64,000 bases of DNA, taken from contig JAHQJS010000006.1 in assembly GCA_019057385.1 (NCBI GenBank), positions 869,038 through 933,037 on the forward strand, written 5' to 3'. Made by a program: the position numbers and the translations under genes. The notes beneath the pieces are model-generated. The model had not been told where the DNA came from. It did not search any database and saw nothing but the letters and a program-made list of their open reading frames with translations. Shown one piece after another: positions 1 to 64,000 of this stretch. Every line of letters begins with the position of its first letter. Within the stretch, counting starts at the first letter, position 1. The DNA is from Candidatus Borrarchaeum weybense (GTDB lineage Archaea; Asgardarchaeota; Sifarchaeia; Borrarchaeales; Borrarchaeaceae).

Positions 1-78
1 GTCACAGAACATATTCATGCTATAAAGATCCCTTTTCAAATAAGGACTAAATTGGGTACAGTCGATCGATTCGTTTAC

Positions 79-1788
79 GATAACTAAGCAAGAAAGCACC
101 ACAGCTTCATCGTGGTGATGAATTGCGGTAGATGTGTATGTTCACTTTCATCAGGGGGTCTGTTAACATTTAATACTGGTGTGCCTTACATATTGTGATG
201 ACTATCTAGTGGCAGGCAGCAAGGCAGGCAGGGAGAGCTACATACACAACTAAGACTTGTGGTAGAGTCACAACTCAGACTATGTTATCTGCTGCATTCG
301 GAGGGATACTACGCACACTTGAAACAAAGGTACATACTCCATTAGAGTGCAGTCGATAACATTGAGAGCGTTTGCATCATCTACGGCAGGCTGGAAATTG
401 ACGCCTGTAAAGTTGAGCCATCCGTACACTAGAAGCCTGAGACCCTCATCACCTCACAATCTTCAATCGACGACGAGGAGGAGGAGCACATCATATGATC
501 GGTTCCAAAAATGAAGCCATCAAGGCCAGTTTGAAAGCCACCAAAGCGCGACGCATGCACCAGAGCTGCCGGGTGTTCATGGTCAAACTAGACAAGTCGC
601 ATCTTAATACGGAAACGCTACATCATCTAAGGATGCTGTTTCTGGAGGCTAAATGGCTGTACAACCATATCCTGGGCCAGCCTAATGTGTTTGAGATGGA
701 CTATAAACTCTCAGCAGTACCTGTCAAAGTGAAAGACACGTTTGAACTCCGTCACCTGAGCCAGTTATCCTCACATATGAAACAAAGTTTGATTACGCGG
801 ACCAGGGATAATATTCGAGGGTTGGCACGCTTAAAAGAACACGGGCGAAACATTGGCAGCCTCAAATTCAAGAGTCGTGTCGATTCAATCCCCTTGAAAC
901 AATACGGCAATACCTATCGCCTACTGAATGCTAAGTATCTCAGAATACAAGGCATCACACAACAACTACGGGTCAATGGCTTAGCACAAATTCCTCGTGG
1001 AAGTGAGCTGGCGAATGCCACCCTAATTCAGAGACATGGTGACTATTATGTGGCCATTACTACCTATCAGGTGAAGGAACAAAAAACACCGCCACCCGAC
1101 AAAACGGTGGGCATTGATTTCGGTCTGAAAACGCAATTGACGCTTTCAGACGGGATCGCTATCCGATACTCGATCCTCCTAAGCCTCAGCAAACGCCTCA
1201 GAAAACTACATCAGCAGTTAAGCAGACAACAGTATCGCAGCAACAACTGGTATCACACTAGACGCCAACTGGAAAAAGCCTATGCCACTCTCAATAATAT
1301 CAAGACAGATATCAAGAACAAACTAGTCCACTATCTACAGGCGACGTATGGAATCGTCTGCTATCAGGATGAGAACCTCAAAGCTTGGCAACGATTATGG
1401 GGCAGTAAAATCTTATCAACGGCACTCGGAGGGATCATACGCACACTTGAAACAAAGGTGCAGACTCCGATTAAAGTCGATAGGTTTTTCCCTTCCACCA
1501 AAACCTGTTCGCGCTGCGGGAACATCCGGGAAATAGGATTGGATGAACGAGTCTATATCTGTCCAGTCTGTAGGTTAGTGATTGACAGAGACTTCAATTC
1601 AAGTGTTAATCTAGAACACGAAGGGTTAACACAACAAGTGGTACCTACGGGACGTAGGGATGTTAAGCCTGTGGAGACTGAATCCTCTACTATGGCATCG
1701 CTGGAATACTTAAATGGTATTCCCTATGTGATAGCAAGTTCGGTCGTCGAAGCAGGAAGCCTCACAGCTTTAGCGTGAGGTAGTTCAC
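79..1788 (+). mobile_element. IS200/IS605-family (IS1341-like, tnpB-only) element
   Basis: Target tetramer TTAC at 75-78, no target duplication. Left end AAAG + hairpin CACCAC/GTGGTG. Right end GAAG + hairpin CCTCAC/GTGAGG, then TAGT-TCAC (ends 1788). Encodes TnpB. Confidence 0.93.
495..1778 (+). CDS. tnpB: RNA-guided endonuclease TnpB
   Basis: RuvC-I VGIDFG, Zn finger PSTKTCSRCG...CPVC, RuvC-III DRDFNSSVNL; the stop codon lies in the right-end hairpin. Confidence 0.95.
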   Translation: MIGSKNEAIKASLKATKARRMHQSCRVFMVKLDKSHLNTETLHHLRMLFLEAKWLYNHILGQPNVFEMDYKLSAVPVKVKDTFELRHLSQLSSHMKQSLITRTRDNIRGLARLKEHGRNIGSLKFKSRVDSIPLKQYGNTYRLLNAKYLRIQGITQQLRVNGLAQIPRGSELANATLIQRHGDYYVAITTYQVKEQKTPPPDKTVGIDFGLKTQLTLSDGIAIRYSILLSLSKRLRKLHQQLSRQQYRSNNWYHTRRQLEKAYATLNNIKTDIKNKLVHYLQATYGIVCYQDENLKAWQRLWGSKILSTALGGIIRTLETKVQTPIKVDRFFPSTKTCSRCGNIREIGLDERVYICPVCRLVIDRDFNSSVNLEHEGLTQQVVPTGRRDVKPVETESSTMASLEYLNGIPYVIASSVVEAGSLTALA

Positions 1789-1804
1789 GTATATCTTATT
1801 TATG
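1625..1804 (+). ncRNA. TnpB omegaRNA (reRNA) scaffold plus about 16-nt guide from the right flank; 5' boundary approximate
   Basis: GTACCTACGGGACGTAGGG..AAGCCTGTGGAGA..GTCG.AAGCAGGAAGCCTCAC..GTGAGGTAGTTCAC is conserved with 3388-3513. TnpB omegaRNAs are known to overlap the tnpB 3' end and right end. Confidence 0.75.
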
Positions 1805-2621
1805 ACAAAGAGATCTATCTCATCGATAGTGGGGTTGCCTCTTCAGAGTTGGTGATTTTTGATTATATAAAGAAGACTGGTCGTGCCCCTGAAGAAATCT
1901 CTCAGGTTATTTTAACTCATTCTCATCCAGATCATATTGGAGCAGTACAAGCCATAAAAAAAGCATCAGGCTGTACAGTTGCAGCGCATTTAGGTGAAAA
2001 ATCATGGATCGAAGATATTGAACAACAACATAGGGATCGTCCGATCCCAAATTTCCATTCCATTGTGGGGGGATCTGTTAATATTGATAAAATTCTTGAA
2101 GATGGAGATGTTCTAGAATTAGGGGATATCAGATTAGAGGTGTTCCACACACCAGGCCATTCAAAAGGATCAATCTCGCTCTTGCTTCACGAAGATAAGG
2201 CACTTCTCGCTGGAGATGTAATTCCTCTCGCTGGAAGTATCCCTATCTATGAGGATGTCTTGGCATCTGTTAGATCTATCAAGAAATTGAGGAGTATTGA
2301 GGGTCTTGATGTCCTGCTTACCTCCTGGGATAACCCTAGGAAGGGCAATGAAGTTTATCGAATGATGGATGAAGGATTAAGCTATCTTCAACGCATTCAT
2401 GAGATTGTCATCAAGATTTCAGGTGAGACTACTACACTCACGTCAGAGGAATGGAGCAAACAAATTCTAACAGAATTGGGCCTACCCCCGATAGTTGCTA
2501 ATCCTCTCATCATTAAATCACTCAAAGCACATTTAAAGGCGCGTGATCATCAGAATTTACTGCAGAACTAATATCAGACTCTACCCGTGTTGTAAATTTC
2601 CCAAATTGAGAGCTGTTTATT

Positions 2622-2921
2622 ATGTCAGTGTATCTAATAATCGAAATCAAAGTCAAGGACAATGAATTGTATTCCAAATATGTAGAAAAAGTACCCGAAG
2701 TCATTGAAAGTTACGGTGGTCGATATTTGATCAGAGGTGGAGAAGTAACTTCATTCTCAGGCAATTGGTATCCCGAAAGGATTATTTTAATAGAATTTGA
2801 AACAATTGAGCAGTTACAGAACTGCTTTCAATCAGATGAATATCTTAAACTTTCATCGCTTCGGAAGCAGTCGACTATTTCGAAAGCAATTATAGTTGAG
2901 GGTTACGTATCGCCTGAATAG
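2622..2921 (+). CDS. DUF1330 family protein
   Basis: YGGRYLIRGG...RIILIEF...SDEY pattern, 99 aa. Confidence 0.85.
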   Translation: MSVYLIIEIKVKDNELYSKYVEKVPEVIESYGGRYLIRGGEVTSFSGNWYPERIILIEFETIEQLQNCFQSDEYLKLSSLRKQSTISKAIIVEGYVSPE

Positions 2922-2993
2922 TCAGCAAACTCTCAATTTTTTACGGTTCACTGCTAAACTGTGTATAGCGAGATGTTAATAAGAGATATATGG

Positions 2994-3006
2994 CGAAAAG
3001 TTTATA
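2994..3006 (+). promoter_or_regulatory. Archaeal BRE-TATA promoter, probably driving pre-tRNA-Tyr
   Basis: CGAAAAG-TTTATA about 85 nt upstream of the tRNA 5' end. Confidence 0.55.
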
Positions 3007-3113
3007 CGTACTAGAGTTGTTGTATAAAATCTACCTGCAAGCAATTACAGTTGCATCCGCAGGTTGCTAGAACGCCCCTTAAAGTTGGTACCCCTGGTAG
3101 CTCAATCTGGTAG

Positions 3114-3143
3114 TATCCCTAGGTAATCCTAGGTGACCCCAAG
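3114..3143 (+). other. 30-nt non-canonical D-arm tRNA intron (position 22/23; may slide to 21/22 or 20/21)
   Basis: Removal restores GGTAGAGC; internal hairpin CCTAGG-TAAT-CCTAGG; relaxed BHB (TGGT/CCCA, 3 of 4 pairs). Confidence 0.8.
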
Positions 3144-3158
3144 AGCGGCGGGCTGTAG

Positions 3159-3521
3159 TTAGCATTCATGAAAATAAAGATGTATGAATGTCAGCCCTTA
3201 CGAGTAGCTAAGCAAGAAAGCATCAGTGCTTCAGCGTAGATGAATTGCGTGAGTATGGATTCACTTTCATCACTTATAGAGGAGTCCCCCTAATAGTTAT
3301 AAGGTGGTATGACAAAGAGAGTGACGGCAATTGGAGGGATAATACGCACACTTGTCTACAAGGTGCATACTCCGATGCCATCAAGATGGTTAACAGTACC
3401 TACGGGGCGTAGGGAATTTAAGCCTGTGGAGATACGACCTCCGTAACCCGTCAAGGGGATCGAGTCCGTCGTTGAAGCAGGAAGCCTCATTGCTTTAGCA
3501 CGAGGTAGCTCACTCGCAGAT
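3159..3521 (+). other. 363-nt canonical 37/38 tRNA intron (51-nt native intron plus 312-bp insertion)
   Basis: Central helix CTGT(3153-3156)/GCAG(3516-3519) with 3-nt bulges AG|T and AT|A; native hairpin GCATTCATG/TATGAATGT. Confidence 0.9.
3202..3513 (+). mobile_element. Non-autonomous tnpB-derived element (MITE-like) retaining the omegaRNA region, inside the tRNA-Tyr intron
   Basis: Preceded by TTAC (3198-3201). Left end CTAAGCAAGAAAGCA..GATGAATTGCG..TTCACTTTCATCA matches 84-152. Right end GAAGCAGGAAGCCTCA..GCTTTAGC..GAGGTAGCTCAC matches 1749-1788. No ORF. Confidence 0.92.
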
Positions 3522-3576
3522 ACCCGTTGGTTGCTGGTTCAAATCCGGCCCAGGGGACCATCTACTTATTTTAAAT

Positions 3577-3598
3577 CAGGTTCTCTTAAGAGAACCTG
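3577..3598. terminator. Perfect 22-bp palindrome downstream of tRNA-Tyr (possible terminator or processing hairpin)
   Basis: CAGGTTCTCTTAAGAGAACCTG is its own reverse complement. Confidence 0.5.
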
Positions 3599-3718
3599 CA
3601 TCTTAGTTTTAATCAGCCCTTTGCAAGCATCCTTTTTCAAGAGATTATAGAAAAAAACAATTTTTTTATACTCAGCTGTCTGTTATGAATATGAGTGACA
3701 AAAAGAGGTAATCTAAAA

Positions 3719-3960
3719 GTCAACTACCCCATCCTTACGGGTAGGGGCTTGTTCACACAAGTCTCTTAGTTGATTAGAGGGCATCTCATCTTGAGATGCA
3801 GCAGTTGTTTAGGTCATGACACCCTGGGGTGCTCCACTAGCCCCCTGCTCTGTCGTCGGTGGTTAAAAGTTCTGAGGGGTAGGAACGGTGCTGCCGACCT
3901 AATAAGCCTTTACAACAGTCTCGAAGTGGACCAACTCCCTAGTGTTGGGAGCGACGGGAC
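3719..3960 (+). ncRNA. Standalone IscB omegaRNA (HEARO-like) scaffold
   Basis: Blocks collinear with the iscB leader: TAGTTGATTAG, ACACC..GG.TGCT...CTAG.CCC.TGCTCTGT, GGTGGTT.AAA, CAGTG/CGGTG, CGAAG.G.ACC.AC. Confidence 0.85.
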
Positions 3961-4079
3961 TTGAGAGTACCCGTCATTAAAACACCGCCTCCTGTCCTCA
4001 TAGAAGGGGTGGTTAAATGAACCTTCCCTTCTCTCCTCTCCGTCTTAATAAAGTGACGGAGTCTACTTGAGGTGTAAAA
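3719..4079 (+). mobile_element. Non-autonomous IscB-type IS200/IS605 element (iscB deleted)
   Basis: Starts GTCAACTACCCC..GGGGCTTG like the iscB element at 35756(-). Keeps GGACTTGAGAGTACC (the first iscB codons, MRVP). Terminal hairpin CTCCGTC/GACGGAG-TCT, followed by ATGA. Confidence 0.85.
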
Positions 4080-4622
4080 ATGAGTTACTGCCCTTATTGT
4101 GGCGAAAGTATTAAGCCATCCGATTTACGTGACAATCAATGTCCTAACTGTGGTGCTTATTTGGATACTGAACCGCTCGCGACACCCCCAACACCCCCAA
4201 CACCTCCACTACCTCCACCATCACAGCCTACTACAACTTATGCCCCTCCCCCACCGCCAGCTGTCATCCCAAAAGCAGGTAGACCAATAGGAGTTAGTTT
4301 TATTGCTATTATAACTATCCTCGAAGGCATTGTATTTCTGGGTACTGGTGGAATTATTGCATTGGCGGGAGGAGTAGTAGATGAACTCTGGATTGCTGCA
4401 CTCGGTGTTTTTATCTTGATCTTTGGTCTAATCTTCATAGCGCTTGGGTCTGGTCTTTGGAATTTGCGGTCTTGGGCATGGTGGCTAACTATCATCTTTG
4501 AAATCCTTGGAATCATTGGCACTTTGATTTTAACATTAGCTATTGGAGCTGCCTTTATTCTGACTGTTATCTCAGCGATTGTCTTGGTATATCTGTTGAC
4601 AGTGAAGAAATACTTCCATTAA
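4080..4622 (+). CDS. Zinc-ribbon, Pro-rich linker, 4-TM membrane protein
   Basis: CPYCG...CPNCG, poly-Pro tract, GRPIGV followed by four hydrophobic helices. Confidence 0.8.
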   Translation: MSYCPYCGESIKPSDLRDNQCPNCGAYLDTEPLATPPTPPTPPLPPPSQPTTTYAPPPPPAVIPKAGRPIGVSFIAIITILEGIVFLGTGGIIALAGGVVDELWIAALGVFILIFGLIFIALGSGLWNLRSWAWWLTIIFEILGIIGTLILTLAIGAAFILTVISAIVLVYLLTVKKYFH

Positions 4623-4689
4623 TCTTATTTTTTAAAAACGGTATCCTTTTTCTCAATTTTTTTTCAAGAATTCTGAAAGGAAATATTTT

Positions 4690-4932
4690 TCAGCCAAAAG
4701 TTTCGCGAAGAATCTTCATTGCTTTATCGATAGTTTTATCCTCTAATTCCTTAGCTTTAGCATAATGTTCTTCGCAGAACCATTCTGCATATGGTGGATG
4801 CCCAACCATTCCCTTTTTTTCCATCTTGGTGTCCCATTCAATGTCTGAAGGTCGTTTCTTAAAATAAACGAGCCCACCTTTTTCGAGATCTAGAAAATCT
4901 TTGTCACAGATAGCACAAATTGGAGGTCTCAT
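4690..4932 (-). CDS. Small putative Zn-binding protein (likely start MRPPICAIC at 4932)
   Basis: CxxC and WFCEEH motifs; AGGTG RBS upstream. Confidence 0.7.
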   Translation of the reverse strand: MRPPICAICDKDFLDLEKGGLVYFKKRPSDIEWDTKMEKKGMVGHPPYAEWFCEEHYAKAKELEDKTIDKAMKILRETFG

Positions 4933-5022
4933 ATCAACACCTTTTGAATCAAAATAATAAAAATATACCATGAAAATAGCATCGATCGATTGTTAAAAGA
5001 TATTCTCACGTTTGATTCAACG

Positions 5023-5931
5023 CTATGGTTTTAAAATTTTTCTCCTTATCTTTTCTCTGATTTTTAGACGTTTTTCAGCCACTAGGAGTCCAATAGCAAT
5101 TGCTACAGTCACAGCTATAGTAATTCCAATCGTTAGATATGGTGCCATTTCCCACAAATCCAACAATGTGAATGGAATCGGTCTCATAATATAGACTGGA
5201 AACGCTCTTGTTTGACTGAGACTTTGGTCATCCTGAGTCCAAGTTATCTGAAGTTCTAGTTCTCTTTCGCCGGTAGCTACGCTTGGACTTATGTCGATTT
5301 CAAAGAATGCAGACACCGTTTCATTTGCTTTCACGTTTCCTAGGTAATCCACAATTTTTCCAGAAATATCGTTTCCTCCCCTTAATTGGACTGTTACATC
5401 TTCAGCTTCTACGCTTGCATTGTTTAGAATCCACACTTGCAATTCTATGTCATTCTCGCCAGCTGTTACGGTGTATGGTTCAACTTTCACAAATTCCCAT
5501 TGAACTTTGTCTGAAATTCTGAATGGAATTGATACTGATTCTTCCTCATCGTCACCAAATTCGATTTTGCATTTGATGTTATAACTTCCAGCTTCCGCGT
5601 AATCAACAATATCCACGTAAAAAGTTAATTGAACGCTTTGCTCTGCCGAAATCTCATTGAAATATTGCTCTGTTGCGCCTTCATAACTTGGCAATAGGAA
5701 TTTCGGTAATTTCAATGAGATATCCACATCTCTAGCCCTTCTGGTGCCATTATTTTGAATTTCTGCGTTGATCTGAACGTCTCTATTCCCTGGGAAGACT
5801 TTTATTGGACTGTATGACGATTTTAGTAGAACAAAATCTGGATCATCAACTTGACTAGAAGGGGAACAGTAACAAGATAAAACAATAAGTGCTGTTAAGA
5901 GCGCTATCGAAAGATATTTCTGCTTATTCAT
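5023..5931 (-). CDS. COG1361/CARDB-like Ig-fold membrane-anchored protein
   Basis: Signal peptide, two beta-sandwich repeats, C-terminal TM with basic tail; paralog of 5954-6823. Confidence 0.75.
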   Translation of the reverse strand: MNKQKYLSIALLTALIVLSCYCSPSSQVDDPDFVLLKSSYSPIKVFPGNRDVQINAEIQNNGTRRARDVDISLKLPKFLLPSYEGATEQYFNEISAEQSVQLTFYVDIVDYAEAGSYNIKCKIEFGDDEEESVSIPFRISDKVQWEFVKVEPYTVTAGENDIELQVWILNNASVEAEDVTVQLRGGNDISGKIVDYLGNVKANETVSAFFEIDISPSVATGERELELQITWTQDDQSLSQTRAFPVYIMRPIPFTLLDLWEMAPYLTIGITIAVTVAIAIGLLVAEKRLKIREKIRRKILKP

Positions 5932-5953
5932 TTGTCATTTCCTCCTTCCTAAC

Positions 5954-6823
5954 TTATAATTCATCGCCCAATTCCTTTTTCTCAAAATAACGCTTTCTTA
6001 GTGTATATATAAAGAAAATAGCAACAAAAATAACCCCAATAACGATTAACCATACACTATAGGAAGGTCCTTCAATAATAATATCGAGATATAAGATATC
6101 GGAAACGATTTTACCCGACTGAACCCATGTCAAGCGTATATTGATTGTTCGTGGTCCTTTTGCGACATTGTTGCTGATGTCAAGTTCAAAAGTCGCGTAT
6201 TTTGTTTCATTTGCGTAAATTGTGCCAAGAAAGTCTTGTGTTTGGCCGGTTATACCGTTGCCAATGAACTCTACCATTACATCATTCGCTTCAATAGTGG
6301 AATTATTTAAAATAAAGAGTTTAACTTGTACACCTTCAGCGCCTGCCTGTAACTTGTTTGGAGTTGCGTCTATTATTACAAACGCGACTTTTTCGCCTAC
6401 ATAAAAAGGCACTTCAAGAGTATCTTCGCCAGTTCCCCAATCTAATTCTAATTCAAGGTCGTACTTCTTTGCTTCAGTAGTGTCTAATATATCTATATAA
6501 AACAGAAGCGAGACTGTTTGCTTACTTTCAACGTCGCCAAGATATTGTTCAATCGATCCAGCATATGAACTTCTCATGCCTGAAGGCAAGTTAAGACGTG
6601 CTTCAACATCTGTCGCAGTTTTTGAAGATGTATTTTTAATTTTAATTGAGATGGCGATCTCATTATCGCCTGGGAAAACTTTTGATGGCGTATAGGAAGA
6701 TTCCTGCAAAATAAACCTTTCACTAGCAGCTTCAGTTGGAATTGGGAGGTATCCTGACAACAAAATAGATACAAAAAATATTAGAAAAATGTATCTAATT
6801 GATTTTTTTCCATTTTTTATCAT
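5954..6823 (-). CDS. COG1361/CARDB-like Ig-fold membrane-anchored protein
   Basis: Same architecture (SSY.P.KVFPG, EQY, LLFYIDI). Confidence 0.75.
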   Translation of the reverse strand: MIKNGKKSIRYIFLIFFVSILLSGYLPIPTEAASERFILQESSYTPSKVFPGDNEIAISIKIKNTSSKTATDVEARLNLPSGMRSSYAGSIEQYLGDVESKQTVSLLFYIDILDTTEAKKYDLELELDWGTGEDTLEVPFYVGEKVAFVIIDATPNKLQAGAEGVQVKLFILNNSTIEANDVMVEFIGNGITGQTQDFLGTIYANETKYATFELDISNNVAKGPRTINIRLTWVQSGKIVSDILYLDIIIEGPSYSVWLIVIGVIFVAIFFIYTLRKRYFEKKELGDEL

Positions 6824-6833
6824 TGATTCTCAC

Positions 6834-7967
6834 CTATTCAAGTTTTTTCACAAATCTTTGAATGCTAAGTATTAGCGTAAGAATCGCAAAGAGTGCTAAC
6901 GCCAATAAATCGGTATAAATGTAACCTAAACTCTTACCTTTAGTCATAATTCCTCTGCAGCCGTTTATGTAATATGTCAAGGGCACAAGGTATGGAATCC
7001 ATGAAATATTACGAGGAAAGGCCTCTATAGGGAAAAAGAAGCCCGAAAAAAGTATCGATGGTAAGAAGAAGATGATTGTTGCCTGTACAGCTTGAAGTTG
7101 GTTTTTACTAACTGTGGAAACAAGCATACCTAGCCCCAGACATACGATCGCAAAGAGAATTGAAATAAGAAATACATCAAGAATAGATCCTCTTATCGAA
7201 AGCCCAAAAAATCCAATTCCAACAATGAGAACATTACAAATAACAGCAAGAGCTACAAGCATATAAGTCACAAATTTTCCAACGATGAAATCAGCTTTAT
7301 GAATCGGTGAAACGATAATCATTTCGATTGATCCGCTTTCTTTCTCGCGTACAAGGCTTACCGCAGTAAAGATAGTCGTTATCATTTGAACAACAAGTCC
7401 CATGACACCCGGAGCGAAAGCATCAATATTCTTTGTAGTTCCATAGAGTTGAATTTTAAACGTAGAAATTCTTACACTCTCTGAAGTAACGCCAACGGAT
7501 GTCGTCACAGCAAATCTCTCAGAAAACTCTTCAGAAAGTTCAACAGAAATCCGTTCTGCTTCAGCGGTAATAATTTGAGCGATTTGTGGTAGGCTTCCAT
7601 CTACAATAACGATAATATTCGCTGCTTTGCTTTCCTGAAGTGTTTCGGCAAAAGTTGACGGAATATGTATTGCTCCCTTTACCTTACCATTTTCAACTAA
7701 CGATCTGGCATTCTCAAAACCATTTACATATTCCACTACGTCAGTAACTTCTGATTCTTCAAATTTTTGAGTTACATACCAGCTCAAGTTATTATCACTA
7801 TCAGCATTACTGATTACAATGGGAAGGTGTGTTATTTCACCGCCAAATGCGATTCCAAATAGAATCATCATCATAGCAGGTTGGATAATAATCATTGCGA
7901 TTGTGCGACGGTCTCTTTTGAGTTGAAGGAGCTCTTTTCGAAAAACCGCTAAAAATTTTGACCACAA
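6834..7967 (-). CDS. ABC-2 type transporter permease
   Basis: RKELLQLKRDRR, VREKESGSIE, LFSGFFFPIE, VPLTYY. Confidence 0.92.
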   Translation of the reverse strand: MWSKFLAVFRKELLQLKRDRRTIAMIIIQPAMMMILFGIAFGGEITHLPIVISNADSDNNLSWYVTQKFEESEVTDVVEYVNGFENARSLVENGKVKGAIHIPSTFAETLQESKAANIIVIVDGSLPQIAQIITAEAERISVELSEEFSERFAVTTSVGVTSESVRISTFKIQLYGTTKNIDAFAPGVMGLVVQMITTIFTAVSLVREKESGSIEMIIVSPIHKADFIVGKFVTYMLVALAVICNVLIVGIGFFGLSIRGSILDVFLISILFAIVCLGLGMLVSTVSKNQLQAVQATIIFFLPSILFSGFFFPIEAFPRNISWIPYLVPLTYYINGCRGIMTKGKSLGYIYTDLLALALFAILTLILSIQRFVKKLE

Positions 7968-8918
7968 CTATGACCCCTCCGCCATTAATTTTATGAAAGC
8001 ATCTTCCATGGAGATTGAGACTTTTCCTGCAGTCAAGACATCTATCGAGTAGGAGTAGAGTAGCTTTTGAATTTTAGGAAGATCTGAATCCGCATTTTCT
8101 ACAACGAAATGTGTTTGGCATCCGCGTGGCTCAATATCACGAAAAAACAGGATTTCTTTGATTTCATCAATATCCACCAAAATGTTTCTTAGGTCTTGTT
8201 CAGACTCGCGGACTGTCACTTGAACTAAATCGCCATTATGAACCTTTCTCACGATTTCGGTCGGCGAGCCCTCGGCAATGAGATTACCATTGCTAATCAA
8301 ACCTAATCTATCGCAATGCTTTGCCTCGTCCAGATAGTGAGTGGTGACAAGTATAGTCGTTCCTTTTGCATTCAGTTCACGGAAAAATTGCCAAAACGTT
8401 CTTCTTAGAGGTGGATCAATACCCGCTGTAGGCTCATCTAAAATCAATATTTTAGGCTCATGAAGTAAAGCATTTGCTAGTGATAAACGATTTTTCATTC
8501 CACCACTAAGCTCATTTGCCAAATAATTTTCAAAATCCTGTAGTTTTACTAATTCCAAAACTTCTTTGATGCGTTGTTTTCTCTGTGACTGCGATAATCC
8601 ATAAATCGTTCCATAAAAGTCTAAATTTTCATAAGTTGTTAGATCACCATAGAGAATAAAGTTTTGAGCCATATAACCGATTTTTTGCTTCACTTCTTCT
8701 GGATTTTTGACTACATCAATTTCATCAACAAGTGCAGTTCCAGCTGATGGAGAGAGAACTCCGCATATCATTCGGATTGCTGTGGTTTTTCCTGCACCGT
8801 TAGGTCCTATGAATCCAAAAATTTCATCTTTTCTGATCCTTAAATTCAAACTATCAACAGCTGTGAAGGCGCCGAATGCTTTTGTAAGATTTCTACATTC
8901 TATGGCGTATTTTATCAC
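7968..8918 (-). CDS. ABC transporter ATP-binding protein
   Basis: GPNGAGKT, LSGGM, LDEPTAG, TTH. Confidence 0.95.
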   Translation of the reverse strand: MIKYAIECRNLTKAFGAFTAVDSLNLRIRKDEIFGFIGPNGAGKTTAIRMICGVLSPSAGTALVDEIDVVKNPEEVKQKIGYMAQNFILYGDLTTYENLDFYGTIYGLSQSQRKQRIKEVLELVKLQDFENYLANELSGGMKNRLSLANALLHEPKILILDEPTAGIDPPLRRTFWQFFRELNAKGTTILVTTHYLDEAKHCDRLGLISNGNLIAEGSPTEIVRKVHNGDLVQVTVRESEQDLRNILVDIDEIKEILFFRDIEPRGCQTHFVVENADSDLPKIQKLLYSYSIDVLTAGKVSISMEDAFIKLMAEGS

Positions 8919-9048
8919 AATACCACAGCCATTTGAAGCTAGGAATAGATTTAAATAATATTATTATTGAAGAAATATTATTAATTATTACTACTAAATA
9001 AATATTATTTTAATTTATTGTCACTGAAAGAACATCAATTGTGAGTTT

Positions 9049-9894
9049 ATGAGCGAAAAAGACATAGTTGAAACTATCAAAAGGCTAGGATTTACCGAAT
9101 ACGAAGCGAAAGTATATCTTGCACTAATCAAAAATGGGCGTAGTACTGCTGGAGAATTAACACTTCTAAGTGGAGTCCCTCATTCACGTATTTATGGTAT
9201 TCTCCAAACACTTGAAGCAAAAAATTGGGTCAATAGAGAAGGAGTAAGCTCACGAGGGGGGAAGGCTGCAAAATATAAGGCGAAGCCTCCAGAAGAAACC
9301 CTGAACGTATATTTCAATGAGTTTTCCGAAAGCGTAGTAGAAGCAACATCCACTTTGCAAAATTTATACGATCAAAAAAGTTCAACAGAAAAGTTCGAAT
9401 TTTGGGCATTGAGAGGGGAGGATGTTTACAGAACCATGAATAAAATGATGAAAGCAGGAAAATTCGTAGTTCTAGTTCTCCAAGTTGAACCCGCTTTGAC
9501 GCTCTACGTAAGCAAAATCTTTGAAACGCTTCAGAAAAGCCAATCAGACCTTAAGGAATTGTTACTTCTCACAGATCTTGATCAAATTCACGAAATATTT
9601 GGACTCGACTTTGTTAAAAAAATTTGTAAAGATTTCAAGGTAGCTCATACGGGTCTGCGCCCATTTCCGTTGCCATTCGTTTCAGTATTGAATGTTGATT
9701 TTGAACGTGTCCTAGTAGTTTTCCCAACAGTAGCAACTGTTTCAGATGAATTCACTCTTATGGACGTAGTAGGTGCTTATCTCGAAATACCAGGGTTTCC
9801 TGTTACGCGTGTCTTCGCAGAAAGATTCGTTCAAAAGATGAAAGGCTTTAAAAGTGGGCAGGAATGGCTCAAAGAATTGCATAGAGGAAGATAA
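9049..9894 (+). CDS. TrmB family transcriptional regulator
   Basis: LGFTEYEAKVYLAL...SGVPHSRIYGIL wHTH; divergent from the ABC operon. Confidence 0.88.
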   Translation: MSEKDIVETIKRLGFTEYEAKVYLALIKNGRSTAGELTLLSGVPHSRIYGILQTLEAKNWVNREGVSSRGGKAAKYKAKPPEETLNVYFNEFSESVVEATSTLQNLYDQKSSTEKFEFWALRGEDVYRTMNKMMKAGKFVVLVLQVEPALTLYVSKIFETLQKSQSDLKELLLLTDLDQIHEIFGLDFVKKICKDFKVAHTGLRPFPLPFVSVLNVDFERVLVVFPTVATVSDEFTLMDVVGAYLEIPGFPVTRVFAERFVQKMKGFKSGQEWLKELHRGR

Positions 9895-9961
9895 GAACTA
9901 TAGGTTTTGGATACTGGTTTTAAATATTCATAAGTTGTATATTAGTCTTTAAAAAAATCCT

Positions 9962-10573
9962 ATGCGTTTTATGGAGTTGAACCTTATGGTTTCAAAGCGT
10001 ATAAAAATTGCAATAATTGTTGTGGTGGTCCTTATTGTCGGGTTTTTCGGTACTGTGGGGATACTTTTTGTCATTGGGCATACGCCACATGTAAGCGACG
10101 TTCAAGTCAGCAACCCTGAAGGTAATGCTGGAGTTGCGTTCGTGGTCTATCAGCCGGGAATAAGCAATTTTCAAGAAAAAGTGACCAATGCCTTCGTAGA
10201 CGGTCTTATTTCCAATGATTGGCGCGTTGAAATTACTACCGCAAGCTCTCAGACACCTACTGACCTATCTAACTACGACCTTCTGGTCCTTGGGAGTCCT
10301 ATTTATGCTGATACACCCACCCAACCTGTCATGGACTATGTAAGTAATGTTGGCGATCTCGAAGGCATGAACACAGTAATTCTTCTTACAGGAGGTGCGG
10401 GAACCGGAGATGACGCACCCAGTATACTGGGAAACCATGTACAAGAAGCAAACGGTGTCGTCGTTAAGTCGCTGATGCTATATAGCACCTCGGCTTCCAA
10501 TGAGGAACAGTATGGCACTACTGATCCAATAGTAATAGCGACGAAGGCTGGAGAAGAGTGCTCCCTTCTTTAA
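9962..10573 (+). CDS. Membrane-anchored flavodoxin-like protein (start may be 9986)
   Basis: N-terminal TM; DLSNYDLLVLGSPIY. Confidence 0.75.
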   Translation: MRFMELNLMVSKRIKIAIIVVVVLIVGFFGTVGILFVIGHTPHVSDVQVSNPEGNAGVAFVVYQPGISNFQEKVTNAFVDGLISNDWRVEITTASSQTPTDLSNYDLLVLGSPIYADTPTQPVMDYVSNVGDLEGMNTVILLTGGAGTGDDAPSILGNHVQEANGVVVKSLMLYSTSASNEEQYGTTDPIVIATKAGEECSLL

Positions 10574-10587
10574 AGGAGTAGGAGAAT

Positions 10588-11187
10588 TTGGCCAATTTAT
10601 TTACCGAAAAATGGATCAAGACTTTTATTCCTTATGGGGTTGCTTTACTCCGAGCATTTTTCGCCCCTTTTCTTTTTTATACGTTTATCAACGATTTGAG
10701 AATATGGACAATCATCCTCTTTTTCTTTGCATGTTTCACTGACTATTTTGATGGATATCTTGTAAGAAAACTAGATATAATTTCTCCTTCATCCCTTGAA
10801 TCCTACCTCGATGCCACAGCCGATTTTATTATTATCTTTACAATGTTCTTTGCTTTCATGCTGAAGCAAATATATCCCTATTGGATATTAATCATTATTG
10901 GCGTTTTCTTCCTGCAATTCGTAATTACCTCAGGGCTTAAAAGTCCCGTTTACGATCCAGTCGGAAAATATACTGGATTATTTTTCTTTGTCGTCATTAT
11001 TATTACGTTGCTTTTCCCTCAACCTATCGTCTATAACGTCTTATTAATTTGCATAATTGGATTCACTGCGATATCGGTGTTAAGCCGTTCTGTGTACCTT
11101 ATAACACACAAGAAGGACGAACCTTTTATAGATAAATCTCCAAGCGATCTGTTGGCACGGATCTTGGTAGTTAATTTAAATACTTAG
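10588..11187 (+). CDS. CDP-alcohol phosphatidyltransferase family protein
   Basis: TDYFDGYLVRK...YLDATAD signature variant; multiple TM helices. Confidence 0.85.
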   Translation: MANLFTEKWIKTFIPYGVALLRAFFAPFLFYTFINDLRIWTIILFFFACFTDYFDGYLVRKLDIISPSSLESYLDATADFIIIFTMFFAFMLKQIYPYWILIIIGVFFLQFVITSGLKSPVYDPVGKYTGLFFFVVIIITLLFPQPIVYNVLLICIIGFTAISVLSRSVYLITHKKDEPFIDKSPSDLLARILVVNLNT

Positions 11188-11244
11188 TTTTGCTATAAAT
11201 GGTTCTTAAGATTTTTAAAATTAGAAATTGGAGGAGGCGAGTTC

Positions 11245-11823
11245 ATGCCTACATTCATCTGTTTAATGAACTACACAGAACAAGGAATTAGAACAATTAA
11301 AGACTCCCCTAAACGAATTGAAGAAGGTATCAAACTTTTTGAGGATATGGGAGGTAAGTTAGTTGCTATTTATTCAACTCAGGGCGAATATGACTTGATT
11401 GCTGTCGGTGAAGCGCCCAGTGATGAGATCGCTACGACTTTCACTTTAAGACTTGCATCCTTGGGAAACATAAGGACAACGACATTAAAGGCGTTTACCG
11501 TACAATCCTCTATGAAGGACGACCCTGCTATGCCGACTTTTGTACTCTTCATGAAATTCACTGATATGGGCATTAGGAGGGTTAAGGACTCCCCTGGGCG
11601 AATTGAGGAAGCAATTCAAGGCTGGGACGCTTTAGGGGGAAAGTTAATAGGCCTATATACGGTCTTGGGGGATATCGACTTAATGGCAATCGGTGATGCT
11701 CCTAATGATGAAGCCGTTATAAATTTCATTCTGAAGCTAGGTTCGGTTGGAAACGTAAGAACAAAAACATTCAGGGTGTTTACAAAGGAAGAATTTACAG
11801 AAATGGTTAATAAGTTGCCTTAA
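11245..11823 (+). CDS. Tandem GYD-domain protein
   Basis: Two repeats of MPTF..LM.(Y/F)T..GIR..KDSP.R...G.(Y/I)DL...GN(I/V)RT.T. Confidence 0.85.
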   Translation: MPTFICLMNYTEQGIRTIKDSPKRIEEGIKLFEDMGGKLVAIYSTQGEYDLIAVGEAPSDEIATTFTLRLASLGNIRTTTLKAFTVQSSMKDDPAMPTFVLFMKFTDMGIRRVKDSPGRIEEAIQGWDALGGKLIGLYTVLGDIDLMAIGDAPNDEAVINFILKLGSVGNVRTKTFRVFTKEEFTEMVNKLP

Positions 11824-12004
11824 TCTTATCGGCGATAACAACAGATGCATTTGAAATTGACTCTTTTTTCTTTTTTCTTGTATAGTTGGCTTAAGTTTTA
11901 TCTTTGTGTCTAAAAAGTTCAAGAAGCATATTTTTTTAAGCAACATAGGCATATAATTACGTTTCATTATTTATAGAAAAGGAATTAAAAAGGGGTACAA
12001 GCTG

Positions 12005-12766
12005 ATGGAGAAAGGGGACTTTGTAGTAGAAACAGTTGATCTGAATAAGGAGTTCCATCTAGGTGATATTATAGTCCCTGCTCTACGGGGTATTAATTTC
12101 CAAGTGAAAAAGGGTGAATTTGTAGTCATCATGGGACCATCAGGAAGTGGAAAATCAACTCTACTAAACATGATAGGTGGTCTAGATAACCCTACAGCAG
12201 GAAAGGTCTACATTAATGGGCAGGACATTTCACAAATGTCGGATGCAGCCTTAACTGATCTTAGAGCTCGAGAAATTGGATTTGTTTTTCAATTTTATAA
12301 CCTTGTTCCCGTACTGACGGCTTTAGAAAACGTGGAGTTACCTTTAATGGTAACGGGTGTTCCTGATAAAGAAAGCAGAAAACGCGCTACAGAACTTCTA
12401 GGATTAGTTGGACTTGGGGATCGCCTTCATCATAGACCTGATGAGCTCAGTGGTGGGCAGCGCCAACGTGTTTCTATAGCGCGTGCGATTGCAAATGATC
12501 CCGCAATCGTTCTAGCGGATGAGCCGACGGGGGATGTCGACACGAAGACCGGAGATGAAATTTTGGATTTGATGCATGACTTGAATAGAAATTTGGGGAC
12601 CACCCTAATTGTCATCACACATGATCCAGCAGTTGCAGAGCACTGCGACAGGCTTGTTCGGATAGTCGATGGACAAATAGCCACAGATAGGGCAACAGCA
12701 CGTAAATTACTTGAAATTAGTGATGAAGAACGACAGGTATTTGAAGAACTTACTGGAATTAAGTGA
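12005..12766 (+). CDS. LolD/MacB-type ABC ATP-binding protein
   Basis: GPSGSGKS, IGFVFQFYNL, LSGGQRQR, ADEPTG. Confidence 0.95.
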   Translation: MEKGDFVVETVDLNKEFHLGDIIVPALRGINFQVKKGEFVVIMGPSGSGKSTLLNMIGGLDNPTAGKVYINGQDISQMSDAALTDLRAREIGFVFQFYNLVPVLTALENVELPLMVTGVPDKESRKRATELLGLVGLGDRLHHRPDELSGGQRQRVSIARAIANDPAIVLADEPTGDVDTKTGDEILDLMHDLNRNLGTTLIVITHDPAVAEHCDRLVRIVDGQIATDRATARKLLEISDEERQVFEELTGIK

Positions 12767-12811
12767 ATATAGATATATATTCAATTAAATCAACCCTGTG
12801 AGGGGATTATT

Positions 12812-15787
12812 ATGCAACTAGGGATGTTAGCTGCCAACTTGGTTGTTGTAGTCATTCCTGTAATCATTGGTATCATAGCCATTCTTCTTTGGAAAGATAA
12901 GCGCTTAGTTAAAATGGCACTTCGCAACCTAGGACGAAGGAAGACTCGCAACTTTCTCACCGTGGTTGGAGTAATGGCTTCAGTCAGTCTATACGTAGCA
13001 TTTAACATAGCTAGTGATAACACGTATCAGGTTTTTTATAACGTAGTTGAACTGCTGGGAGGCAAAGTAGATTTCGAAGTCAGTCGAGTTGATGGTGAAC
13101 CTTTTGATGAAGACCTCCTCGATGACATTTTGCAGGTAGAGGGGGTGAAAGCAGCAGCCCCTCGGATACAGCGCTACAGTGTGATCTATATCAAAGCTGA
13201 TGGAAACTCAACTACGGCAGTTATAGTTGGAATAGATCCACAGTATGACAACGAGTTCGGAGAGATATTTGATTATAACACCAGCGACCCCATCAATACT
13301 AGTGAAGTCCTTTCGGGAAAGGTAGCCATAGTGAGCGAATCACTGATGGATGGCATTACGTGGCAAGAAGAAGTTGATGATGGCGAGGATGATGAGTTTG
13401 AAATCGTCAATGCCACCGTTGGAGATAGCATGATGATCAAGTATCGAGGCGAAGGAGTAGGAAAAAGGGAGCGTTGGAAGATCGCCGCTTTTGCGGAAGT
13501 GACTGGCAAAACTCGACAGGTGGGTTTTGGGTCATGCGTCTTTATTACATTAGATAGCGCCCAAAAGTTCTTTCCAAAGTGTAAAGGCAAAGTTGATCAG
13601 ATCGTAGTGGAAATGGATCCTGCGTACGCAGATGAATGGCAAGATGTAAGGCAAAGGATCCAAGAAGTGGTAGATGACGAAAAATGTACGGTATTTGCGC
13701 CGAAACAAAGCATTTTGGAACAAAACGAGGCATCTTTATCGGGTATGAACGCAGGTCTTCTTTTTGCAGGAGCAACAACTTTACTAGCAATGATATTTTT
13801 GATCTTTAATGCCATTAACATGACGATTAGCGAAAGACGATATGAAATCGGGGTACTTAGGAGCATAGGATTCAAAAAACGACATATCTTTCGATTATTT
13901 CTGTACGAAGTACTGATATTAGGTATAACTGGAAGTGCGAGTGGTGTGTTCCTTGGCATAGGGATATCCCAGGGGTTACTTTGGTATTTTAAACAGCTCT
14001 TTAACGTACCAATCGAATTCGCTGCCAAAGAAGTCGCAACCCTCCCTGTTGACCCAGGCGATCTACGAGATGGCTTTTTTATTGGTGTCATCTTTACATT
14101 CCTAGGCGGATTATATCCGCTGTTAGCTGTCTCTGCGATGCCAATTATGGGCGCGCTAAGGCCAGAAGCCCGTCAAACTGAAAAAATTAAGTTGAGACAT
14201 CGGCTTCGATGGATCGCTGGAGGCAGCATACTCCTCGTTGTTGGGGTGGGCCTTATATTCGCTTCATCATTTGTTCTGGGGCTTCAAGATACCTTTCTTA
14301 TTGGTATATTCCTGTTAATGACAGCTACTGGTCTAGTCCTTATCATGGGTGGCTTAAAACGTAAATATCTTACGATTTCAGCTGGAGTTATATTCCTAGG
14401 AATCGGTCTTTTTGATGTGCTCTTTGTAGAATCATTTTTTTCGAGCTATATCTTAATGGTAGGATCGATTATCTTTACTGCGGGCATTTTAAGAGGAATT
14501 GGTGGATTCTTTAATTTCATTACCAAACAGATTCCAGGTTTCAAGTATGTGGGTTCGCTTGCAAGTAAAAACATAGCTCGAAAGCCCACAAGGAGCACAC
14601 TAACCTTTGGCATTTTTACGATCTGTTTAGCGCTTGTGATTTCGGTCGCATCAATTATGATCGCTATCGAAACAGGAATTCTACAATGGGTTGACGACAA
14701 TCTTGAGGAAGATATGTGGATCACCACATCTGTGGGGGCTCCTCTCGGCCTAAGCGGGAACATTACACGAAATATAGAAGGAATACATTGGATGAATACG
14801 AGTGATGAAGGGATGCGACCCGCTTGCACTGCCCAAGTATACGCAGGGGCTCGTTTCGAACTTTGGGATGAAGATTTTGATTCATTACTAATAGGTATCA
14901 ACAGCACGGAGTATTTTGCCGTGAATGAAAATACTATGCAACATAAAATTCTGGAACCAAACATTACTGATACCTACAAACTCTTCAAGCGTCTAAAGAG
15001 TACACATGAAAATAGTTGCATTATAAGCGATAGACTAGCTGAAGAACTCCACATAAGAGTAGGCCAGAAAACACCGGTTGGTATATGGTCTCATGGAAAT
15101 TTTACAGAGTTTAAAGTAGTAGGAATCATGCACAACGACATCATTGGCTACCCGCAACCTGGATATTTCTGTCTAATTGACATCGACAAATTCCTCGACT
15201 TCGGGTTTGATGAAACAGCATACCATTTCTCAATGAAACTTGATAGATATTATCCAAATGGCACAGAGGTAGACCCGCAAGTTGTGGCAGACCAGATTGA
15301 CGAACGATGGGGCGATGAATATAAACTAAGCTTCTCGTTCAAAGAAGGTGTCAAAGATGACGTTCGCGAACAAGTACAACAAATCGGGACCTTCTTTAAT
15401 ATCATCACATATTCTAGCATTATCGTTGGTTTATTAGTTTTAGTAACAACGATGATAAAAATTGTAAGCGAACGACGTCGGGAAATTGGCTTACTCCGTA
15501 CAATAGGCATAAAAAAAGTAAAAGTGATGCAACTCATCCTTTTTGAGTCGATATTCCTTGCTCTTATAGGTCTCTTTCTAGGTATTTTAGATGGTTACAT
15601 CTTAGGGTACACATTCGTTCAGGCTATGGGTAGCGTTGGTTTTGGATCCATGGAGTTTGTTATGCCCTGGGTCGCTATTGGCCAAACAGTAGTAGTTGCT
15701 ATCGCTATAGCCGTCATCGGTGCGCTAGTTCCCGCGTGGAATGCTGGTAAGATACCTCCAGCCGAATCATTGAGATATACAGGATAA
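12812..15787 (+). CDS. FtsX/MacB-like ABC permease (duplicated, 991 aa)
   Basis: ALRNLGRRKTR, two ERRxEIGxLRxIG motifs, C-terminal PAESLRY. Confidence 0.92.
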   Translation: MQLGMLAANLVVVVIPVIIGIIAILLWKDKRLVKMALRNLGRRKTRNFLTVVGVMASVSLYVAFNIASDNTYQVFYNVVELLGGKVDFEVSRVDGEPFDEDLLDDILQVEGVKAAAPRIQRYSVIYIKADGNSTTAVIVGIDPQYDNEFGEIFDYNTSDPINTSEVLSGKVAIVSESLMDGITWQEEVDDGEDDEFEIVNATVGDSMMIKYRGEGVGKRERWKIAAFAEVTGKTRQVGFGSCVFITLDSAQKFFPKCKGKVDQIVVEMDPAYADEWQDVRQRIQEVVDDEKCTVFAPKQSILEQNEASLSGMNAGLLFAGATTLLAMIFLIFNAINMTISERRYEIGVLRSIGFKKRHIFRLFLYEVLILGITGSASGVFLGIGISQGLLWYFKQLFNVPIEFAAKEVATLPVDPGDLRDGFFIGVIFTFLGGLYPLLAVSAMPIMGALRPEARQTEKIKLRHRLRWIAGGSILLVVGVGLIFASSFVLGLQDTFLIGIFLLMTATGLVLIMGGLKRKYLTISAGVIFLGIGLFDVLFVESFFSSYILMVGSIIFTAGILRGIGGFFNFITKQIPGFKYVGSLASKNIARKPTRSTLTFGIFTICLALVISVASIMIAIETGILQWVDDNLEEDMWITTSVGAPLGLSGNITRNIEGIHWMNTSDEGMRPACTAQVYAGARFELWDEDFDSLLIGINSTEYFAVNENTMQHKILEPNITDTYKLFKRLKSTHENSCIISDRLAEELHIRVGQKTPVGIWSHGNFTEFKVVGIMHNDIIGYPQPGYFCLIDIDKFLDFGFDETAYHFSMKLDRYYPNGTEVDPQVVADQIDERWGDEYKLSFSFKEGVKDDVREQVQQIGTFFNIITYSSIIVGLLVLVTTMIKIVSERRREIGLLRTIGIKKVKVMQLILFESIFLALIGLFLGILDGYILGYTFVQAMGSVGFGSMEFVMPWVAIGQTVVVAIAIAVIGALVPAWNAGKIPPAESLRYTG

Positions 15788-15922
15788 ATTAAGTGATATC
15801 TCCTGCCTCATCTCTTTTTTCTGATAATTATAGGCAAAGTCATACGTCAGCAATCAACAAAGAAGTTAAACATAGACGGCATCAATACATAAACTGGTTA
15901 AAAATAGGAGATTGAGGCAGGT

Positions 15923-16834
15923 CTAACAGAAACTTACGGCGTCTACATTGCATGTACGAAGGCATCTTCCACAGAGATAGCATTCACCATAACTTTCAAT
16001 TATTTCTCCTGTCGGGCATTTCATATCGCAAAGTCCGCATTCCGTACATAAATCTCCTTTCTCCAATTTAAATCTGGAGAATTTCGCTACAGGTGCAGCA
16101 ATAGCACCATAAGGGCAAAATAGCCTACAGAAAGGTCTGTATACAAAAATTGAAGCTACAAAAAAAGCACTTATGATGAACACGCCAGGAATTACAATTT
16201 CCAATCTCCAAAACTGATATGGCGCTATTATATTGATCAGATCAATATTAAAGGCGAGAATTAAGCCAATGATCAAACCTAATACCCCTAGTCTTATCCA
16301 GAAGGTGATTTTTGTTGGCACGATCAGTTTATTTTTTCCTTTTTTGCCTGTAGGGACGTCATAGAGAAGTTCTTGAAGTGCCCCTACTGGACATCCATAT
16401 CCACATACTGCACGACCGATAATAAAAGTGAGACCAAGTGTTAAGATGAGTGCTACTACTGTCAGGGTTAAAGAATATCTTGCTACATGACCTGCTCCTA
16501 CCTCTCCCGCAGCAGCCCTTATGCCCTCTGCTCCAAATAATTTCGGGATCAATGTGATTAGATGTCCACCCTGAAGAAAGAAAAACGCCAGAACAGTTAC
16601 ACTTAGCAATATAATTCGCAAGCGGTTGTTGAATTTTGTCTTGACCATTGCTACAATAGCTAAAATTGAGAATCCTACGACATACGTAAAACTGGTTATG
16701 AACTCAACAAGGCTAACTTCACCTTGACTTCTACGCCCCACTCCGTTGCTGAGTCCTTTGAATGTTTTCTTTATTATTTCAGAATACTTCAAGTTCCTGA
16801 TTTTGAATAATTTCTGCATTGTTTTCTCTCTCAC
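15923..16834 (-). CDS. NapH/MauN-like 4Fe-4S membrane protein (start uncertain)
   Basis: GRAVCGYGCPVG, RPFCRLFCPYG, two CxxCxxCxxxC motifs. Confidence 0.85.
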   Translation of the reverse strand: MREKTMQKLFKIRNLKYSEIIKKTFKGLSNGVGRRSQGEVSLVEFITSFTYVVGFSILAIVAMVKTKFNNRLRIILLSVTVLAFFFLQGGHLITLIPKLFGAEGIRAAAGEVGAGHVARYSLTLTVVALILTLGLTFIIGRAVCGYGCPVGALQELLYDVPTGKKGKNKLIVPTKITFWIRLGVLGLIIGLILAFNIDLINIIAPYQFWRLEIVIPGVFIISAFFVASIFVYRPFCRLFCPYGAIAAPVAKFSRFKLEKGDLCTECGLCDMKCPTGEIIESYGECYLCGRCLRTCNVDAVSFC

Positions 16835-16981
16835 AGTTTTCTAAGTTTGTTGTGAAAAAATTTTCATTAATTTCTTAGAAGTTAATTCACTTTTTCTTTT
16901 AAATTATGATTCATGCAAAATTAAAGCACAGAATCTTGAATAAAACAGCTACTAAGACAGTAACCACCAGAAAAGTGATAA

Positions 16982-17545
16982 TCAAAAGAATTCGTACAAA
17001 ACATCTTCTTTCAAGTTCATCAATACTTCTGCATTAATAGATTCTACATTAACACGCTGTGTCTTCTTGATTTCTATTTCCTCAGAGTCTAATCCACCAT
17101 TGTACCAATGTATCAGAATTCCTACACGAAAGGTTAGTCCAGTATCAAGAAGTTCGCGTAAGAAGTTAATCCATCGGGTTGCTTGTTGATTTCGGAAATC
17201 AGGCCAGTATTTGTCCTTTTTCTGTTTTTTCGCTCTTTCTTTGAGCATTTTTTCTGTGATCCAATTATTAATTTTTTCCTTGCTCCATCCCTTTTTTCTT
17301 AACTTCTTGACTTTCTTAGAATCAACTAAGGCTTCGTGCTTTTGACTGATATCTAAAGAACCTAACACGGTGTCACAATCACAATACCCTTGAGTCGGTC
17401 TAAAATACAATTCCCCAAATGGTAACTGAGATTTAACGTTCTCGTTGTTTACAGGGCTTAAAGTCATTTCATAATTATCAAAAATAGGTACAAGTGTATC
17501 TATTTTCGTTCCTTTCGGCAAAGTTGCTGTGATGTAGTAGCACAT
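16982..17545 (-). CDS. Hypothetical protein (Cys/His motifs)
   Basis: 187-aa ORF with MCYYIT, CDCDT, LIHWY. Confidence 0.7.
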   Translation of the reverse strand: MCYYITATLPKGTKIDTLVPIFDNYEMTLSPVNNENVKSQLPFGELYFRPTQGYCDCDTVLGSLDISQKHEALVDSKKVKKLRKKGWSKEKINNWITEKMLKERAKKQKKDKYWPDFRNQQATRWINFLRELLDTGLTFRVGILIHWYNGGLDSEEIEIKKTQRVNVESINAEVLMNLKEDVLYEFF

Positions 17546-17637
17546 GACACGAACACTTTTTAGGTCGTTGAAAAACTTATTTAGAATGAATGTGAAAGCA
17601 GGATAAATAACTTTCTAGCTGCAAAATTTTCATACAG

Positions 17638-18837
17638 ATGAAGAAAATGGCAAAGTCAAGATTTCGCTGGGTTGTGCTAGGTCTTTCGTGGTTTAGCTGG
17701 TTGTTACTAGGCATTGCCCTCTTGAGCTTAGGGGTGATGTTAGTAAAGTTGGTTCCTCAATTTGGTTTAACTGGGGTACAAGCTGGAGCGCTCATGGCGG
17801 TTTCTGCAATTCCAGCTATTGTTTTTGCCATTCCTATTGGATCACTAGCCGATCGATATGGTGGAAGAAGGTTAGGTGCGCTTGGCTTGCTTATGTTGAT
17901 GGTGGGATTAATTCTAATAGCTATCGCCGAAGTTTTTTTGGTGCTGATCGTAGCGAGATTGGCGATAGGTATTGGCGCTGCGTTATGTGGTACACCATTG
18001 CAGCAATGGATAACGAAATGGTTTCCTTCAACTGAATTGGGTTTTGCCTTAGGTTTCTTGTCCTCGGGGTATGGCATCGGGAGTATAATAGGTATTTTCA
18101 CAATGGGTTACATTCTAGAAACCTTGGATCTATTTTTAGTCACCGTAGTTTTGGGTATAGTTTGTCTTATTTGTATGTTTCTTTTTCTTCTAGCCCGTCA
18201 AGAACATCCTTTAGCCATAGTAAAAGAAAATGGAACCTCTGAAACCTCACTATCTCTTCGCATGATATTAAAAGTCTTTAGAACTGTTGAATTATGGAAA
18301 CTCGGTATAGCCGGATTCGCTATCACTGGAATAATGTCAGCGTATGCAACATTTGCCCCGATTACATTCGTTGTGCAGCTCCAAATGGATATTGTTACAG
18401 CCTCTGCTACCGCTGGAATAGCTGCAATCCTTGGCACTCCCTTTATTTTCGCAGGGGGCTGGTTGTCTGACAAATTGAAACCTCGATTCGGAAGAAAAAC
18501 ATTAGTTTTTGTAGCAACACTAATATGCGCTTTCGCTTTCTATTTAATTGGAGTCGCAACTGTATTTTTCATAGCATTGATAGGGATATGCCTTATAGGC
18601 ATTTTTAATTGGATTTCAAGTGCTGCTCTTTCTGCAGCTTGTACTGAATCAACTGAATCAGCTACGGTAGGTTGTGCGCTCGGCTTTCTTGCAGCCATAT
18701 GCTCTATAGGATCATTGATTCTGCCTCTTACAATGGGTCTTGTATTTGATACGACCGGCTCTTGGGCTTTAACGTGGACAGTTCCAGCGATAGTAGCATT
18801 TATTGGCGCAATAGTAGTCTTGTTTAGTAAAAACTGA
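17638..18837 (+). CDS. MFS transporter
   Basis: 12 TM; GSLADRYGGRR motif A. Confidence 0.92.
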   Translation: MKKMAKSRFRWVVLGLSWFSWLLLGIALLSLGVMLVKLVPQFGLTGVQAGALMAVSAIPAIVFAIPIGSLADRYGGRRLGALGLLMLMVGLILIAIAEVFLVLIVARLAIGIGAALCGTPLQQWITKWFPSTELGFALGFLSSGYGIGSIIGIFTMGYILETLDLFLVTVVLGIVCLICMFLFLLARQEHPLAIVKENGTSETSLSLRMILKVFRTVELWKLGIAGFAITGIMSAYATFAPITFVVQLQMDIVTASATAGIAAILGTPFIFAGGWLSDKLKPRFGRKTLVFVATLICAFAFYLIGVATVFFIALIGICLIGIFNWISSAALSAACTESTESATVGCALGFLAAICSIGSLILPLTMGLVFDTTGSWALTWTVPAIVAFIGAIVVLFSKN

Positions 18838-18974
18838 ATAGCATAGCGTTCGTTTATTTTAAAATTTATTTCCTGACTTGAAAAAACGTGTTCCCAGTAG
18901 GATAAGTTTTAAAACCAGTATCCATGTGTTCAATTCGCCATATGCTGATTAAGAGGCTAGGGGAAATTTCAGAA

Positions 18975-20165
18975 ATGGAAAAATTAAGATTTCGCTGGGT
19001 CGTATTGAGTCTTGCATGGCTCTCGTGGCTACTGGTTGGTACTGCCGTATTAAGTATAGGAACTATGTTAACTATCCTAATTCCACAATTTGGATTGACA
19101 GGAGTGCAGGCAGGCAGCTTGATGGCAGTTGTTTGGATTGCTGGCATCATATTAGCGATTCCTATTGGCGTTCTGATTGATCGATATGGTGGAAGAAAAC
19201 TAGGCGCACTTGGCATGCTCACGTTAACAATAGGGCTACTTCTATTTGCGTATGCAGATTCTTTTGAGTTGTTAGTTATATCAAGGGCAATCATAGGTAT
19301 AGCTATTATCACTGGAACAACGCCACCACAGGTTTGGATGGCAAAATGGTTTTCTAATGATGAAATAGGCTTTGCGCAAGGCTTCTTAACATCTGGATAC
19401 GCTAGTTCGGGCATCGTAGGTGTATTCGCTATGGGGTGGATTTTACAAACAATTGGTATCTACATGACGGTTATGATTCTAGGTATACTAAGTCTTGTAT
19501 TAATGACTGTTTTTCTTCTAGCTCGTAGGGACTTCCCAACAGCACTAACAGAAACGGTATCCAATAAAAACTCTATGTCCCCTTCTGAAGCTGTTTCACA
19601 AGCCTTTCGAAATGTCGAATTATGGTTGATTACAATAGCGTGGTTATTTATTGTAGGGATCTCTACAGCCTACGCGACATTTGCCCCCATTACTTTTATA
19701 GCATTATTAAATCTGGATATAGTTACAGCGGCAGCCACGGCTGGTATAGTTCAGATTGTTGCAGTTCCCTCATTGATAATAGGAGGAATACTTACTGATA
19801 AATGGAAGGCTCGTGGCCGAAAAATAATGATTTGGATCCCCACGTTGATCTGTGCTCCCGCTTTCTATCTGATTGGCATATCAACCGTATTTGCAAGCGT
19901 TTTAATTGGAGTTGTGCTCATTGGTATATTCAACTGGGTTTCGAGTGCCGCAGCTTATGCTGCTGGTGCTGAATCCGTAGATTCTGAAGCTATGGTAGGT
20001 TGTGCCTTCGGATTTTTGGCGTTTGGGTCAGCCCTTGGATCATTTATCTTGCCCTTGCTAATGGGTTTTGTATTCGATACCACTGGCTCGTGGTTATTTG
20101 TTTGGGCAGTTCCAGCTGTAATAGCTTTATTTGGAGCAATAGTAGCCTTTTTGATCAAAAAATAA
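18975..20165 (+). CDS. MFS transporter (start placed at MEKLRFRW by comparison with paralogs)
   Basis: GVLIDRYGGRK; paralog of both neighbours. Confidence 0.9.
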   Translation: MEKLRFRWVVLSLAWLSWLLVGTAVLSIGTMLTILIPQFGLTGVQAGSLMAVVWIAGIILAIPIGVLIDRYGGRKLGALGMLTLTIGLLLFAYADSFELLVISRAIIGIAIITGTTPPQVWMAKWFSNDEIGFAQGFLTSGYASSGIVGVFAMGWILQTIGIYMTVMILGILSLVLMTVFLLARRDFPTALTETVSNKNSMSPSEAVSQAFRNVELWLITIAWLFIVGISTAYATFAPITFIALLNLDIVTAAATAGIVQIVAVPSLIIGGILTDKWKARGRKIMIWIPTLICAPAFYLIGISTVFASVLIGVVLIGIFNWVSSAAAYAAGAESVDSEAMVGCAFGFLAFGSALGSFILPLLMGFVFDTTGSWLFVWAVPAVIALFGAIVAFLIKK

Positions 20166-20265
20166 CTTAATTATCAGTCAATGGTAGTGATTCAAGATTG
20201 TGAACTACCTCACGCTAGAGCAATGGGGCTTTCTTGTGTAGTAACATGTAAGGTTATGATATGAT

Positions 20266-21465
20266 ATGGCTGAAATTGGAAAATTAAGATTTCGCTGGGT
20301 CGTGTTGGGCGTTTCGTGGTTTTCGTGGTCAATGCAGGCCATTGCACTCCTAAGTATTGGTCCAATGTTGACACTACTGATTCCGAAACTTGGACTGACA
20401 GGCGTACAGGCAGGAACCCTAATGGCGGTTTCATGGATTCCAGGTATTTTCCTTGCTATCCCAGCAGGCATTTTAATCGCTCGATACGGAGGGCGAAAAC
20501 TAGGAATGCTAGGTTTGCTTTCTTTGGCAATTGGACTAATCCTAATTGCTTTTTCTGCCACTTTTGAGTTATTAGCTTTAGCAAGATTCATTTTAGGAAT
20601 TGGTGTAACTTTTTCAGGCGCTCCGCCTTTAGCTTGGACTATAAGATGTTTTACTCCACAGGAGCGAGGATTCGTGTCAGGAGTGTTAGCATCAGGATTT
20701 GGCACTGGAGGGATCATAGGCGTTTTTGCTATGGGTTATATCTTATCGATTTTTGGTATATTTCTGACAGCTGTAAGTTTTGGCGTTTTGAGTCTTGTTT
20801 GCATGCTCTGTTTCCTTCTAGCCCAGCAAGAAATCCCTGAAATCAGCTTGTCCGATAGTATGCCTACAAATTCGACATCATTTTTTGAACCTATGTCACA
20901 AGCATTTAGAAATTTCGAATTATGGAAAATCGGAGTCGTATGGTTTGTCATAGTTGGAATAACTACTGCTTATGCAACTTTTGCACCGACCACATTCGTA
21001 TCTTTGCTGAAAATGGATGTCGCCAGCGCAGCTGCCACTGCAGGTATTGTTTCGATACTTGCGGTGCCATCTCTTCTAGGCGGCGGATGGATCTCTGATA
21101 AATTGAAGCTTAGATTCGGGAGAAAGATCATAATATGGCTACCAACCTTGATTTCTGCTCCCGCTTTCTACCTGATTGGTGCATCATCAGTTTTTTTCTT
21201 CGCAGTGATAGGTATAGTACTCATAGGCATCTTTAGCTGGGTTTCAAATGCTGGAGTTTTTTCAGCAGCAAGTGAATCGGTTGATTCTACCGTAGAAGGC
21301 GTTGCGTTAGGTTTTATAAGTTTTATGGCATCTTTGGGATCGTTTATTCTTCCTATCGTAATGGGGGCCGTATTTGATGCCACTGGCTCGTGGATATTCG
21401 TTTGGCTCGTCCCAGCCGTAACAGCGTTAGCTGGAGCTATAATAGCCTTTTCTAGTAAAATTTGA
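20266..21465 (+). CDS. MFS transporter
   Basis: GILIARYGGRK; GWISDKL...GRK. Confidence 0.92.
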   Translation: MAEIGKLRFRWVVLGVSWFSWSMQAIALLSIGPMLTLLIPKLGLTGVQAGTLMAVSWIPGIFLAIPAGILIARYGGRKLGMLGLLSLAIGLILIAFSATFELLALARFILGIGVTFSGAPPLAWTIRCFTPQERGFVSGVLASGFGTGGIIGVFAMGYILSIFGIFLTAVSFGVLSLVCMLCFLLAQQEIPEISLSDSMPTNSTSFFEPMSQAFRNFELWKIGVVWFVIVGITTAYATFAPTTFVSLLKMDVASAAATAGIVSILAVPSLLGGGWISDKLKLRFGRKIIIWLPTLISAPAFYLIGASSVFFFAVIGIVLIGIFSWVSNAGVFSAASESVDSTVEGVALGFISFMASLGSFILPIVMGAVFDATGSWIFVWLVPAVTALAGAIIAFSSKI

Positions 21466-21615
21466 TACACTTCACTTACAATTTTAGTTTCACAAGGTTT
21501 GATAAAATGAAAGCATACCTTCTCCATAATGTTTATAAAACTCGATAAACATAGATATGTACAGAGTTATCTGTACAAATATTTCGAGCGTGCATTTCTA
21601 TATAAATAAAAACTA

Positions 21616-22188
21616 TTGGAGTGGAATGAAATGTCAGTTGAATCATCCGATAATGAATTGGTAACAAAGTTAAGCGCAGCAAAGGACTTCTCAGATGTTT
21701 TTGAACTCGTTGAGGAGGCTCTTATAAAAACCCTCAATAGAAAGAGAGGCGGCATAATGCTTGGCTTACAGGATTTAGGTGCACAAAGAAACTACTTTAT
21801 CGGAGCGTACCATGTGGTGGGCAGCAACTGGATAGTCATCAATAAAACTCCACTTCGAAGAATTCGGATGCATGCAAAAGAGTCCGATGAACTATATAAC
21901 GCGTACCTTTTTCACGTAATGCTTCATGAATATATCCACGCTCTTGGCATCACTGATGAGCGACTGTGTCGTCAAGTTACTAGAGATGTAACCCTACAAA
22001 TCATACAGGATGAAAACCATCCTGCCGTCAAGCTTGCTGTACAGGGACTTGGTGCATTGTTTCCCTTCATGAGGTATTACACTCCAGAAGACTATGCGAT
22101 GCTTGAACGATCCCCAGATCAACGTGGAATGCCACGTATTGAGGTCGTTCGGGGATTTGACAGAAAAAATACACCCTATTTCAGTTAG
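21616..22188 (+). CDS. Putative zincin-like metalloprotein
   Basis: HVMLHEYIHALG (HExxH). Confidence 0.7.
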   Translation: MEWNEMSVESSDNELVTKLSAAKDFSDVFELVEEALIKTLNRKRGGIMLGLQDLGAQRNYFIGAYHVVGSNWIVINKTPLRRIRMHAKESDELYNAYLFHVMLHEYIHALGITDERLCRQVTRDVTLQIIQDENHPAVKLAVQGLGALFPFMRYYTPEDYAMLERSPDQRGMPRIEVVRGFDRKNTPYFS

Positions 22189-22261
22189 AAAAAGGGTTTT
22201 GCCGAACTCTCCTTTTTTATTTCTCTTTTTGCAGGACTTTTCACGCGTTTCTTTTATCTAA

Positions 22262-23941
22262 TTACATGATTTGAGCCCTTTCTAATAATTTTTTTGTGTT
22301 TTTAAGCGCCATTTTATACGTAAAACAGCAAACAAACAATCCAATGAGTATGAGGCTTCCAAAAGCAACTAAGTAGTTTATCGCTTCGAATTCGATCGTG
22401 TAAAAAATCAAAAATGGCAGTGAAATTATAAGCAAACCGATACCTAAGAAAACTATACCCACCATGGACCCTGTAACTGTAATAAAGCGGGAACGAGGTG
22501 TTGTTGTAAAGTCTGGATAGTTTGCCCCAACTGCAACTCCTATGATCGTTGCTTCAATTGTCAATAGAACAGAAAGGAGCGTAAAAACGAGCATAAAATC
22601 GAATGAACTAGCAGGGAGGATTATATAAATCAAACAAAGCGTAGCAATTAAACTGATAAGTGCAATGAACAACGATGAACTAATTTTTGCTCTTGTGAGT
22701 TCTTTTGACCCAATTGGTAAACTATATACGATTGGCATTGACTCCCCTTCTTGACCAAAAGACGTTATTCCTAGCAACCAGCCAAAGAGAATGGGTCCCA
22801 TCAAGAAGAACAGATTAAAAAGTCCAGTGGGCATTTCTTCTGTTTGGGGCGTCACTAGGAGTGTAATGACCATAATAGCGGTTGAAAATAGAGGTGCGAC
22901 TACAATACGTATCATCTCTTTTCTTCTGATTAATCCTCTAAGATCCTTACGGATTAATGCAACTTCGGCTGGAGCATAACCAATTCTTTGCAATATTCCT
23001 TTTCTTGGTTGATATAACTTACTAGAAATCTTTATAGAGACTGGTTGAGGCGCCCAGTACTTCTCTCGTAGTTTGACACTTGCAAAAAAGCACGATACGC
23101 AAAAAACAAGAAATAGTAATCCATACATTCCTGCCAATAGCAAATTTCCTGCTATAAGATTCAAGATTGCAATGGATGGCCATAGCAAAGGAACGTACCA
23201 TGCCGAAATGATTTCTACTGAATACGCTTCGAGCAGAAGGAACAGAAAATTGAAATTAAAAAGCAACATAGCAACTAGGAATATGATAACCGAAAGAACG
23301 AAGCGAATATATACTGATGATCGCCCCCCTCTTGAGTAAAATGCTGAAGATACACGGTTAGTAATAGCTCGAATTATCTCGACTATAAATGCCCCTCCAG
23401 ATAGGGCTAGAATGGAAAGCGCTAGAATACTAAACCACAAGAAGTAGAGACCTCCTCCAATGCCTACTAAGCCCAATGTGAATCCTAGTACTACAAAAAT
23501 GATTGGAGAGAGAATAAAGATTGTAGAAAGCGCTGAGCCTAATACGTATTCATCAGCACGAATAGGCAACATATTGACAGCTTCAGTTGTAAATGTTTGT
23601 GCAGCTTGCGAAAATTCGAATAGGATGCCATAAGCAAGTGGAAGTCCGATCATAAGTGCAGGTACAAAAATCAGCATTTCATTTATAGTTTCACCTATGA
23701 ATGCTAATTCTTCATCTATTAGTAAAACTTCATCTATAATATAGCCTAAAAAGACGCAAATGATAAACGCAAATAAGTCTAAAAGAAGTATTATTAAAGG
23801 TCTTCTGATTAATTTATTTATAGTTTGCGGGCTTGATTGTCTTCTTCTAAGAAAGGAAAGAGTATAAATCCTGCTAATACTAACAATCACTCTTAGGTTC
23901 ATTGAGATATCCACTAACCATTTATCGTAAGGCATCGACAA
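22262..23941 (-). CDS. Putative ABC transporter permease (start probably 23902)
   Basis: About 12 TM; LIRKDLRGLIRR, GQEG...SLPI; operonic with the ATPase. Confidence 0.8.
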   Translation of the reverse strand: MSMPYDKWLVDISMNLRVIVSISRIYTLSFLRRRQSSPQTINKLIRRPLIILLLDLFAFIICVFLGYIIDEVLLIDEELAFIGETINEMLIFVPALMIGLPLAYGILFEFSQAAQTFTTEAVNMLPIRADEYVLGSALSTIFILSPIIFVVLGFTLGLVGIGGGLYFLWFSILALSILALSGGAFIVEIIRAITNRVSSAFYSRGGRSSVYIRFVLSVIIFLVAMLLFNFNFLFLLLEAYSVEIISAWYVPLLWPSIAILNLIAGNLLLAGMYGLLFLVFCVSCFFASVKLREKYWAPQPVSIKISSKLYQPRKGILQRIGYAPAEVALIRKDLRGLIRRKEMIRIVVAPLFSTAIMVITLLVTPQTEEMPTGLFNLFFLMGPILFGWLLGITSFGQEGESMPIVYSLPIGSKELTRAKISSSLFIALISLIATLCLIYIILPASSFDFMLVFTLLSVLLTIEATIIGVAVGANYPDFTTTPRSRFITVTGSMVGIVFLGIGLLIISLPFLIFYTIEFEAINYLVAFGSLILIGLFVCCFTYKMALKNTKKLLERAQIM

Positions 23942-24683
23942 TTGCCTTGAGATTATCTGTGCCTGTAAGTTTCAAGAAAATATCTTCTAAATTTGATTCC
24001 GAAAGCTTTGCTTGTTCTTGAAGTTCATCAAGTTGTCCTCTGGCGATTATCTGCCCTGAGTGCATTAATGTAATCTGATCACACATTACCTCTGCTATTG
24101 CAAGGACATGAGTACTAAAAAGGATTGTAACTCCTGCTTTTGCAAGTTTATGTAACAGATCTTTCACGATTCGCGCAGATATAGGATCTAAGCCAGTTAA
24201 CGCTTCATCGAATATAAGAATTCGAGGTTTATGAAGTAGTGAAGAAATAATGGCAAGTTTCTGTTTCATGCCACCAGAATATCCACTGATTAGTTCGTTC
24301 GTTCTTCCTTTAAGTCCGAATGCATCTAGAAATTCATTGATTCTTTTTTCTTTCGTGTCAACGTCTATCGCGTATGCATCAGCTATAAAATCTAGATATT
24401 CTACTGCTGTTAAAAATTCATACAGTCTTGGGTCTTCTGGTACATAACCAATAAGTTTTTTTGTTTCAACGGGATGCTCTAAAACACTTTTGCCAAATAC
24501 TCTTATGTCTCCAGCATCAGGTTTTACAAGTCCAATTATTGACTTCATCAGCGTTGATTTCCCTGAACCATTAGGACCAAGCAATCCTTCTATTGTACCT
24601 TTTTCGATATCAAGATCTATTCCTTCCAATGCTGTTATAGAGTCATAGTTTTTTGTGACTGAACGTATTTCAAGAGCTTTCAC
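23922..24683 (-). CDS. ABC transporter ATP-binding protein
   Basis: GPNGSGKS, YSGGMKQK, FDEALTG, STH. Confidence 0.95.
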   Translation of the reverse strand: MKALEIRSVTKNYDSITALEGIDLDIEKGTIEGLLGPNGSGKSTLMKSIIGLVKPDAGDIRVFGKSVLEHPVETKKLIGYVPEDPRLYEFLTAVEYLDFIADAYAIDVDTKEKRINEFLDAFGLKGRTNELISGYSGGMKQKLAIISSLLHKPRILIFDEALTGLDPISARIVKDLLHKLAKAGVTILFSTHVLAIAEVMCDQITLMHSGQIIARGQLDELQEQAKLSESNLEDIFLKLTGTDNLKAIVDALR

Positions 24684-24772
24684 CGAAGAAGAAATTGTTT
24701 TTGCCTCCGCTACTAAACATAAATAGCACTAGCAACTCCTTAAACTATGTTTAAGTACTTTTCCCTGAAGGC

Positions 24773-25828
24773 TTAGAGCAAAAAGGGAGCGGTTTCTTGG
24801 GTTAAGATACGTTTTACTAAACCGACAGGAAGATATTCGTTGCCCCTGCCTTCTGCCTCTCTAGATGTTACTAATTCCTTCTCCATGAGGCGGGCAATCA
24901 CGTTATATGAGGCTTGGGATGAAACTGATAATTCATCTTTAACAAGCCCTGTTGTTATTACAGGATGAGAAACAAATAGTTTAATTACCTGTTTTTCTCT
25001 GTCTCCCAGTCTCTGGATCTTTCGAACAATTTCTGATGGTCTTCTTTTTGTAATTTTCTCTAATATGTCAATATCAATCTCGAATATTGAATCTCGTATA
25101 GCTATGGCTATGGCGGCAGAGCATAGTTTTATTGCTTCTCTAGGTGCTCCTTCTGACACTTGTGCGATGAAATTTAGAGCATCTTCAGTGAAAGGAGAGA
25201 CCTCGTTTTCTTCACTAACGTCTTCTATTCTTTTTTCGATAGCTAATATCACTTCTTCCTCAGAAAGAAGATCTAGATATATGATCTCTTGAACTCGATC
25301 TGCCAGAGTATTCAAAATTTTCGGCAGTTTATCGAAGGAAAATCCGTTTAAAGCACTGTAAATAATGCTTATATTGTCTAGATCAGATAATCCCCGTAAC
25401 ATTTTAGCAACATCGATATTTAGATCATGTGCTTCGTCTATAAGGAGAATTATTCTGTCGTCTGACCTTCTAAGTGTTTGATACAGCACTTGTGGCAGTA
25501 TCTCACCATCGAATTTTAGTTCCATACCAATTATTTGTATCAATTCCGCAACTGATTCGGGAGGAGCATAAAAAAAGATTGGGAGTCTATTATCTTTGAA
25601 TAGCGTTTCTAGGCATAATAGCAGCGAAGTTTTCCCGCTACCATAAGGCCCTTCTATAACTACATCATATCCTAAGCGAATGTAGTTTTCCAGCAACTGA
25701 AATTCTTCGTCAAACCCAACAACTAAATCAGGTTTTCCTACTGGACTTAATTGAAATGGATTTTTACTCCAATTCATTTTTTGAAACCATTCAAATTCTT
25801 CTGAAGACAAAGTAGGTCCTCCTTTCAA
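24773..25828 (-). CDS. AAA+ ATPase (ExeA/AAA_22-like) with C-terminal winged helix
   Basis: NPF motif, GPYGSGKT, LLIDEAH, SEGAPRE, C-terminal wHTH-like segment. Confidence 0.8.
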   Translation of the reverse strand: MKGGPTLSSEEFEWFQKMNWSKNPFQLSPVGKPDLVVGFDEEFQLLENYIRLGYDVVIEGPYGSGKTSLLLCLETLFKDNRLPIFFYAPPESVAELIQIIGMELKFDGEILPQVLYQTLRRSDDRIILLIDEAHDLNIDVAKMLRGLSDLDNISIIYSALNGFSFDKLPKILNTLADRVQEIIYLDLLSEEEVILAIEKRIEDVSEENEVSPFTEDALNFIAQVSEGAPREAIKLCSAAIAIAIRDSIFEIDIDILEKITKRRPSEIVRKIQRLGDREKQVIKLFVSHPVITTGLVKDELSVSSQASYNVIARLMEKELVTSREAEGRGNEYLPVGLVKRILTQETAPFLL

Positions 25829-26288
25829 AAGTAGAAATGTGTAAACTCTGTTTAATAGATATGTAACATTGGGGTAATTCAGCTAATGTTACTCGTGTTT
25901 TTAAGTAATGGCGTTTAATTAACATTTAACAGAAATGTAAGAGATCTGTTGGAACAATTTAGTCATGGTGATAAAATGAAGGAGAATGTCCCTGCAATCA
26001 ATTATTTGATTAGAAGAGCACATCGGAATGGTTATGCCACCCTAAACTTCTATAAAACGATAGAACAAATGGAATGTTTGATTTATGATGGTAAAATTCA
26101 TTCTTATGCTAATGTAATGTAAAACTTTTTTTAAACACCATATTTCCTCTTCTAGAGAGTGTTCCCTGCCCTTCCCCCTCTTCTGGGCAAATATATATAT
26201 AGTAAGAGACAAGAGTTTTCAATGGTTTCAAATTATCAATTTATTTTTCCGGGCTTCTTAGTTTTCATAAATTGAAGGAAGAATCAAG

Positions 26289-27065
26289 TTGCCAGAAAAT
26301 AGCGAAATAGTAGTTGAGGCAATTGACTTAAAGAAGGAATATCATTTAGGAGACGTTATAGTACCCGCTCTAAGGGGCATTAACCTTCAAATAAAGAAAG
26401 GAGAGTTCTTAGTTATCATGGGTCCGTCTGGAAGTGGAAAATCGACTTTATTAAACATGATCGGTGGTCTAGACAACCCAACAGCAGGACAAGTGTTTAT
26501 CAACGGACAAGACATTTCAAAACTGTCTGACAGTGCTTTGACTGAACTAAGGGCACGTGAAATTGGATTCATTTTCCAATTCTACAATCTAGTTCCTGTA
26601 CTGACCGCTTTGGAAAATGTGGAGTTGCCGATGATGGTCACGGGAGTTGCTGAAAAAGAAGGCAAGAAACGCGCCATAGAACTTCTAGAAATGGTTGGAC
26701 TAGGAGATCGTCTACATCATCGTCCCGATGAACTCAGTGGTGGACAAAGACAACGAGTGTCTATTGCCCGTGCATTAGCAAATACCCCTTCAATCGTGTT
26801 AGCTGATGAACCAACAGGTGACGTAGACACGAAGACTGGAGATGAAATTCTTGACATAATGCATCACCTGAACAAAAACATGGGTGTCACTATGATCGTT
26901 ATCACTCACGATCCTGTTGTTTCAGAACATTGTGATCGACTTATTCGAATAATTGATGGACTGATTGCTACAGATAAGCCTACGGCACGTAGATTGCTCG
27001 AAATTAGCGATGAGGAACTTCGAGCTTATCGTGGAATTACTGGCTATATAAGTGATCAAAGATAG
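26289..27065 (+). CDS. LolD/MacB-type ABC ATP-binding protein
   Basis: Walker A/B and signature motifs; paralog of 12005. Confidence 0.95.
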   Translation: MPENSEIVVEAIDLKKEYHLGDVIVPALRGINLQIKKGEFLVIMGPSGSGKSTLLNMIGGLDNPTAGQVFINGQDISKLSDSALTELRAREIGFIFQFYNLVPVLTALENVELPMMVTGVAEKEGKKRAIELLEMVGLGDRLHHRPDELSGGQRQRVSIARALANTPSIVLADEPTGDVDTKTGDEILDIMHHLNKNMGVTMIVITHDPVVSEHCDRLIRIIDGLIATDKPTARRLLEISDEELRAYRGITGYISDQR

Positions 27066-27091
27066 ATTATCTTAGTGTACGAGGGTATGTA

Positions 27092-30070
27092 ATGCAACTA
27101 GAAATATTAGCTGCAAATTTATTTTTGATTATTCTAGTGATCATTGCTGTTGTTGTGGGGCTGCTAGCGAAATTCGAAAGAAGACTAATAAAACTTGCCA
27201 TCCGCAACTTAGGACGCAGAAAAACTCGCAATATTCTCACAGTTCTAGGAGTGACCTTGTCTATTTCATTATATGTAGCTTTTAATATATCAGCTGATAA
27301 TGCTCTTCAAAGTTTCTTTAATGTTATAGAAATTTCAGGAGGAAAGGTTGATTTCGAAATCACAAGACTTGATGGTGAACCTTTTGATCAGGATATTCTT
27401 GAAGATATTTTACAGGTTGAAGGTGTACAATCAGCAGCTCCCCGAATGCAGCGTTACTGTATTATCTTTACAAAGCCTTATGGGAATTCCACAGCAGCAC
27501 AAGTCGTTGGAATCGATCCAAAATACGATAATGAGTTTGGTGACTTATGGGATTATCAAACTAACGACCCAGTCAATGACCTCCTTCAGAAAAAGGTGGC
27601 TATAGTAAGCGAATTGCTAATGGAAGGAATTGCTTATGAAGAAGAAGATGATGATGGTAATGTCAGATTAGTTAATGCTACGGTTGGTGATCGCCTTAAA
27701 GTCAAATATCGAACGAGCGGAAACAGAGTAAGAACCAAAATTTTTGATATTGTAGCCTTTGCAGAAGCTACAGGAAAAATTCGAGAGGTGGGCTATGGTG
27801 CGTCTGTGTTTATTCCATTGAGGGAAGCACAGTCATTATATAAAGCCGGAAGCAAGATCGATAAGATTATTGTTGAAATGGACAAGGCTTACGCAGATGT
27901 GTGGGAAGATGTGCAGAAAAGGCTTGAGGATGTTGTGAAGGATGAGGGGTTAACTGTTTATGCTCCAAAACAAAGCCAGTTGGAATCAGCCCGTAGTGGC
28001 GTCGAAGGTATGCGAAGTGGTCTATTCTTTGCTGGTATGACTAGCTTGCTTGCCATGATCTTTTTGATCTTTAACGCCATTAATATGACAATCGCGGAGC
28101 GTAAATATGAGATCGGGGTGCTCCGCTCCATAGGATTTAAGAAACATCATATATTTCGACTATTCTTTTACGAAGTATTTATTATAGGTATTATTGGTAG
28201 CGCAACTGGTGTATTTGCAGGTATCGGCTTATCACGTGTGTTGTATTTGTATATCAAACAACTTTTTTTCTTAGAAGCTGAAACGGTAGTAGGTGCGGAA
28301 TTCGAAGCGCTTCCCATTAACCCTGCACATCTCCAAAATGGGTTCATAATCGGAGTAATATTTACGGTAATAGGAGGTTTGTATCCCCTTCTATCAATAA
28401 CTGGTTTGAAGATTATTTACGCATTACGCGCAGAAGCAAGGATAACCGAGAAACATGAGCTGAAACGTCGAATTGCATGGATTGCTGGAGGTATTGGCCT
28501 TATCCTTGGAGGTATAGGTCTTTTCATTGCATTATTGATGTTCCCACAAATAAATGTCAGTTTAGGTGAGTATGTAGGCTCTATTCTCGACGGAACGGCT
28601 CTTTTAATGATAGGAATTGGTGTAACCTTATTTGCGGGCGCACTCAAACGAAAATATATGATTCTTTATGCAGGTGTTACCTTGCTTGCAGTAGGGATTT
28701 ACGATACTTTCTATGTTGGATCTTTCATTGGGAGTTTTGTACTCATGGGTGGTTCCATCATCTTTACAGCAGGCGTCCTTAAAGGTGTGGGAGATTTTTT
28801 CAATTTCATCCTCAGACGCATTCCAGGGTTAAGATATGTGAGCACTCTGGCAACAAAAAATATCGCAAGAAAACCAACTCGTAGCACGTTAACTTTTGGT
28901 ATTTTTACAATTGCCTTAGCAATGGTTATTATAATGTCCGCCATTACTAATTCGATTGGAGCTGGAATAATCAATTGGGTCGATTCAAACATCGAGGCTG
29001 ACATGTTTGTAACTTCAAACACAGGGGCTCCTCCCAATCTCAGTAGCAATATCACCCGAAATATTGAAGGTATTCACTGGGAAAACACAAGTGAAGGGTG
29101 GGTTCCGGGTTGTACTATCCAAGAATTCGCTGGTGCGGCGTTTGATCTCTGGGAAGATGATTTTCCCTCATTGTTGATTGGCGTTAATAGTTCAAACTAC
29201 GCCGTAGTTAATGAAAATACACAAATCGTTGCCCTAAATGATACTGATGTCTATACACTCTTTAAACAGCTTAAGAATCCGAATGCAAACAATTGTATTC
29301 TCAGTGACAAACTAGCTGATGAACTAAAGGTAAAATTAGGGCAGAAAACACCAATCACAATAAAGGCTCATTTTAACTCCACTGAATTTAAAGTCATAGG
29401 GATCATACATAATGATATGTTTGGATATCCAGGAGCAGGATATTTCGGTATGATTGATATAGACAAATTATATGATTTCGGCTTCGAGGATACGGCTCAT
29501 ATGTTTACAATAAGGTTGGATAACTACTATCCGAATGGCACAGAAGTCGATGCGCAGGTTGTGGCAGACCAAATCGATGCTGTATGGGGAGATGAATATA
29601 AATTAGATTTCTCAATTAAAGAAGATATTAAAGAAGATATTGACGAACAAGTGCAAGAGATAGGTACATTCTTTTCAGTTATTAGTTACGCTTCGATCAT
29701 CGTTGGATTACTTGCATTAGTAACCACAATGATAAAAATAGTCAGTGAGCGACGCCGAGAAATAGGATTACTTCGCACAATAGGCATAAAAAGGGCAAAA
29801 GTAATGCAACTCATTCTGTTTGAATCAATATTTTTGGGTATGATCGGGCTCATACTTGGAATCATAGACGGATATATTCTAGGATTATCTATAGTAACGT
29901 TTATTGGTGAAGCTGGTGGAACACCATTCCAATGGGAATTTGTGATGCCATGGGCAACTGTTGCTCAAACCACTATTGTTGCTGTAATAGTAGCAATTGT
30001 TGGCGCTATATTTCCAGCATGGCAAGCTGGTAGAATAGCACCTGCAGAGTCACTAAGATATACTGGTTAA
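27092..30070 (+). CDS. FtsX/MacB-like ABC permease
   Basis: Paralog of 12812; ends PAESLRYTG. Confidence 0.92.
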   Translation: MQLEILAANLFLIILVIIAVVVGLLAKFERRLIKLAIRNLGRRKTRNILTVLGVTLSISLYVAFNISADNALQSFFNVIEISGGKVDFEITRLDGEPFDQDILEDILQVEGVQSAAPRMQRYCIIFTKPYGNSTAAQVVGIDPKYDNEFGDLWDYQTNDPVNDLLQKKVAIVSELLMEGIAYEEEDDDGNVRLVNATVGDRLKVKYRTSGNRVRTKIFDIVAFAEATGKIREVGYGASVFIPLREAQSLYKAGSKIDKIIVEMDKAYADVWEDVQKRLEDVVKDEGLTVYAPKQSQLESARSGVEGMRSGLFFAGMTSLLAMIFLIFNAINMTIAERKYEIGVLRSIGFKKHHIFRLFFYEVFIIGIIGSATGVFAGIGLSRVLYLYIKQLFFLEAETVVGAEFEALPINPAHLQNGFIIGVIFTVIGGLYPLLSITGLKIIYALRAEARITEKHELKRRIAWIAGGIGLILGGIGLFIALLMFPQINVSLGEYVGSILDGTALLMIGIGVTLFAGALKRKYMILYAGVTLLAVGIYDTFYVGSFIGSFVLMGGSIIFTAGVLKGVGDFFNFILRRIPGLRYVSTLATKNIARKPTRSTLTFGIFTIALAMVIIMSAITNSIGAGIINWVDSNIEADMFVTSNTGAPPNLSSNITRNIEGIHWENTSEGWVPGCTIQEFAGAAFDLWEDDFPSLLIGVNSSNYAVVNENTQIVALNDTDVYTLFKQLKNPNANNCILSDKLADELKVKLGQKTPITIKAHFNSTEFKVIGIIHNDMFGYPGAGYFGMIDIDKLYDFGFEDTAHMFTIRLDNYYPNGTEVDAQVVADQIDAVWGDEYKLDFSIKEDIKEDIDEQVQEIGTFFSVISYASIIVGLLALVTTMIKIVSERRREIGLLRTIGIKRAKVMQLILFESIFLGMIGLILGIIDGYILGLSIVTFIGEAGGTPFQWEFVMPWATVAQTTIVAVIVAIVGAIFPAWQAGRIAPAESLRYTG

Positions 30071-30271
30071 TCCGTAGTTCTCCTCTCTTTCTTTTTAAAG
30101 ACTTTAAATGACAACACTCTGATATCTCAATTTTTGGGACAATAATTGAGTTTCCTCTATAGTAATGATTATATTGATGATCCATATTGAATTTTCGATG
30201 ATTAAAGGAAAGTTAACACTCGTAAACTTACAACTCCTGAACATAGATGCTTAATAGAGATATAAAATATT

Positions 30272-31075
30272 GTGTTGTGTCACGGGGGCGCAAATTTGAG
30301 TGAGAATAGTGAAATTGTTGTCGAAACAATTGATTTAAGGAAAGATTACTTTCTAGGTGGCGTAGTTGTATCTGCTTTGCGAGGGATTAATCTCCAAGTG
30401 AAAAAAGGCGAGTTTTTAGTCATTATGGGCCCCTCTGGAAGTGGTAAATCAACTCTCTTAAATCTACTTGGTGGATTGGATTACCCCACGTCAGGAAAAG
30501 TCCTCATCAACAATCAAGACATTTCAAAAATGTCTGATGCTAAATTAACAGAATTACGCGCACAAGAAATAGGGTTTGTTTTTCAGTTCTATAATTTAGT
30601 ACCAGTCTTAACTGCCTTGGAAAATGTGGAATTGCCATTAATGCTTATAGGTATGCCTCGTAAAGAACGCAGAAAACGTGCTATAGAACTTTTAGAGATT
30701 GTCGGACTTGGGGATCGAATTAATAATCGCCCTGATGAACTTAGCGGCGGACAAAGACAACGTGTATCAATAGCGCGTGCGCTCGCAAATAATCCCTCAA
30801 TAGTCTTAGCTGATGAACCTACGGGTGATGTGGATACAAAAACTGGGGACGAAATTTTAGGATTGATGCATGATTTGAATGAAAACAGAGGTGTGACATT
30901 CATTGTCATAACACATGATCCTGTTGTTGCTGAACATTGTGATAGACTCATTCGAATAATTGATGGACAGATTTCTACTGATAAAATGACTGCAAAGAAG
31001 GTATTGAAATTTACTGAAGAAGAATTTAAAGAAGCATGTGAAGAACGTTTTGGTTCTGTTAGCGATACTGAATAA
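30272..31075 (+). CDS. LolD/MacB-type ABC ATP-binding protein (start probably TTG 30296)
   Basis: Walker A/B and signature motifs. Confidence 0.93.
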   Translation: MLCHGGANLSENSEIVVETIDLRKDYFLGGVVVSALRGINLQVKKGEFLVIMGPSGSGKSTLLNLLGGLDYPTSGKVLINNQDISKMSDAKLTELRAQEIGFVFQFYNLVPVLTALENVELPLMLIGMPRKERRKRAIELLEIVGLGDRINNRPDELSGGQRQRVSIARALANNPSIVLADEPTGDVDTKTGDEILGLMHDLNENRGVTFIVITHDPVVAEHCDRLIRIIDGQISTDKMTAKKVLKFTEEEFKEACEERFGSVSDTE

Positions 31076-31097
31076 AAAATAGTTCTATGGTGATCTT

Positions 31098-34085
31098 ATG
31101 CAATTACAGACTATAAGCGGTAGTATTCTCCTAATAATTCTTATAATCGCTGTAATTGTAATCGTTATCTTGCTAAAAGATCAAGATCTCATTCGAATGG
31201 CGATTCGAAATCTAGGACGCAGAAAAACACGCAATTTCCTTACTGTTGTTGGAATAAGCTTATCAATTTCATTATATGTGGCTTTTGATGCAGCCGCAAC
31301 AAATGCAAGTCAAACCTTTTTAGATATTATCGAACTTACAGGTGGAAATATTGACTTTGAAATCTCCAGGATTGACGGTGAAGCATTCGATGAAGATATT
31401 CTTGACAAAGTTTTACAGGTAGAGGGAGTAAAATCTGCAGCTCCCCGTTTGCAACGTTTTTGCATTCTCTCTATTTCCGATGATGGAAATTCCACTGCAG
31501 CACAAGTGATTGGCATAGACCCAAGATATGATAATGAATTTGGCGACTTATTTGACTATAAGAGTGGTGAAACAATTAATGATCTTGTAGTTGGACAGAA
31601 TGTCATCGTAAGCGAATTGGTACTCGATGGAATTACTTATGAAGAAGAAGATGATGATGGTGAAATCAGTTTAGTCAATGCTACAGTTGGCGATAGACTA
31701 AAAATAAGGTATAGAAGTGGCGGAAGTTCAAGATCGAGAGTTTTTGATATCGCAGCATTTGCTGAATCCACTGGTAAGGTTCGTGATGAGTCTTTTGGAT
31801 TAAGTGTGTGGGTTACCATCGATGCAGCTCGAAAATTATTCCCTAAGACTGGCGGTAAGATCGATAGGCTTATTATTGAATTAGATCCCGCATTTTCTGA
31901 TCAATTCGAAGAGGTTCAAAAAGGAATTGAGGATGTTGTTAAGGCAGAGGATGATCAACTTGAAGTATTCTCACCAAAACAAACTCAACTTGAAAATGCG
32001 CAGGGTGCTCTTATTGGTCTAAATGCTGGAACCTCATTCGCGGGTATTACTGTTTTATTAGCAATGGTTTTCCTTATATTTAACGCTATCAATATCACCC
32101 TTGCAGAACGTAAATATGAAATCGGTGTGCTTCGATCAATTGGATTTAAAAAATTGAAACTATTTCGACTCTTTATTTATGAAATACTCGCAATCGGTAT
32201 AGCAGGAAGTTTGCTTGGCTTATTGCTTGGTATTGGTTTATCACAAGCATTATTTCAATTCTTAACAAACACCATTATCAGTGATGAATTAGCAGATCCA
32301 AATGCTCTTGGAGAGGCAGGGCAGTTTTTTATTGATCCTATTTCTCTTCGAGATGGTTTCATTATAGGTATTATCCTAACGATAATTGCGGGACTTTATC
32401 CTCTTATTAGTATTACAAGAATTGCCATTATAAATGCACTCAGGCCAGAATCCCGGGTAACAACGGAGCCCACATTAAGATCTCGTTTAAAATGCATTAT
32501 TGGAGGAACTATTCTTCTCGTTGTCGGTATAATTCTTTTCGTAACAGTGATGCTTATCCCAGAACTAGAAATGACGGGAATGCTCAGTGGTTTCATTAGT
32601 GCTATTGGTCTTGCAATGCTAGTTGTAGGTATTCCCCAAATTATATGTGGTATAAAGCAGAAATATCGTCTCTTGTCGGCGGGCGTATCTTTGTTGATGG
32701 CTGGTATCATTGAAATACAGCTTCTTCGCGCAACGGGTCTAGTTGGAAATTTTATTCTTGTAGCTGGCTCAATACTCTTCACCGCAGGAATATTGAGAGG
32801 TGTAGGAAGCCTTTTTAATTTCTTCTTTAGACGCATTCCTGGTTTAGAATACGTAAGCGAACTTGCAAGTCGAAACTTGTGGAGAAAACCTGCTCGTAGT
32901 ACATTAACTTTTGGTATTTTCACTATAGCTCTATCATTAGTCATAACAGTCGCTACAATTACAGGCTCGGTCACAGCGGGGATCCTTAATTTTGTAGATG
33001 ACAACCTAGAGGCTGACATGTTCATTATATCTCAAGTTGGAGCGCCTCCTAATCTCAGTGGCAATATCACGCGAAATATTCAAGGCATTAATTGGGAAAA
33101 TACCAGTGAGGGATGGCTTCCAGCCATTACAGTGCAACAACAGGCAGGTGCAAAATTCGAATTATGGGAAGAAGATTTTAATTCATTGCTCATTGGAGTA
33201 AACAGTACAAATTATGCAATAGTGAACGACAATACACGAATTATTGCACCAAACAATACAGATGCATTTAAACTCTTCAAACAACTCAAAAATCCAAACG
33301 AAAATGCATGCATAATAAGTGAAAAATTAGCAAATGAACTCAAAATTCGAATAGATCAGAAAACACCTGTCCAAATTAAAGCAGCAGGAAATAAAACTGA
33401 ATTTAAGGTTCGAGGGATAATATCGAATAACTTCATTGGCGCCCCACAAGCAGGATTCTTCTGTATTATTGATATTGACAGATTCTATGAATTTGGATTT
33501 GAAGAAAATGCAAATATATTTACTCTTAAACTAGATCAACGCTATGAAAATGGTACAGAAGTCGATCCGCAAGTTGTTGCTGATCAGATCGATTCAATTT
33601 GGGGAGATGAATATAAACTTTCGTTCAGCCTAAAACAAGATATCAAAGCAGATATTGAGGAAGGCACAGCTCAGATAAGTGTTTTCTTCAATATAATTAG
33701 TTATGCAAGCATAATCGTTGGATTGCTTGCGTTATTAACTACTCTAATTAAGATAGTTAGTGAGAGAAGACGAGAAATAGGATTACTTCGTACCATAGGC
33801 ATGAAAAGGGCAAAAGTAATTCAGCTTATCCTGGCTGAGTCCATATTTCTGGCTCTAATTGGTCTCATTCTTGGACTTATTGATGGGTACTTCTTAGGGG
33901 CAACGATCGTTCGATTGATCGCAGCATCTGGAGGAACAACATTTAGTGCAGTATTTATAGTACCATGGAGCGAAATCGTATTGACTACTGTTATTGCGAT
34001 CGTCGCAGCTATTGGTGCTGCGATATTTCCAGCCTGGCAAGCAGGAAAGGTTGCACCAGCGGAATCACTAAGATATACCGGCTGA
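31098..34085 (+). CDS. FtsX/MacB-like ABC permease
   Basis: Third paralog; ends PAESLRYTG. Confidence 0.92.
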   Translation: MQLQTISGSILLIILIIAVIVIVILLKDQDLIRMAIRNLGRRKTRNFLTVVGISLSISLYVAFDAAATNASQTFLDIIELTGGNIDFEISRIDGEAFDEDILDKVLQVEGVKSAAPRLQRFCILSISDDGNSTAAQVIGIDPRYDNEFGDLFDYKSGETINDLVVGQNVIVSELVLDGITYEEEDDDGEISLVNATVGDRLKIRYRSGGSSRSRVFDIAAFAESTGKVRDESFGLSVWVTIDAARKLFPKTGGKIDRLIIELDPAFSDQFEEVQKGIEDVVKAEDDQLEVFSPKQTQLENAQGALIGLNAGTSFAGITVLLAMVFLIFNAINITLAERKYEIGVLRSIGFKKLKLFRLFIYEILAIGIAGSLLGLLLGIGLSQALFQFLTNTIISDELADPNALGEAGQFFIDPISLRDGFIIGIILTIIAGLYPLISITRIAIINALRPESRVTTEPTLRSRLKCIIGGTILLVVGIILFVTVMLIPELEMTGMLSGFISAIGLAMLVVGIPQIICGIKQKYRLLSAGVSLLMAGIIEIQLLRATGLVGNFILVAGSILFTAGILRGVGSLFNFFFRRIPGLEYVSELASRNLWRKPARSTLTFGIFTIALSLVITVATITGSVTAGILNFVDDNLEADMFIISQVGAPPNLSGNITRNIQGINWENTSEGWLPAITVQQQAGAKFELWEEDFNSLLIGVNSTNYAIVNDNTRIIAPNNTDAFKLFKQLKNPNENACIISEKLANELKIRIDQKTPVQIKAAGNKTEFKVRGIISNNFIGAPQAGFFCIIDIDRFYEFGFEENANIFTLKLDQRYENGTEVDPQVVADQIDSIWGDEYKLSFSLKQDIKADIEEGTAQISVFFNIISYASIIVGLLALLTTLIKIVSERRREIGLLRTIGMKRAKVIQLILAESIFLALIGLILGLIDGYFLGATIVRLIAASGGTTFSAVFIVPWSEIVLTTVIAIVAAIGAAIFPAWQAGKVAPAESLRYTG

Positions 34086-34269
34086 AATCAGTCATCATTT
34101 CAATATTCCATTTTTTCTTTTGAATTAAAATAGAAGACTAAAAATAGAAAAGCATTCGATCTTTTATCATTTTCAATTCGAATCATTGCGCGCGCATTGA
34201 ACAACAATGCTTTTATCTAACCTCCGCAAGAAGACTCCATCTGATAGGGTGGAGCTGAACTGCAGTATA

Positions 34270-35478
34270 TTAATTGTTTTTAAACGTAAATATCAATCCT
34301 TTTCCATATTTCAACAACTCCACGTTTTTGATATTGGTGTTTACGACTTTTCCGTTTGAATCACTTAATCGTACCCATGTTCCATAATTAAATACTCCTT
34401 TGACTTTGTATCGTTTTCCATTATAGGTTACCAAATCGTGGGGTTGCAACTGGTACCTCTGTCTCCTAATTGACGGTTTGAATCCTCTTCTGTTCTTCTG
34501 TATAGAACGATTATTACGCCTGACTTGCATCACTTCATAAGGACGGCAGCGTTCTTGATTGGATCCACCTGCAATAACAAACGCATCGTTGATATGCGAT
34601 TTTTCCAGCCCTAACTTGTTCCGCTGGTATTTGGTGATATATCCGTAAGTATGTTCTGCACCTAACTGTTCTACTATCCTCCAGCGAATAGTATTCAGAC
34701 ATGCTGGTGCTTTAAGCGGTTGCGTTGCCTGTTGCTGGATGTGAGGATACCCAAACTCCTCGGCAGTCTTATTTCCTTTCTTAAGATTACATTTCCTGCA
34801 TGATAACGTCAAATTCGACACTCGGTCTGTCCCGCCTCGGCTTTTCGGGACGATATGCTCGACTTCTAAGGGCACGTTTGTTTTACCACAATAAGCACAT
34901 GTACGCCCCCACTTATCCAGTAGATATTCTCTGACTTCATAGCCTTGAAGTTCGCCCTGTTGATATTCTATTCCTGAAATTTCTGGATACTGCATTTTGT
35001 GTTCATCGAAATTTGCCACCTCTATCTTTTTGAAGGGTATCGGAAGTAACGTTTCAAGTTTATCAACTAATCGAATATGTGAATCTTGTTTGTGCTGAAT
35101 ACTGGGGGCTAACCATCCTTCAGGTCGCGTTCGGTTATTAAATCGAGGTGGTCTGTACCCTAGTCTACTTCTACGAGCTCTGCGGTGCCTCCTTTTTTCC
35201 TCTAGCTTTTTAGAGACATCATGTCGTAAGTTCAGCGTCCCACTAATGACTTCTAACGTTTCTGTCTTGGCACTAAACCCGATGTTCGTATATCCGATGT
35301 CCACTCCGAGTTTAATCGGTTGCCTAGATTCTCCAGTAGCATAGTTCAACTGCACAGTAAAAGGGCATCTCTGGACAACCTGTGCATTTCCTTCTTTTAA
35401 TAATTTCTTTCCTTTGCGTTGTGTGGTAGGCATGAGCGGTTGCCCCCTCATGTTTACTACATAGATAGGTACTCTCAA
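34270..35478 (-). CDS. iscB: RNA-guided endonuclease IscB
   Basis: PLMP domain, LGVDIG (RuvC-I), Arg-rich helix RRHRRARRSR, KIEVANFD (RuvC-II), HNH EHIVPKSRGG..NL..SCRKCN, SHINDA (RuvC-III). Confidence 0.96.
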   Translation of the reverse strand: MRVPIYVVNMRGQPLMPTTQRKGKKLLKEGNAQVVQRCPFTVQLNYATGESRQPIKLGVDIGYTNIGFSAKTETLEVISGTLNLRHDVSKKLEEKRRHRRARRSRLGYRPPRFNNRTRPEGWLAPSIQHKQDSHIRLVDKLETLLPIPFKKIEVANFDEHKMQYPEISGIEYQQGELQGYEVREYLLDKWGRTCAYCGKTNVPLEVEHIVPKSRGGTDRVSNLTLSCRKCNLKKGNKTAEEFGYPHIQQQATQPLKAPACLNTIRWRIVEQLGAEHTYGYITKYQRNKLGLEKSHINDAFVIAGGSNQERCRPYEVMQVRRNNRSIQKNRRGFKPSIRRQRYQLQPHDLVTYNGKRYKVKGVFNYGTWVRLSDSNGKVVNTNIKNVELLKYGKGLIFTFKNN

Positions 35479-35756
35479 GTCCTATCGCCTCCTTTAACTG
35501 GCATTACAGGAGGTCGGTTCTCTTCGCCAAGGTTATCAGTCAGTACTCTATGGTGATCACTGAGAGTTTCCTCTCTGTTTAAACCACCATTTACAGAGCA
35601 AGGGACTAGAGAAGCATCCTTTGGTGTGTTCTTTAACTCTCCTGATAACGTAGATACCGTCATGTGTGTTTCACCATGACCTCTCTTAGGCTAATCAACT
35701 AATTACTCTTACTCCTCACGGAACAAGCCCCGTGCCTTTAGGGAGGGGTAGTTGAC
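35479..35756 (-). ncRNA. IscB omegaRNA (HEARO) scaffold; guide from the flank beyond 35756
   Basis: Structured non-coding leader of iscB with typical blocks (GTTGATTAG, CTACGTT, GGATGCTTCTCTAGTCC..GCTCTG, CAGTG, CCTTGGCGAAGAGAA). Confidence 0.9.
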
Positions 35757-36163
35757 TCCAACTTATGCGCAAGGAAAGGCAATCGTTTTTATTAAACTTG
35801 TACTGAATGAGTACACGAATTTATTACAAAATGTTCGTACGAAGTGTAGAACAATTCCCCTTATTCGCACAGACAGAAACCATCGCCGATTACCTTTTTA
35901 TCTTATTGAGTAACTTGACCAATATTGGTGACCATAAATGGATAGCAGCTCTTAGTTATTTAAGCATGGGGAGACCTTTGTATAAGTAACAAACTATATC
36001 GTAAATCAACCTCCATCGAGTTGGAAGGTCTTCTTACGAATGTGTTATAAATACCCTCCCTCTATTACGTGTACGAGTGATCAATTATATTATTAAACAT
36101 CAATATTTGATACCTATGTTACTGGTATTCGGTATTATACGATAACACAAATAGATTAACTGT

Positions 36164-36901
36164 ATGAAGGTAGAACTGATGAGATTACTCATTTCGGTTA
36201 TTAACAGAGAAGAAGCAATCAACGCAATAAACGGTGGTACTGAAATACTTGACATTAAAAACCCTAAAGAAGGGTCACTCGGGGCGAATTTTCCCTGGAT
36301 AATTAAGAGTATATCTGAAGAAGCCCATGAAATTGCAAAAGATGTAGAAATCAGTGCAACGATTGGAGATGCACCCTATAAACCCGGAACAATGGCTCTT
36401 GCTGCGCTTGGTTGCACAGTTTCAAACGTGGATTATGTAAAAGTAGGGCTTTTTGAAACAACTACTGAATCACAAGCTGTGGAAGTCATGAAGGCAGTGT
36501 CAAAGGCAGTAAAAGACTATAATTCAGATGTTAAAGTTGTGTGCGCAGGTTATTCCGATTCATATCGAATCAAATCAGTTCCTCCTTCTGCAATTCCAAA
36601 CATTGCAATAGACTCAGAAGCCGACATTGCAATGTTAGATACTGGAGTGAAAGACGGTAAATCCTTACTGAATTTTATGTCGTTGGATCAACTTGCCGAT
36701 TTCACCGATCAATGCCATGAACATGGGCTTCTATCAGCGCTTGCCGGATCATTAAAGGAAGAACATATTCTAAAACTAATCCCATTAAAGCCGGATGTTA
36801 TAGGAGTTCGTTCGGTTGTTTGTACATCTTTTGATCGTTTGAATGGGCATTTAGATTCTAAGAAGGTTGAAAAGTTAATTAATTTGATTAAAAACAAATA
36901 A
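36164..36901 (+). CDS. mfnB: (5-formylfuran-3-yl)methyl phosphate synthase
   Basis: LLISV, DIKNPKEGSLGANFPW, SATIGD, DYVKVG, MLDT.VKDG, ALAGSL, IGVR. Confidence 0.92.
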   Translation: MKVELMRLLISVINREEAINAINGGTEILDIKNPKEGSLGANFPWIIKSISEEAHEIAKDVEISATIGDAPYKPGTMALAALGCTVSNVDYVKVGLFETTTESQAVEVMKAVSKAVKDYNSDVKVVCAGYSDSYRIKSVPPSAIPNIAIDSEADIAMLDTGVKDGKSLLNFMSLDQLADFTDQCHEHGLLSALAGSLKEEHILKLIPLKPDVIGVRSVVCTSFDRLNGHLDSKKVEKLINLIKNK

Positions 36902-37278
36902 TTATTTTCTTTCAATTGAAGTACATCAAGTAAGACAATTAAATGAACCTTCTATTAGAATTGCGAAATTCTCATTCACAACTCCATGTCGAGTGCATTT
37001 ACCACCATCACGCGTTATGCTTTCGAAGACTTTGCGAGCATCTCAAAAAAGGTATCATTGATGTATATCGATTTATATATAATTTTTGTCGGTGTTTTTA
37101 GATACTGTATTACGCTAAATTAATAGTTAACTGATAGTGAATTGCGTTAAACGCATATTTCATATAACTCATTTCATTTTGAAATTGAAAAAAAACTAAT
37201 ATTTCGGCATTAGACCTTACTTATTCCACATTTTGCCCAAAATTCTCTAATAGATTATGTGTTAGTATGACGGGAATA

Positions 37279-38082
37279 TCACTGTATTCGTTCTAATGCC
37301 TTTATAGCTGCTTCACGCAAGAATTTATCCGTTGATTGTGCGGCTTCCATAAGTAATGGACTAGCTAGTGGGTCACCGATATATCCAAGTGCTTCAGCAG
37401 CATATGCTCTTAAAAACTTCTTTTGTAGTAAACGTCCTCCTTCTAGAATAACCATTGCTAGATCGAATCCACTCTTATCGCCTAGTCGACCCAGAGAACC
37501 CGCAGCACTCAATTGTAGTCGCTTATTTTTATGTTTCAACAAACCTTTTAGAGAATCAATTGCGTCCTGACTAGCTATTCCAAGTTCACCAATTGCTTCA
37601 CAACTCCATTGACGCACTGATGGATCTTCATCAGAAAGCAACTCTATAAGTGGCGATAAAGCCCTCTCGTTTTCTAAACGCCCTAGTGCACGTGCAGAAT
37701 ATTGGCGCACACCACTATCTTCATCTTTTAACGCATTTATAAGAGATTCTAATGCCCTTTCATCCCTGAATTCACCAAGACTGTTTGCTGCTTCTCGCCT
37801 CACCATTTTATCTTTATCTGCTAATGCAATAATTAGCGGTTCTACAGCTATAGGGTCTCCTATACTTCCTAATGCCAGTGCAGCGTTTGTTCGAACTTTT
37901 CTATTCTTATCTGATAAGTATAAAATTAACTCTTGAATTCTATCAGGATCTTGTTGGATCAAATTGTTAAGTTTTTTATAATTAACAGAGGTCAAGTCTT
38001 TTAATAAATCCCTAATTTCGTCGTCTTTTACTATACCAACGAGTTTTCCAAGATCTTTGAACTTATCGAGCATTTCTTTCAC
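37279..38082 (-). CDS. HEAT/PBS-lyase repeat protein
   Basis: Repeats of VR..AA.ALG.IGD..A.E.LI.AL.D. Confidence 0.9.
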   Translation of the reverse strand: MKEMLDKFKDLGKLVGIVKDDEIRDLLKDLTSVNYKKLNNLIQQDPDRIQELILYLSDKNRKVRTNAALALGSIGDPIAVEPLIIALADKDKMVRREAANSLGEFRDERALESLINALKDEDSGVRQYSARALGRLENERALSPLIELLSDEDPSVRQWSCEAIGELGIASQDAIDSLKGLLKHKNKRLQLSAAGSLGRLGDKSGFDLAMVILEGGRLLQKKFLRAYAAEALGYIGDPLASPLLMEAAQSTDKFLREAAIKALERIQ

Positions 38083-38330
38083 CTATCAATAGAAGGGCTG
38101 TTATTTGCAAGTATGGTTAAGTTGATCTATTTAATTTTATCTGTTTTGTAGAATATGCGATCTAAGTATTTTCGCGACAATTATTGTTGAAAATTATGCG
38201 GACACATTGGATAGTATTTCTCTAAAAAAAAGCTATTTAAAGTTAGTAGGATTATATAGTCGAAAACTTGAAAAACAAAGTAGAAAAATACGTAATCATT
38301 CTAAAAGTGACAATATAGACCGCCAACCAT

Positions 38331-39404
38331 GTGATTCAAATGAGTTTTTTAGAACGATTTCAAAAATATAAGCAAGTTATTGATAAGGAATTGGAATTAT
38401 TTCTTGCATCTGCAGTTAAAAGATATAAACAGTCAATCAACGCTGACGTGTATCAGGAAATACGTGATTATGTAATGAGAGGAGGAAAACGGCTTCGTGC
38501 ATTAGCTTTATTTATGGCATATAAAGCTTTAGGTGGCCAAAATCAAGATGTAGCACGTCAATTGTCAATTTGCGTTGAATTGTTACATAATTCCACCCTT
38601 GTTCACGATGATATAATTGATAGGGATGATAAACGTCGTAATGCCCCAGCTTTTCATATAAAGTTCCAAGAATTCTATAAACAGATAGATGACCAAAATG
38701 AAGTTAAAGTTCGCCGTTTTGGGGAATCCGTTGCAATTTTAGCAGGAAACATTCTGTACGAACTCGGGCTTGAGGTCATTTATCATTTGCAAACTCCTGA
38801 TGAAGTCAAATCAAAACTCATGGAAATATATGCATCGACCTATAGGAAAGTAAACGAAGGTCAGCTATTGGATCTCGCATTTGAAGACCGATTTGATATT
38901 GCTGAAAAAGAATATTATGAAATGGTCCAACTTAAAACAGGCGCCTTATTTGAAGCGTCTTTATTATTGGGGGTAACACTAGCACAAGGATCGGAAGAGC
39001 AGCTTGATACATTTGTTTCTTTTGGTATTCCAGCGTTTACTGCCTTTCAAATTCAGGATGACGTACTTGGAACTTTTGGAACAGATAAATGGGGAAAAAA
39101 TATTGAGAGTGATCTCCGAGAAGGAAAGAGAACCTTATTAGTGATAAAAACTCTTGAGAAACTAGGTGATGCTGATAGAGAGTTTTTTATCTCCACTATT
39201 GGGAACGCAAATGCCACTTCTGAAGAATTGGAGCGCGTTAGAAACCTTATGAAAAACTGTGGAGCATTGGGATATGCGACCGCTACTGCAAAAGAATTAA
39301 TTACACGGGCAAAACAACAACTGACTATTGAGCCATCATTAAAAAAGGAAGGGTTAGAGTTTTTTGAAGCGTTCGCTGATTTTCTGATCTCTAGAACCTA
39401 TTAA
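38331..39404 (+). CDS. Polyprenyl (geranylgeranyl) diphosphate synthase
   Basis: GGKRLR, LVHDDIIDRDDKRR, GQLLD, KTG, FQIQDD, SDLREGK. Confidence 0.92.
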   Translation: MIQMSFLERFQKYKQVIDKELELFLASAVKRYKQSINADVYQEIRDYVMRGGKRLRALALFMAYKALGGQNQDVARQLSICVELLHNSTLVHDDIIDRDDKRRNAPAFHIKFQEFYKQIDDQNEVKVRRFGESVAILAGNILYELGLEVIYHLQTPDEVKSKLMEIYASTYRKVNEGQLLDLAFEDRFDIAEKEYYEMVQLKTGALFEASLLLGVTLAQGSEEQLDTFVSFGIPAFTAFQIQDDVLGTFGTDKWGKNIESDLREGKRTLLVIKTLEKLGDADREFFISTIGNANATSEELERVRNLMKNCGALGYATATAKELITRAKQQLTIEPSLKKEGLEFFEAFADFLISRTY

Positions 39405-39432
39405 ACGTAGTTTTTTCTCCATTCACAAAATG

Positions 39433-40677
39433 CTACATACTGAACGTTCGAATCAGCAAGATCAGGCTGAAGGCCATCACAGTAATTATTACTATACCCT
39501 CATAGACGTCCAATTGTTCATCATCAAGTATCGATGTCTTAATGAGATAAACGACCGCTACCCCCACTGCAAGTTGAAAAATTATCGCTGGGTCCAAAGG
39601 TATCAATGCAATAACGCCAATGAAACCGATAATCAGCGTGTAGCTCTGAAGCACCCCAGACAATGTATTTCCTAAAGCCAGATGTAATTGTCCTTTCCTT
39701 GCGCTAATTAATGCTATTGCATGCTCGGGAATAGAACCCGATGCTCCAATTAAAACAGAAATGATGATAATTGGTATCGTTGGATTAAACTCGATAAAGA
39801 TTTCAACGCTATGTGTAATCAATTCAGCACCAATGCCAATCCCTGCAAAGCCTATGATTAATAAAGCTGCGGTTGCTTTCTTAGATAATTTATGTACGTG
39901 GACGTCGTGAGCTTCTTCTTTTTCAGCTTCTTGTGCTTTAGCTTGTTTCAAAGGTTTTCCAAAGAAGATATACACTATGTAAAGAACGTAGGTAAGTAAA
40001 AGAATCGCCGCAGCTTCCCTGGGAAGAAATTCCTTACCTGGCTGTAAGAAGAGGAGGTATTCAGCTATCCCTAAAATCAAAACCAACCCAAGCATAACGA
40101 CGGTAGCACGCATGAGGTCGCTTTCAACTACTATAACTGCTTTCGGCACCTTCATGTGCGACGAATGTGCTTGTCTTGCTCCTACAAAGATCACTATGCC
40201 CACAAGGAGCACGTTAAATAGTGCGGCAGCGAACACTAGAAGAACTGCAAATTCGGTCAGAGAAGGATTGTTCGTGACTGCGCCTCTATATGCAGAAAGT
40301 CCCGCAAGAGCCAATTCAGGGGTGTTAGAGGCTATAGATGAAAGAACACCTGCTACATAAGCACCAACACCAAGAAAACTATAGGCTAATGATTCAATGC
40401 CTTTTACTGCAATTTCAGACATTCGAAGGGCACACCATATACCAAGAATGATCCCTAAAATCATAAGAGCATATGATGCGTTGAACAAGTTGAATGCGCT
40501 GTGGGTAATGAACATAAAAAGATAGATAACACCAAGTACTAATACAATGGATAATTCTTTTACTCCAAATCCTAGCAAATCCCAAGTTGAGTGTTTATCA
40601 GTTTCATTTGTCAAAGTTGTACTCCCCTTAATGAACAACTCTAGTTTTCTTTTACTTGCGTTATGAAAATAGCTCAC
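39433..40677 (-). CDS. Ca2+/cation antiporter (CaCA, Na_Ca_ex) family protein
   Basis: Alpha repeats ASNTPEL and SGSIPEH...LALGN. Confidence 0.85.
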   Translation of the reverse strand: MSYFHNASKRKLELFIKGSTTLTNETDKHSTWDLLGFGVKELSIVLVLGVIYLFMFITHSAFNLFNASYALMILGIILGIWCALRMSEIAVKGIESLAYSFLGVGAYVAGVLSSIASNTPELALAGLSAYRGAVTNNPSLTEFAVLLVFAAALFNVLLVGIVIFVGARQAHSSHMKVPKAVIVVESDLMRATVVMLGLVLILGIAEYLLFLQPGKEFLPREAAAILLLTYVLYIVYIFFGKPLKQAKAQEAEKEEAHDVHVHKLSKKATAALLIIGFAGIGIGAELITHSVEIFIEFNPTIPIIIISVLIGASGSIPEHAIALISARKGQLHLALGNTLSGVLQSYTLIIGFIGVIALIPLDPAIIFQLAVGVAVVYLIKTSILDDEQLDVYEGIVIITVMAFSLILLIRTFSM

Positions 40678-40882
40678 GCATCTTATTTAACTTATTCGGA
40701 TTCATTTGTAGGGTAATTGAATAAATTGCTTTAAACTAAACTCCTAAAAGAAATAAAGAATAAACCAAGATGTTTTCCAAAAAAAAGAAAATGAATTGCA
40801 ATTTAATGAAAGAAGAGCGAATTTTCTTTTTAGTAAAAAGAATGATATGCTTCTTCTAGGCTTTTAAATGTGATTTAATTGA

Positions 40883-41374
40883 CTATCCAATCGGTGCACC
40901 ATGTGCTAGGCTATATTTGTAGATATAGTCGAACCATTCATCTTCGGCAATAGTTTCTTTTTCGATTATGAACTTGCTAATCGTTTTAAGTAATTCATGA
41001 TGGCGGTGTTCATCTGCGATGATCGTCTCTAGTAAAAATTTAACTTTCTGGTCCTTTGGGCTGTCCCCGATTTTACTGAGTATTTCCTCGTATTGTTTCA
41101 TGGCTTTTTCTTCATTTTCTATATGAATTTTGATATCCCTATTTAGAACAGCATTATCTTCGTCGCTAATGGCAGGTGAAAAGTCTAACAGTCCTGTTAT
41201 TGCTCTAAATACTAAAGCATGTTTCATTGAGTCGAAAGCAACTCCTCGCAGAAGTTCTTTTAGCAAAAGATTTTGTAGAGCATCAGTACTTTTATTAACA
41301 GCTTGTACAATTTGTTCTTCAAACGCAATAGATTTCTCACATTGCGCTTTTAGTTCTTCTTTGCTTAATGACAA
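40883..41374 (-). CDS. Ferritin/rubrerythrin-like di-iron protein
   Basis: FEE..., DSMKH, HIENE, DEHRHH. Confidence 0.75.
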   Translation of the reverse strand: MSLSKEELKAQCEKSIAFEEQIVQAVNKSTDALQNLLLKELLRGVAFDSMKHALVFRAITGLLDFSPAISDEDNAVLNRDIKIHIENEEKAMKQYEEILSKIGDSPKDQKVKFLLETIIADEHRHHELLKTISKFIIEKETIAEDEWFDYIYKYSLAHGAPIG

Positions 41375-41535
41375 TTTTTTACCTCCAATATAATGGGTTT
41401 TTACCCTACTCTTCTATGACTTATTTCCTATGTTTATAGTGAGTAACAAATAACTTTTTCGTTTGTGGTGTTTTAGTCTAAAGAAGCTTTTCAAAGTTAT
41501 ATTCAAGAAAAAAAATCAAAAATGTCGTACGTTTA

Positions 41536-42045
41536 TTATAGCGAACTGCCGCAATTTGGACAAAACACAGAGCCCGAAGGTATCTTCTCACCACAGTACG
41601 GACAGAACTTCTGAGCAACACTCTCTGTTTCAATCACTGGTTGAGGTGTTGTTTGAGATGTCTCTGTACCAATTATAACTTCGCCAGAAGCATGGTCAAA
41701 TGTTGTTTTAATTCTTCCTTCTGTTCTTAGATCCACTATCGCATCTCTCACATCATCTTCTTTCATATTCAGTTCGGATGCCAATTGTCCAATCGTTACA
41801 CGAGTGTATGATCTAAGAGCTGATAAAACAGCATTTTTAGCACGTGATCGCTGGACAGTTGCACTTATAGCAATTAGTAACAAGATTCCTCCGGGGATTA
41901 ACATCCATGGACTTCCATAAAAACCTGGGCGTATAAGATTGATAAGTGAAACAGCAATGAAGATGATTCCAATGATAAAAAGCACATAGGGGATAGAATT
42001 ATAATGCAGGCGATGCCTACGACCACGACCCAATTTTCTTCTCAC
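41536..42045 (-). CDS. Membrane protein with wHTH/PCI-like domain and C-terminal zinc ribbon
   Basis: 2 TM; RVTIGQLASEL..EDDVRDAIVDL...G.I; CPYCG...CPNCG. Confidence 0.7.
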   Translation of the reverse strand: MRRKLGRGRRHRLHYNSIPYVLFIIGIIFIAVSLINLIRPGFYGSPWMLIPGGILLLIAISATVQRSRAKNAVLSALRSYTRVTIGQLASELNMKEDDVRDAIVDLRTEGRIKTTFDHASGEVIIGTETSQTTPQPVIETESVAQKFCPYCGEKIPSGSVFCPNCGSSL

Positions 42046-42187
42046 TCCTTTTTGAAAGTCTGTTGTAATTATTATATTAGAAATTCTTTCCCATTTTCGT
42101 TCATATATATTTTTATTTTAACTTAATCGGCGGGAAGTCCAGAAGAATTAAATACTCACAAATTCCAATCTTAAGCTCGAAACGGAG

Positions 42188-42781
42188 ATGGTATTCTTGT
42201 TCCCTGGAAGCATTTTATCTGAAGATTTTTTCGAGAGAGATCCAGAGATCGTAGCAAAGGAACTATTAGGTAAAAAATTGATTAGAAAATTGGATAAGAC
42301 TTTCCTAGAAGGGATAATAGTAGAAACTGAGGTCTATTACGGCTTAGATGATCCTGCTTCTCGAGCTTATCATGGCAAGAAAGATTATAATATAATGATG
42401 TGGAAAGAGCCGGGAATAGTCTTTATCTATAATGTCCACAAGTATTGGATGTTCAATATAGTTGCTCACAAACCTAGTCAAATTGGGGCTGTTTTAATAA
42501 GGGCTCTTGAGCCGACTAAAGGAATAGAATTTATGTTAGTGCATAGGCCCGTTAAAAAAGAGATTGATTTAACGAATGGTCCTGGAAAACTTACTATTGC
42601 TCTGAAAATCGATAAGAGTTTAAATGGGATCCCAGTTACTTCTGAAAGCCAAATTATGATTATAGACAATAAAATGGAATTTAAAATTGGTAGTTCGTAC
42701 AGAATAGGTGTAAAGAAGGATTTACAGAGAAAACTAAGATTCTACATCAAAGGGAATAAATTTGTTTCTAGGAAGGAGTAG
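42188..42781 (+). CDS. mpg: 3-methyladenine DNA glycosylase (MPG/AAG family)
   Basis: VAKELLGK, IVETE.Y.G.DDPAS, AVLIRALEP, LTNGPGKL, RIGV. Confidence 0.92.
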   Translation: MVFLFPGSILSEDFFERDPEIVAKELLGKKLIRKLDKTFLEGIIVETEVYYGLDDPASRAYHGKKDYNIMMWKEPGIVFIYNVHKYWMFNIVAHKPSQIGAVLIRALEPTKGIEFMLVHRPVKKEIDLTNGPGKLTIALKIDKSLNGIPVTSESQIMIIDNKMEFKIGSSYRIGVKKDLQRKLRFYIKGNKFVSRKE

Positions 42782-42883
42782 CTAATATTATGGACTTCAC
42801 GATTGGGAAATTAATTAGAAACGCAGTTATATTTAGATAACTAATATTGCAAAAAAAACGACAAAATTCTATTTTCTAAATAA

Positions 42884-43198
42884 TTGAAGGTTGAAAGGAA
42901 AATGAAAGACGCATTTGACACTATTTCAGAGAATTTGATCGGCAAAGAAATCACTTTAGTTGGCCAAGCTGTTGATTGTAAAGCAGCAGCATGTCTAAAA
43001 TTAAAAAATGATATCGTTGTATATATCCCGAATTTAGATTTTTGGAATTCCGAATTTTTTGGAAAAACCGTTTATGTAACTGGAATACTCCAATGGGAAA
43101 AAATTATCCCTGACCCCATCATTGACGAAAACGGAGCAATAAGTACAGGTGCAGAAGGTGACCAGCTCATTTTAGAAAACGCAAAATGGGAATTATGA
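42884..43198 (+). CDS. Hypothetical protein (possible OB-fold)
   Basis: 104-aa ORF, beta-rich. Confidence 0.6.
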   Translation: MKVERKMKDAFDTISENLIGKEITLVGQAVDCKAAACLKLKNDIVVYIPNLDFWNSEFFGKTVYVTGILQWEKIIPDPIIDENGAISTGAEGDQLILENAKWEL

Positions 43199-43264
43199 AA
43201 ACAACAGTAAATAGAAACTTGTTTTTCACAAAAGTGAGATGGGGATACAAAAATAAGTCCTGAG

Positions 43265-43549
43265 ATGCTAACGAGGCGTGAAAAAATCAAAAGGATTTTA
43301 CAAGAGGATAGATTTACAGATATTGACGAATTAGTTATGGAATTTGATATTTATGATAAAAAGTTGCTTATTACCGATCTTCAACATATAGAACGCTCGT
43401 TAAAACGGCTTCCTCAAAAATTGATTATGAAACCTGCTCAATGTCAAGAATGTGGGTTTACTTTTGAAAACAAGAGAATAAAATATCCTTCAAAATGTCC
43501 AAAATGTAAGGGACAAAGAATCCTCTCTCCTCAGTTCAAAATATTGTAA
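43265..43549 (+). CDS. Archaeal HTH plus Zn-ribbon transcriptional regulator (COG3357-like)
   Basis: TRREKI...DLQHI.RS...PAQCQECGFTF...PSKCPKCK. Confidence 0.85.
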   Translation: MLTRREKIKRILQEDRFTDIDELVMEFDIYDKKLLITDLQHIERSLKRLPQKLIMKPAQCQECGFTFENKRIKYPSKCPKCKGQRILSPQFKIL

Positions 43550-43596
43550 TGGTGTAACCTTAACTCTCTCAAAAATAAAAAGAAGGAAGGCATGAG

Positions 43597-44325
43597 TTAA
43601 AGTAGGATGCCGGCTAACGGAGCTAAGATTATTAGAATCCATGAAATTATTATGGCTACTAAAGACGGATAAAGTAGTTTCTTTTTCAATTGCTCGTTAT
43701 CAGCAAAGCCAAAATAGTCGTCGAAATACTTGGCTTCGAAGATTCTTCTCAGCGCGGCAATGCAACCAATAGCAGGAATAATCCAGATCGCGTCTATGAT
43801 AGTAAATGCCACGATTACGCCGAATCCAGGGCCGAATAGATAGGTATCCGCCAAAACAAATGCTCCTGTTTCCCAAAGTACACCGATTATCATTGCAAAG
43901 ATTTCCCATTTTCCACTATTACCGTTTTTATGCCGTAATTTGCCAACAATAAATGCTTCTGCACCTCTTACGGCAACTATTCCTGGAATAAAGACGGCTG
44001 GAAATCCTAGCAAAGCCGTTAAGTAGAGTAAGCCAACAAATTGACCGATACAGATCACAGGAGTTGCAAAACTAGGACCATATAAAATGGCAATTGCGAA
44101 GATTAGAACAGATGATGCGTCAATACTGCCAAGGGGGATTGGCATTGGTATCGTGAGTATTTTGAGGAACGCTACCAGCGATGACAGGATCGCGATTTGT
44201 GCGATAAGAAATGCTGTTGACTCTAATGTTGAATTGCTATAGGATTTTGATTCACTCATTATTAACAACCCGCCAACTAATGTGGCATACCACATTATAT
44301 GATATAACTCATTTATATAACTCAC
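43597..44325 (-). CDS. ECF transporter S component (start probably 44259)
   Basis: Hydrophobic; IPMP...GSID...AILYGP, VRGAEAFIVG. Confidence 0.7.
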   Translation of the reverse strand: MSYINELYHIMWYATLVGGLLIMSESKSYSNSTLESTAFLIAQIAILSSLVAFLKILTIPMPIPLGSIDASSVLIFAIAILYGPSFATPVICIGQFVGLLYLTALLGFPAVFIPGIVAVRGAEAFIVGKLRHKNGNSGKWEIFAMIIGVLWETGAFVLADTYLFGPGFGVIVAFTIIDAIWIIPAIGCIAALRRIFEAKYFDDYFGFADNEQLKKKLLYPSLVAIIISWILIILAPLAGILL

Positions 44326-44391
44326 TTATATATTGGTAATAAAAACGGGGAACAACTCATATGTACAATAACTACCCAAGAAGGTTAATGT

Positions 44392-45360
44392 ATGAAATTA
44401 CATAAGGGAAAACTCACTTTAAAAGAGCTCCAACGCCTTGTTTTGTCATACATTTCCTCTGTTGAGACTCCACGCCTAGATTTTTCTGTTGCACAAACAG
44501 CGAGCGGCTTTCTAATTTCAGCATCAGATCCTGTCATTGGGGTGCCATTGAATCATTACGGCTTTTTTTCTGTCCATTATTCTGCTGGAGATGTATCACT
44601 CTCTGGTATTAGACCCCAATATTTAATTTTAGGGATTTATTATCCTCCTGGTTTTGATTCAGCTTGGTTAGAAAATAATATGGATATTCTTGGAAAAGAA
44701 GCAAAAAAATATGACATAAAGATCCTAGGTGGGCATACTGGCGCGTATGATGGCCTACAGACTCCTATTTTTTCTACTACTGCGTTTACATTTACAAGTG
44801 AAGAACGAAATATACTTAATCCACAAAATCTGAAGCCAGGAGATTCATTGATAATTGTAGGTCCAGTTACTCGTGAAATTGCATGGGCAGTGGCAAATTT
44901 CAAACCAGTGATATTCTCAGAACACTGTGAAACAAAACCAGAAGATATCGCGTCAGATTTATCATATTTAACAGTCTTAGACTGTGCTATAAAAGCTGCA
45001 GAAAATGGAGCTATTGCAATGCATGATCTGGCTGAAGGAGGCTTGATTACAGCTCTCAATGAATTCGCAAATGCGTCAAGTTTGGGAATAGAACTTGATT
45101 CGGATTTGATACCCTGGGATAATTTAGGGTACACTTTGGTTACAGCGTTAGACGGAGACATTTTTTCAGCATCTTCATTTGGTAGCATACTAATCGGCGC
45201 TAGTAATGAGAATACTGAGGATATTATAAATGCGCTTACGCCTCTAAGACCATGTACAATCGCAGGAAAATTCACTTCAAAGAAAAATATAATTCTGAAA
45301 AAGAACGGAAAGGATCTAGTGATTAAAAAGAAAGAAGATATTTATTCTAGGCTATTTTAA
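44392..45360 (+). CDS. AIR synthase-related (HypE/ThiL-like) protein
   Basis: SASDP, ILGGHT, AMHDLAEGGL. Confidence 0.85.
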   Translation: MKLHKGKLTLKELQRLVLSYISSVETPRLDFSVAQTASGFLISASDPVIGVPLNHYGFFSVHYSAGDVSLSGIRPQYLILGIYYPPGFDSAWLENNMDILGKEAKKYDIKILGGHTGAYDGLQTPIFSTTAFTFTSEERNILNPQNLKPGDSLIIVGPVTREIAWAVANFKPVIFSEHCETKPEDIASDLSYLTVLDCAIKAAENGAIAMHDLAEGGLITALNEFANASSLGIELDSDLIPWDNLGYTLVTALDGDIFSASSFGSILIGASNENTEDIINALTPLRPCTIAGKFTSKKNIILKKNGKDLVIKKKEDIYSRLF

Positions 45361-45391
45361 AATATCTTTCAAATTCTATGGGTTGACTTGA

Positions 45392-45952
45392 ATGCCAAAA
45401 AGCGAAAAAAATCAAGATTCAAAGAAAATTATTAGTTCATTACAAGATGCAATTAAAATGCTTGAAGAGTGTAAGGAATTTAGTAAACTAATTCCAGAAG
45501 TTGGCTCAAATATGGTTTACGCTCTTGAGAATGCAAAAACAAGAGAGGATGTAGCTGGGTTAACTGGGCGTATTATAAAAGTAAAGAATCAAGCGACTGC
45601 GGTAGGGGAAGTTGAATTTGGATGGTCAAAATATATGGGATCAGTAATCCTTACTGCTTTGACAATTGATAAAGAGAAGAGGGCTGCAATATCCTTAAGA
45701 AATGATCTGAAGATAGTCTCGGCTTGCAAATCTCTAGGATTAGAACTGATAGAATTTGGGGAAAAAGCACCAGAAAGTTATGTTAAGGAGAAATGTGTTA
45801 CTCCATTCGCATTGTTGACCTTAAAAGAAGTCCCTGATGGTATCTATGATCATGGTGATATAGGAATTGAACCCCTAATCATATTATTTGGAGTTGAGCC
45901 GTTAAACCTTGCTCAAACGGTGTGCAAAGTAGCTAAAGCGTTAGAGGATTGA
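45392..45952 (+). CDS. thiN: ThiN-type thiamine-phosphate synthase family protein
   Basis: LIPEVGSNMVYAL, DVAGLTGRI, EFG.SKY, PDGIYDHGDIGIEP. Confidence 0.8.
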   Translation: MPKSEKNQDSKKIISSLQDAIKMLEECKEFSKLIPEVGSNMVYALENAKTREDVAGLTGRIIKVKNQATAVGEVEFGWSKYMGSVILTALTIDKEKRAAISLRNDLKIVSACKSLGLELIEFGEKAPESYVKEKCVTPFALLTLKEVPDGIYDHGDIGIEPLIILFGVEPLNLAQTVCKVAKALED

Positions 45953-45958
45953 AGAAAC

Positions 45959-46678
45959 TTGAAACACAAAACTGTTGTGCGTTCGGGATTTAATTCGATT
46001 TCTGGCTTCTATGATTTCTGGTATGACACTCCTCTTGGTGCTTACGCAGATCGAGTAGAAAAACGCGTATTTCAAAGTTTCTTAAGAGATTTGCCCTCAA
46101 ATACTTTGGTGCTTGATCTAGGAACGGGAACTGGTGTCCTTCTACAATTCTTATTGCAGAAAAACTTTGAAGTAATTGGAATTGACTTTTCAAAAGATAT
46201 GATTAGAAAAGCTAATGAAAAAATTGGTAAAAATCAAGGATCACTCGTTCTTGGTGATATTGAAAACTTACCCTTTCAGAATGAAGCTTTTGATATAGTT
46301 TCAGCTATGACAACCTTAGAATTTGTTAATAACGTAGAGAAACTCCTGCAAGAAATTAGGCGAGTTCTTAAATCAGGAGGACAATTCATCTTAGGCGTCC
46401 TTACATCGCTGAGCTCTTGGTCCTTTGATAGGAAAATACGAGGTATAATTTCAAAAGATATTTTTTCGTATGCTAAGTTCTATACTTCTTTTGAACTCAT
46501 AAAATTGCTTAAAGGTGCAAAATTTAGTGAAATAGATATAAAAGGTGCTGTATTTGCCCCTCCGTTTACCCCTAAACGTTTTTTTCCATTTGTAGAGAGA
46601 ATTGAGCAAAAAATCATGGAATCTTCGATTTTACGCATGATTGGTGCGTTTCTTGCAGTCAGGGCAAAAAAAATCTAA
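45959..46678 (+). CDS. Class I SAM-dependent methyltransferase
   Basis: VLDLGTGTG, GIDFS, LPF..EAFD, RVLKSGG. Confidence 0.92.
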   Translation: MKHKTVVRSGFNSISGFYDFWYDTPLGAYADRVEKRVFQSFLRDLPSNTLVLDLGTGTGVLLQFLLQKNFEVIGIDFSKDMIRKANEKIGKNQGSLVLGDIENLPFQNEAFDIVSAMTTLEFVNNVEKLLQEIRRVLKSGGQFILGVLTSLSSWSFDRKIRGIISKDIFSYAKFYTSFELIKLLKGAKFSEIDIKGAVFAPPFTPKRFFPFVERIEQKIMESSILRMIGAFLAVRAKKI

Positions 46679-46767
46679 TAAAAAATCAGCATCTCCGAAT
46701 TTCCATCTCATATCTATACCTAAGGCTTCAAAGCTTGATAAAAAAAAGAAATGAAGATTTAAGTTTT

Positions 46768-47397
46768 TTACTTCTTGTGATATCGTACCAAGCTAATGAC
46801 AACGAGTGTTGCAACAGAAGCGAAGGCAATCAAGAGCGTACCGAGACATAATCCTCCAGCTGAAGTTAGATTTGCAGTTGTAGAAACTAGTTGAACTTCT
46901 AAACTATCTCCCCGGTCACTGGAACCTTGTGCTTCAAAAAGGATACCAGTACCAGAATCAATCCAAACTTCCATTGTCCATGTTGTACCATCTTCTGTCT
47001 CTTCATAATTTATATTGGCAGCTTCATAGTTGTTTCCATCAAAATTATAATTCTCTGTTGGTGCACCTTCCAATTGCGACTGAGAATATAAAAAGGGTCT
47101 CCAGTCATCGTCAGTTTCTGTACTAGTAAACGTGCTACCGAATAAAGACATTGCCGTTTTGGCCCTGACAGTGCCATCATTAATCTCAAGGATTTCCATC
47201 TGAGTGGTGAATTCTAAGGACCACGTGCTCTCATCTTCCATGACGGTTGTTGCGTCGGTGTCCCATTCCATTGTATCGCCAACTGCTAAATTTCCCCATT
47301 CTCCAGCAGCAACCGTTGTCGTTGCTGTGCTTGTTAAAAGACAGATCACGAAAACGCTGAGAATGCTTAAAAGAATTTTTTCTCTTGTTCTCCCCAT
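46768..47397 (-). CDS. Secreted/surface protein with C-terminal CxGT-TM-basic tail
   Basis: Signal peptide; C-terminus GGLCLGTLLIAFASVATLVVISLVRYHKK. Confidence 0.75.
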   Translation of the reverse strand: MGRTREKILLSILSVFVICLLTSTATTTVAAGEWGNLAVGDTMEWDTDATTVMEDESTWSLEFTTQMEILEINDGTVRAKTAMSLFGSTFTSTETDDDWRPFLYSQSQLEGAPTENYNFDGNNYEAANINYEETEDGTTWTMEVWIDSGTGILFEAQGSSDRGDSLEVQLVSTTANLTSAGGLCLGTLLIAFASVATLVVISLVRYHKK

Positions 47398-47602
47398 GAA
47401 TTTCCCTCATGTGATTTACTTTATTAAAATGAAAATCGTAAAACTGTTTTATACATTTTTTGTGAAAAATAGTCATCCAATAGCAATCTATGTAGTCAAC
47501 TAAAATAAAAAAATGCAATAAGATTTCAACCTTATCTTAAAGCAAGCATATCTCTACGTACCAAAGTGTACAATACTTTGCAAAATAAAAAAAAGTGAAG
47601 AT

Positions 47603-48292
47603 TTAGATTTTTTTCTTCTTTTGGTATCGTACCAAGCTAATGGCAACTAGTGTTGTGACGGAAGCCAAGCTAATAAGGATTGTACCGAAGCATATACCTG
47701 CTTTTGTTAGACTTGCAGTTGTACTTTGTAATTCAATCCATGTTTGGGCTGTTCCACCTGTAGTGAATCGCCATTCGAACAATATTCCAGTGTCTCTATC
47801 AAACCAGAGTTCCAGACTGTCTCCACTAGAATCGACGTATTTGAAGTAGTGTGTCTTATACCGTCCTCCTTTCCAATTGAAATTAGCTTCAGAATAAGTG
47901 CTATCAGCATTTGCTTCAGCATCAGCTTTCATTTGCTGCAAGTAACTCTGAGGATATAGCATGAAGATTATGGCACTCGAATCCGAATATGTACCTTCGT
48001 CAGTGGAACTGGTAGAGTCATAAGTTACTGTAGTTTTATAACTATATGTGAGTACTGTTCCACTAATATCAAGTATCTTGACCTCGATGTACGTAACCGG
48101 ACTGGTAGGATCTGTAGGCTCCCAATCCAATTTCCATGACATTTCGTCTCCAGTTTCTAAATTACCGAAATCTCCCGCAGCAACTGTTGTTGTCGCCGTA
48201 CTGAGTAAAAGACAGACCATAACTACACTGATGATGCTAATAAGAAACTTGCTGTTTCTTCTCATTATTTTCTCCCTACAATTTATTTTCAA
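47603..48292 (-). CDS. Secreted/surface protein, paralog of 46768-47397 (start probably 48265)
   Basis: STATTTVAAG..GNL..GD.M.W; C-terminus AGICFGTILISLASVTTLVAISLVRYQKKKKI. Confidence 0.75.
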   Translation of the reverse strand: MKINCREKIMRRNSKFLISIISVVMVCLLLSTATTTVAAGDFGNLETGDEMSWKLDWEPTDPTSPVTYIEVKILDISGTVLTYSYKTTVTYDSTSSTDEGTYSDSSAIIFMLYPQSYLQQMKADAEANADSTYSEANFNWKGGRYKTHYFKYVDSSGDSLELWFDRDTGILFEWRFTTGGTAQTWIELQSTTASLTKAGICFGTILISLASVTTLVAISLVRYQKKKKI

Positions 48293-48422
48293 AAAACTAT
48301 TGAATACTGTTGATTTAAAAAAAGGCAGACTTATCCTATAAAAATCTAATAGTCAATTCCTGCGTCCTGTCATATGCAAAAAACAAAATTATTTATCGCA
48401 TTTATATTACAACAGTATCTAG

Positions 48423-49097
48423 TTAAAGAATTTCAGTTCCTATCGGCTTTTGACCTTTTAAAACTGCAGATATGCGAGAAGGATGTCTTCCATTTAATAT
48501 CCAGCAACGGATGTTACCCTGTGCCAATATCTTAGGAAAATGTTTATCAACACATCTCTGAGTTTCAAACGCATTAAAATCATGCCGATCAAGTTCTGCA
48601 ATCAATTCACTTGGCTCTTGCTTTGGATCGTGTTTAAAGATTCCCTCTACATCCTTAAGAAGAATTAAAGATTCAGCTTTTATCAAGGAGGCGATATATG
48701 CGGCAATCGAATCTGAAGTGACATCCCAAGAATGGTTCAATTGATCTTGTTCATATAATAACCAAAATGGTAAAAGAATTGGGAATTTATTTTTCTTCGC
48801 TAATTCTTTCGCTTTATCAATAGAATGGGTTGTAATTGCGTTTTCAGACAAATTTGAGAGAAAAAAACCATATTGATCCATTGCTAGAATTGCCATCCAA
48901 TGAGCTATAGTTTCTGATAGATTATATTGACTGTAAATATCCCTCACAATGTCTGCAAATGGGCCTCCTCCGGGCACAATAAGCAATTGATACGATGTTG
49001 AGAGTTTGTCCAAGAACTTAATTAAATTTCGAAGTTCTTCCGAGTAAGAAATGAGTCCGCCTCCTAGTTTTATACAATGAATTGCGTCCGCCTCCAC
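48423..49097 (-). CDS. mfnE: Amino-acid-kinase family protein, MfnE-like
   Basis: IKLGG, VPGGGPFADIVR, AHWMAILAMDQYG, HSWDVTSDSIAA, KDVEG. Confidence 0.75.
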   Translation of the reverse strand: MEADAIHCIKLGGGLISYSEELRNLIKFLDKLSTSYQLLIVPGGGPFADIVRDIYSQYNLSETIAHWMAILAMDQYGFFLSNLSENAITTHSIDKAKELAKKNKFPILLPFWLLYEQDQLNHSWDVTSDSIAAYIASLIKAESLILLKDVEGIFKHDPKQEPSELIAELDRHDFNAFETQRCVDKHFPKILAQGNIRCWILNGRHPSRISAVLKGQKPIGTEIL

Positions 49098-49234
49098 AAA
49101 AGAGCTTTATGCTGAAGAATTAAACTCATAATTTCAGTTATACCTTTAATATTTTTAATTCACGCATTTGGAGACTTTAAGGATAATTATACGTACTTTC
49201 ATGCTCAAAAAAAAAAAAGGATTCTAATTTAATA

Positions 49235-49816
49235 TTACTGTTTAGACCTTTCAAAAGCCATATCTACTACCGGCGAAAGTCTGTTAAGAAGTGAAGGCAT
49301 GTATACGCCGGCTAATCCTCCTAGAATCGCATGGATTGCGAGGAACCCATAGAGGAAAAGTGGCAATGACCACGCCCAACCAAGGAACATTATAAAGGCC
49401 CAATACAGGAGAATGTCTCCTGGGATGTTGTAGATGAGACCAGCGATCCCATCGGCTACTCGTGAATCTTGGATTTCCTTGTGTGTGACATGGAAGAAAA
49501 GGTCAATAACTATCCCACCTAGAACCCATGATGGAATGATTATCCATATCACTGGCGGTCCGCCTGGAAGGATAGTTGATATAACCCCGCTAACGAATTG
49601 AGTGAAGGTCGCAGCGCCGGTCTTTCCAACGATTGCTCTTATTGTTAGAACGATGATGGTACCTACAGGGATTGCAATCACCCCATATAAGCCCGGAAGG
49701 GGTGCAGGAATGAAAGCAGTCGTTAATCCGACCAGTGAAGACAGGGACGCGAAGATAGCCATCAGCGCTAGATCCTTAGAACTAAAATAAGGTTCTTTCA
49801 TGTTAGGATTCACCAC
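49235..49816 (-). CDS. ECF transporter S component
   Basis: YFSSKDLALMAIF, IVGKTGAAT, GIVIDL; 6 TM. Confidence 0.75.
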   Translation of the reverse strand: MVNPNMKEPYFSSKDLALMAIFASLSSLVGLTTAFIPAPLPGLYGVIAIPVGTIIVLTIRAIVGKTGAATFTQFVSGVISTILPGGPPVIWIIIPSWVLGGIVIDLFFHVTHKEIQDSRVADGIAGLIYNIPGDILLYWAFIMFLGWAWSLPLFLYGFLAIHAILGGLAGVYMPSLLNRLSPVVDMAFERSKQ

Positions 49817-49834
49817 CTAGAGTATATTCAGGTA

Positions 49835-50563
49835 TTAGGACGAATCTATCGACATTCCTCTTCCATCTAAGACGTAATAATTTTCTTTGGCACAGTTTAT
49901 ACAGACAGGATTGCCTTCTATCACCCTTGCCCTAGTCTCCATGACGTTCTCTCCACAGATTGAACATCTTACTGAAGCAAATATGGGGGCATACTCAGGC
50001 AGGTTGATTTTCATGCGTTTTATCCTGAACATTTCATCTGCTGATTTACTTAATTCGTTGATGGACATTTCATGGAATAGTCTCATCATTCGTTCATGCT
50101 CTTCTGGTGTCGCCTCTTCCCTCCTGGTAACGATCTTATCCCATAGTCCATATGCCTCAGGATATTCCTCCCCAATAGAATCTTCAAAATCGGGGTCTAA
50201 GGCAATTCGTATTGCCGTTCCGTCTCTTTTCGCCACCGTTACTGCACTCTTACCAAAATCACGGTATATAAGGGCATTGTTTCCAAAGGAGCACCCAGTC
50301 ACCATCTGAACACCGTCGCTGAAACAATTGTTTGTCTCAACGATTGCTATGACTTCCTCCATGCCAGTGCTTTTTATTCCCAATTCTCTCACCGCAATAT
50401 AGCCTGCTATCACGCCGTAGGTCATGTAGTTACAAAAATGCCCATGCAACTCACCAGCCTTCTCATGCAGCCTTCTAAGATTTCCAGTTGCAATTAACTT
50501 CTCAATCTCTTTTCTAACCGGATTTCCAATCTCCATTTCTTTTTTTTCTGCCACTCTTATCAA
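49835..50563 (-). CDS. fmdE: FmdE family protein with C-terminal zinc finger
   Basis: LHGHFC, VETNNCFSDGVQMVTGCSFGNN, CSICGE...CINC. Confidence 0.88.
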   Translation of the reverse strand: MIRVAEKKEMEIGNPVRKEIEKLIATGNLRRLHEKAGELHGHFCNYMTYGVIAGYIAVRELGIKSTGMEEVIAIVETNNCFSDGVQMVTGCSFGNNALIYRDFGKSAVTVAKRDGTAIRIALDPDFEDSIGEEYPEAYGLWDKIVTRREEATPEEHERMMRLFHEMSINELSKSADEMFRIKRMKINLPEYAPIFASVRCSICGENVMETRARVIEGNPVCINCAKENYYVLDGRGMSIDSS

Positions 50564-50674
50564 CTCTTGCGTTTGTTTCTTTTTTTGAGCCTGTTATTTA
50601 ACAAGGGCATACTGCCCACAGAAAGTAGGAAGTACAAAATGTCTTACAACAACTAAAACATGGTTGCATATATA

Positions 50675-50704
50675 AATATTACTATTTTATGCGCGCGTAA
50701 TATT
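50675..50704. promoter_or_regulatory. Inverted-repeat operator (NikR-like 6-16-6 geometry) next to the fmdE promoter
   Basis: AATATTAC-N14-GTAATATT abutting minus-strand TTTATATA (50669-50676). Confidence 0.45.
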
Positions 50705-50775
50705 GTATTAGCTTACTCACAGATACGCGGAAAAAAACATAAGATCGCGTGTTAATTAAAAGATAATCGTATTAC

Positions 50776-50817
50776 AAGTAACGACACAAGAAAACCCCAT
50801 AGCGTGGGGTAGTTCAC
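50776..50817 (+). mobile_element. 42-bp minimal IS200/IS605 derivative (fused left and right ends)
   Basis: TTAC|AAGTAACGACACAAGAAAA-CCCCAT-AGC-GTGGGG-TAGTTCAC; same target tetramer and termini as 79-1788. Confidence 0.7.
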
Positions 50818-50974
50818 TCTTCAAAAACTATTCAAACTAATCAAAAGGTTTAACATCCTTTTATTCAACCTTTCAAGAAGCGTCATCATCACAAATAGAG
50901 AAAAATATGCCAGTTTCCATGATGGATTCCTCCCTTAAAAAAGGTAGCTTCTTTCTTAGTAGATATAAAGGGTT

Positions 50975-51028
50975 CTGAGTCAACTAATTAGGAGAAGGAG
51001 TCCCCTTCCAAAATGTGGGGTAGTAGAC
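50975..51028 (-). mobile_element. Degenerate IscB-type element end
   Basis: CTGAGTCAACTAATTA..AGTCCCC..GGGGTAGTAGAC aligns with CTAATCAACTAATTA..AAGCCCC..GGGGTAGTTGAC (35691-35756). Confidence 0.5.
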
Positions 51029-51031
51029 TTA

Positions 51032-51179
51032 TCACTCATGCTTTTTAAGGAACACTGTCATATCATTGATGGTCAATTCGGTATCTGTAACCATTGCTGG
51101 GGGGATAAGAACTTTTACATTTATAACTGGTTCGTAATCAAAGCGTAGAGTGACTTCCTTGTTCAGCATAAATATCAAC
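51032..51179 (-). pseudogene. Diverged duplicate of the fdhB 3' end
   Basis: Translates LIFMLNKEVTLRFDYEPVINVKVLIPPAMVTDTELTINDMTVFLKKHE*, versus FdhB LIFMLNKEVAPRFDYEPGINVESRAPSATVTDTELTIEDVALFLKKSV*. Confidence 0.85.
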
Positions 51180-51229
51180 GTAAAACAATTAGTGGAAAAA
51201 AAATTGTTAAGTTGAAATCGTTCTTAAGA

Positions 51230-53236
51230 TTATCTATCGTGGTCTGCGGGGCATTGATCAAGACTCCAGTAGATTACGGGCACATCCGCTATGCTACATC
51301 CCTTCAAAAGCTCAGGAAGCAATACAAGAATAGGACCAAAGGTTGGTCCTCTTATTTTAGCTCTATATGGAGTGTTGGCCCCTGAACTAACTAGATGAAA
51401 ACATAGTTCTCCTCTGGCACTTTCGATACAATTTATTGCTTCTCCTTCAGGCACACGTTTTAACGGAGCAAATTTCTTCCTAAATGGCCCTGGAGGTAGG
51501 TTATTTAAGGCTTCTTCAATCATATTAAGGCTTTCCCCGATTTCTGATATCCTAGCTTCCATTCTATGGTATGCATCACCTTCCTTGAATGTGGGGATAT
51601 CAAAGTCTAGTTTACCATAAGCTTCGTAAGGATGACTCTTTCTCACATCAAAGTTTATGCCTGAAGCCCTGGCGTTAGGTCCTGTAACATCATTTTCTAT
51701 TGCAACATCCGAAGAAATTTTTCCAATATCCATTGTCCTTGCCTTGAATGAAGAGTTATCCATCATAAGATTGTTATACATGTTTACTCTCTGTTTCATA
51801 TAATTTATAGTCTCCAAAGCGAGTTCCGTAAAATCATCTGTTAAATCCCGGAAAACTCCACCTGGAACATTGTATACGTGATATATACGACCCCCGGTTA
51901 ATTCATCTAGCAGACGAAGAAACCTCTCTCTATCGCCCCACGTAATCATTTGCATTGTTTTAAACCCTACTGCTCCAGTGACTAACCCTAAGTTAAGAAG
52001 GTGGCTTTGTATTCTTGAAAGTTCTGCCTGTATCACTCTAAGATACTTGGCTCTCTCTGGAACCTCTAAACCTGCAATTTTTTCAACGGCACCAATATAG
52101 GCAATCTCGTAAGATGCGCCGTCAAGTACACAGACACGTTGAATCAACATCGCATTCTGATACCATGTTCTATATTCCATGAGTTTTTCAAACCCTCTGT
52201 GCAGGTATCCCACTTGAGGTGTAGCTTCTATCACACTTTCTCCATTAACCTTCAATTTAAGGTTAAAGTTTCCAGATCCAGCATGCTGTGGACCGAAGGG
52301 AATTAGCATTTCATTCGAATTAAGCGTTTCTTGCTTGCTAAATGGTGGAACTTTCAGTTTTTGAGTAAAAGTAGCGTCTTCTTCTTTACCTGTATATCCG
52401 TTTTGAATGTGTTTCATAGCAGCAACTATTGCGACACCTATGGGTTCTGGTCTGGGTGGACATCCTGCTATCCATACGTCAACAGGAATATACTTATCGA
52501 TTTGTTTTATGGTGTTGTAACTGTCCCAGTATGTGCCACCACTCATTGGGCAATTTCCGAATGACAGTACAAACTTTGGCTTAGGCATCTGTTGATAGAT
52601 TCTAATAATTCTTCTGAGAGTTTTTACTGTAACATACCCACCTATAAGAAGTACATCTGCATGTCTTGGACTATCAGCTACTAAAAGCCCAAATCTCTCC
52701 ATATCAAATCCGCTACTTACCCAAGGTACAGCTTCAATAAAACAACAACCTGTAAAGTAATTTAAAACCCATAGGCTCCTTGAACGTGCCCAACTCGCAA
52801 TGTCAGAAATCTTCGTATCCTCAGGATGCATTAACTCAGGAGGTTGAGCTAGCATTTCTGGCGAAAATATAAATTTACTTTTATCGGGTCCAATTACTAC
52901 AGGGAAGTTTGTCATTTGAAGCGACTCTGTTGGACACACATCTACGCATAATCCACAGAAGCAACACCTAGAAAAATCTAGTTGGGGGTAATATGCAACG
53001 TCTTTCTGGGGGGATTGATCTGACGCAGCTCTATCAACCATTTCTATAGCGCCATTTGGGCAAACCTTAGCGCATAACTTACAACCTTTACATGTTTCTA
53101 AGTTTAATATGTGCCGACCTCTAGAATTCTTTGCAATTGGCATTTCAGGAGGGAAATTATATGTAATTGGCTTACTAGTTAATTGAGTAAGCCCTGTTTT
53201 TAGGACGGTAAGCCCATTTTTTAACTTTTCAAACAT
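51230..53236 (-). CDS. Fused NuoI-NuoB-NuoD (MbxN-J-L-like) complex I-related oxidoreductase
   Basis: 2x[4Fe-4S] (CKGCKLCAKVCP, CCFCGLCVDVCP); NuoB motifs TGCCFIE, SPRHAD, GCPPRPE; NuoD motifs FGPQH, GYLHRGFEKL, RVCVLD, ESARGE, DQCPADHDR. Confidence 0.9.
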   Translation of the reverse strand: MFEKLKNGLTVLKTGLTQLTSKPITYNFPPEMPIAKNSRGRHILNLETCKGCKLCAKVCPNGAIEMVDRAASDQSPQKDVAYYPQLDFSRCCFCGLCVDVCPTESLQMTNFPVVIGPDKSKFIFSPEMLAQPPELMHPEDTKISDIASWARSRSLWVLNYFTGCCFIEAVPWVSSGFDMERFGLLVADSPRHADVLLIGGYVTVKTLRRIIRIYQQMPKPKFVLSFGNCPMSGGTYWDSYNTIKQIDKYIPVDVWIAGCPPRPEPIGVAIVAAMKHIQNGYTGKEEDATFTQKLKVPPFSKQETLNSNEMLIPFGPQHAGSGNFNLKLKVNGESVIEATPQVGYLHRGFEKLMEYRTWYQNAMLIQRVCVLDGASYEIAYIGAVEKIAGLEVPERAKYLRVIQAELSRIQSHLLNLGLVTGAVGFKTMQMITWGDRERFLRLLDELTGGRIYHVYNVPGGVFRDLTDDFTELALETINYMKQRVNMYNNLMMDNSSFKARTMDIGKISSDVAIENDVTGPNARASGINFDVRKSHPYEAYGKLDFDIPTFKEGDAYHRMEARISEIGESLNMIEEALNNLPPGPFRKKFAPLKRVPEGEAINCIESARGELCFHLVSSGANTPYRAKIRGPTFGPILVLLPELLKGCSIADVPVIYWSLDQCPADHDR

Positions 53237-53242
53237 TTCTCA

Positions 53243-53725
53243 TCATCTCTCTTCATTATGAACTAATGAATAATTTTTCTCAACGAATTCTCTCCAATTG
53301 AAATCTTTTCTAAAGGGGGGAATCTCAACGGGATCCTCCAAGAATAGTGGTTTTAGAATTTGATTTCCTTCAAAGGAAACCCCAAAGAGTTCCCACGCCT
53401 CTCTCTCATGCATAGCAGCATTAAGCCAGAGTTTCGACAAGCTTGGAATTGTAGGATTATCTCTCGGGATCTCAGTTGCTACCTTAACGTATATGTCTTC
53501 ATGGAGTTTATGCACGAGGAAATATATCTCAAAAGTTCCTCGTTCTATCCAATCGACAGCGCTAATCGTCAATAATCTCTGGAATCCTTGATTTCTCAAG
53601 TACTCAGCAGCTTGGAAGTAATTAGGCTTTGAAACTCTAACATAATTTATATTTTCGTCAACAGAATACTCTGCTTTCATCTGAGTTTGAAGATATTTAA
53701 AAATCGCTTGAATTTCTTCTTTCAT
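53243..53725 (-). CDS. nuoC: NuoC/MbxK-like subunit
   Basis: ISAVDW, IPSLS.LW.NA..HEREAWELFG..F.G, PPFRKDF. Confidence 0.9.
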   Translation of the reverse strand: MKEEIQAIFKYLQTQMKAEYSVDENINYVRVSKPNYFQAAEYLRNQGFQRLLTISAVDWIERGTFEIYFLVHKLHEDIYVKVATEIPRDNPTIPSLSKLWLNAAMHEREAWELFGVSFEGNQILKPLFLEDPVEIPPFRKDFNWREFVEKNYSLVHNEER

Positions 53726-53797
53726 GGTGTGTACTCCCTTTTAAGATCTTTTTTGGTAGTTTCAGTCAATATATTTCAAGTAAGTTATATCTACTTT

Positions 53798-55024
53798 TCA
53801 CACAGACTTCTTAAGGAATAATGCCACATCTTCTATGGTCAATTCGGTATCAGTAACCGTTGCTGAAGGGGCACGAGACTCTACATTTATACCTGGTTCA
53901 TAATCAAAGCGTGGAGCTACTTCCTTGTTCAGCATAAAGATCAACTTAGCTAATGGCAATTCCATAGGACATGCATCCTGACACTGACCACAATTTATGC
54001 AAGAGTCCATAACGTGCACGACTCGTACCATAGGCCATAGAGGATTAGGTGGTATCTCTCCACCGCTTACGTAACCTCTATCCGCCTCAAGCATGCAATG
54101 CTCACAAAAACATATAGGACAAGCATCTCTACACCCGAAACACTTGATGCACTGACTAAATTGGGAGAACCAATAATTAAATCGTTCATCAGCACTCATC
54201 GCTTTGAATGGAGCGAAATCTTTCTCTTGCCACTCTTGAGCTAGTTTTATTGCTAGTGCATCTTGTTTTCTTCTAGTTTCTATTGCTTCAGAATTAGGTT
54301 TTTCCACTTTAATAGAACCTGCTTCAATCGCGCTCTCTATAAGATTAGATCCTTTGTCGGAACAAACCTCGATAAACGTCATTTTTTCGTCTGTATTTCC
54401 CCATCTCCCACAAGCTATATCCGTCATAGTTGGAATCTTGATTTCACATCTCCTACAATTTTCTCTTCTGCCATATCCTTCTTCTTCTAATACTTTTAGA
54501 TCTCTTTCTACTTCTGTTTCGTCTTTTAATCTTATCTTAAGTTTTCCATCTTCAATTTCTTCTTTGATAACATCTGAGGGATTTACACCAAATTTTTCTT
54601 TGAACATTTCTTTGGCTGTTACAGGTGAGAACGTACCAGTACAATTTAGTCCAATAAGAAGTAAATTTTCAAGATGCATGACATCTCTTTTGGTTAGTTC
54701 AATGATCGCCCTAGCATCACACGGTTTGCAGACTACAGCAAGTTTGCGATTATAAACACCCGCCATGTATTCTTTAAGATAGCGGGGAATATTTATAGAA
54801 CTCGAATGCAAAACTCCTGCAGTATCTTTTATTTCTTCTGGATCAGTAATTAGCACAGGTATACCATCATATCTGTCGCCATCCCTTGCTTTTATAGCTA
54901 GTACTGCATCTACAAGTCCACTTTCTAATGCAAACTTCAGAAGTGCCGTAACTGCACCACCACAGTCTGCCTTATTTCGATTTTCCTCATTTGAAGCCCA
55001 GGCGAGATACATATCACCATTCAT
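53798..55024 (-). CDS. fdhB: Formate dehydrogenase beta subunit (FdhB, FrhB-family fold)
   Basis: CGGAVTALL, KPCD, IGLNCTGT, RRENCRRCE, CIKCFGCRDACPIC, CINCGQCQDACP; ATGA overlap with the fdhA stop. Confidence 0.9.
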   Translation of the reverse strand: MNGDMYLAWASNEENRNKADCGGAVTALLKFALESGLVDAVLAIKARDGDRYDGIPVLITDPEEIKDTAGVLHSSSINIPRYLKEYMAGVYNRKLAVVCKPCDARAIIELTKRDVMHLENLLLIGLNCTGTFSPVTAKEMFKEKFGVNPSDVIKEEIEDGKLKIRLKDETEVERDLKVLEEEGYGRRENCRRCEIKIPTMTDIACGRWGNTDEKMTFIEVCSDKGSNLIESAIEAGSIKVEKPNSEAIETRRKQDALAIKLAQEWQEKDFAPFKAMSADERFNYWFSQFSQCIKCFGCRDACPICFCEHCMLEADRGYVSGGEIPPNPLWPMVRVVHVMDSCINCGQCQDACPMELPLAKLIFMLNKEVAPRFDYEPGINVESRAPSATVTDTELTIEDVALFLKKSV

Positions 55025-57051
55025 TGTTCTACCTCCATTCTTACAGCACATACTTTGAATTCAGGCATTTTGCACTTGGGGTCAAAGGCTGGGTTTGTTA
55101 ATACATTGGCTGGTGAATCGCCGAAGTGAAAGGGCGTGAAAACCATCCCTTGAGGCACATCTTCAGTGATCCTTACCTTAGCTTTAATGCTACCCCGCCT
55201 CGTTTTCAAAACAACCCATCCCCCATTGGTGGTTTCCAGTTTTATTGCGTCTTTAGGATTAATCTGAACAAAATTACTAGGCACTTCTGCATTTAATGCG
55301 TCAGTTCTCCTAGTCATCGTCCCAGTATGATAATGGAAGATGCTTCTTCCAGTAGTCAGAACATAAGGATATTCTTCATCTGGCAATTCAGCTGGAGGTT
55401 TGTACTCCACTACTTGGAAGTGACCAAGACCATCAGGTGTATTAAACTTTTTTACAAACATTGTAGGTGTCCCTGGGTGATCTTCAGAAGGACAAGGCCA
55501 TTGAATCCCTCCTACTGTTTCCTCTATCCTTTCGTAAGTTAATCCCGCATACTGGGGAACGCATTTTCTTATCTCTTCGAATATATCCCTGGGACTTGCA
55601 TAACTGAATTTATCCTTAAAGCCCATCTTTTCAGCCAAATCACGTATTATGCGCCAATCAGGCTTAGCCTCGCCAGGAGGATCAATCACTTTATTTATCT
55701 TTTGAACTCTTCTATCAACCCATGCATGTACTCCTTCCCTCTCGACCCATGTAGCTGCTGGTAATACCACATCTGCAAGTTTTGCTGTTTCTGTCATGAA
55801 TATGTCTTGAACTACTAGAAAATCGAGGTTCTCAAGAGACTGCCTTACACTATTTGTATCAGGTCCTGACATCATAGGATTTGTTCCTACCACATAAATA
55901 GCCTTACACTTATGCACGATGTCCATGTAGGTTAGACCGGGGTTAATTGGAAGATTTTCTACTCCCCAGCGCTCTTGAAAGAACTCTGCTGCCTCCTGAC
56001 CTACCCGTTTGAAACCAGGGTAGAAGACATTAACGCAGCCCATATCCCCTGATCCCTCTCCATTTATTTGCCCCCTCATAGGGTTAACGCCAGTTCCTGG
56101 CTTTCCAATATGGCCAGTCAAAAGTGCTAGATCGGCAAGGACCTTGACATTATCCGCTCCAGTAGTGTGCTGAGTTATACCTTCATCAAATTGGATGCAC
56201 CCCCTCTCTGCATTGGCGTAGGTAAGTGCAGCCTCTCTGATTTTTTCTATAGAAATACCTGTGATCTGTTCGATTTGTTTTAAGTCAATCGTGGAAAGGA
56301 AATCGCGCAAATCACTGAAACCAGCAGTTCTTGATTCTATAAATTCTCTATTTTCAAGTCCTTCATTAATAATAATACTCATTATGCCATTTATCAAGGC
56401 AACATCTGTGCCAGGTCTCAATTGTAAGTGAATATCTGCTAAATGTCTTGCAGTAACTGTTTTTCGTGGATCTATTACAATTACCTTGGCTCCCTTCTTC
56501 TTCGCTCTAAGCACCCTTTTTGCGATCATAGGAAAGGTTTCTTTGATATTGACCCCAGCAATGACAAAGCAATCCGCGAGTTCATAATCTAATTGAGAGA
56601 TCTCCATAACACCCGAGCCAACTGTGGGTCCAAGCCCTGCAACTGTTGCGGAATGACAGAATCTGGCACAATACTCGACGTTGTTGGTACCCATGACGAT
56701 CCGAGCAAACTTCTGAAGCACATAACTAGCCTCGTTCGTGGTCTTTCCTGAACCCAGTATACCAAAGGATTCGGGTGAAGTATCCTTTAGAGCCGCAGAA
56801 ACTACATCAAGTGCCTTCTCCCAAGTAATTTCCTCAAATTTGCCGTTATTTCTAAGCAATGGCTTTTTAAGTCGGTCTTCGCTATATAAAAATAAGTAAG
56901 ATCTTCTACCTTTAGGACAATTCGTCCCTTCGTTTACAGGATGTTCCTTCCATGGTTCTATGCCTATTATTTTGCCGTCCTTGACCACAAGATACATCCC
57001 ACATCCAGATCCGCAATATGGGCATATCGTTGGTACATACTGCATATCCAT
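55021..57051 (-). CDS. fdhA: Formate dehydrogenase alpha subunit (Mo/W-bisPGD, Cys ligand)
   Basis: TICPYCGSGC, CPKG, CARFCHSATV, VVQDIFMTETA..ADVVLPA, MPEFKVCAV. Confidence 0.93.
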   Translation of the reverse strand: MDMQYVPTICPYCGSGCGMYLVVKDGKIIGIEPWKEHPVNEGTNCPKGRRSYLFLYSEDRLKKPLLRNNGKFEEITWEKALDVVSAALKDTSPESFGILGSGKTTNEASYVLQKFARIVMGTNNVEYCARFCHSATVAGLGPTVGSGVMEISQLDYELADCFVIAGVNIKETFPMIAKRVLRAKKKGAKVIVIDPRKTVTARHLADIHLQLRPGTDVALINGIMSIIINEGLENREFIESRTAGFSDLRDFLSTIDLKQIEQITGISIEKIREAALTYANAERGCIQFDEGITQHTTGADNVKVLADLALLTGHIGKPGTGVNPMRGQINGEGSGDMGCVNVFYPGFKRVGQEAAEFFQERWGVENLPINPGLTYMDIVHKCKAIYVVGTNPMMSGPDTNSVRQSLENLDFLVVQDIFMTETAKLADVVLPAATWVEREGVHAWVDRRVQKINKVIDPPGEAKPDWRIIRDLAEKMGFKDKFSYASPRDIFEEIRKCVPQYAGLTYERIEETVGGIQWPCPSEDHPGTPTMFVKKFNTPDGLGHFQVVEYKPPAELPDEEYPYVLTTGRSIFHYHTGTMTRRTDALNAEVPSNFVQINPKDAIKLETTNGGWVVLKTRRGSIKAKVRITEDVPQGMVFTPFHFGDSPANVLTNPAFDPKCKMPEFKVCAVRMEVEQ

Positions 57052-57057
57052 AGTTAT

Positions 57058-57498
57058 TCACCTTTTTATCGGATTTGGTCCTAGCTCTTTTATTGTCTGA
57101 CTAAAACTTGAAACGGTATCTGCTACTTTCTGTCCTTCAGATGCTCCTATCCATTCTAACCTGAGCCTCTCGCTACCGATTCCTATTGCATCAAGAAAGA
57201 GTTTCACTAATGTAACTCGCCTTCTAGTCCAGAGGTTACCTTTTATGTAATGACAATCTCCAGGGTGACAGCCTGCAATCAGAACACCATCTGCACCCTT
57301 AGCGAAGGCCCCTAGTATCAGTGGCACGTTTACTCTTCCTGAGCACATAACCCTAATAATCCGGATGTTGGAAGGATAACTTATTCTAGAGATGCCAGCC
57401 AAATCTGAGGCGGAATAAGAACACCAGTTACAAAAGAAGCCTATAATCTTAGGTTCGAATTTTTTTTCGAGATGAGTTTCAACCTTCACTTCAGACAT
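57058..57498 (-). CDS. mvhD: MvhD/FlpD [2Fe-2S] subunit
   Basis: FCNWCSY..SDLAG, RVMCSGRV, GADGV..GCHPGDCHY, ASEG, LGPNP. Confidence 0.95.
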   Translation of the reverse strand: MSEVKVETHLEKKFEPKIIGFFCNWCSYSASDLAGISRISYPSNIRIIRVMCSGRVNVPLILGAFAKGADGVLIAGCHPGDCHYIKGNLWTRRRVTLVKLFLDAIGIGSERLRLEWIGASEGQKVADTVSSFSQTIKELGPNPIKR

Positions 57499-57911
57499 TT
57501 AAGTCACCATATCCCTAACTAATAGTTGGTATCTATATTACAAATTGTAACTTTTTATGACAACTCGATCTAATATTTTTAAAAGTTATTTAACTAATCG
57601 TTTCAAATTGTTATAGTGTAATCGTTCATTACATAAACTTATTATATAAGTATTATTGTTCTGAGCGCGTAGTATTCCGTTGGCATATTCAAAGACTCAA
57701 AGAAAAGAAAAAAATGAGGTAACATGTTGATAAAAAGATAATAGTGCTATTTAAAAAGTTAAATCCTTTTGTAGTGAAAGTGCGATGAAAATAAGGATTC
57801 CTAATATGTTAGAGAGTCAACCTTCTCATGAAGTTTCGTCTGAAAGGTTTCTCAATAGTAGGGTCAATTTCTCCTTAAGAAGTTCAAGATGAGGGGACGA
57901 AAATAATATTT

Positions 57912-59303
57912 TTAGACCATTTTGCGGGGATCAAGTAGATCATCGATGTCTCCCTTAAGTTCAATTCCCATTTCTGAGATAACTTCTTTTATCGTTTTAT
58001 TTGATTTATAAGCAATTTGAACTATCTCAGAGGCTTTATCGTATCCTATCTGCGGAATCAGATTTGTTACAATCATTAGGATTCTTTCTAAGTGTGTTTT
58101 TATTTGTGCCGTGTTCGCTTGCAACTCTTCCAAACAGTTTATCACAAAAGAGTTAAGAGTTCCAGCAAGAATTAAAACTGATTCAAGGAGATTCACTATC
58201 ATCAGAGGTTTGGTAACGTTTAAATCAAGAATACTACCGTATCCTTCCGCATAAGAAATGGCGGTATCGTTTCCGATGACTTGTAAACAGACTTGTATTA
58301 ACGCTTCAGATTGAGTTGGATTGATTTTACCAGGCATTATTGAGGAACCAGGTTCGTTAGCAGGGAGTATTAATTCGTTTAATCCCGCTCGGGGGCCACT
58401 TCCCATCCAACGAATATCATTCGCCATTTTTAAGCATGAAAGGGCTAAAAGTCGTAGCACACCACTCGTTTTCACAATTGCGCTATGTGAAGCAATCCCT
58501 TCAGCCTTTACTGGATTAGTTCGAAAAGGAAATCCAGAAATGGCTTTTAAATGAGATGCAGTTAATTTTCCAAAATCCTTATGGGTTCCAATTCCTGTGC
58601 CTAGTGCAGTACCTCCAATCGGAATAGAATACAGTTCTTCGCAAGCATCATTTAATCGCATCTGATTGACATTAAGCTGCCGTAAATAAACGCTGAATTC
58701 AGTCGATAACGGGATGGGGACAGCATCTTGAAGATGCGTGCGTCCTACTTTGACAATACCATCGACCCCCTCAATTTTCCGTTTTAGACTTTTTCTTAGG
58801 TTATCTATTGCAGGAAATAATTTTGCATGAAATAATTCCAAAGTAGAAAGGTGCATACTCGTTGGAACTACATCATTAGAAGATTGACCTTTGTTTACGT
58901 GATCATTCGGGTGAACTGGAAACTTTTTTCCCAGTTCATGCCCTAGAATTTCATTTGCTCTGTTCGCTAGGACTTCGTTTGCATTCATGTTAATTTGAGT
59001 TCCGGAGCCCGTTTGGTAGACATCAAGTGGAAAATGATCCAAATGTTTTTCTTCAACAAGAATCTCATTAATCGCTTGAAGAAGTGCGTCACCTTTTTCT
59101 TTGTCAATTTCGCCCAATTCAAGATTTGCTCGTAGGCAGGCTTTTTTTACCTTTACTAGAGCTAAAATAAAAGATTTTGGAAAAGTCTTTCCACTTATTT
59201 GAAAGTTCTGGATCGCTCTTTGAGTGTTAACTCCCCAGTATGCATTTATAGGGACTTCTACCTCTCCTAAAACGTCACGTTCAGTTCTTGTTTCACCCTT
59301 CAT
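57912..59303 (-). CDS. fumC: Class II fumarate hydratase
   Basis: QTGSGTQ.NMNANE, HPNDHVN.GQSSND, GRTHLQDA, GSSIMPGKINP. Confidence 0.92.
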   Translation of the reverse strand: MKGETRTERDVLGEVEVPINAYWGVNTQRAIQNFQISGKTFPKSFILALVKVKKACLRANLELGEIDKEKGDALLQAINEILVEEKHLDHFPLDVYQTGSGTQINMNANEVLANRANEILGHELGKKFPVHPNDHVNKGQSSNDVVPTSMHLSTLELFHAKLFPAIDNLRKSLKRKIEGVDGIVKVGRTHLQDAVPIPLSTEFSVYLRQLNVNQMRLNDACEELYSIPIGGTALGTGIGTHKDFGKLTASHLKAISGFPFRTNPVKAEGIASHSAIVKTSGVLRLLALSCLKMANDIRWMGSGPRAGLNELILPANEPGSSIMPGKINPTQSEALIQVCLQVIGNDTAISYAEGYGSILDLNVTKPLMIVNLLESVLILAGTLNSFVINCLEELQANTAQIKTHLERILMIVTNLIPQIGYDKASEIVQIAYKSNKTIKEVISEMGIELKGDIDDLLDPRKMV

Positions 59304-59318
59304 AATTATCCCGGCTAA

Positions 59319-60080
59319 CTACAGCATTTTTCGAATCCGTTGGATCGCGGTTCCTGGCTGTACGCCCTTTGGACAAACGACCGAGCAAGCAAATATCTTT
59401 TCACACGCAGGAACACCATCTTCTTTAGCTACTCGTTTAAGCATCTCATCACGATGTTCTTCTGATAAACGAGTATCTGCTATAAACCTATCAGCTTTCG
59501 CTAATTGTGCAGGCCCTAAATAGTTTTTATTTTGAGCCTCAACAGGACAAGTCCAACACAGACCACAGAGGATACAATACACAAGATGTTCAATTTCTTT
59601 TATTTCATTTGGGGCTTGTTGAGATTCTGGTTGTTCATCTTTCCAGCCACGTGTGAAATATGGTTGTATTTCTCGATAAAACTGCCAGAATCGTTCCATA
59701 TCTACAATTAGATCTCTGATAACTTTCATATTCGGCATAGGTTCAACTAGTATTTCAATTTCTGGATCCCAGTCTTCAGGTACATCTCCAAAGGTTAAGT
59801 CAGGGATTTGTTGATGAGTTTTAATTCCTTTGACTGTAGATACCTGGGTCTTACAAGCTAGAACTGGAAATTTATTTACGGTTACTCCACACGACCCACA
59901 GATAGCTCCTCTGCACGAATAACGAAAGGCAAAAGTAGAATCGAAACGATCTTGAATATAATACAGCGCTTCCAGAACAGTCATGCCTGGGGAAATGGGT
60001 ACTGAATATCGCTCATACCTTGGTTTAGCGTTTCTGTTCTCCTGTCGATAAACGATAAAAGTTCTTTCTTTTACCATCAA
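59319..60080 (-). CDS. sdhB: Succinate dehydrogenase/fumarate reductase Fe-S subunit
   Basis: [49 protein letters not shown]. Confidence 0.92.
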
Positions 60081-61801
60081 TACACACGCTCCTTAACTTC
60101 AAAAATGCCTAATTTGACAGGCTTAGTTTCCAATTTCAATCCACCATCAGCTGAACGATAAACAAGAGAGTGGCATAGGAACTCCTCGTCAGAGCGACGC
60201 GGAAAGTCAACCCGATAATGTCCTCCTCTGCTTTCACGCCTCCAAAGTGCACCATAAGTAGTTACTTCGGCAATATCAAGCATATTACGCAATTCTAATG
60301 TGTGTTGTAAACCATAATTGAACTTTCTATCAGTTGTTGAAACATGAACATTCAAGAAATCTTTTTGTAAATGTCTTATTGTGTTTAATGCTTTTGTCAA
60401 TCCTTCTTCGGTCCTAAAGACACCTACGAGCGTGTTCATAGTCGTTCCCATAGCGTCCTTAATTTCGATCGGTTTTTTCCCATCATTTTTCTCCCATTGG
60501 TCTAATAATTGCTCAGTTTTTTGCAATGTCAATTCTTCTGCCTTTTTTACATCTTTTGTGGAAAGTGTCCTTTGTATGCCTTTTTTTAAGAGTTGTTTCG
60601 AAACATATCTTCCAAACACCACCGTTTCCAGTAGTGAATTGCCTCCTAATCTGTTTGCTCCATGTACTGAGATACATGAGGCCTCTCCAATAGCATATAA
60701 TCCTGGCAATGGGGTTTCACCAAAGTCTCCCCCATACTTCGAGGCTATTCCTCCCATGCTATAGTGTTGACCAGGCTGGACGGGGATTGGTTCATCAATC
60801 GGGTCGATTCCGGCAAAGAACATCGAAATTTCCCTTATTCCAGGTAACCGTTCTTTAATTCTTTCAGCACCAAGATGTGTTAAATCGAGATGGACATATT
60901 CATTTTCAAATGCGCGTCCTTCGAGTTTTTCTGTGTCGATTGCTCTTGCTACAATGTCGCGAGGTGCTAACTCCATGGCTTTAGAAGCATATTTCTTCAT
61001 AAACCGTTCGCCTTCTGTATTAAATAAGAAACCGCCTTCTCCTCTCGCCCCTTCTGTGATTAAAATATTAGTTCCATAAAGCGTTGTTGGGTGGAATTGC
61101 ACGAACTCACAATCTTGCATTGGAACACCTGCCCGAAACGCGATTCCTAAACCATCGCCTGTATTTATAAGCGCATTAGTTGACTTATCATAAACTCGTC
61201 CATATCCACCAGTTGCAAGAATGACAGTCTCTAATTCGGACCTGAATATAACAAGTTCTCCCGAGTTTAGATCCAAAGCGATTAGCCCTGCAACACTTTC
61301 ACCAACAGTAATAAGATCGATGACGAAATACTCGTCGAAGAATTTCACACCTCGTCGAGTACCTTGCTCATAAAGAGTATGTAATAATGCATGACCAGTA
61401 CGATCTCCAGCATAACACGTTCTTGGAAATCCAGCGCCACCAAACGGTCTTTGTGCAATAAGACCTGATTCTAAACGCGAAAATGGCGTCCCCATACTTT
61501 CTAATTCAATTACTACTTTAGGAGCTTCCTCACAAAGTAACATAGCCGCATCTTGATCTGCAATGTAATCTGACCCATACACTGTGTCATAGGCATGCCG
61601 TTTCGGCGTGTCGTCTTTACCCGCCTCGGTATTTTTTAAAGCAGCGTTAATTCCTCCTTGAGCAGCACCAGAATGACTTCTCACTGGATAGACTTTGCTG
61701 ATAACTGCAACATTCCATCCTCCTTCCGAAAGTCCTAGCCCTACTCTCAGACCACTCAACCCTGCCCCCACAACTAACGCATCAAATTCTTCTATTCTCA
61801 A
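60077..61801 (-). CDS. sdhA: Succinate dehydrogenase/fumarate reductase flavoprotein (start likely TTG 61801)
   Basis: [56 protein letters not shown]. Confidence 0.93.
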
Positions 61802-61871
61802 TAAATAACCCCCTAAATGAAAATCTTTTAGGTTTATAGTCAAAGATCGATTCTTATGGCAATTTAATATG

Positions 61872-62366
61872 TTAAATTTCTTCAGGATATGCAATCTTTC
61901 CAAGGATTTTATCAAAATTGAAATACAGTACATTAGCTTCTGGCAAATGTTCTTTAAAGAATGATAAATCGTCTCTTGAAATAGCTAAAAACATGAACAC
62001 GGATTTTGTATGTTCTTTAATCTGCTGATTCATTCTTGTTAAAGCCACAGAAACAGTCTGTCTCACTTCGTCAGATGGAATAGAAAAATCATCAACACAA
62101 TAAATTAGGTTATTTTCCATTGCTTCTATTTCTGCATTAATCGTCTCAAGAAGTGTTCTTGCTTTTTCGTGACGAAATATGATTTCTTCATACACCATAT
62201 TTGGATATAATTTTGACAATATTTTCTTATAGAACCCCTCAAGATTGTTTTTTAGCCAGTGGGTTCTACCAGATCCATACGCACCACACAATAAATATGT
62301 GCGAGACATACCCTTCTCAAGAGCGTTTAAAAATTCCATTTCAAATTCATGAATTTGATATTCCAT
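61872..62366 (-). CDS. Small P-loop NTPase-like protein
   Basis: [12 protein letters not shown] (Walker A variant), IYCVDDF (Walker B-like). Confidence 0.6.
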
Positions 62367-62496
62367 TAGACTCCCTCACAAAAATCAGTAAACTATATTT
62401 ATCTAGGTTTCAGTTTAAAACATTTTTTGTATAGGAAAATCAGCAAAGAACCCATATTGTTGAAAGGATGAATTTAAGGCCTAATGAAGGAATAAA

Positions 62497-63243
62497 CTAA
62501 CTTTTCTTGTCCCCATTAACTGTCAATAAATCATTACGGGTGATATTTCCGTTATGAAGAGCTGTAGCAATTAAGACTCCTGCAAACCCATTTTCTTCCA
62601 AGAAATGAATATCGTCGATGTAACGGATTCCTCCACCCGTGATAACAGAAATATCTACATTATCAACGATTTCTTTTGCAATAGTAATGTTTGGTCCTCT
62701 CTCACTTCCCACTTTAGAAAGATCTAAGACAATACACTCTTGTATGCCCAACTCTAAGCCATATTCTGCAATTGATCTTGGATTTAACTGTATAATTTCT
62801 TTTGAACTAGCTAGAATTTTGTTATCCATTGTATCGATGCTCAAAATGAGTTTGCTTCCGTTAACTTGGTCTACTATTATTTCTAATTCGCTAAGTCCAG
62901 ACAGCGTCTCAGTCGCAATAATAATATGGTCAATATTTGTAGATATAACATTCAAGATATCATCCATTGAACGTATACCACAGTCAAGCATAAGATTAAG
63001 GAGCGTATTTTGCTTTATCTTGAGAATTTCTTTAAGATTTGAGTAATCGTGATGTGAAATAGCATCAAGATCAGCAATATACAGCTCTTTTAATTGAAGT
63101 TTATCTTCAAACGCGTAAGCTACAGTTAAAGGGTCTGCGGAATGACATAAAACGCTCTTAATTGGCTTATACTTTTTCCGTTCACCCATTTGTCCATGAA
63201 CCACGATACCCTTCATCAAATCAATTACTGGAATTATACGCAT
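62497..63243 (-). CDS. HisA/HisF-related TIM-barrel protein (methanofuran/H4MPT-cluster type)
   Basis: MRIIPVIDLM.G.VVHG..GER..YKPI.S, LYIADLDAI, IVLDLSKVGS..GP, GGGIR, IATALHNG. Confidence 0.85.
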   Translation of the reverse strand: MRIIPVIDLMKGIVVHGQMGERKKYKPIKSVLCHSADPLTVAYAFEDKLQLKELYIADLDAISHHDYSNLKEILKIKQNTLLNLMLDCGIRSMDDILNVISTNIDHIIIATETLSGLSELEIIVDQVNGSKLILSIDTMDNKILASSKEIIQLNPRSIAEYGLELGIQECIVLDLSKVGSERGPNITIAKEIVDNVDISVITGGGIRYIDDIHFLEENGFAGVLIATALHNGNITRNDLLTVNGDKKS

Positions 63244-63428
63244 TTCGTTCCCTCTAAACGAGAAATCTGATTAATTGATTAAATTTGAAGCAAACTCTAA
63301 TCTAAATACTTATGGATTGCTTAGCTAAAATCTTGTTTGATTTTTATTGACAAAAAATTTTAAATAAGTGCGTTACGTTACTCACCCAGATAAGCAGTCT
63401 CGATGAAAAAGTTGTCAGAGGGATAGTT

Positions 63429-63599
63429 TTGGAGATCGAACACAAAATAGAGGATTGTAGTCTAGAGGAGTTAGATGAAAAAATAGACGAAAAGATCAAA
63501 GAAGAGATTAAAGGGTTTATTTTTAATGGCAAGATTGAGATCAAAAAAGGAAATGATAGTTACATTGTAATTATTGGTTATGATCCAGTTGAGAAATAA
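63429..63599 (+). CDS. Small acidic hypothetical protein (open frame extends upstream to about 63351; start uncertain)
   Basis: Stop-free, Glu/Lys/Ile-rich frame ending ...IIGYDPVEK*. Confidence 0.4.
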   Translation: MEIEHKIEDCSLEELDEKIDEKIKEEIKGFIFNGKIEIKKGNDSYIVIIGYDPVEK

Positions 63600-63750
63600 A
63601 TTAATTGAAAACCTATTTTTTTAGAGTATTAGACAACTATATTTAACATATCTTCTAGTATTAACAAAATCATCGAAGTTGTCATCACGAGCACAATTTC
63701 AGTGATATTTTTTGTATATTAGTTTTTAGTATTGTGAAGAAGGTGACTTT

Positions 63751-64000
63751 ACGAACATTCTAGTTGTTGAATACATCTCATCAGGCGGTTTTGTTGACAC
63801 AGATATACCTAGCATACTTTTTCCAGAAGGATTCGGGATGCTTAATTCTGTAACTCGCGATCTTAAGCATTGTGGGCATAATGTGATTATTCCATTGGAT
63901 TTCAGAATAGATAACTATCGGTCGTTTCTCAATGTAGATGAGGTCAAAATAGTTACCCAAGAAAGGTCGCTCCATTATACACTGGAGACATTAGATCCTG
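63751..64000 (+). CDS. ATP-grasp protein N-terminus, MfnD (tyramine-glutamate ligase)-like; runs off the window
   Basis: xNILVVEYISSGGF...LFPEGFGMLNSVTRDL..CGH.V...LDFR. Confidence 0.7.

Follow-up and report, generated by a model that had tools for sequence, protein, structure and literature searches.

What becomes of a tRNA gene when a transposon settles within one of its introns? The question is posed by the tRNA-Tyr(GTA) gene at positions 3091-3560 of the window, by which we mean the whole 64,000-nucleotide stretch of DNA analysed (869038-933037 of contig C6 in genome G000). The canonical intron of this gene carries a 312-bp insert related to a transposon further upstream in the same window. 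The genome is a metagenomic assembly of 4.18 Mb in 8 contigs, with 37% G+C and N-gaps, and is 100% complete. The answer turns on whether the insertion is genuine, whether the tRNA can still be made and whether the insert has a role of its own. We find that the arrangement is real and rare, and it looks tolerated rather than purpose-built.

An IS200/IS605 mini-element in a tRNA-Tyr intron

Parsed by hand from the sequence, the tRNA-Tyr(GTA) gene consists of three exons and two introns, one of 30 nt in the D-loop and one of 363 nt at position 37/38 (3159-3521; Table 1). Once joined, the exons form a 77-nt RNA with a perfect cloverleaf fold, the anticodon GUA, a C1-G72 pair and A73. Because of its introns, the gene escapes both ARAGORN in default mode and the Rfam tRNA model, neither of which makes a call at the locus; with long introns allowed, ARAGORN again misses it and calls several dubious long-intron genes. 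The D-loop intron, which went unmentioned in the initial annotation, is variable between related alleles, with up to 7 differences in 30 positions.

Table 1. Features of the tRNA-Tyr locus and of the related upstream element, in window coordinates.
Feature	Position	Strand	Basis
Full-length tnpB-only IS200/IS605 element, TTAC-flanked, ending GGTAGTTCAC	79-1788	+	ends homologous to mini-element
tRNA-Tyr exon 1: acceptor 5′ strand, D-stem 5′ strand, D-loop	3091-3112	+	sequence; cloverleaf of joined exons
Non-canonical D-loop intron, 30 nt; CCUAGG/CCUAGG hairpin, relaxed BHB	3113-3142	+	excision restores D-arm GCUC/GAGC
tRNA-Tyr exon 2: D-stem 3′ strand, anticodon stem 5′ strand, C32 U33 G34 U35 A36 G37	3143-3158	+	sequence
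Native 5′ part of canonical 37/38 intron (hairpin and linker)	3159-3201	+	joined to 3514-3521 in empty alleles
Protein-less IS200/IS605 (TnpB-type) mini-element (MITE/PATE), 312 bp, sense orientation	3202-3513	+	
Right-end module, homologous to tnpB 3′ end and right end (omegaRNA scaffold region)	3389-3513	+	
Native intron 3′ end: UC, GCAG strand of 4-bp BHB helix, bulge nucleotides AU	3514-3521	+	sequence
Predicted 16-nt omegaRNA guide TCGCAGATACCCGTTG = TCGCAGAT/ACCCGTTG	3514-3529	+	3′-flank rule (PMC10055086)
tRNA-Tyr exon 3: A38, anticodon stem 3′ strand, variable loop, T-arm, acceptor 3′ strand, A73, encoded CCA	3522-3560	+	

The insert begins immediately after a TTAC target-adjacent motif (3198-3201) at the end of the native 5′ intron part, and the native sequence resumes downstream with TC and then GCAG, confirming base for base the initial description of a 363-nt intron with a 312-bp insertion after TTAC. 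The native intron is thereby enlarged sevenfold, from 51 to 363 nt. The insert holds no gene: between its left end and a right-end guide-RNA module it retains an internal vestige of tnpB coding sequence, and its sole open reading frame of at least 50 aa is a 55-aa frame with a TTG start (3245-3412). BLAST aligns it to the full-length element at 79-1788 at either end, over part of the interior and along the final 120 bp. Because its ends are homologous to those of a tnpB element and it has no credible open reading frame, we class the insert as an IS200/IS605 MITE/PATE. It also shows the subterminal hairpins, the TTAC-adjacent insertion without target duplication and the scarless empty site of such elements, and the protein-less IS200/IS605 derivative proposed at the outset is supported on each of these points.

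The upstream element encodes a TnpB (ORF 495-1778) that carries the Pfam OrfB_IS605 and Cas12f1-like TNB matches and resembles ISDra2 TnpB structures; its closest relatives in public genomes come from MAGs named Candidatus Borrarchaeota, Ca. Borrarchaeum yapensis and Ca. Sifarchaeum, which puts the organism among the Asgard archaea. This element is absent from the corresponding site in both congeneric genomes described below. BLAST against the genome recovers about 40 copies of the mini-element family, of which 19 are full-length (77-88% identical) and 18 are shorter, reduced to some 55 bp at the left end and the final 120 bp. The copies lie on contigs C3-C8, with none on C1 or C2. Full-length and short copies share the boundaries TTAC/GAGTAGC...GGTAGCTCAC/; the TTAC flank precedes 17 of the 19 full-length copies, and in alignments that include the flanks the similarity ends directly after TCAC in every one. 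All five genomes of the genus contain the family, at 10-40 copies each, and it is old and dispersed. Full-length TnpB genes of the same clade number eight in the genome, seven with open reading frames and one with an internal TGA. The single Y1_Tnp (tnpA) gene belongs to a distant element, whose TnpB is 34% identical over 56 aa, whose hairpins differ from those of the mini-element family and whose right end, ...GGGGTAGTTCAC, is similar. Since the only tnpA sits in so distantly related an element, the present-day mobility of the family is uncertain.

Among 25 copies sampled across the genus, the tRNA-Tyr insert is the only one adjacent to a tRNA (a tRNA T-arm following the element), and a preference of the family for introns is nowhere apparent. 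The other long tRNA gene of the genome, located by a T-arm scan (C5:182207-182460, 254 nt), contains no repeat element. One of some 40-55 copies in a bulge-helix-bulge (BHB) intron exceeds the naive expectation, as a post-hoc count of one that is a basis for no conclusion.

Filled and empty alleles

The element-free allele occurs in two congeneric genomes (G002 = L003, G004 = L001). At the empty site TTAC/TCGCAG, ...CAGCCCTTAC runs directly into TCGCAGATACCCG, leaving a 51-nt intron in a 158-nt gene. A pattern open to both the filled and the empty junction drew five contigs from the JGI metagenomes, all of them empty. One further empty allele on a Logan contig from run X4 brings the total to eight, and the 51-nt allele whose existence had been predicted is thus found exactly as foretold in all three sources. 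Apart from the insert, the filled allele does not differ from the empty alleles in its exons or its 51 native intron bases: identity extends to exon 1 in congeners L001 and L003, exon 2 in all seven empty alleles compared, the 43-nt native 5′ intron part in six of the seven (0/43 differences) and the native intron 3′ end (3514-3521) in all of those compared. The insertion is a derived, lineage-specific state, lasting across samples that span ten years.

The filled allele is represented outside the assembly as well. Its left junction is bridged by independently built Logan contigs from runs X1 (record 1), X3 (record 10) and X4 (record 19), and its right junction by contigs from X1 (record 3) and X4 (record 22), in each case with 0-2 mismatches. 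These runs date from 2021 (X1, probably the sample from which the genome derives), 2015 (X3, marine sediment) and 2025 (X4, marsh), and because the junctions are bridged in contigs of all three dates, the filled allele persists in nature. The empty X4 contig skips exactly 312 bases (3199 to 3512), and so both alleles are present in the X4 sample.

These data bear on the possibility that a repeat copy was mis-joined into the tRNA locus during assembly. The element is a multi-copy repeat, at which assemblers often break or mis-join, and none of the listed Logan contigs spans the whole insert. Against an artefact, however, the two junctions are bridged by separate contigs (left in X1, X3 and X4, right in X1 and X4), the boundaries of the insert are exactly those of the family, and the flanks rejoin perfectly as the known empty allele. 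We regard a mis-join as hardly credible, and the misassembly that the initial annotation had named as a ground for rejecting the locus is not borne out, with junctions bridged in contigs of three studies.

Probable splicing of the enlarged intron

The 37/38 intron is bounded by a BHB motif in which a 4-bp helix of CUGU (32-35) with GCAG (3516-3519) adjoins the anticodon stem GCGGG/CCCGU, with the 5′ bulge A36 G37/U and the 3′ bulge A U/A38. The core of an archaeal BHB intron is therefore in place, comprising a 4-bp helix, two 3-nt bulges on opposite strands and a spliced product that forms a cloverleaf. The outer helix h′ of the strict hBHBh′ form amounts to only about 2 bp (AG/CU) in filled and empty alleles alike, which makes this a relaxed BHB. 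As the initial annotation had stated, the helix, both bulges and the tRNA arms are intact, CUGU/GCAG and the bulges being unchanged and the spliced exons giving the cloverleaf.

A constrained fold that includes the native 3′ end in the BHB is feasible. The energetic cost of imposing cloverleaf and BHB is +5.5 kcal/mol for the filled allele and +5.9 kcal/mol for the empty one. Under this constraint the insert folds separately, as a domain of its own whose two ends pair to close it. The minimum-free-energy fold favours an alternative helix, GGGCUG/CAGCCC, over the BHB. The idea that pairing of its ends would loop the insert out holds in outline: in the minimum-free-energy structure the insert domain is closed by GAGU/ACUC plus GCUAAGCAA with UUGCUUUAGC. 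The native 51-nt intron is unusually conserved and may have a function that the insertion could disturb; inspection by eye revealed no C/D-box motifs in it.

Both splicing enzymes are encoded in the genome, EndA as two paralogs of about 210-220 aa (at C4:663774 and C5:195898) that have an N- as well as a C-terminal domain, and RtcB as one archaeal protein. Because the tRNA-Tyr gene also carries the non-canonical D-loop intron, an EndA of a type that cuts non-canonical introns is needed, as it is for the many interrupted tRNA genes of these lineages (10.64898/2026.10.13.758758); only the (αβ)2 and ε2 types do so (PMC5829648).

The number of tRNA-Tyr genes is equally relevant. ARAGORN, Infernal and pattern scans found no second archaeal-type tRNA-Tyr in the 100%-complete assembly. 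Two regular-expression scans returned hundreds of AT-rich chance matches, which were inspected by eye, and the only convincing tRNA-Tyr genes among the matches inspected were that at 3091-3560 and one on contig C1. The latter, a tRNA-Tyr(GTA) at C1:19738-19818, has G1-C72 and a long variable arm and is of bacterial type; archaeal TyrRS needs C1-G72. It belongs to a tight tRNA array that adjoins RtcB and an HNH gene, on a 179-kb contig with no copy of the repeat, and C1 has the look of a mis-binned phage or another foreign replicon. The gene at 3091-3560 is then apparently the single archaeal-type tRNA-Tyr(GUA) gene of the genome, as assembled.

Given that the splice motif and the exons are unchanged, that no other archaeal-type tRNA-Tyr was found and that EndA and RtcB are present, we infer from sequence that splicing of the 363-nt intron is very probably intact. 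The RNA at the locus consists of a single metatranscriptome contig (run X18, 3000-3193), which holds 91 nt of upstream sequence and the unspliced D-loop intron and may represent DNA carry-over or a precursor; it ends 8 nt before the insertion site and is compatible with either allele. The mature tRNA-Tyr cannot tell the alleles apart, since the filled allele and the congeners share the same exon sequences. The excised 363-nt intron, if circularised, has a predicted junction (3521 joined to 3159) that reads ...UCGCAGAU-UUAGCAUUC....

Alternatively, the insertion may have killed the gene, the intron being removed inefficiently and tyrosine being decoded through an unassembled tRNA-Tyr or the C1 copy. 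The relaxed BHB, with its weak outer helix and a competing alternative helix, would be in keeping with such a loss, and so would the state of the sequence data, a metagenome assembly with N-gaps from which a second tRNA-Tyr gene could have been left out, as well as the very presence of a second tRNA-Tyr(GTA) at C1:19738-19818. We nevertheless think a dead gene distinctly improbable. The C1 copy is bacterial in type, in a phage-like array and on a repeat-free contig; the cost of forming the BHB is alike with and without the insert; and the exons of the filled allele are free of mutation in an allele that recurs in samples from 2015, 2021 and 2025.

The reading that we consider probable is that of a tolerated passenger insertion silenced by host BHB splicing. 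A non-autonomous IS200/IS605 mini-element would have transposed 3′ of TTAC into the single-stranded linker of the native 51-nt intron, by a single-strand 'peel-and-paste' mechanism that would leave no target duplication. The splicing endonuclease would read only the BHB formed by the exon/intron border nucleotides, and since these are unchanged, the 363-nt intron would still be excised and the exons joined by RtcB. Once the intron had been removed in this way, the insertion would be phenotypically silent. Both the splicing and the neutrality are inferred, and the insert would then be a fortuitous passenger in a 'safe harbour' that involves no dedicated system. Nothing in the sequence points to a dedicated intron-dwelling lifestyle of the element.

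The putative guide-RNA module and known systems

If the insert did more than persist, its right-end module would be the part concerned. The module folds into three parts, a CCUACG/CGUAGG stem-loop, a domain that CCUGU/GCAGG closes and the right-end hairpin, and 1641-1788 of the full-length element folds in the same way. Among mini-element copies, these last ~120 bp are 88-96% identical and form the best conserved part of the element. Conservation so far above that of the remainder hints at selection for an RNA function throughout the family, and would fit an RNA that acts in trans. From one subfamily to another, the right-end hairpin CCUC(N)/(N)GAGG has undergone compensatory G-C to A-U changes; covariation is otherwise sparse across 37 right-end modules, the copies being too alike for a test of the fold. 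None of the eight resident tnpB elements of the clade shares the central arm of the insert's own module, which weakens the earlier suggestion that it supplies omegaRNA in trans to the TnpB encoded at 495-1778. The fold of this module is no better than that of shuffled sequences (z = -0.44, versus -3.27 for 1641-1788). A RAGATH-18 match at 3423-3483 lies below threshold (24.7 bits against a cut-off of 44.9), and an Rfam search of the 3′ end of the full-length element (1560-1830) returned only noise.

In IS605 elements, the right-end scaffold and some 16 nt of 3′ flanking sequence together make up the TnpB guide RNA, whose target is the restored empty site (PMC10055086). The 3′ splice site (3521/3522) falls 8 nt inside the guide predicted on this basis for the tRNA-Tyr copy; the initial annotation had overlooked the presence of a splice site within the guide. 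Because the splice site splits it, the excised intron, linear or circular, keeps just the eight guide bases UCGCAGAU, and any guide activity of this copy would need the unspliced precursor, in which the predicted guide is taken up by base pairs of the BHB helix and the anticodon stem. That the predicted guide matches the empty allele, as first claimed, is correct, and arises by construction for any IS605 insertion.

The insert lies in sense orientation and would therefore be co-transcribed with the pre-tRNA, as had been proposed, in an intron without any run of at least four T as a possible transcription terminator. These features favour a host-spliced analogue of an IStron, in which the intron site would itself be functional: the tRNA promoter would yield a guide RNA with which TnpB, acting in trans, would cut the allele TTAC plus TCGCAGATACCCGTTG and so promote homing, recombination restoring or spreading the insert, while host splicing would keep the essential tRNA working. 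The right-end module and its flank would be transcribed with the pre-tRNA, and the module, better conserved than any other part of the family, keeps its three-part architecture. TnpB in trans could come from the eight full-length genes of the same clade, seven of which are open; gene-less PATEs that encode guide RNAs acting in trans are an accepted idea (PMC10055086); and the coexistence of filled and empty alleles in sample X4 provides a setting for homing. The guide, however, is destroyed by splicing and is paired in the precursor, the central arm and the z-score are as given above, the only tnpA of the genome lies in a distant element, and the arrangement occurs once among the 25 copies sampled. 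The orientation, moreover, is set by the strand that bears TTAC and need not have been selected. On balance a functional intron site of this kind seems unlikely.

The mini-element itself is an ordinary IS200/IS605 MITE/PATE with a guide-RNA module, and it is the location that is unusual. Like the PATEs and MITEs of Geobacillus stearothermophilus, it is gene-less and multi-copy, has hairpin ends and a guide-RNA-related right end, and is inserted 3′ of a short motif, here TTAC, without target duplication (PMC10055086). It differs from them in residing inside an archaeal tRNA intron and in having a module whose central arm is without a full-length counterpart in the genome. With IStrons, which combine a group I intron with an IS605 or IS607 element carrying TnpB, the locus shares the principle of a transposon in an essential transcript neutralised by RNA splicing. 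The likeness does not extend to the means. We found no group I intron or other ribozyme family in the window or in 2900-3700, and removal of the tRNA-Tyr insert would fall to the host EndA and RtcB. Neither tnpA nor tnpB is present in cis, the 5′ splice site precedes the left transposon end by 43 nt and the 3′ splice site follows the right end by 8 nt, and the intron is older than the transposon. In both settings a spliced transcript and a complete guide RNA exclude each other: in IStrons the 3′ splice site separates the scaffold from the guide, whereas here it cuts within the guide. Of the IStron-like reading as first put forward, the location, the sense orientation and the intact BHB hold good; the defining IStron features are all lacking, there being no ribozyme, no nuclease gene and no splice sites at the transposon ends.

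Archaeal BHB introns with large functional or selfish cargo form a second point of reference. LAGLIDADG homing-endonuclease genes occur in archaeal rRNA introns. A C/D-box guide RNA is housed in the archaeal tRNA-Trp intron, according to work cited in PMC12558985. Such cargo is tolerated because only the border motif is read, and the excised introns are circularised. The cargo of these introns, however, is conserved across species and acts on host RNA or on an intron-less allele, whereas that of tRNA-Tyr is a recent, lineage-specific transposon copy whose putative target is the cargo-less allele.

Interrupted tRNA genes are common in the same lineages, Borrarchaeaceae and Sifarchaeaceae having about two intervening sequences per tRNA gene (10.64898/2026.10.13.758758), the number seen in tRNA-Tyr. 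No general association of intron gain with mobile elements emerged from that Asgard census (10.64898/2026.10.13.758758); here, by comparison, a mobile element enlarged an existing intron and created none. Circular omegaRNAs are on record for archaea, though neither with BHB motifs nor from tRNA introns (PMC12558985). Neither that report nor the account of tRNA disruption in Caldiarchaeum (PMC3293823) describes an arrangement like that in tRNA-Tyr, and in a literature search with incomplete full-text coverage we found no description of an IS200/IS605 element in an archaeal tRNA intron, which leaves priority unproven.

In IStrons, splicing and the maturation of the guide RNA are mutually exclusive (10.1101/2023.11.20.567912). 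A corresponding scheme for tRNA-Tyr would have the unspliced pre-tRNA act as a TnpB omegaRNA guided by the anticodon-stem region, so that the element-free allele of an essential single-copy tRNA would be cut and converted while EndA splicing spared the host. We think this quite unlikely; if true, EndA and TnpB would compete for one RNA, paralleling the IStron conflict by way of host protein enzymes. Host splicing versus the formation of TnpB guide RNA is a testable competition, analogous to that in IStrons.

For the biology of the tRNA gene itself, the two natural alleles, with identical exons and differing by a structured 312-nt intron cargo, amount to a natural experiment on the splicing endonuclease. 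If the tRNA-Tyr gene still works, splicing would be indifferent to a structured cargo of this size. The locus also documents the entry of a mobile element into an Asgard tRNA gene, and thereby one route by which such introns grow.

Insertions flanking the tRNA-Tyr gene

The full-length tnpB element at 79-1788 is a lineage-specific insertion. Both congeneric genomes with an empty tRNA-Tyr allele (G002 and G004) are uninterrupted at the site, reading ...CGTTTATGT(A/G)TATCTTATT..., and a gene of the metallo-beta-lactamase fold starts ~15 bp downstream of the element. Its 5' untranslated part (window 290-350) contains a ~60-bp copy, 84% identical, of a segment of the tnpB coding region (1419-1471; GGIIRTLETKV), the same internal piece that is retained by the long copies of the mini-element.

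On the other side, ~160 bp beyond the 3' end of tRNA-Tyr, lies a further protein-less element (see table). HEARO, the guide RNA of IscB, gives a full match at 3719-3935 (128 bits), with its position 1 falling exactly at the start of this element, which is a HEARO-only mini-transposon. The element is present in G002 and missing in its entirety from G004 and from one contig of a marine-sediment metagenome (X3). As the tnpB element is also absent from the congeners, three insertions of the IS200/IS605 family lie in one 4-kb stretch, each lacking in one or both relatives.

Features located in the window
Feature	Position	Strand	Basis
Protein-less element, 356 bp	3719-4074		HEARO match and absence/presence comparison
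HEARO RNA, second copy	35513-35756	minus	131 bits
ORF, 402 aa	34270-35478	minus	HEARO RNA directly upstream
Native canonical tRNA-Tyr intron, 51 nt	3159-3201 + 3514-3521

A candidate protein partner, the only tnpA and an apparently foreign contig

Together with the adjacent ORF, the second HEARO copy presumably constitutes an intact IscB element, which might provide the HEARO-only copy at 3719 with a protein partner. The source genome has a single Y1 transposase gene (tnpA), on contig C7 (C7:194100-195900; L004:1471-3160 in the extracted stretch); it overlaps a tnpB of 427 aa that belongs to a distant clade. Because ATAGACTTGG occurs both just within the left side of this tnpA/tnpB element and directly past its right end, a tandem or nested insertion is hinted at.

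Another tRNA-Tyr, of bacterial type, is encoded on contig C1 (179 kb, 39% G+C), where it is one of six closely packed tRNA genes that have no introns and do not encode the CCA end (for example, C1:19435-19896, equivalent to L007:7436-7897). RtcB and an HNH gene also lie on this contig, as do many ORFs that match no family, and it has no copy of the repeats abundant on the other contigs of the genome. It looks foreign and is probably a large phage.

Introns of tRNA-Tyr

In a related lineage, represented by a JGI metagenome contig (L045, Ga0114925_10294559), the tRNA-Tyr sequence is interrupted within the T-loop, GGTTCAAAT|GGAAAATTC..., about 60 nt past the match at 144-171, which suggests an extra intron at about position 59/60. 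Among the empty alleles, which come from diverged lineages, the canonical intron shows 0/51 differences in six of seven. Up to 7 of the 30 positions of the D-loop intron differ in the same genes, and the acceptor stem of one lineage has undergone a compensatory change. A helix, CAGCCC/GGGCUG, is possible between the native intron and the anticodon stem-loop. Selection on the intron has been reported for eukaryotic tRNA-Tyr. The invariance of the canonical intron beside a variable D-loop intron, together with this potential pairing, suggests that the native canonical intron is itself under selection.
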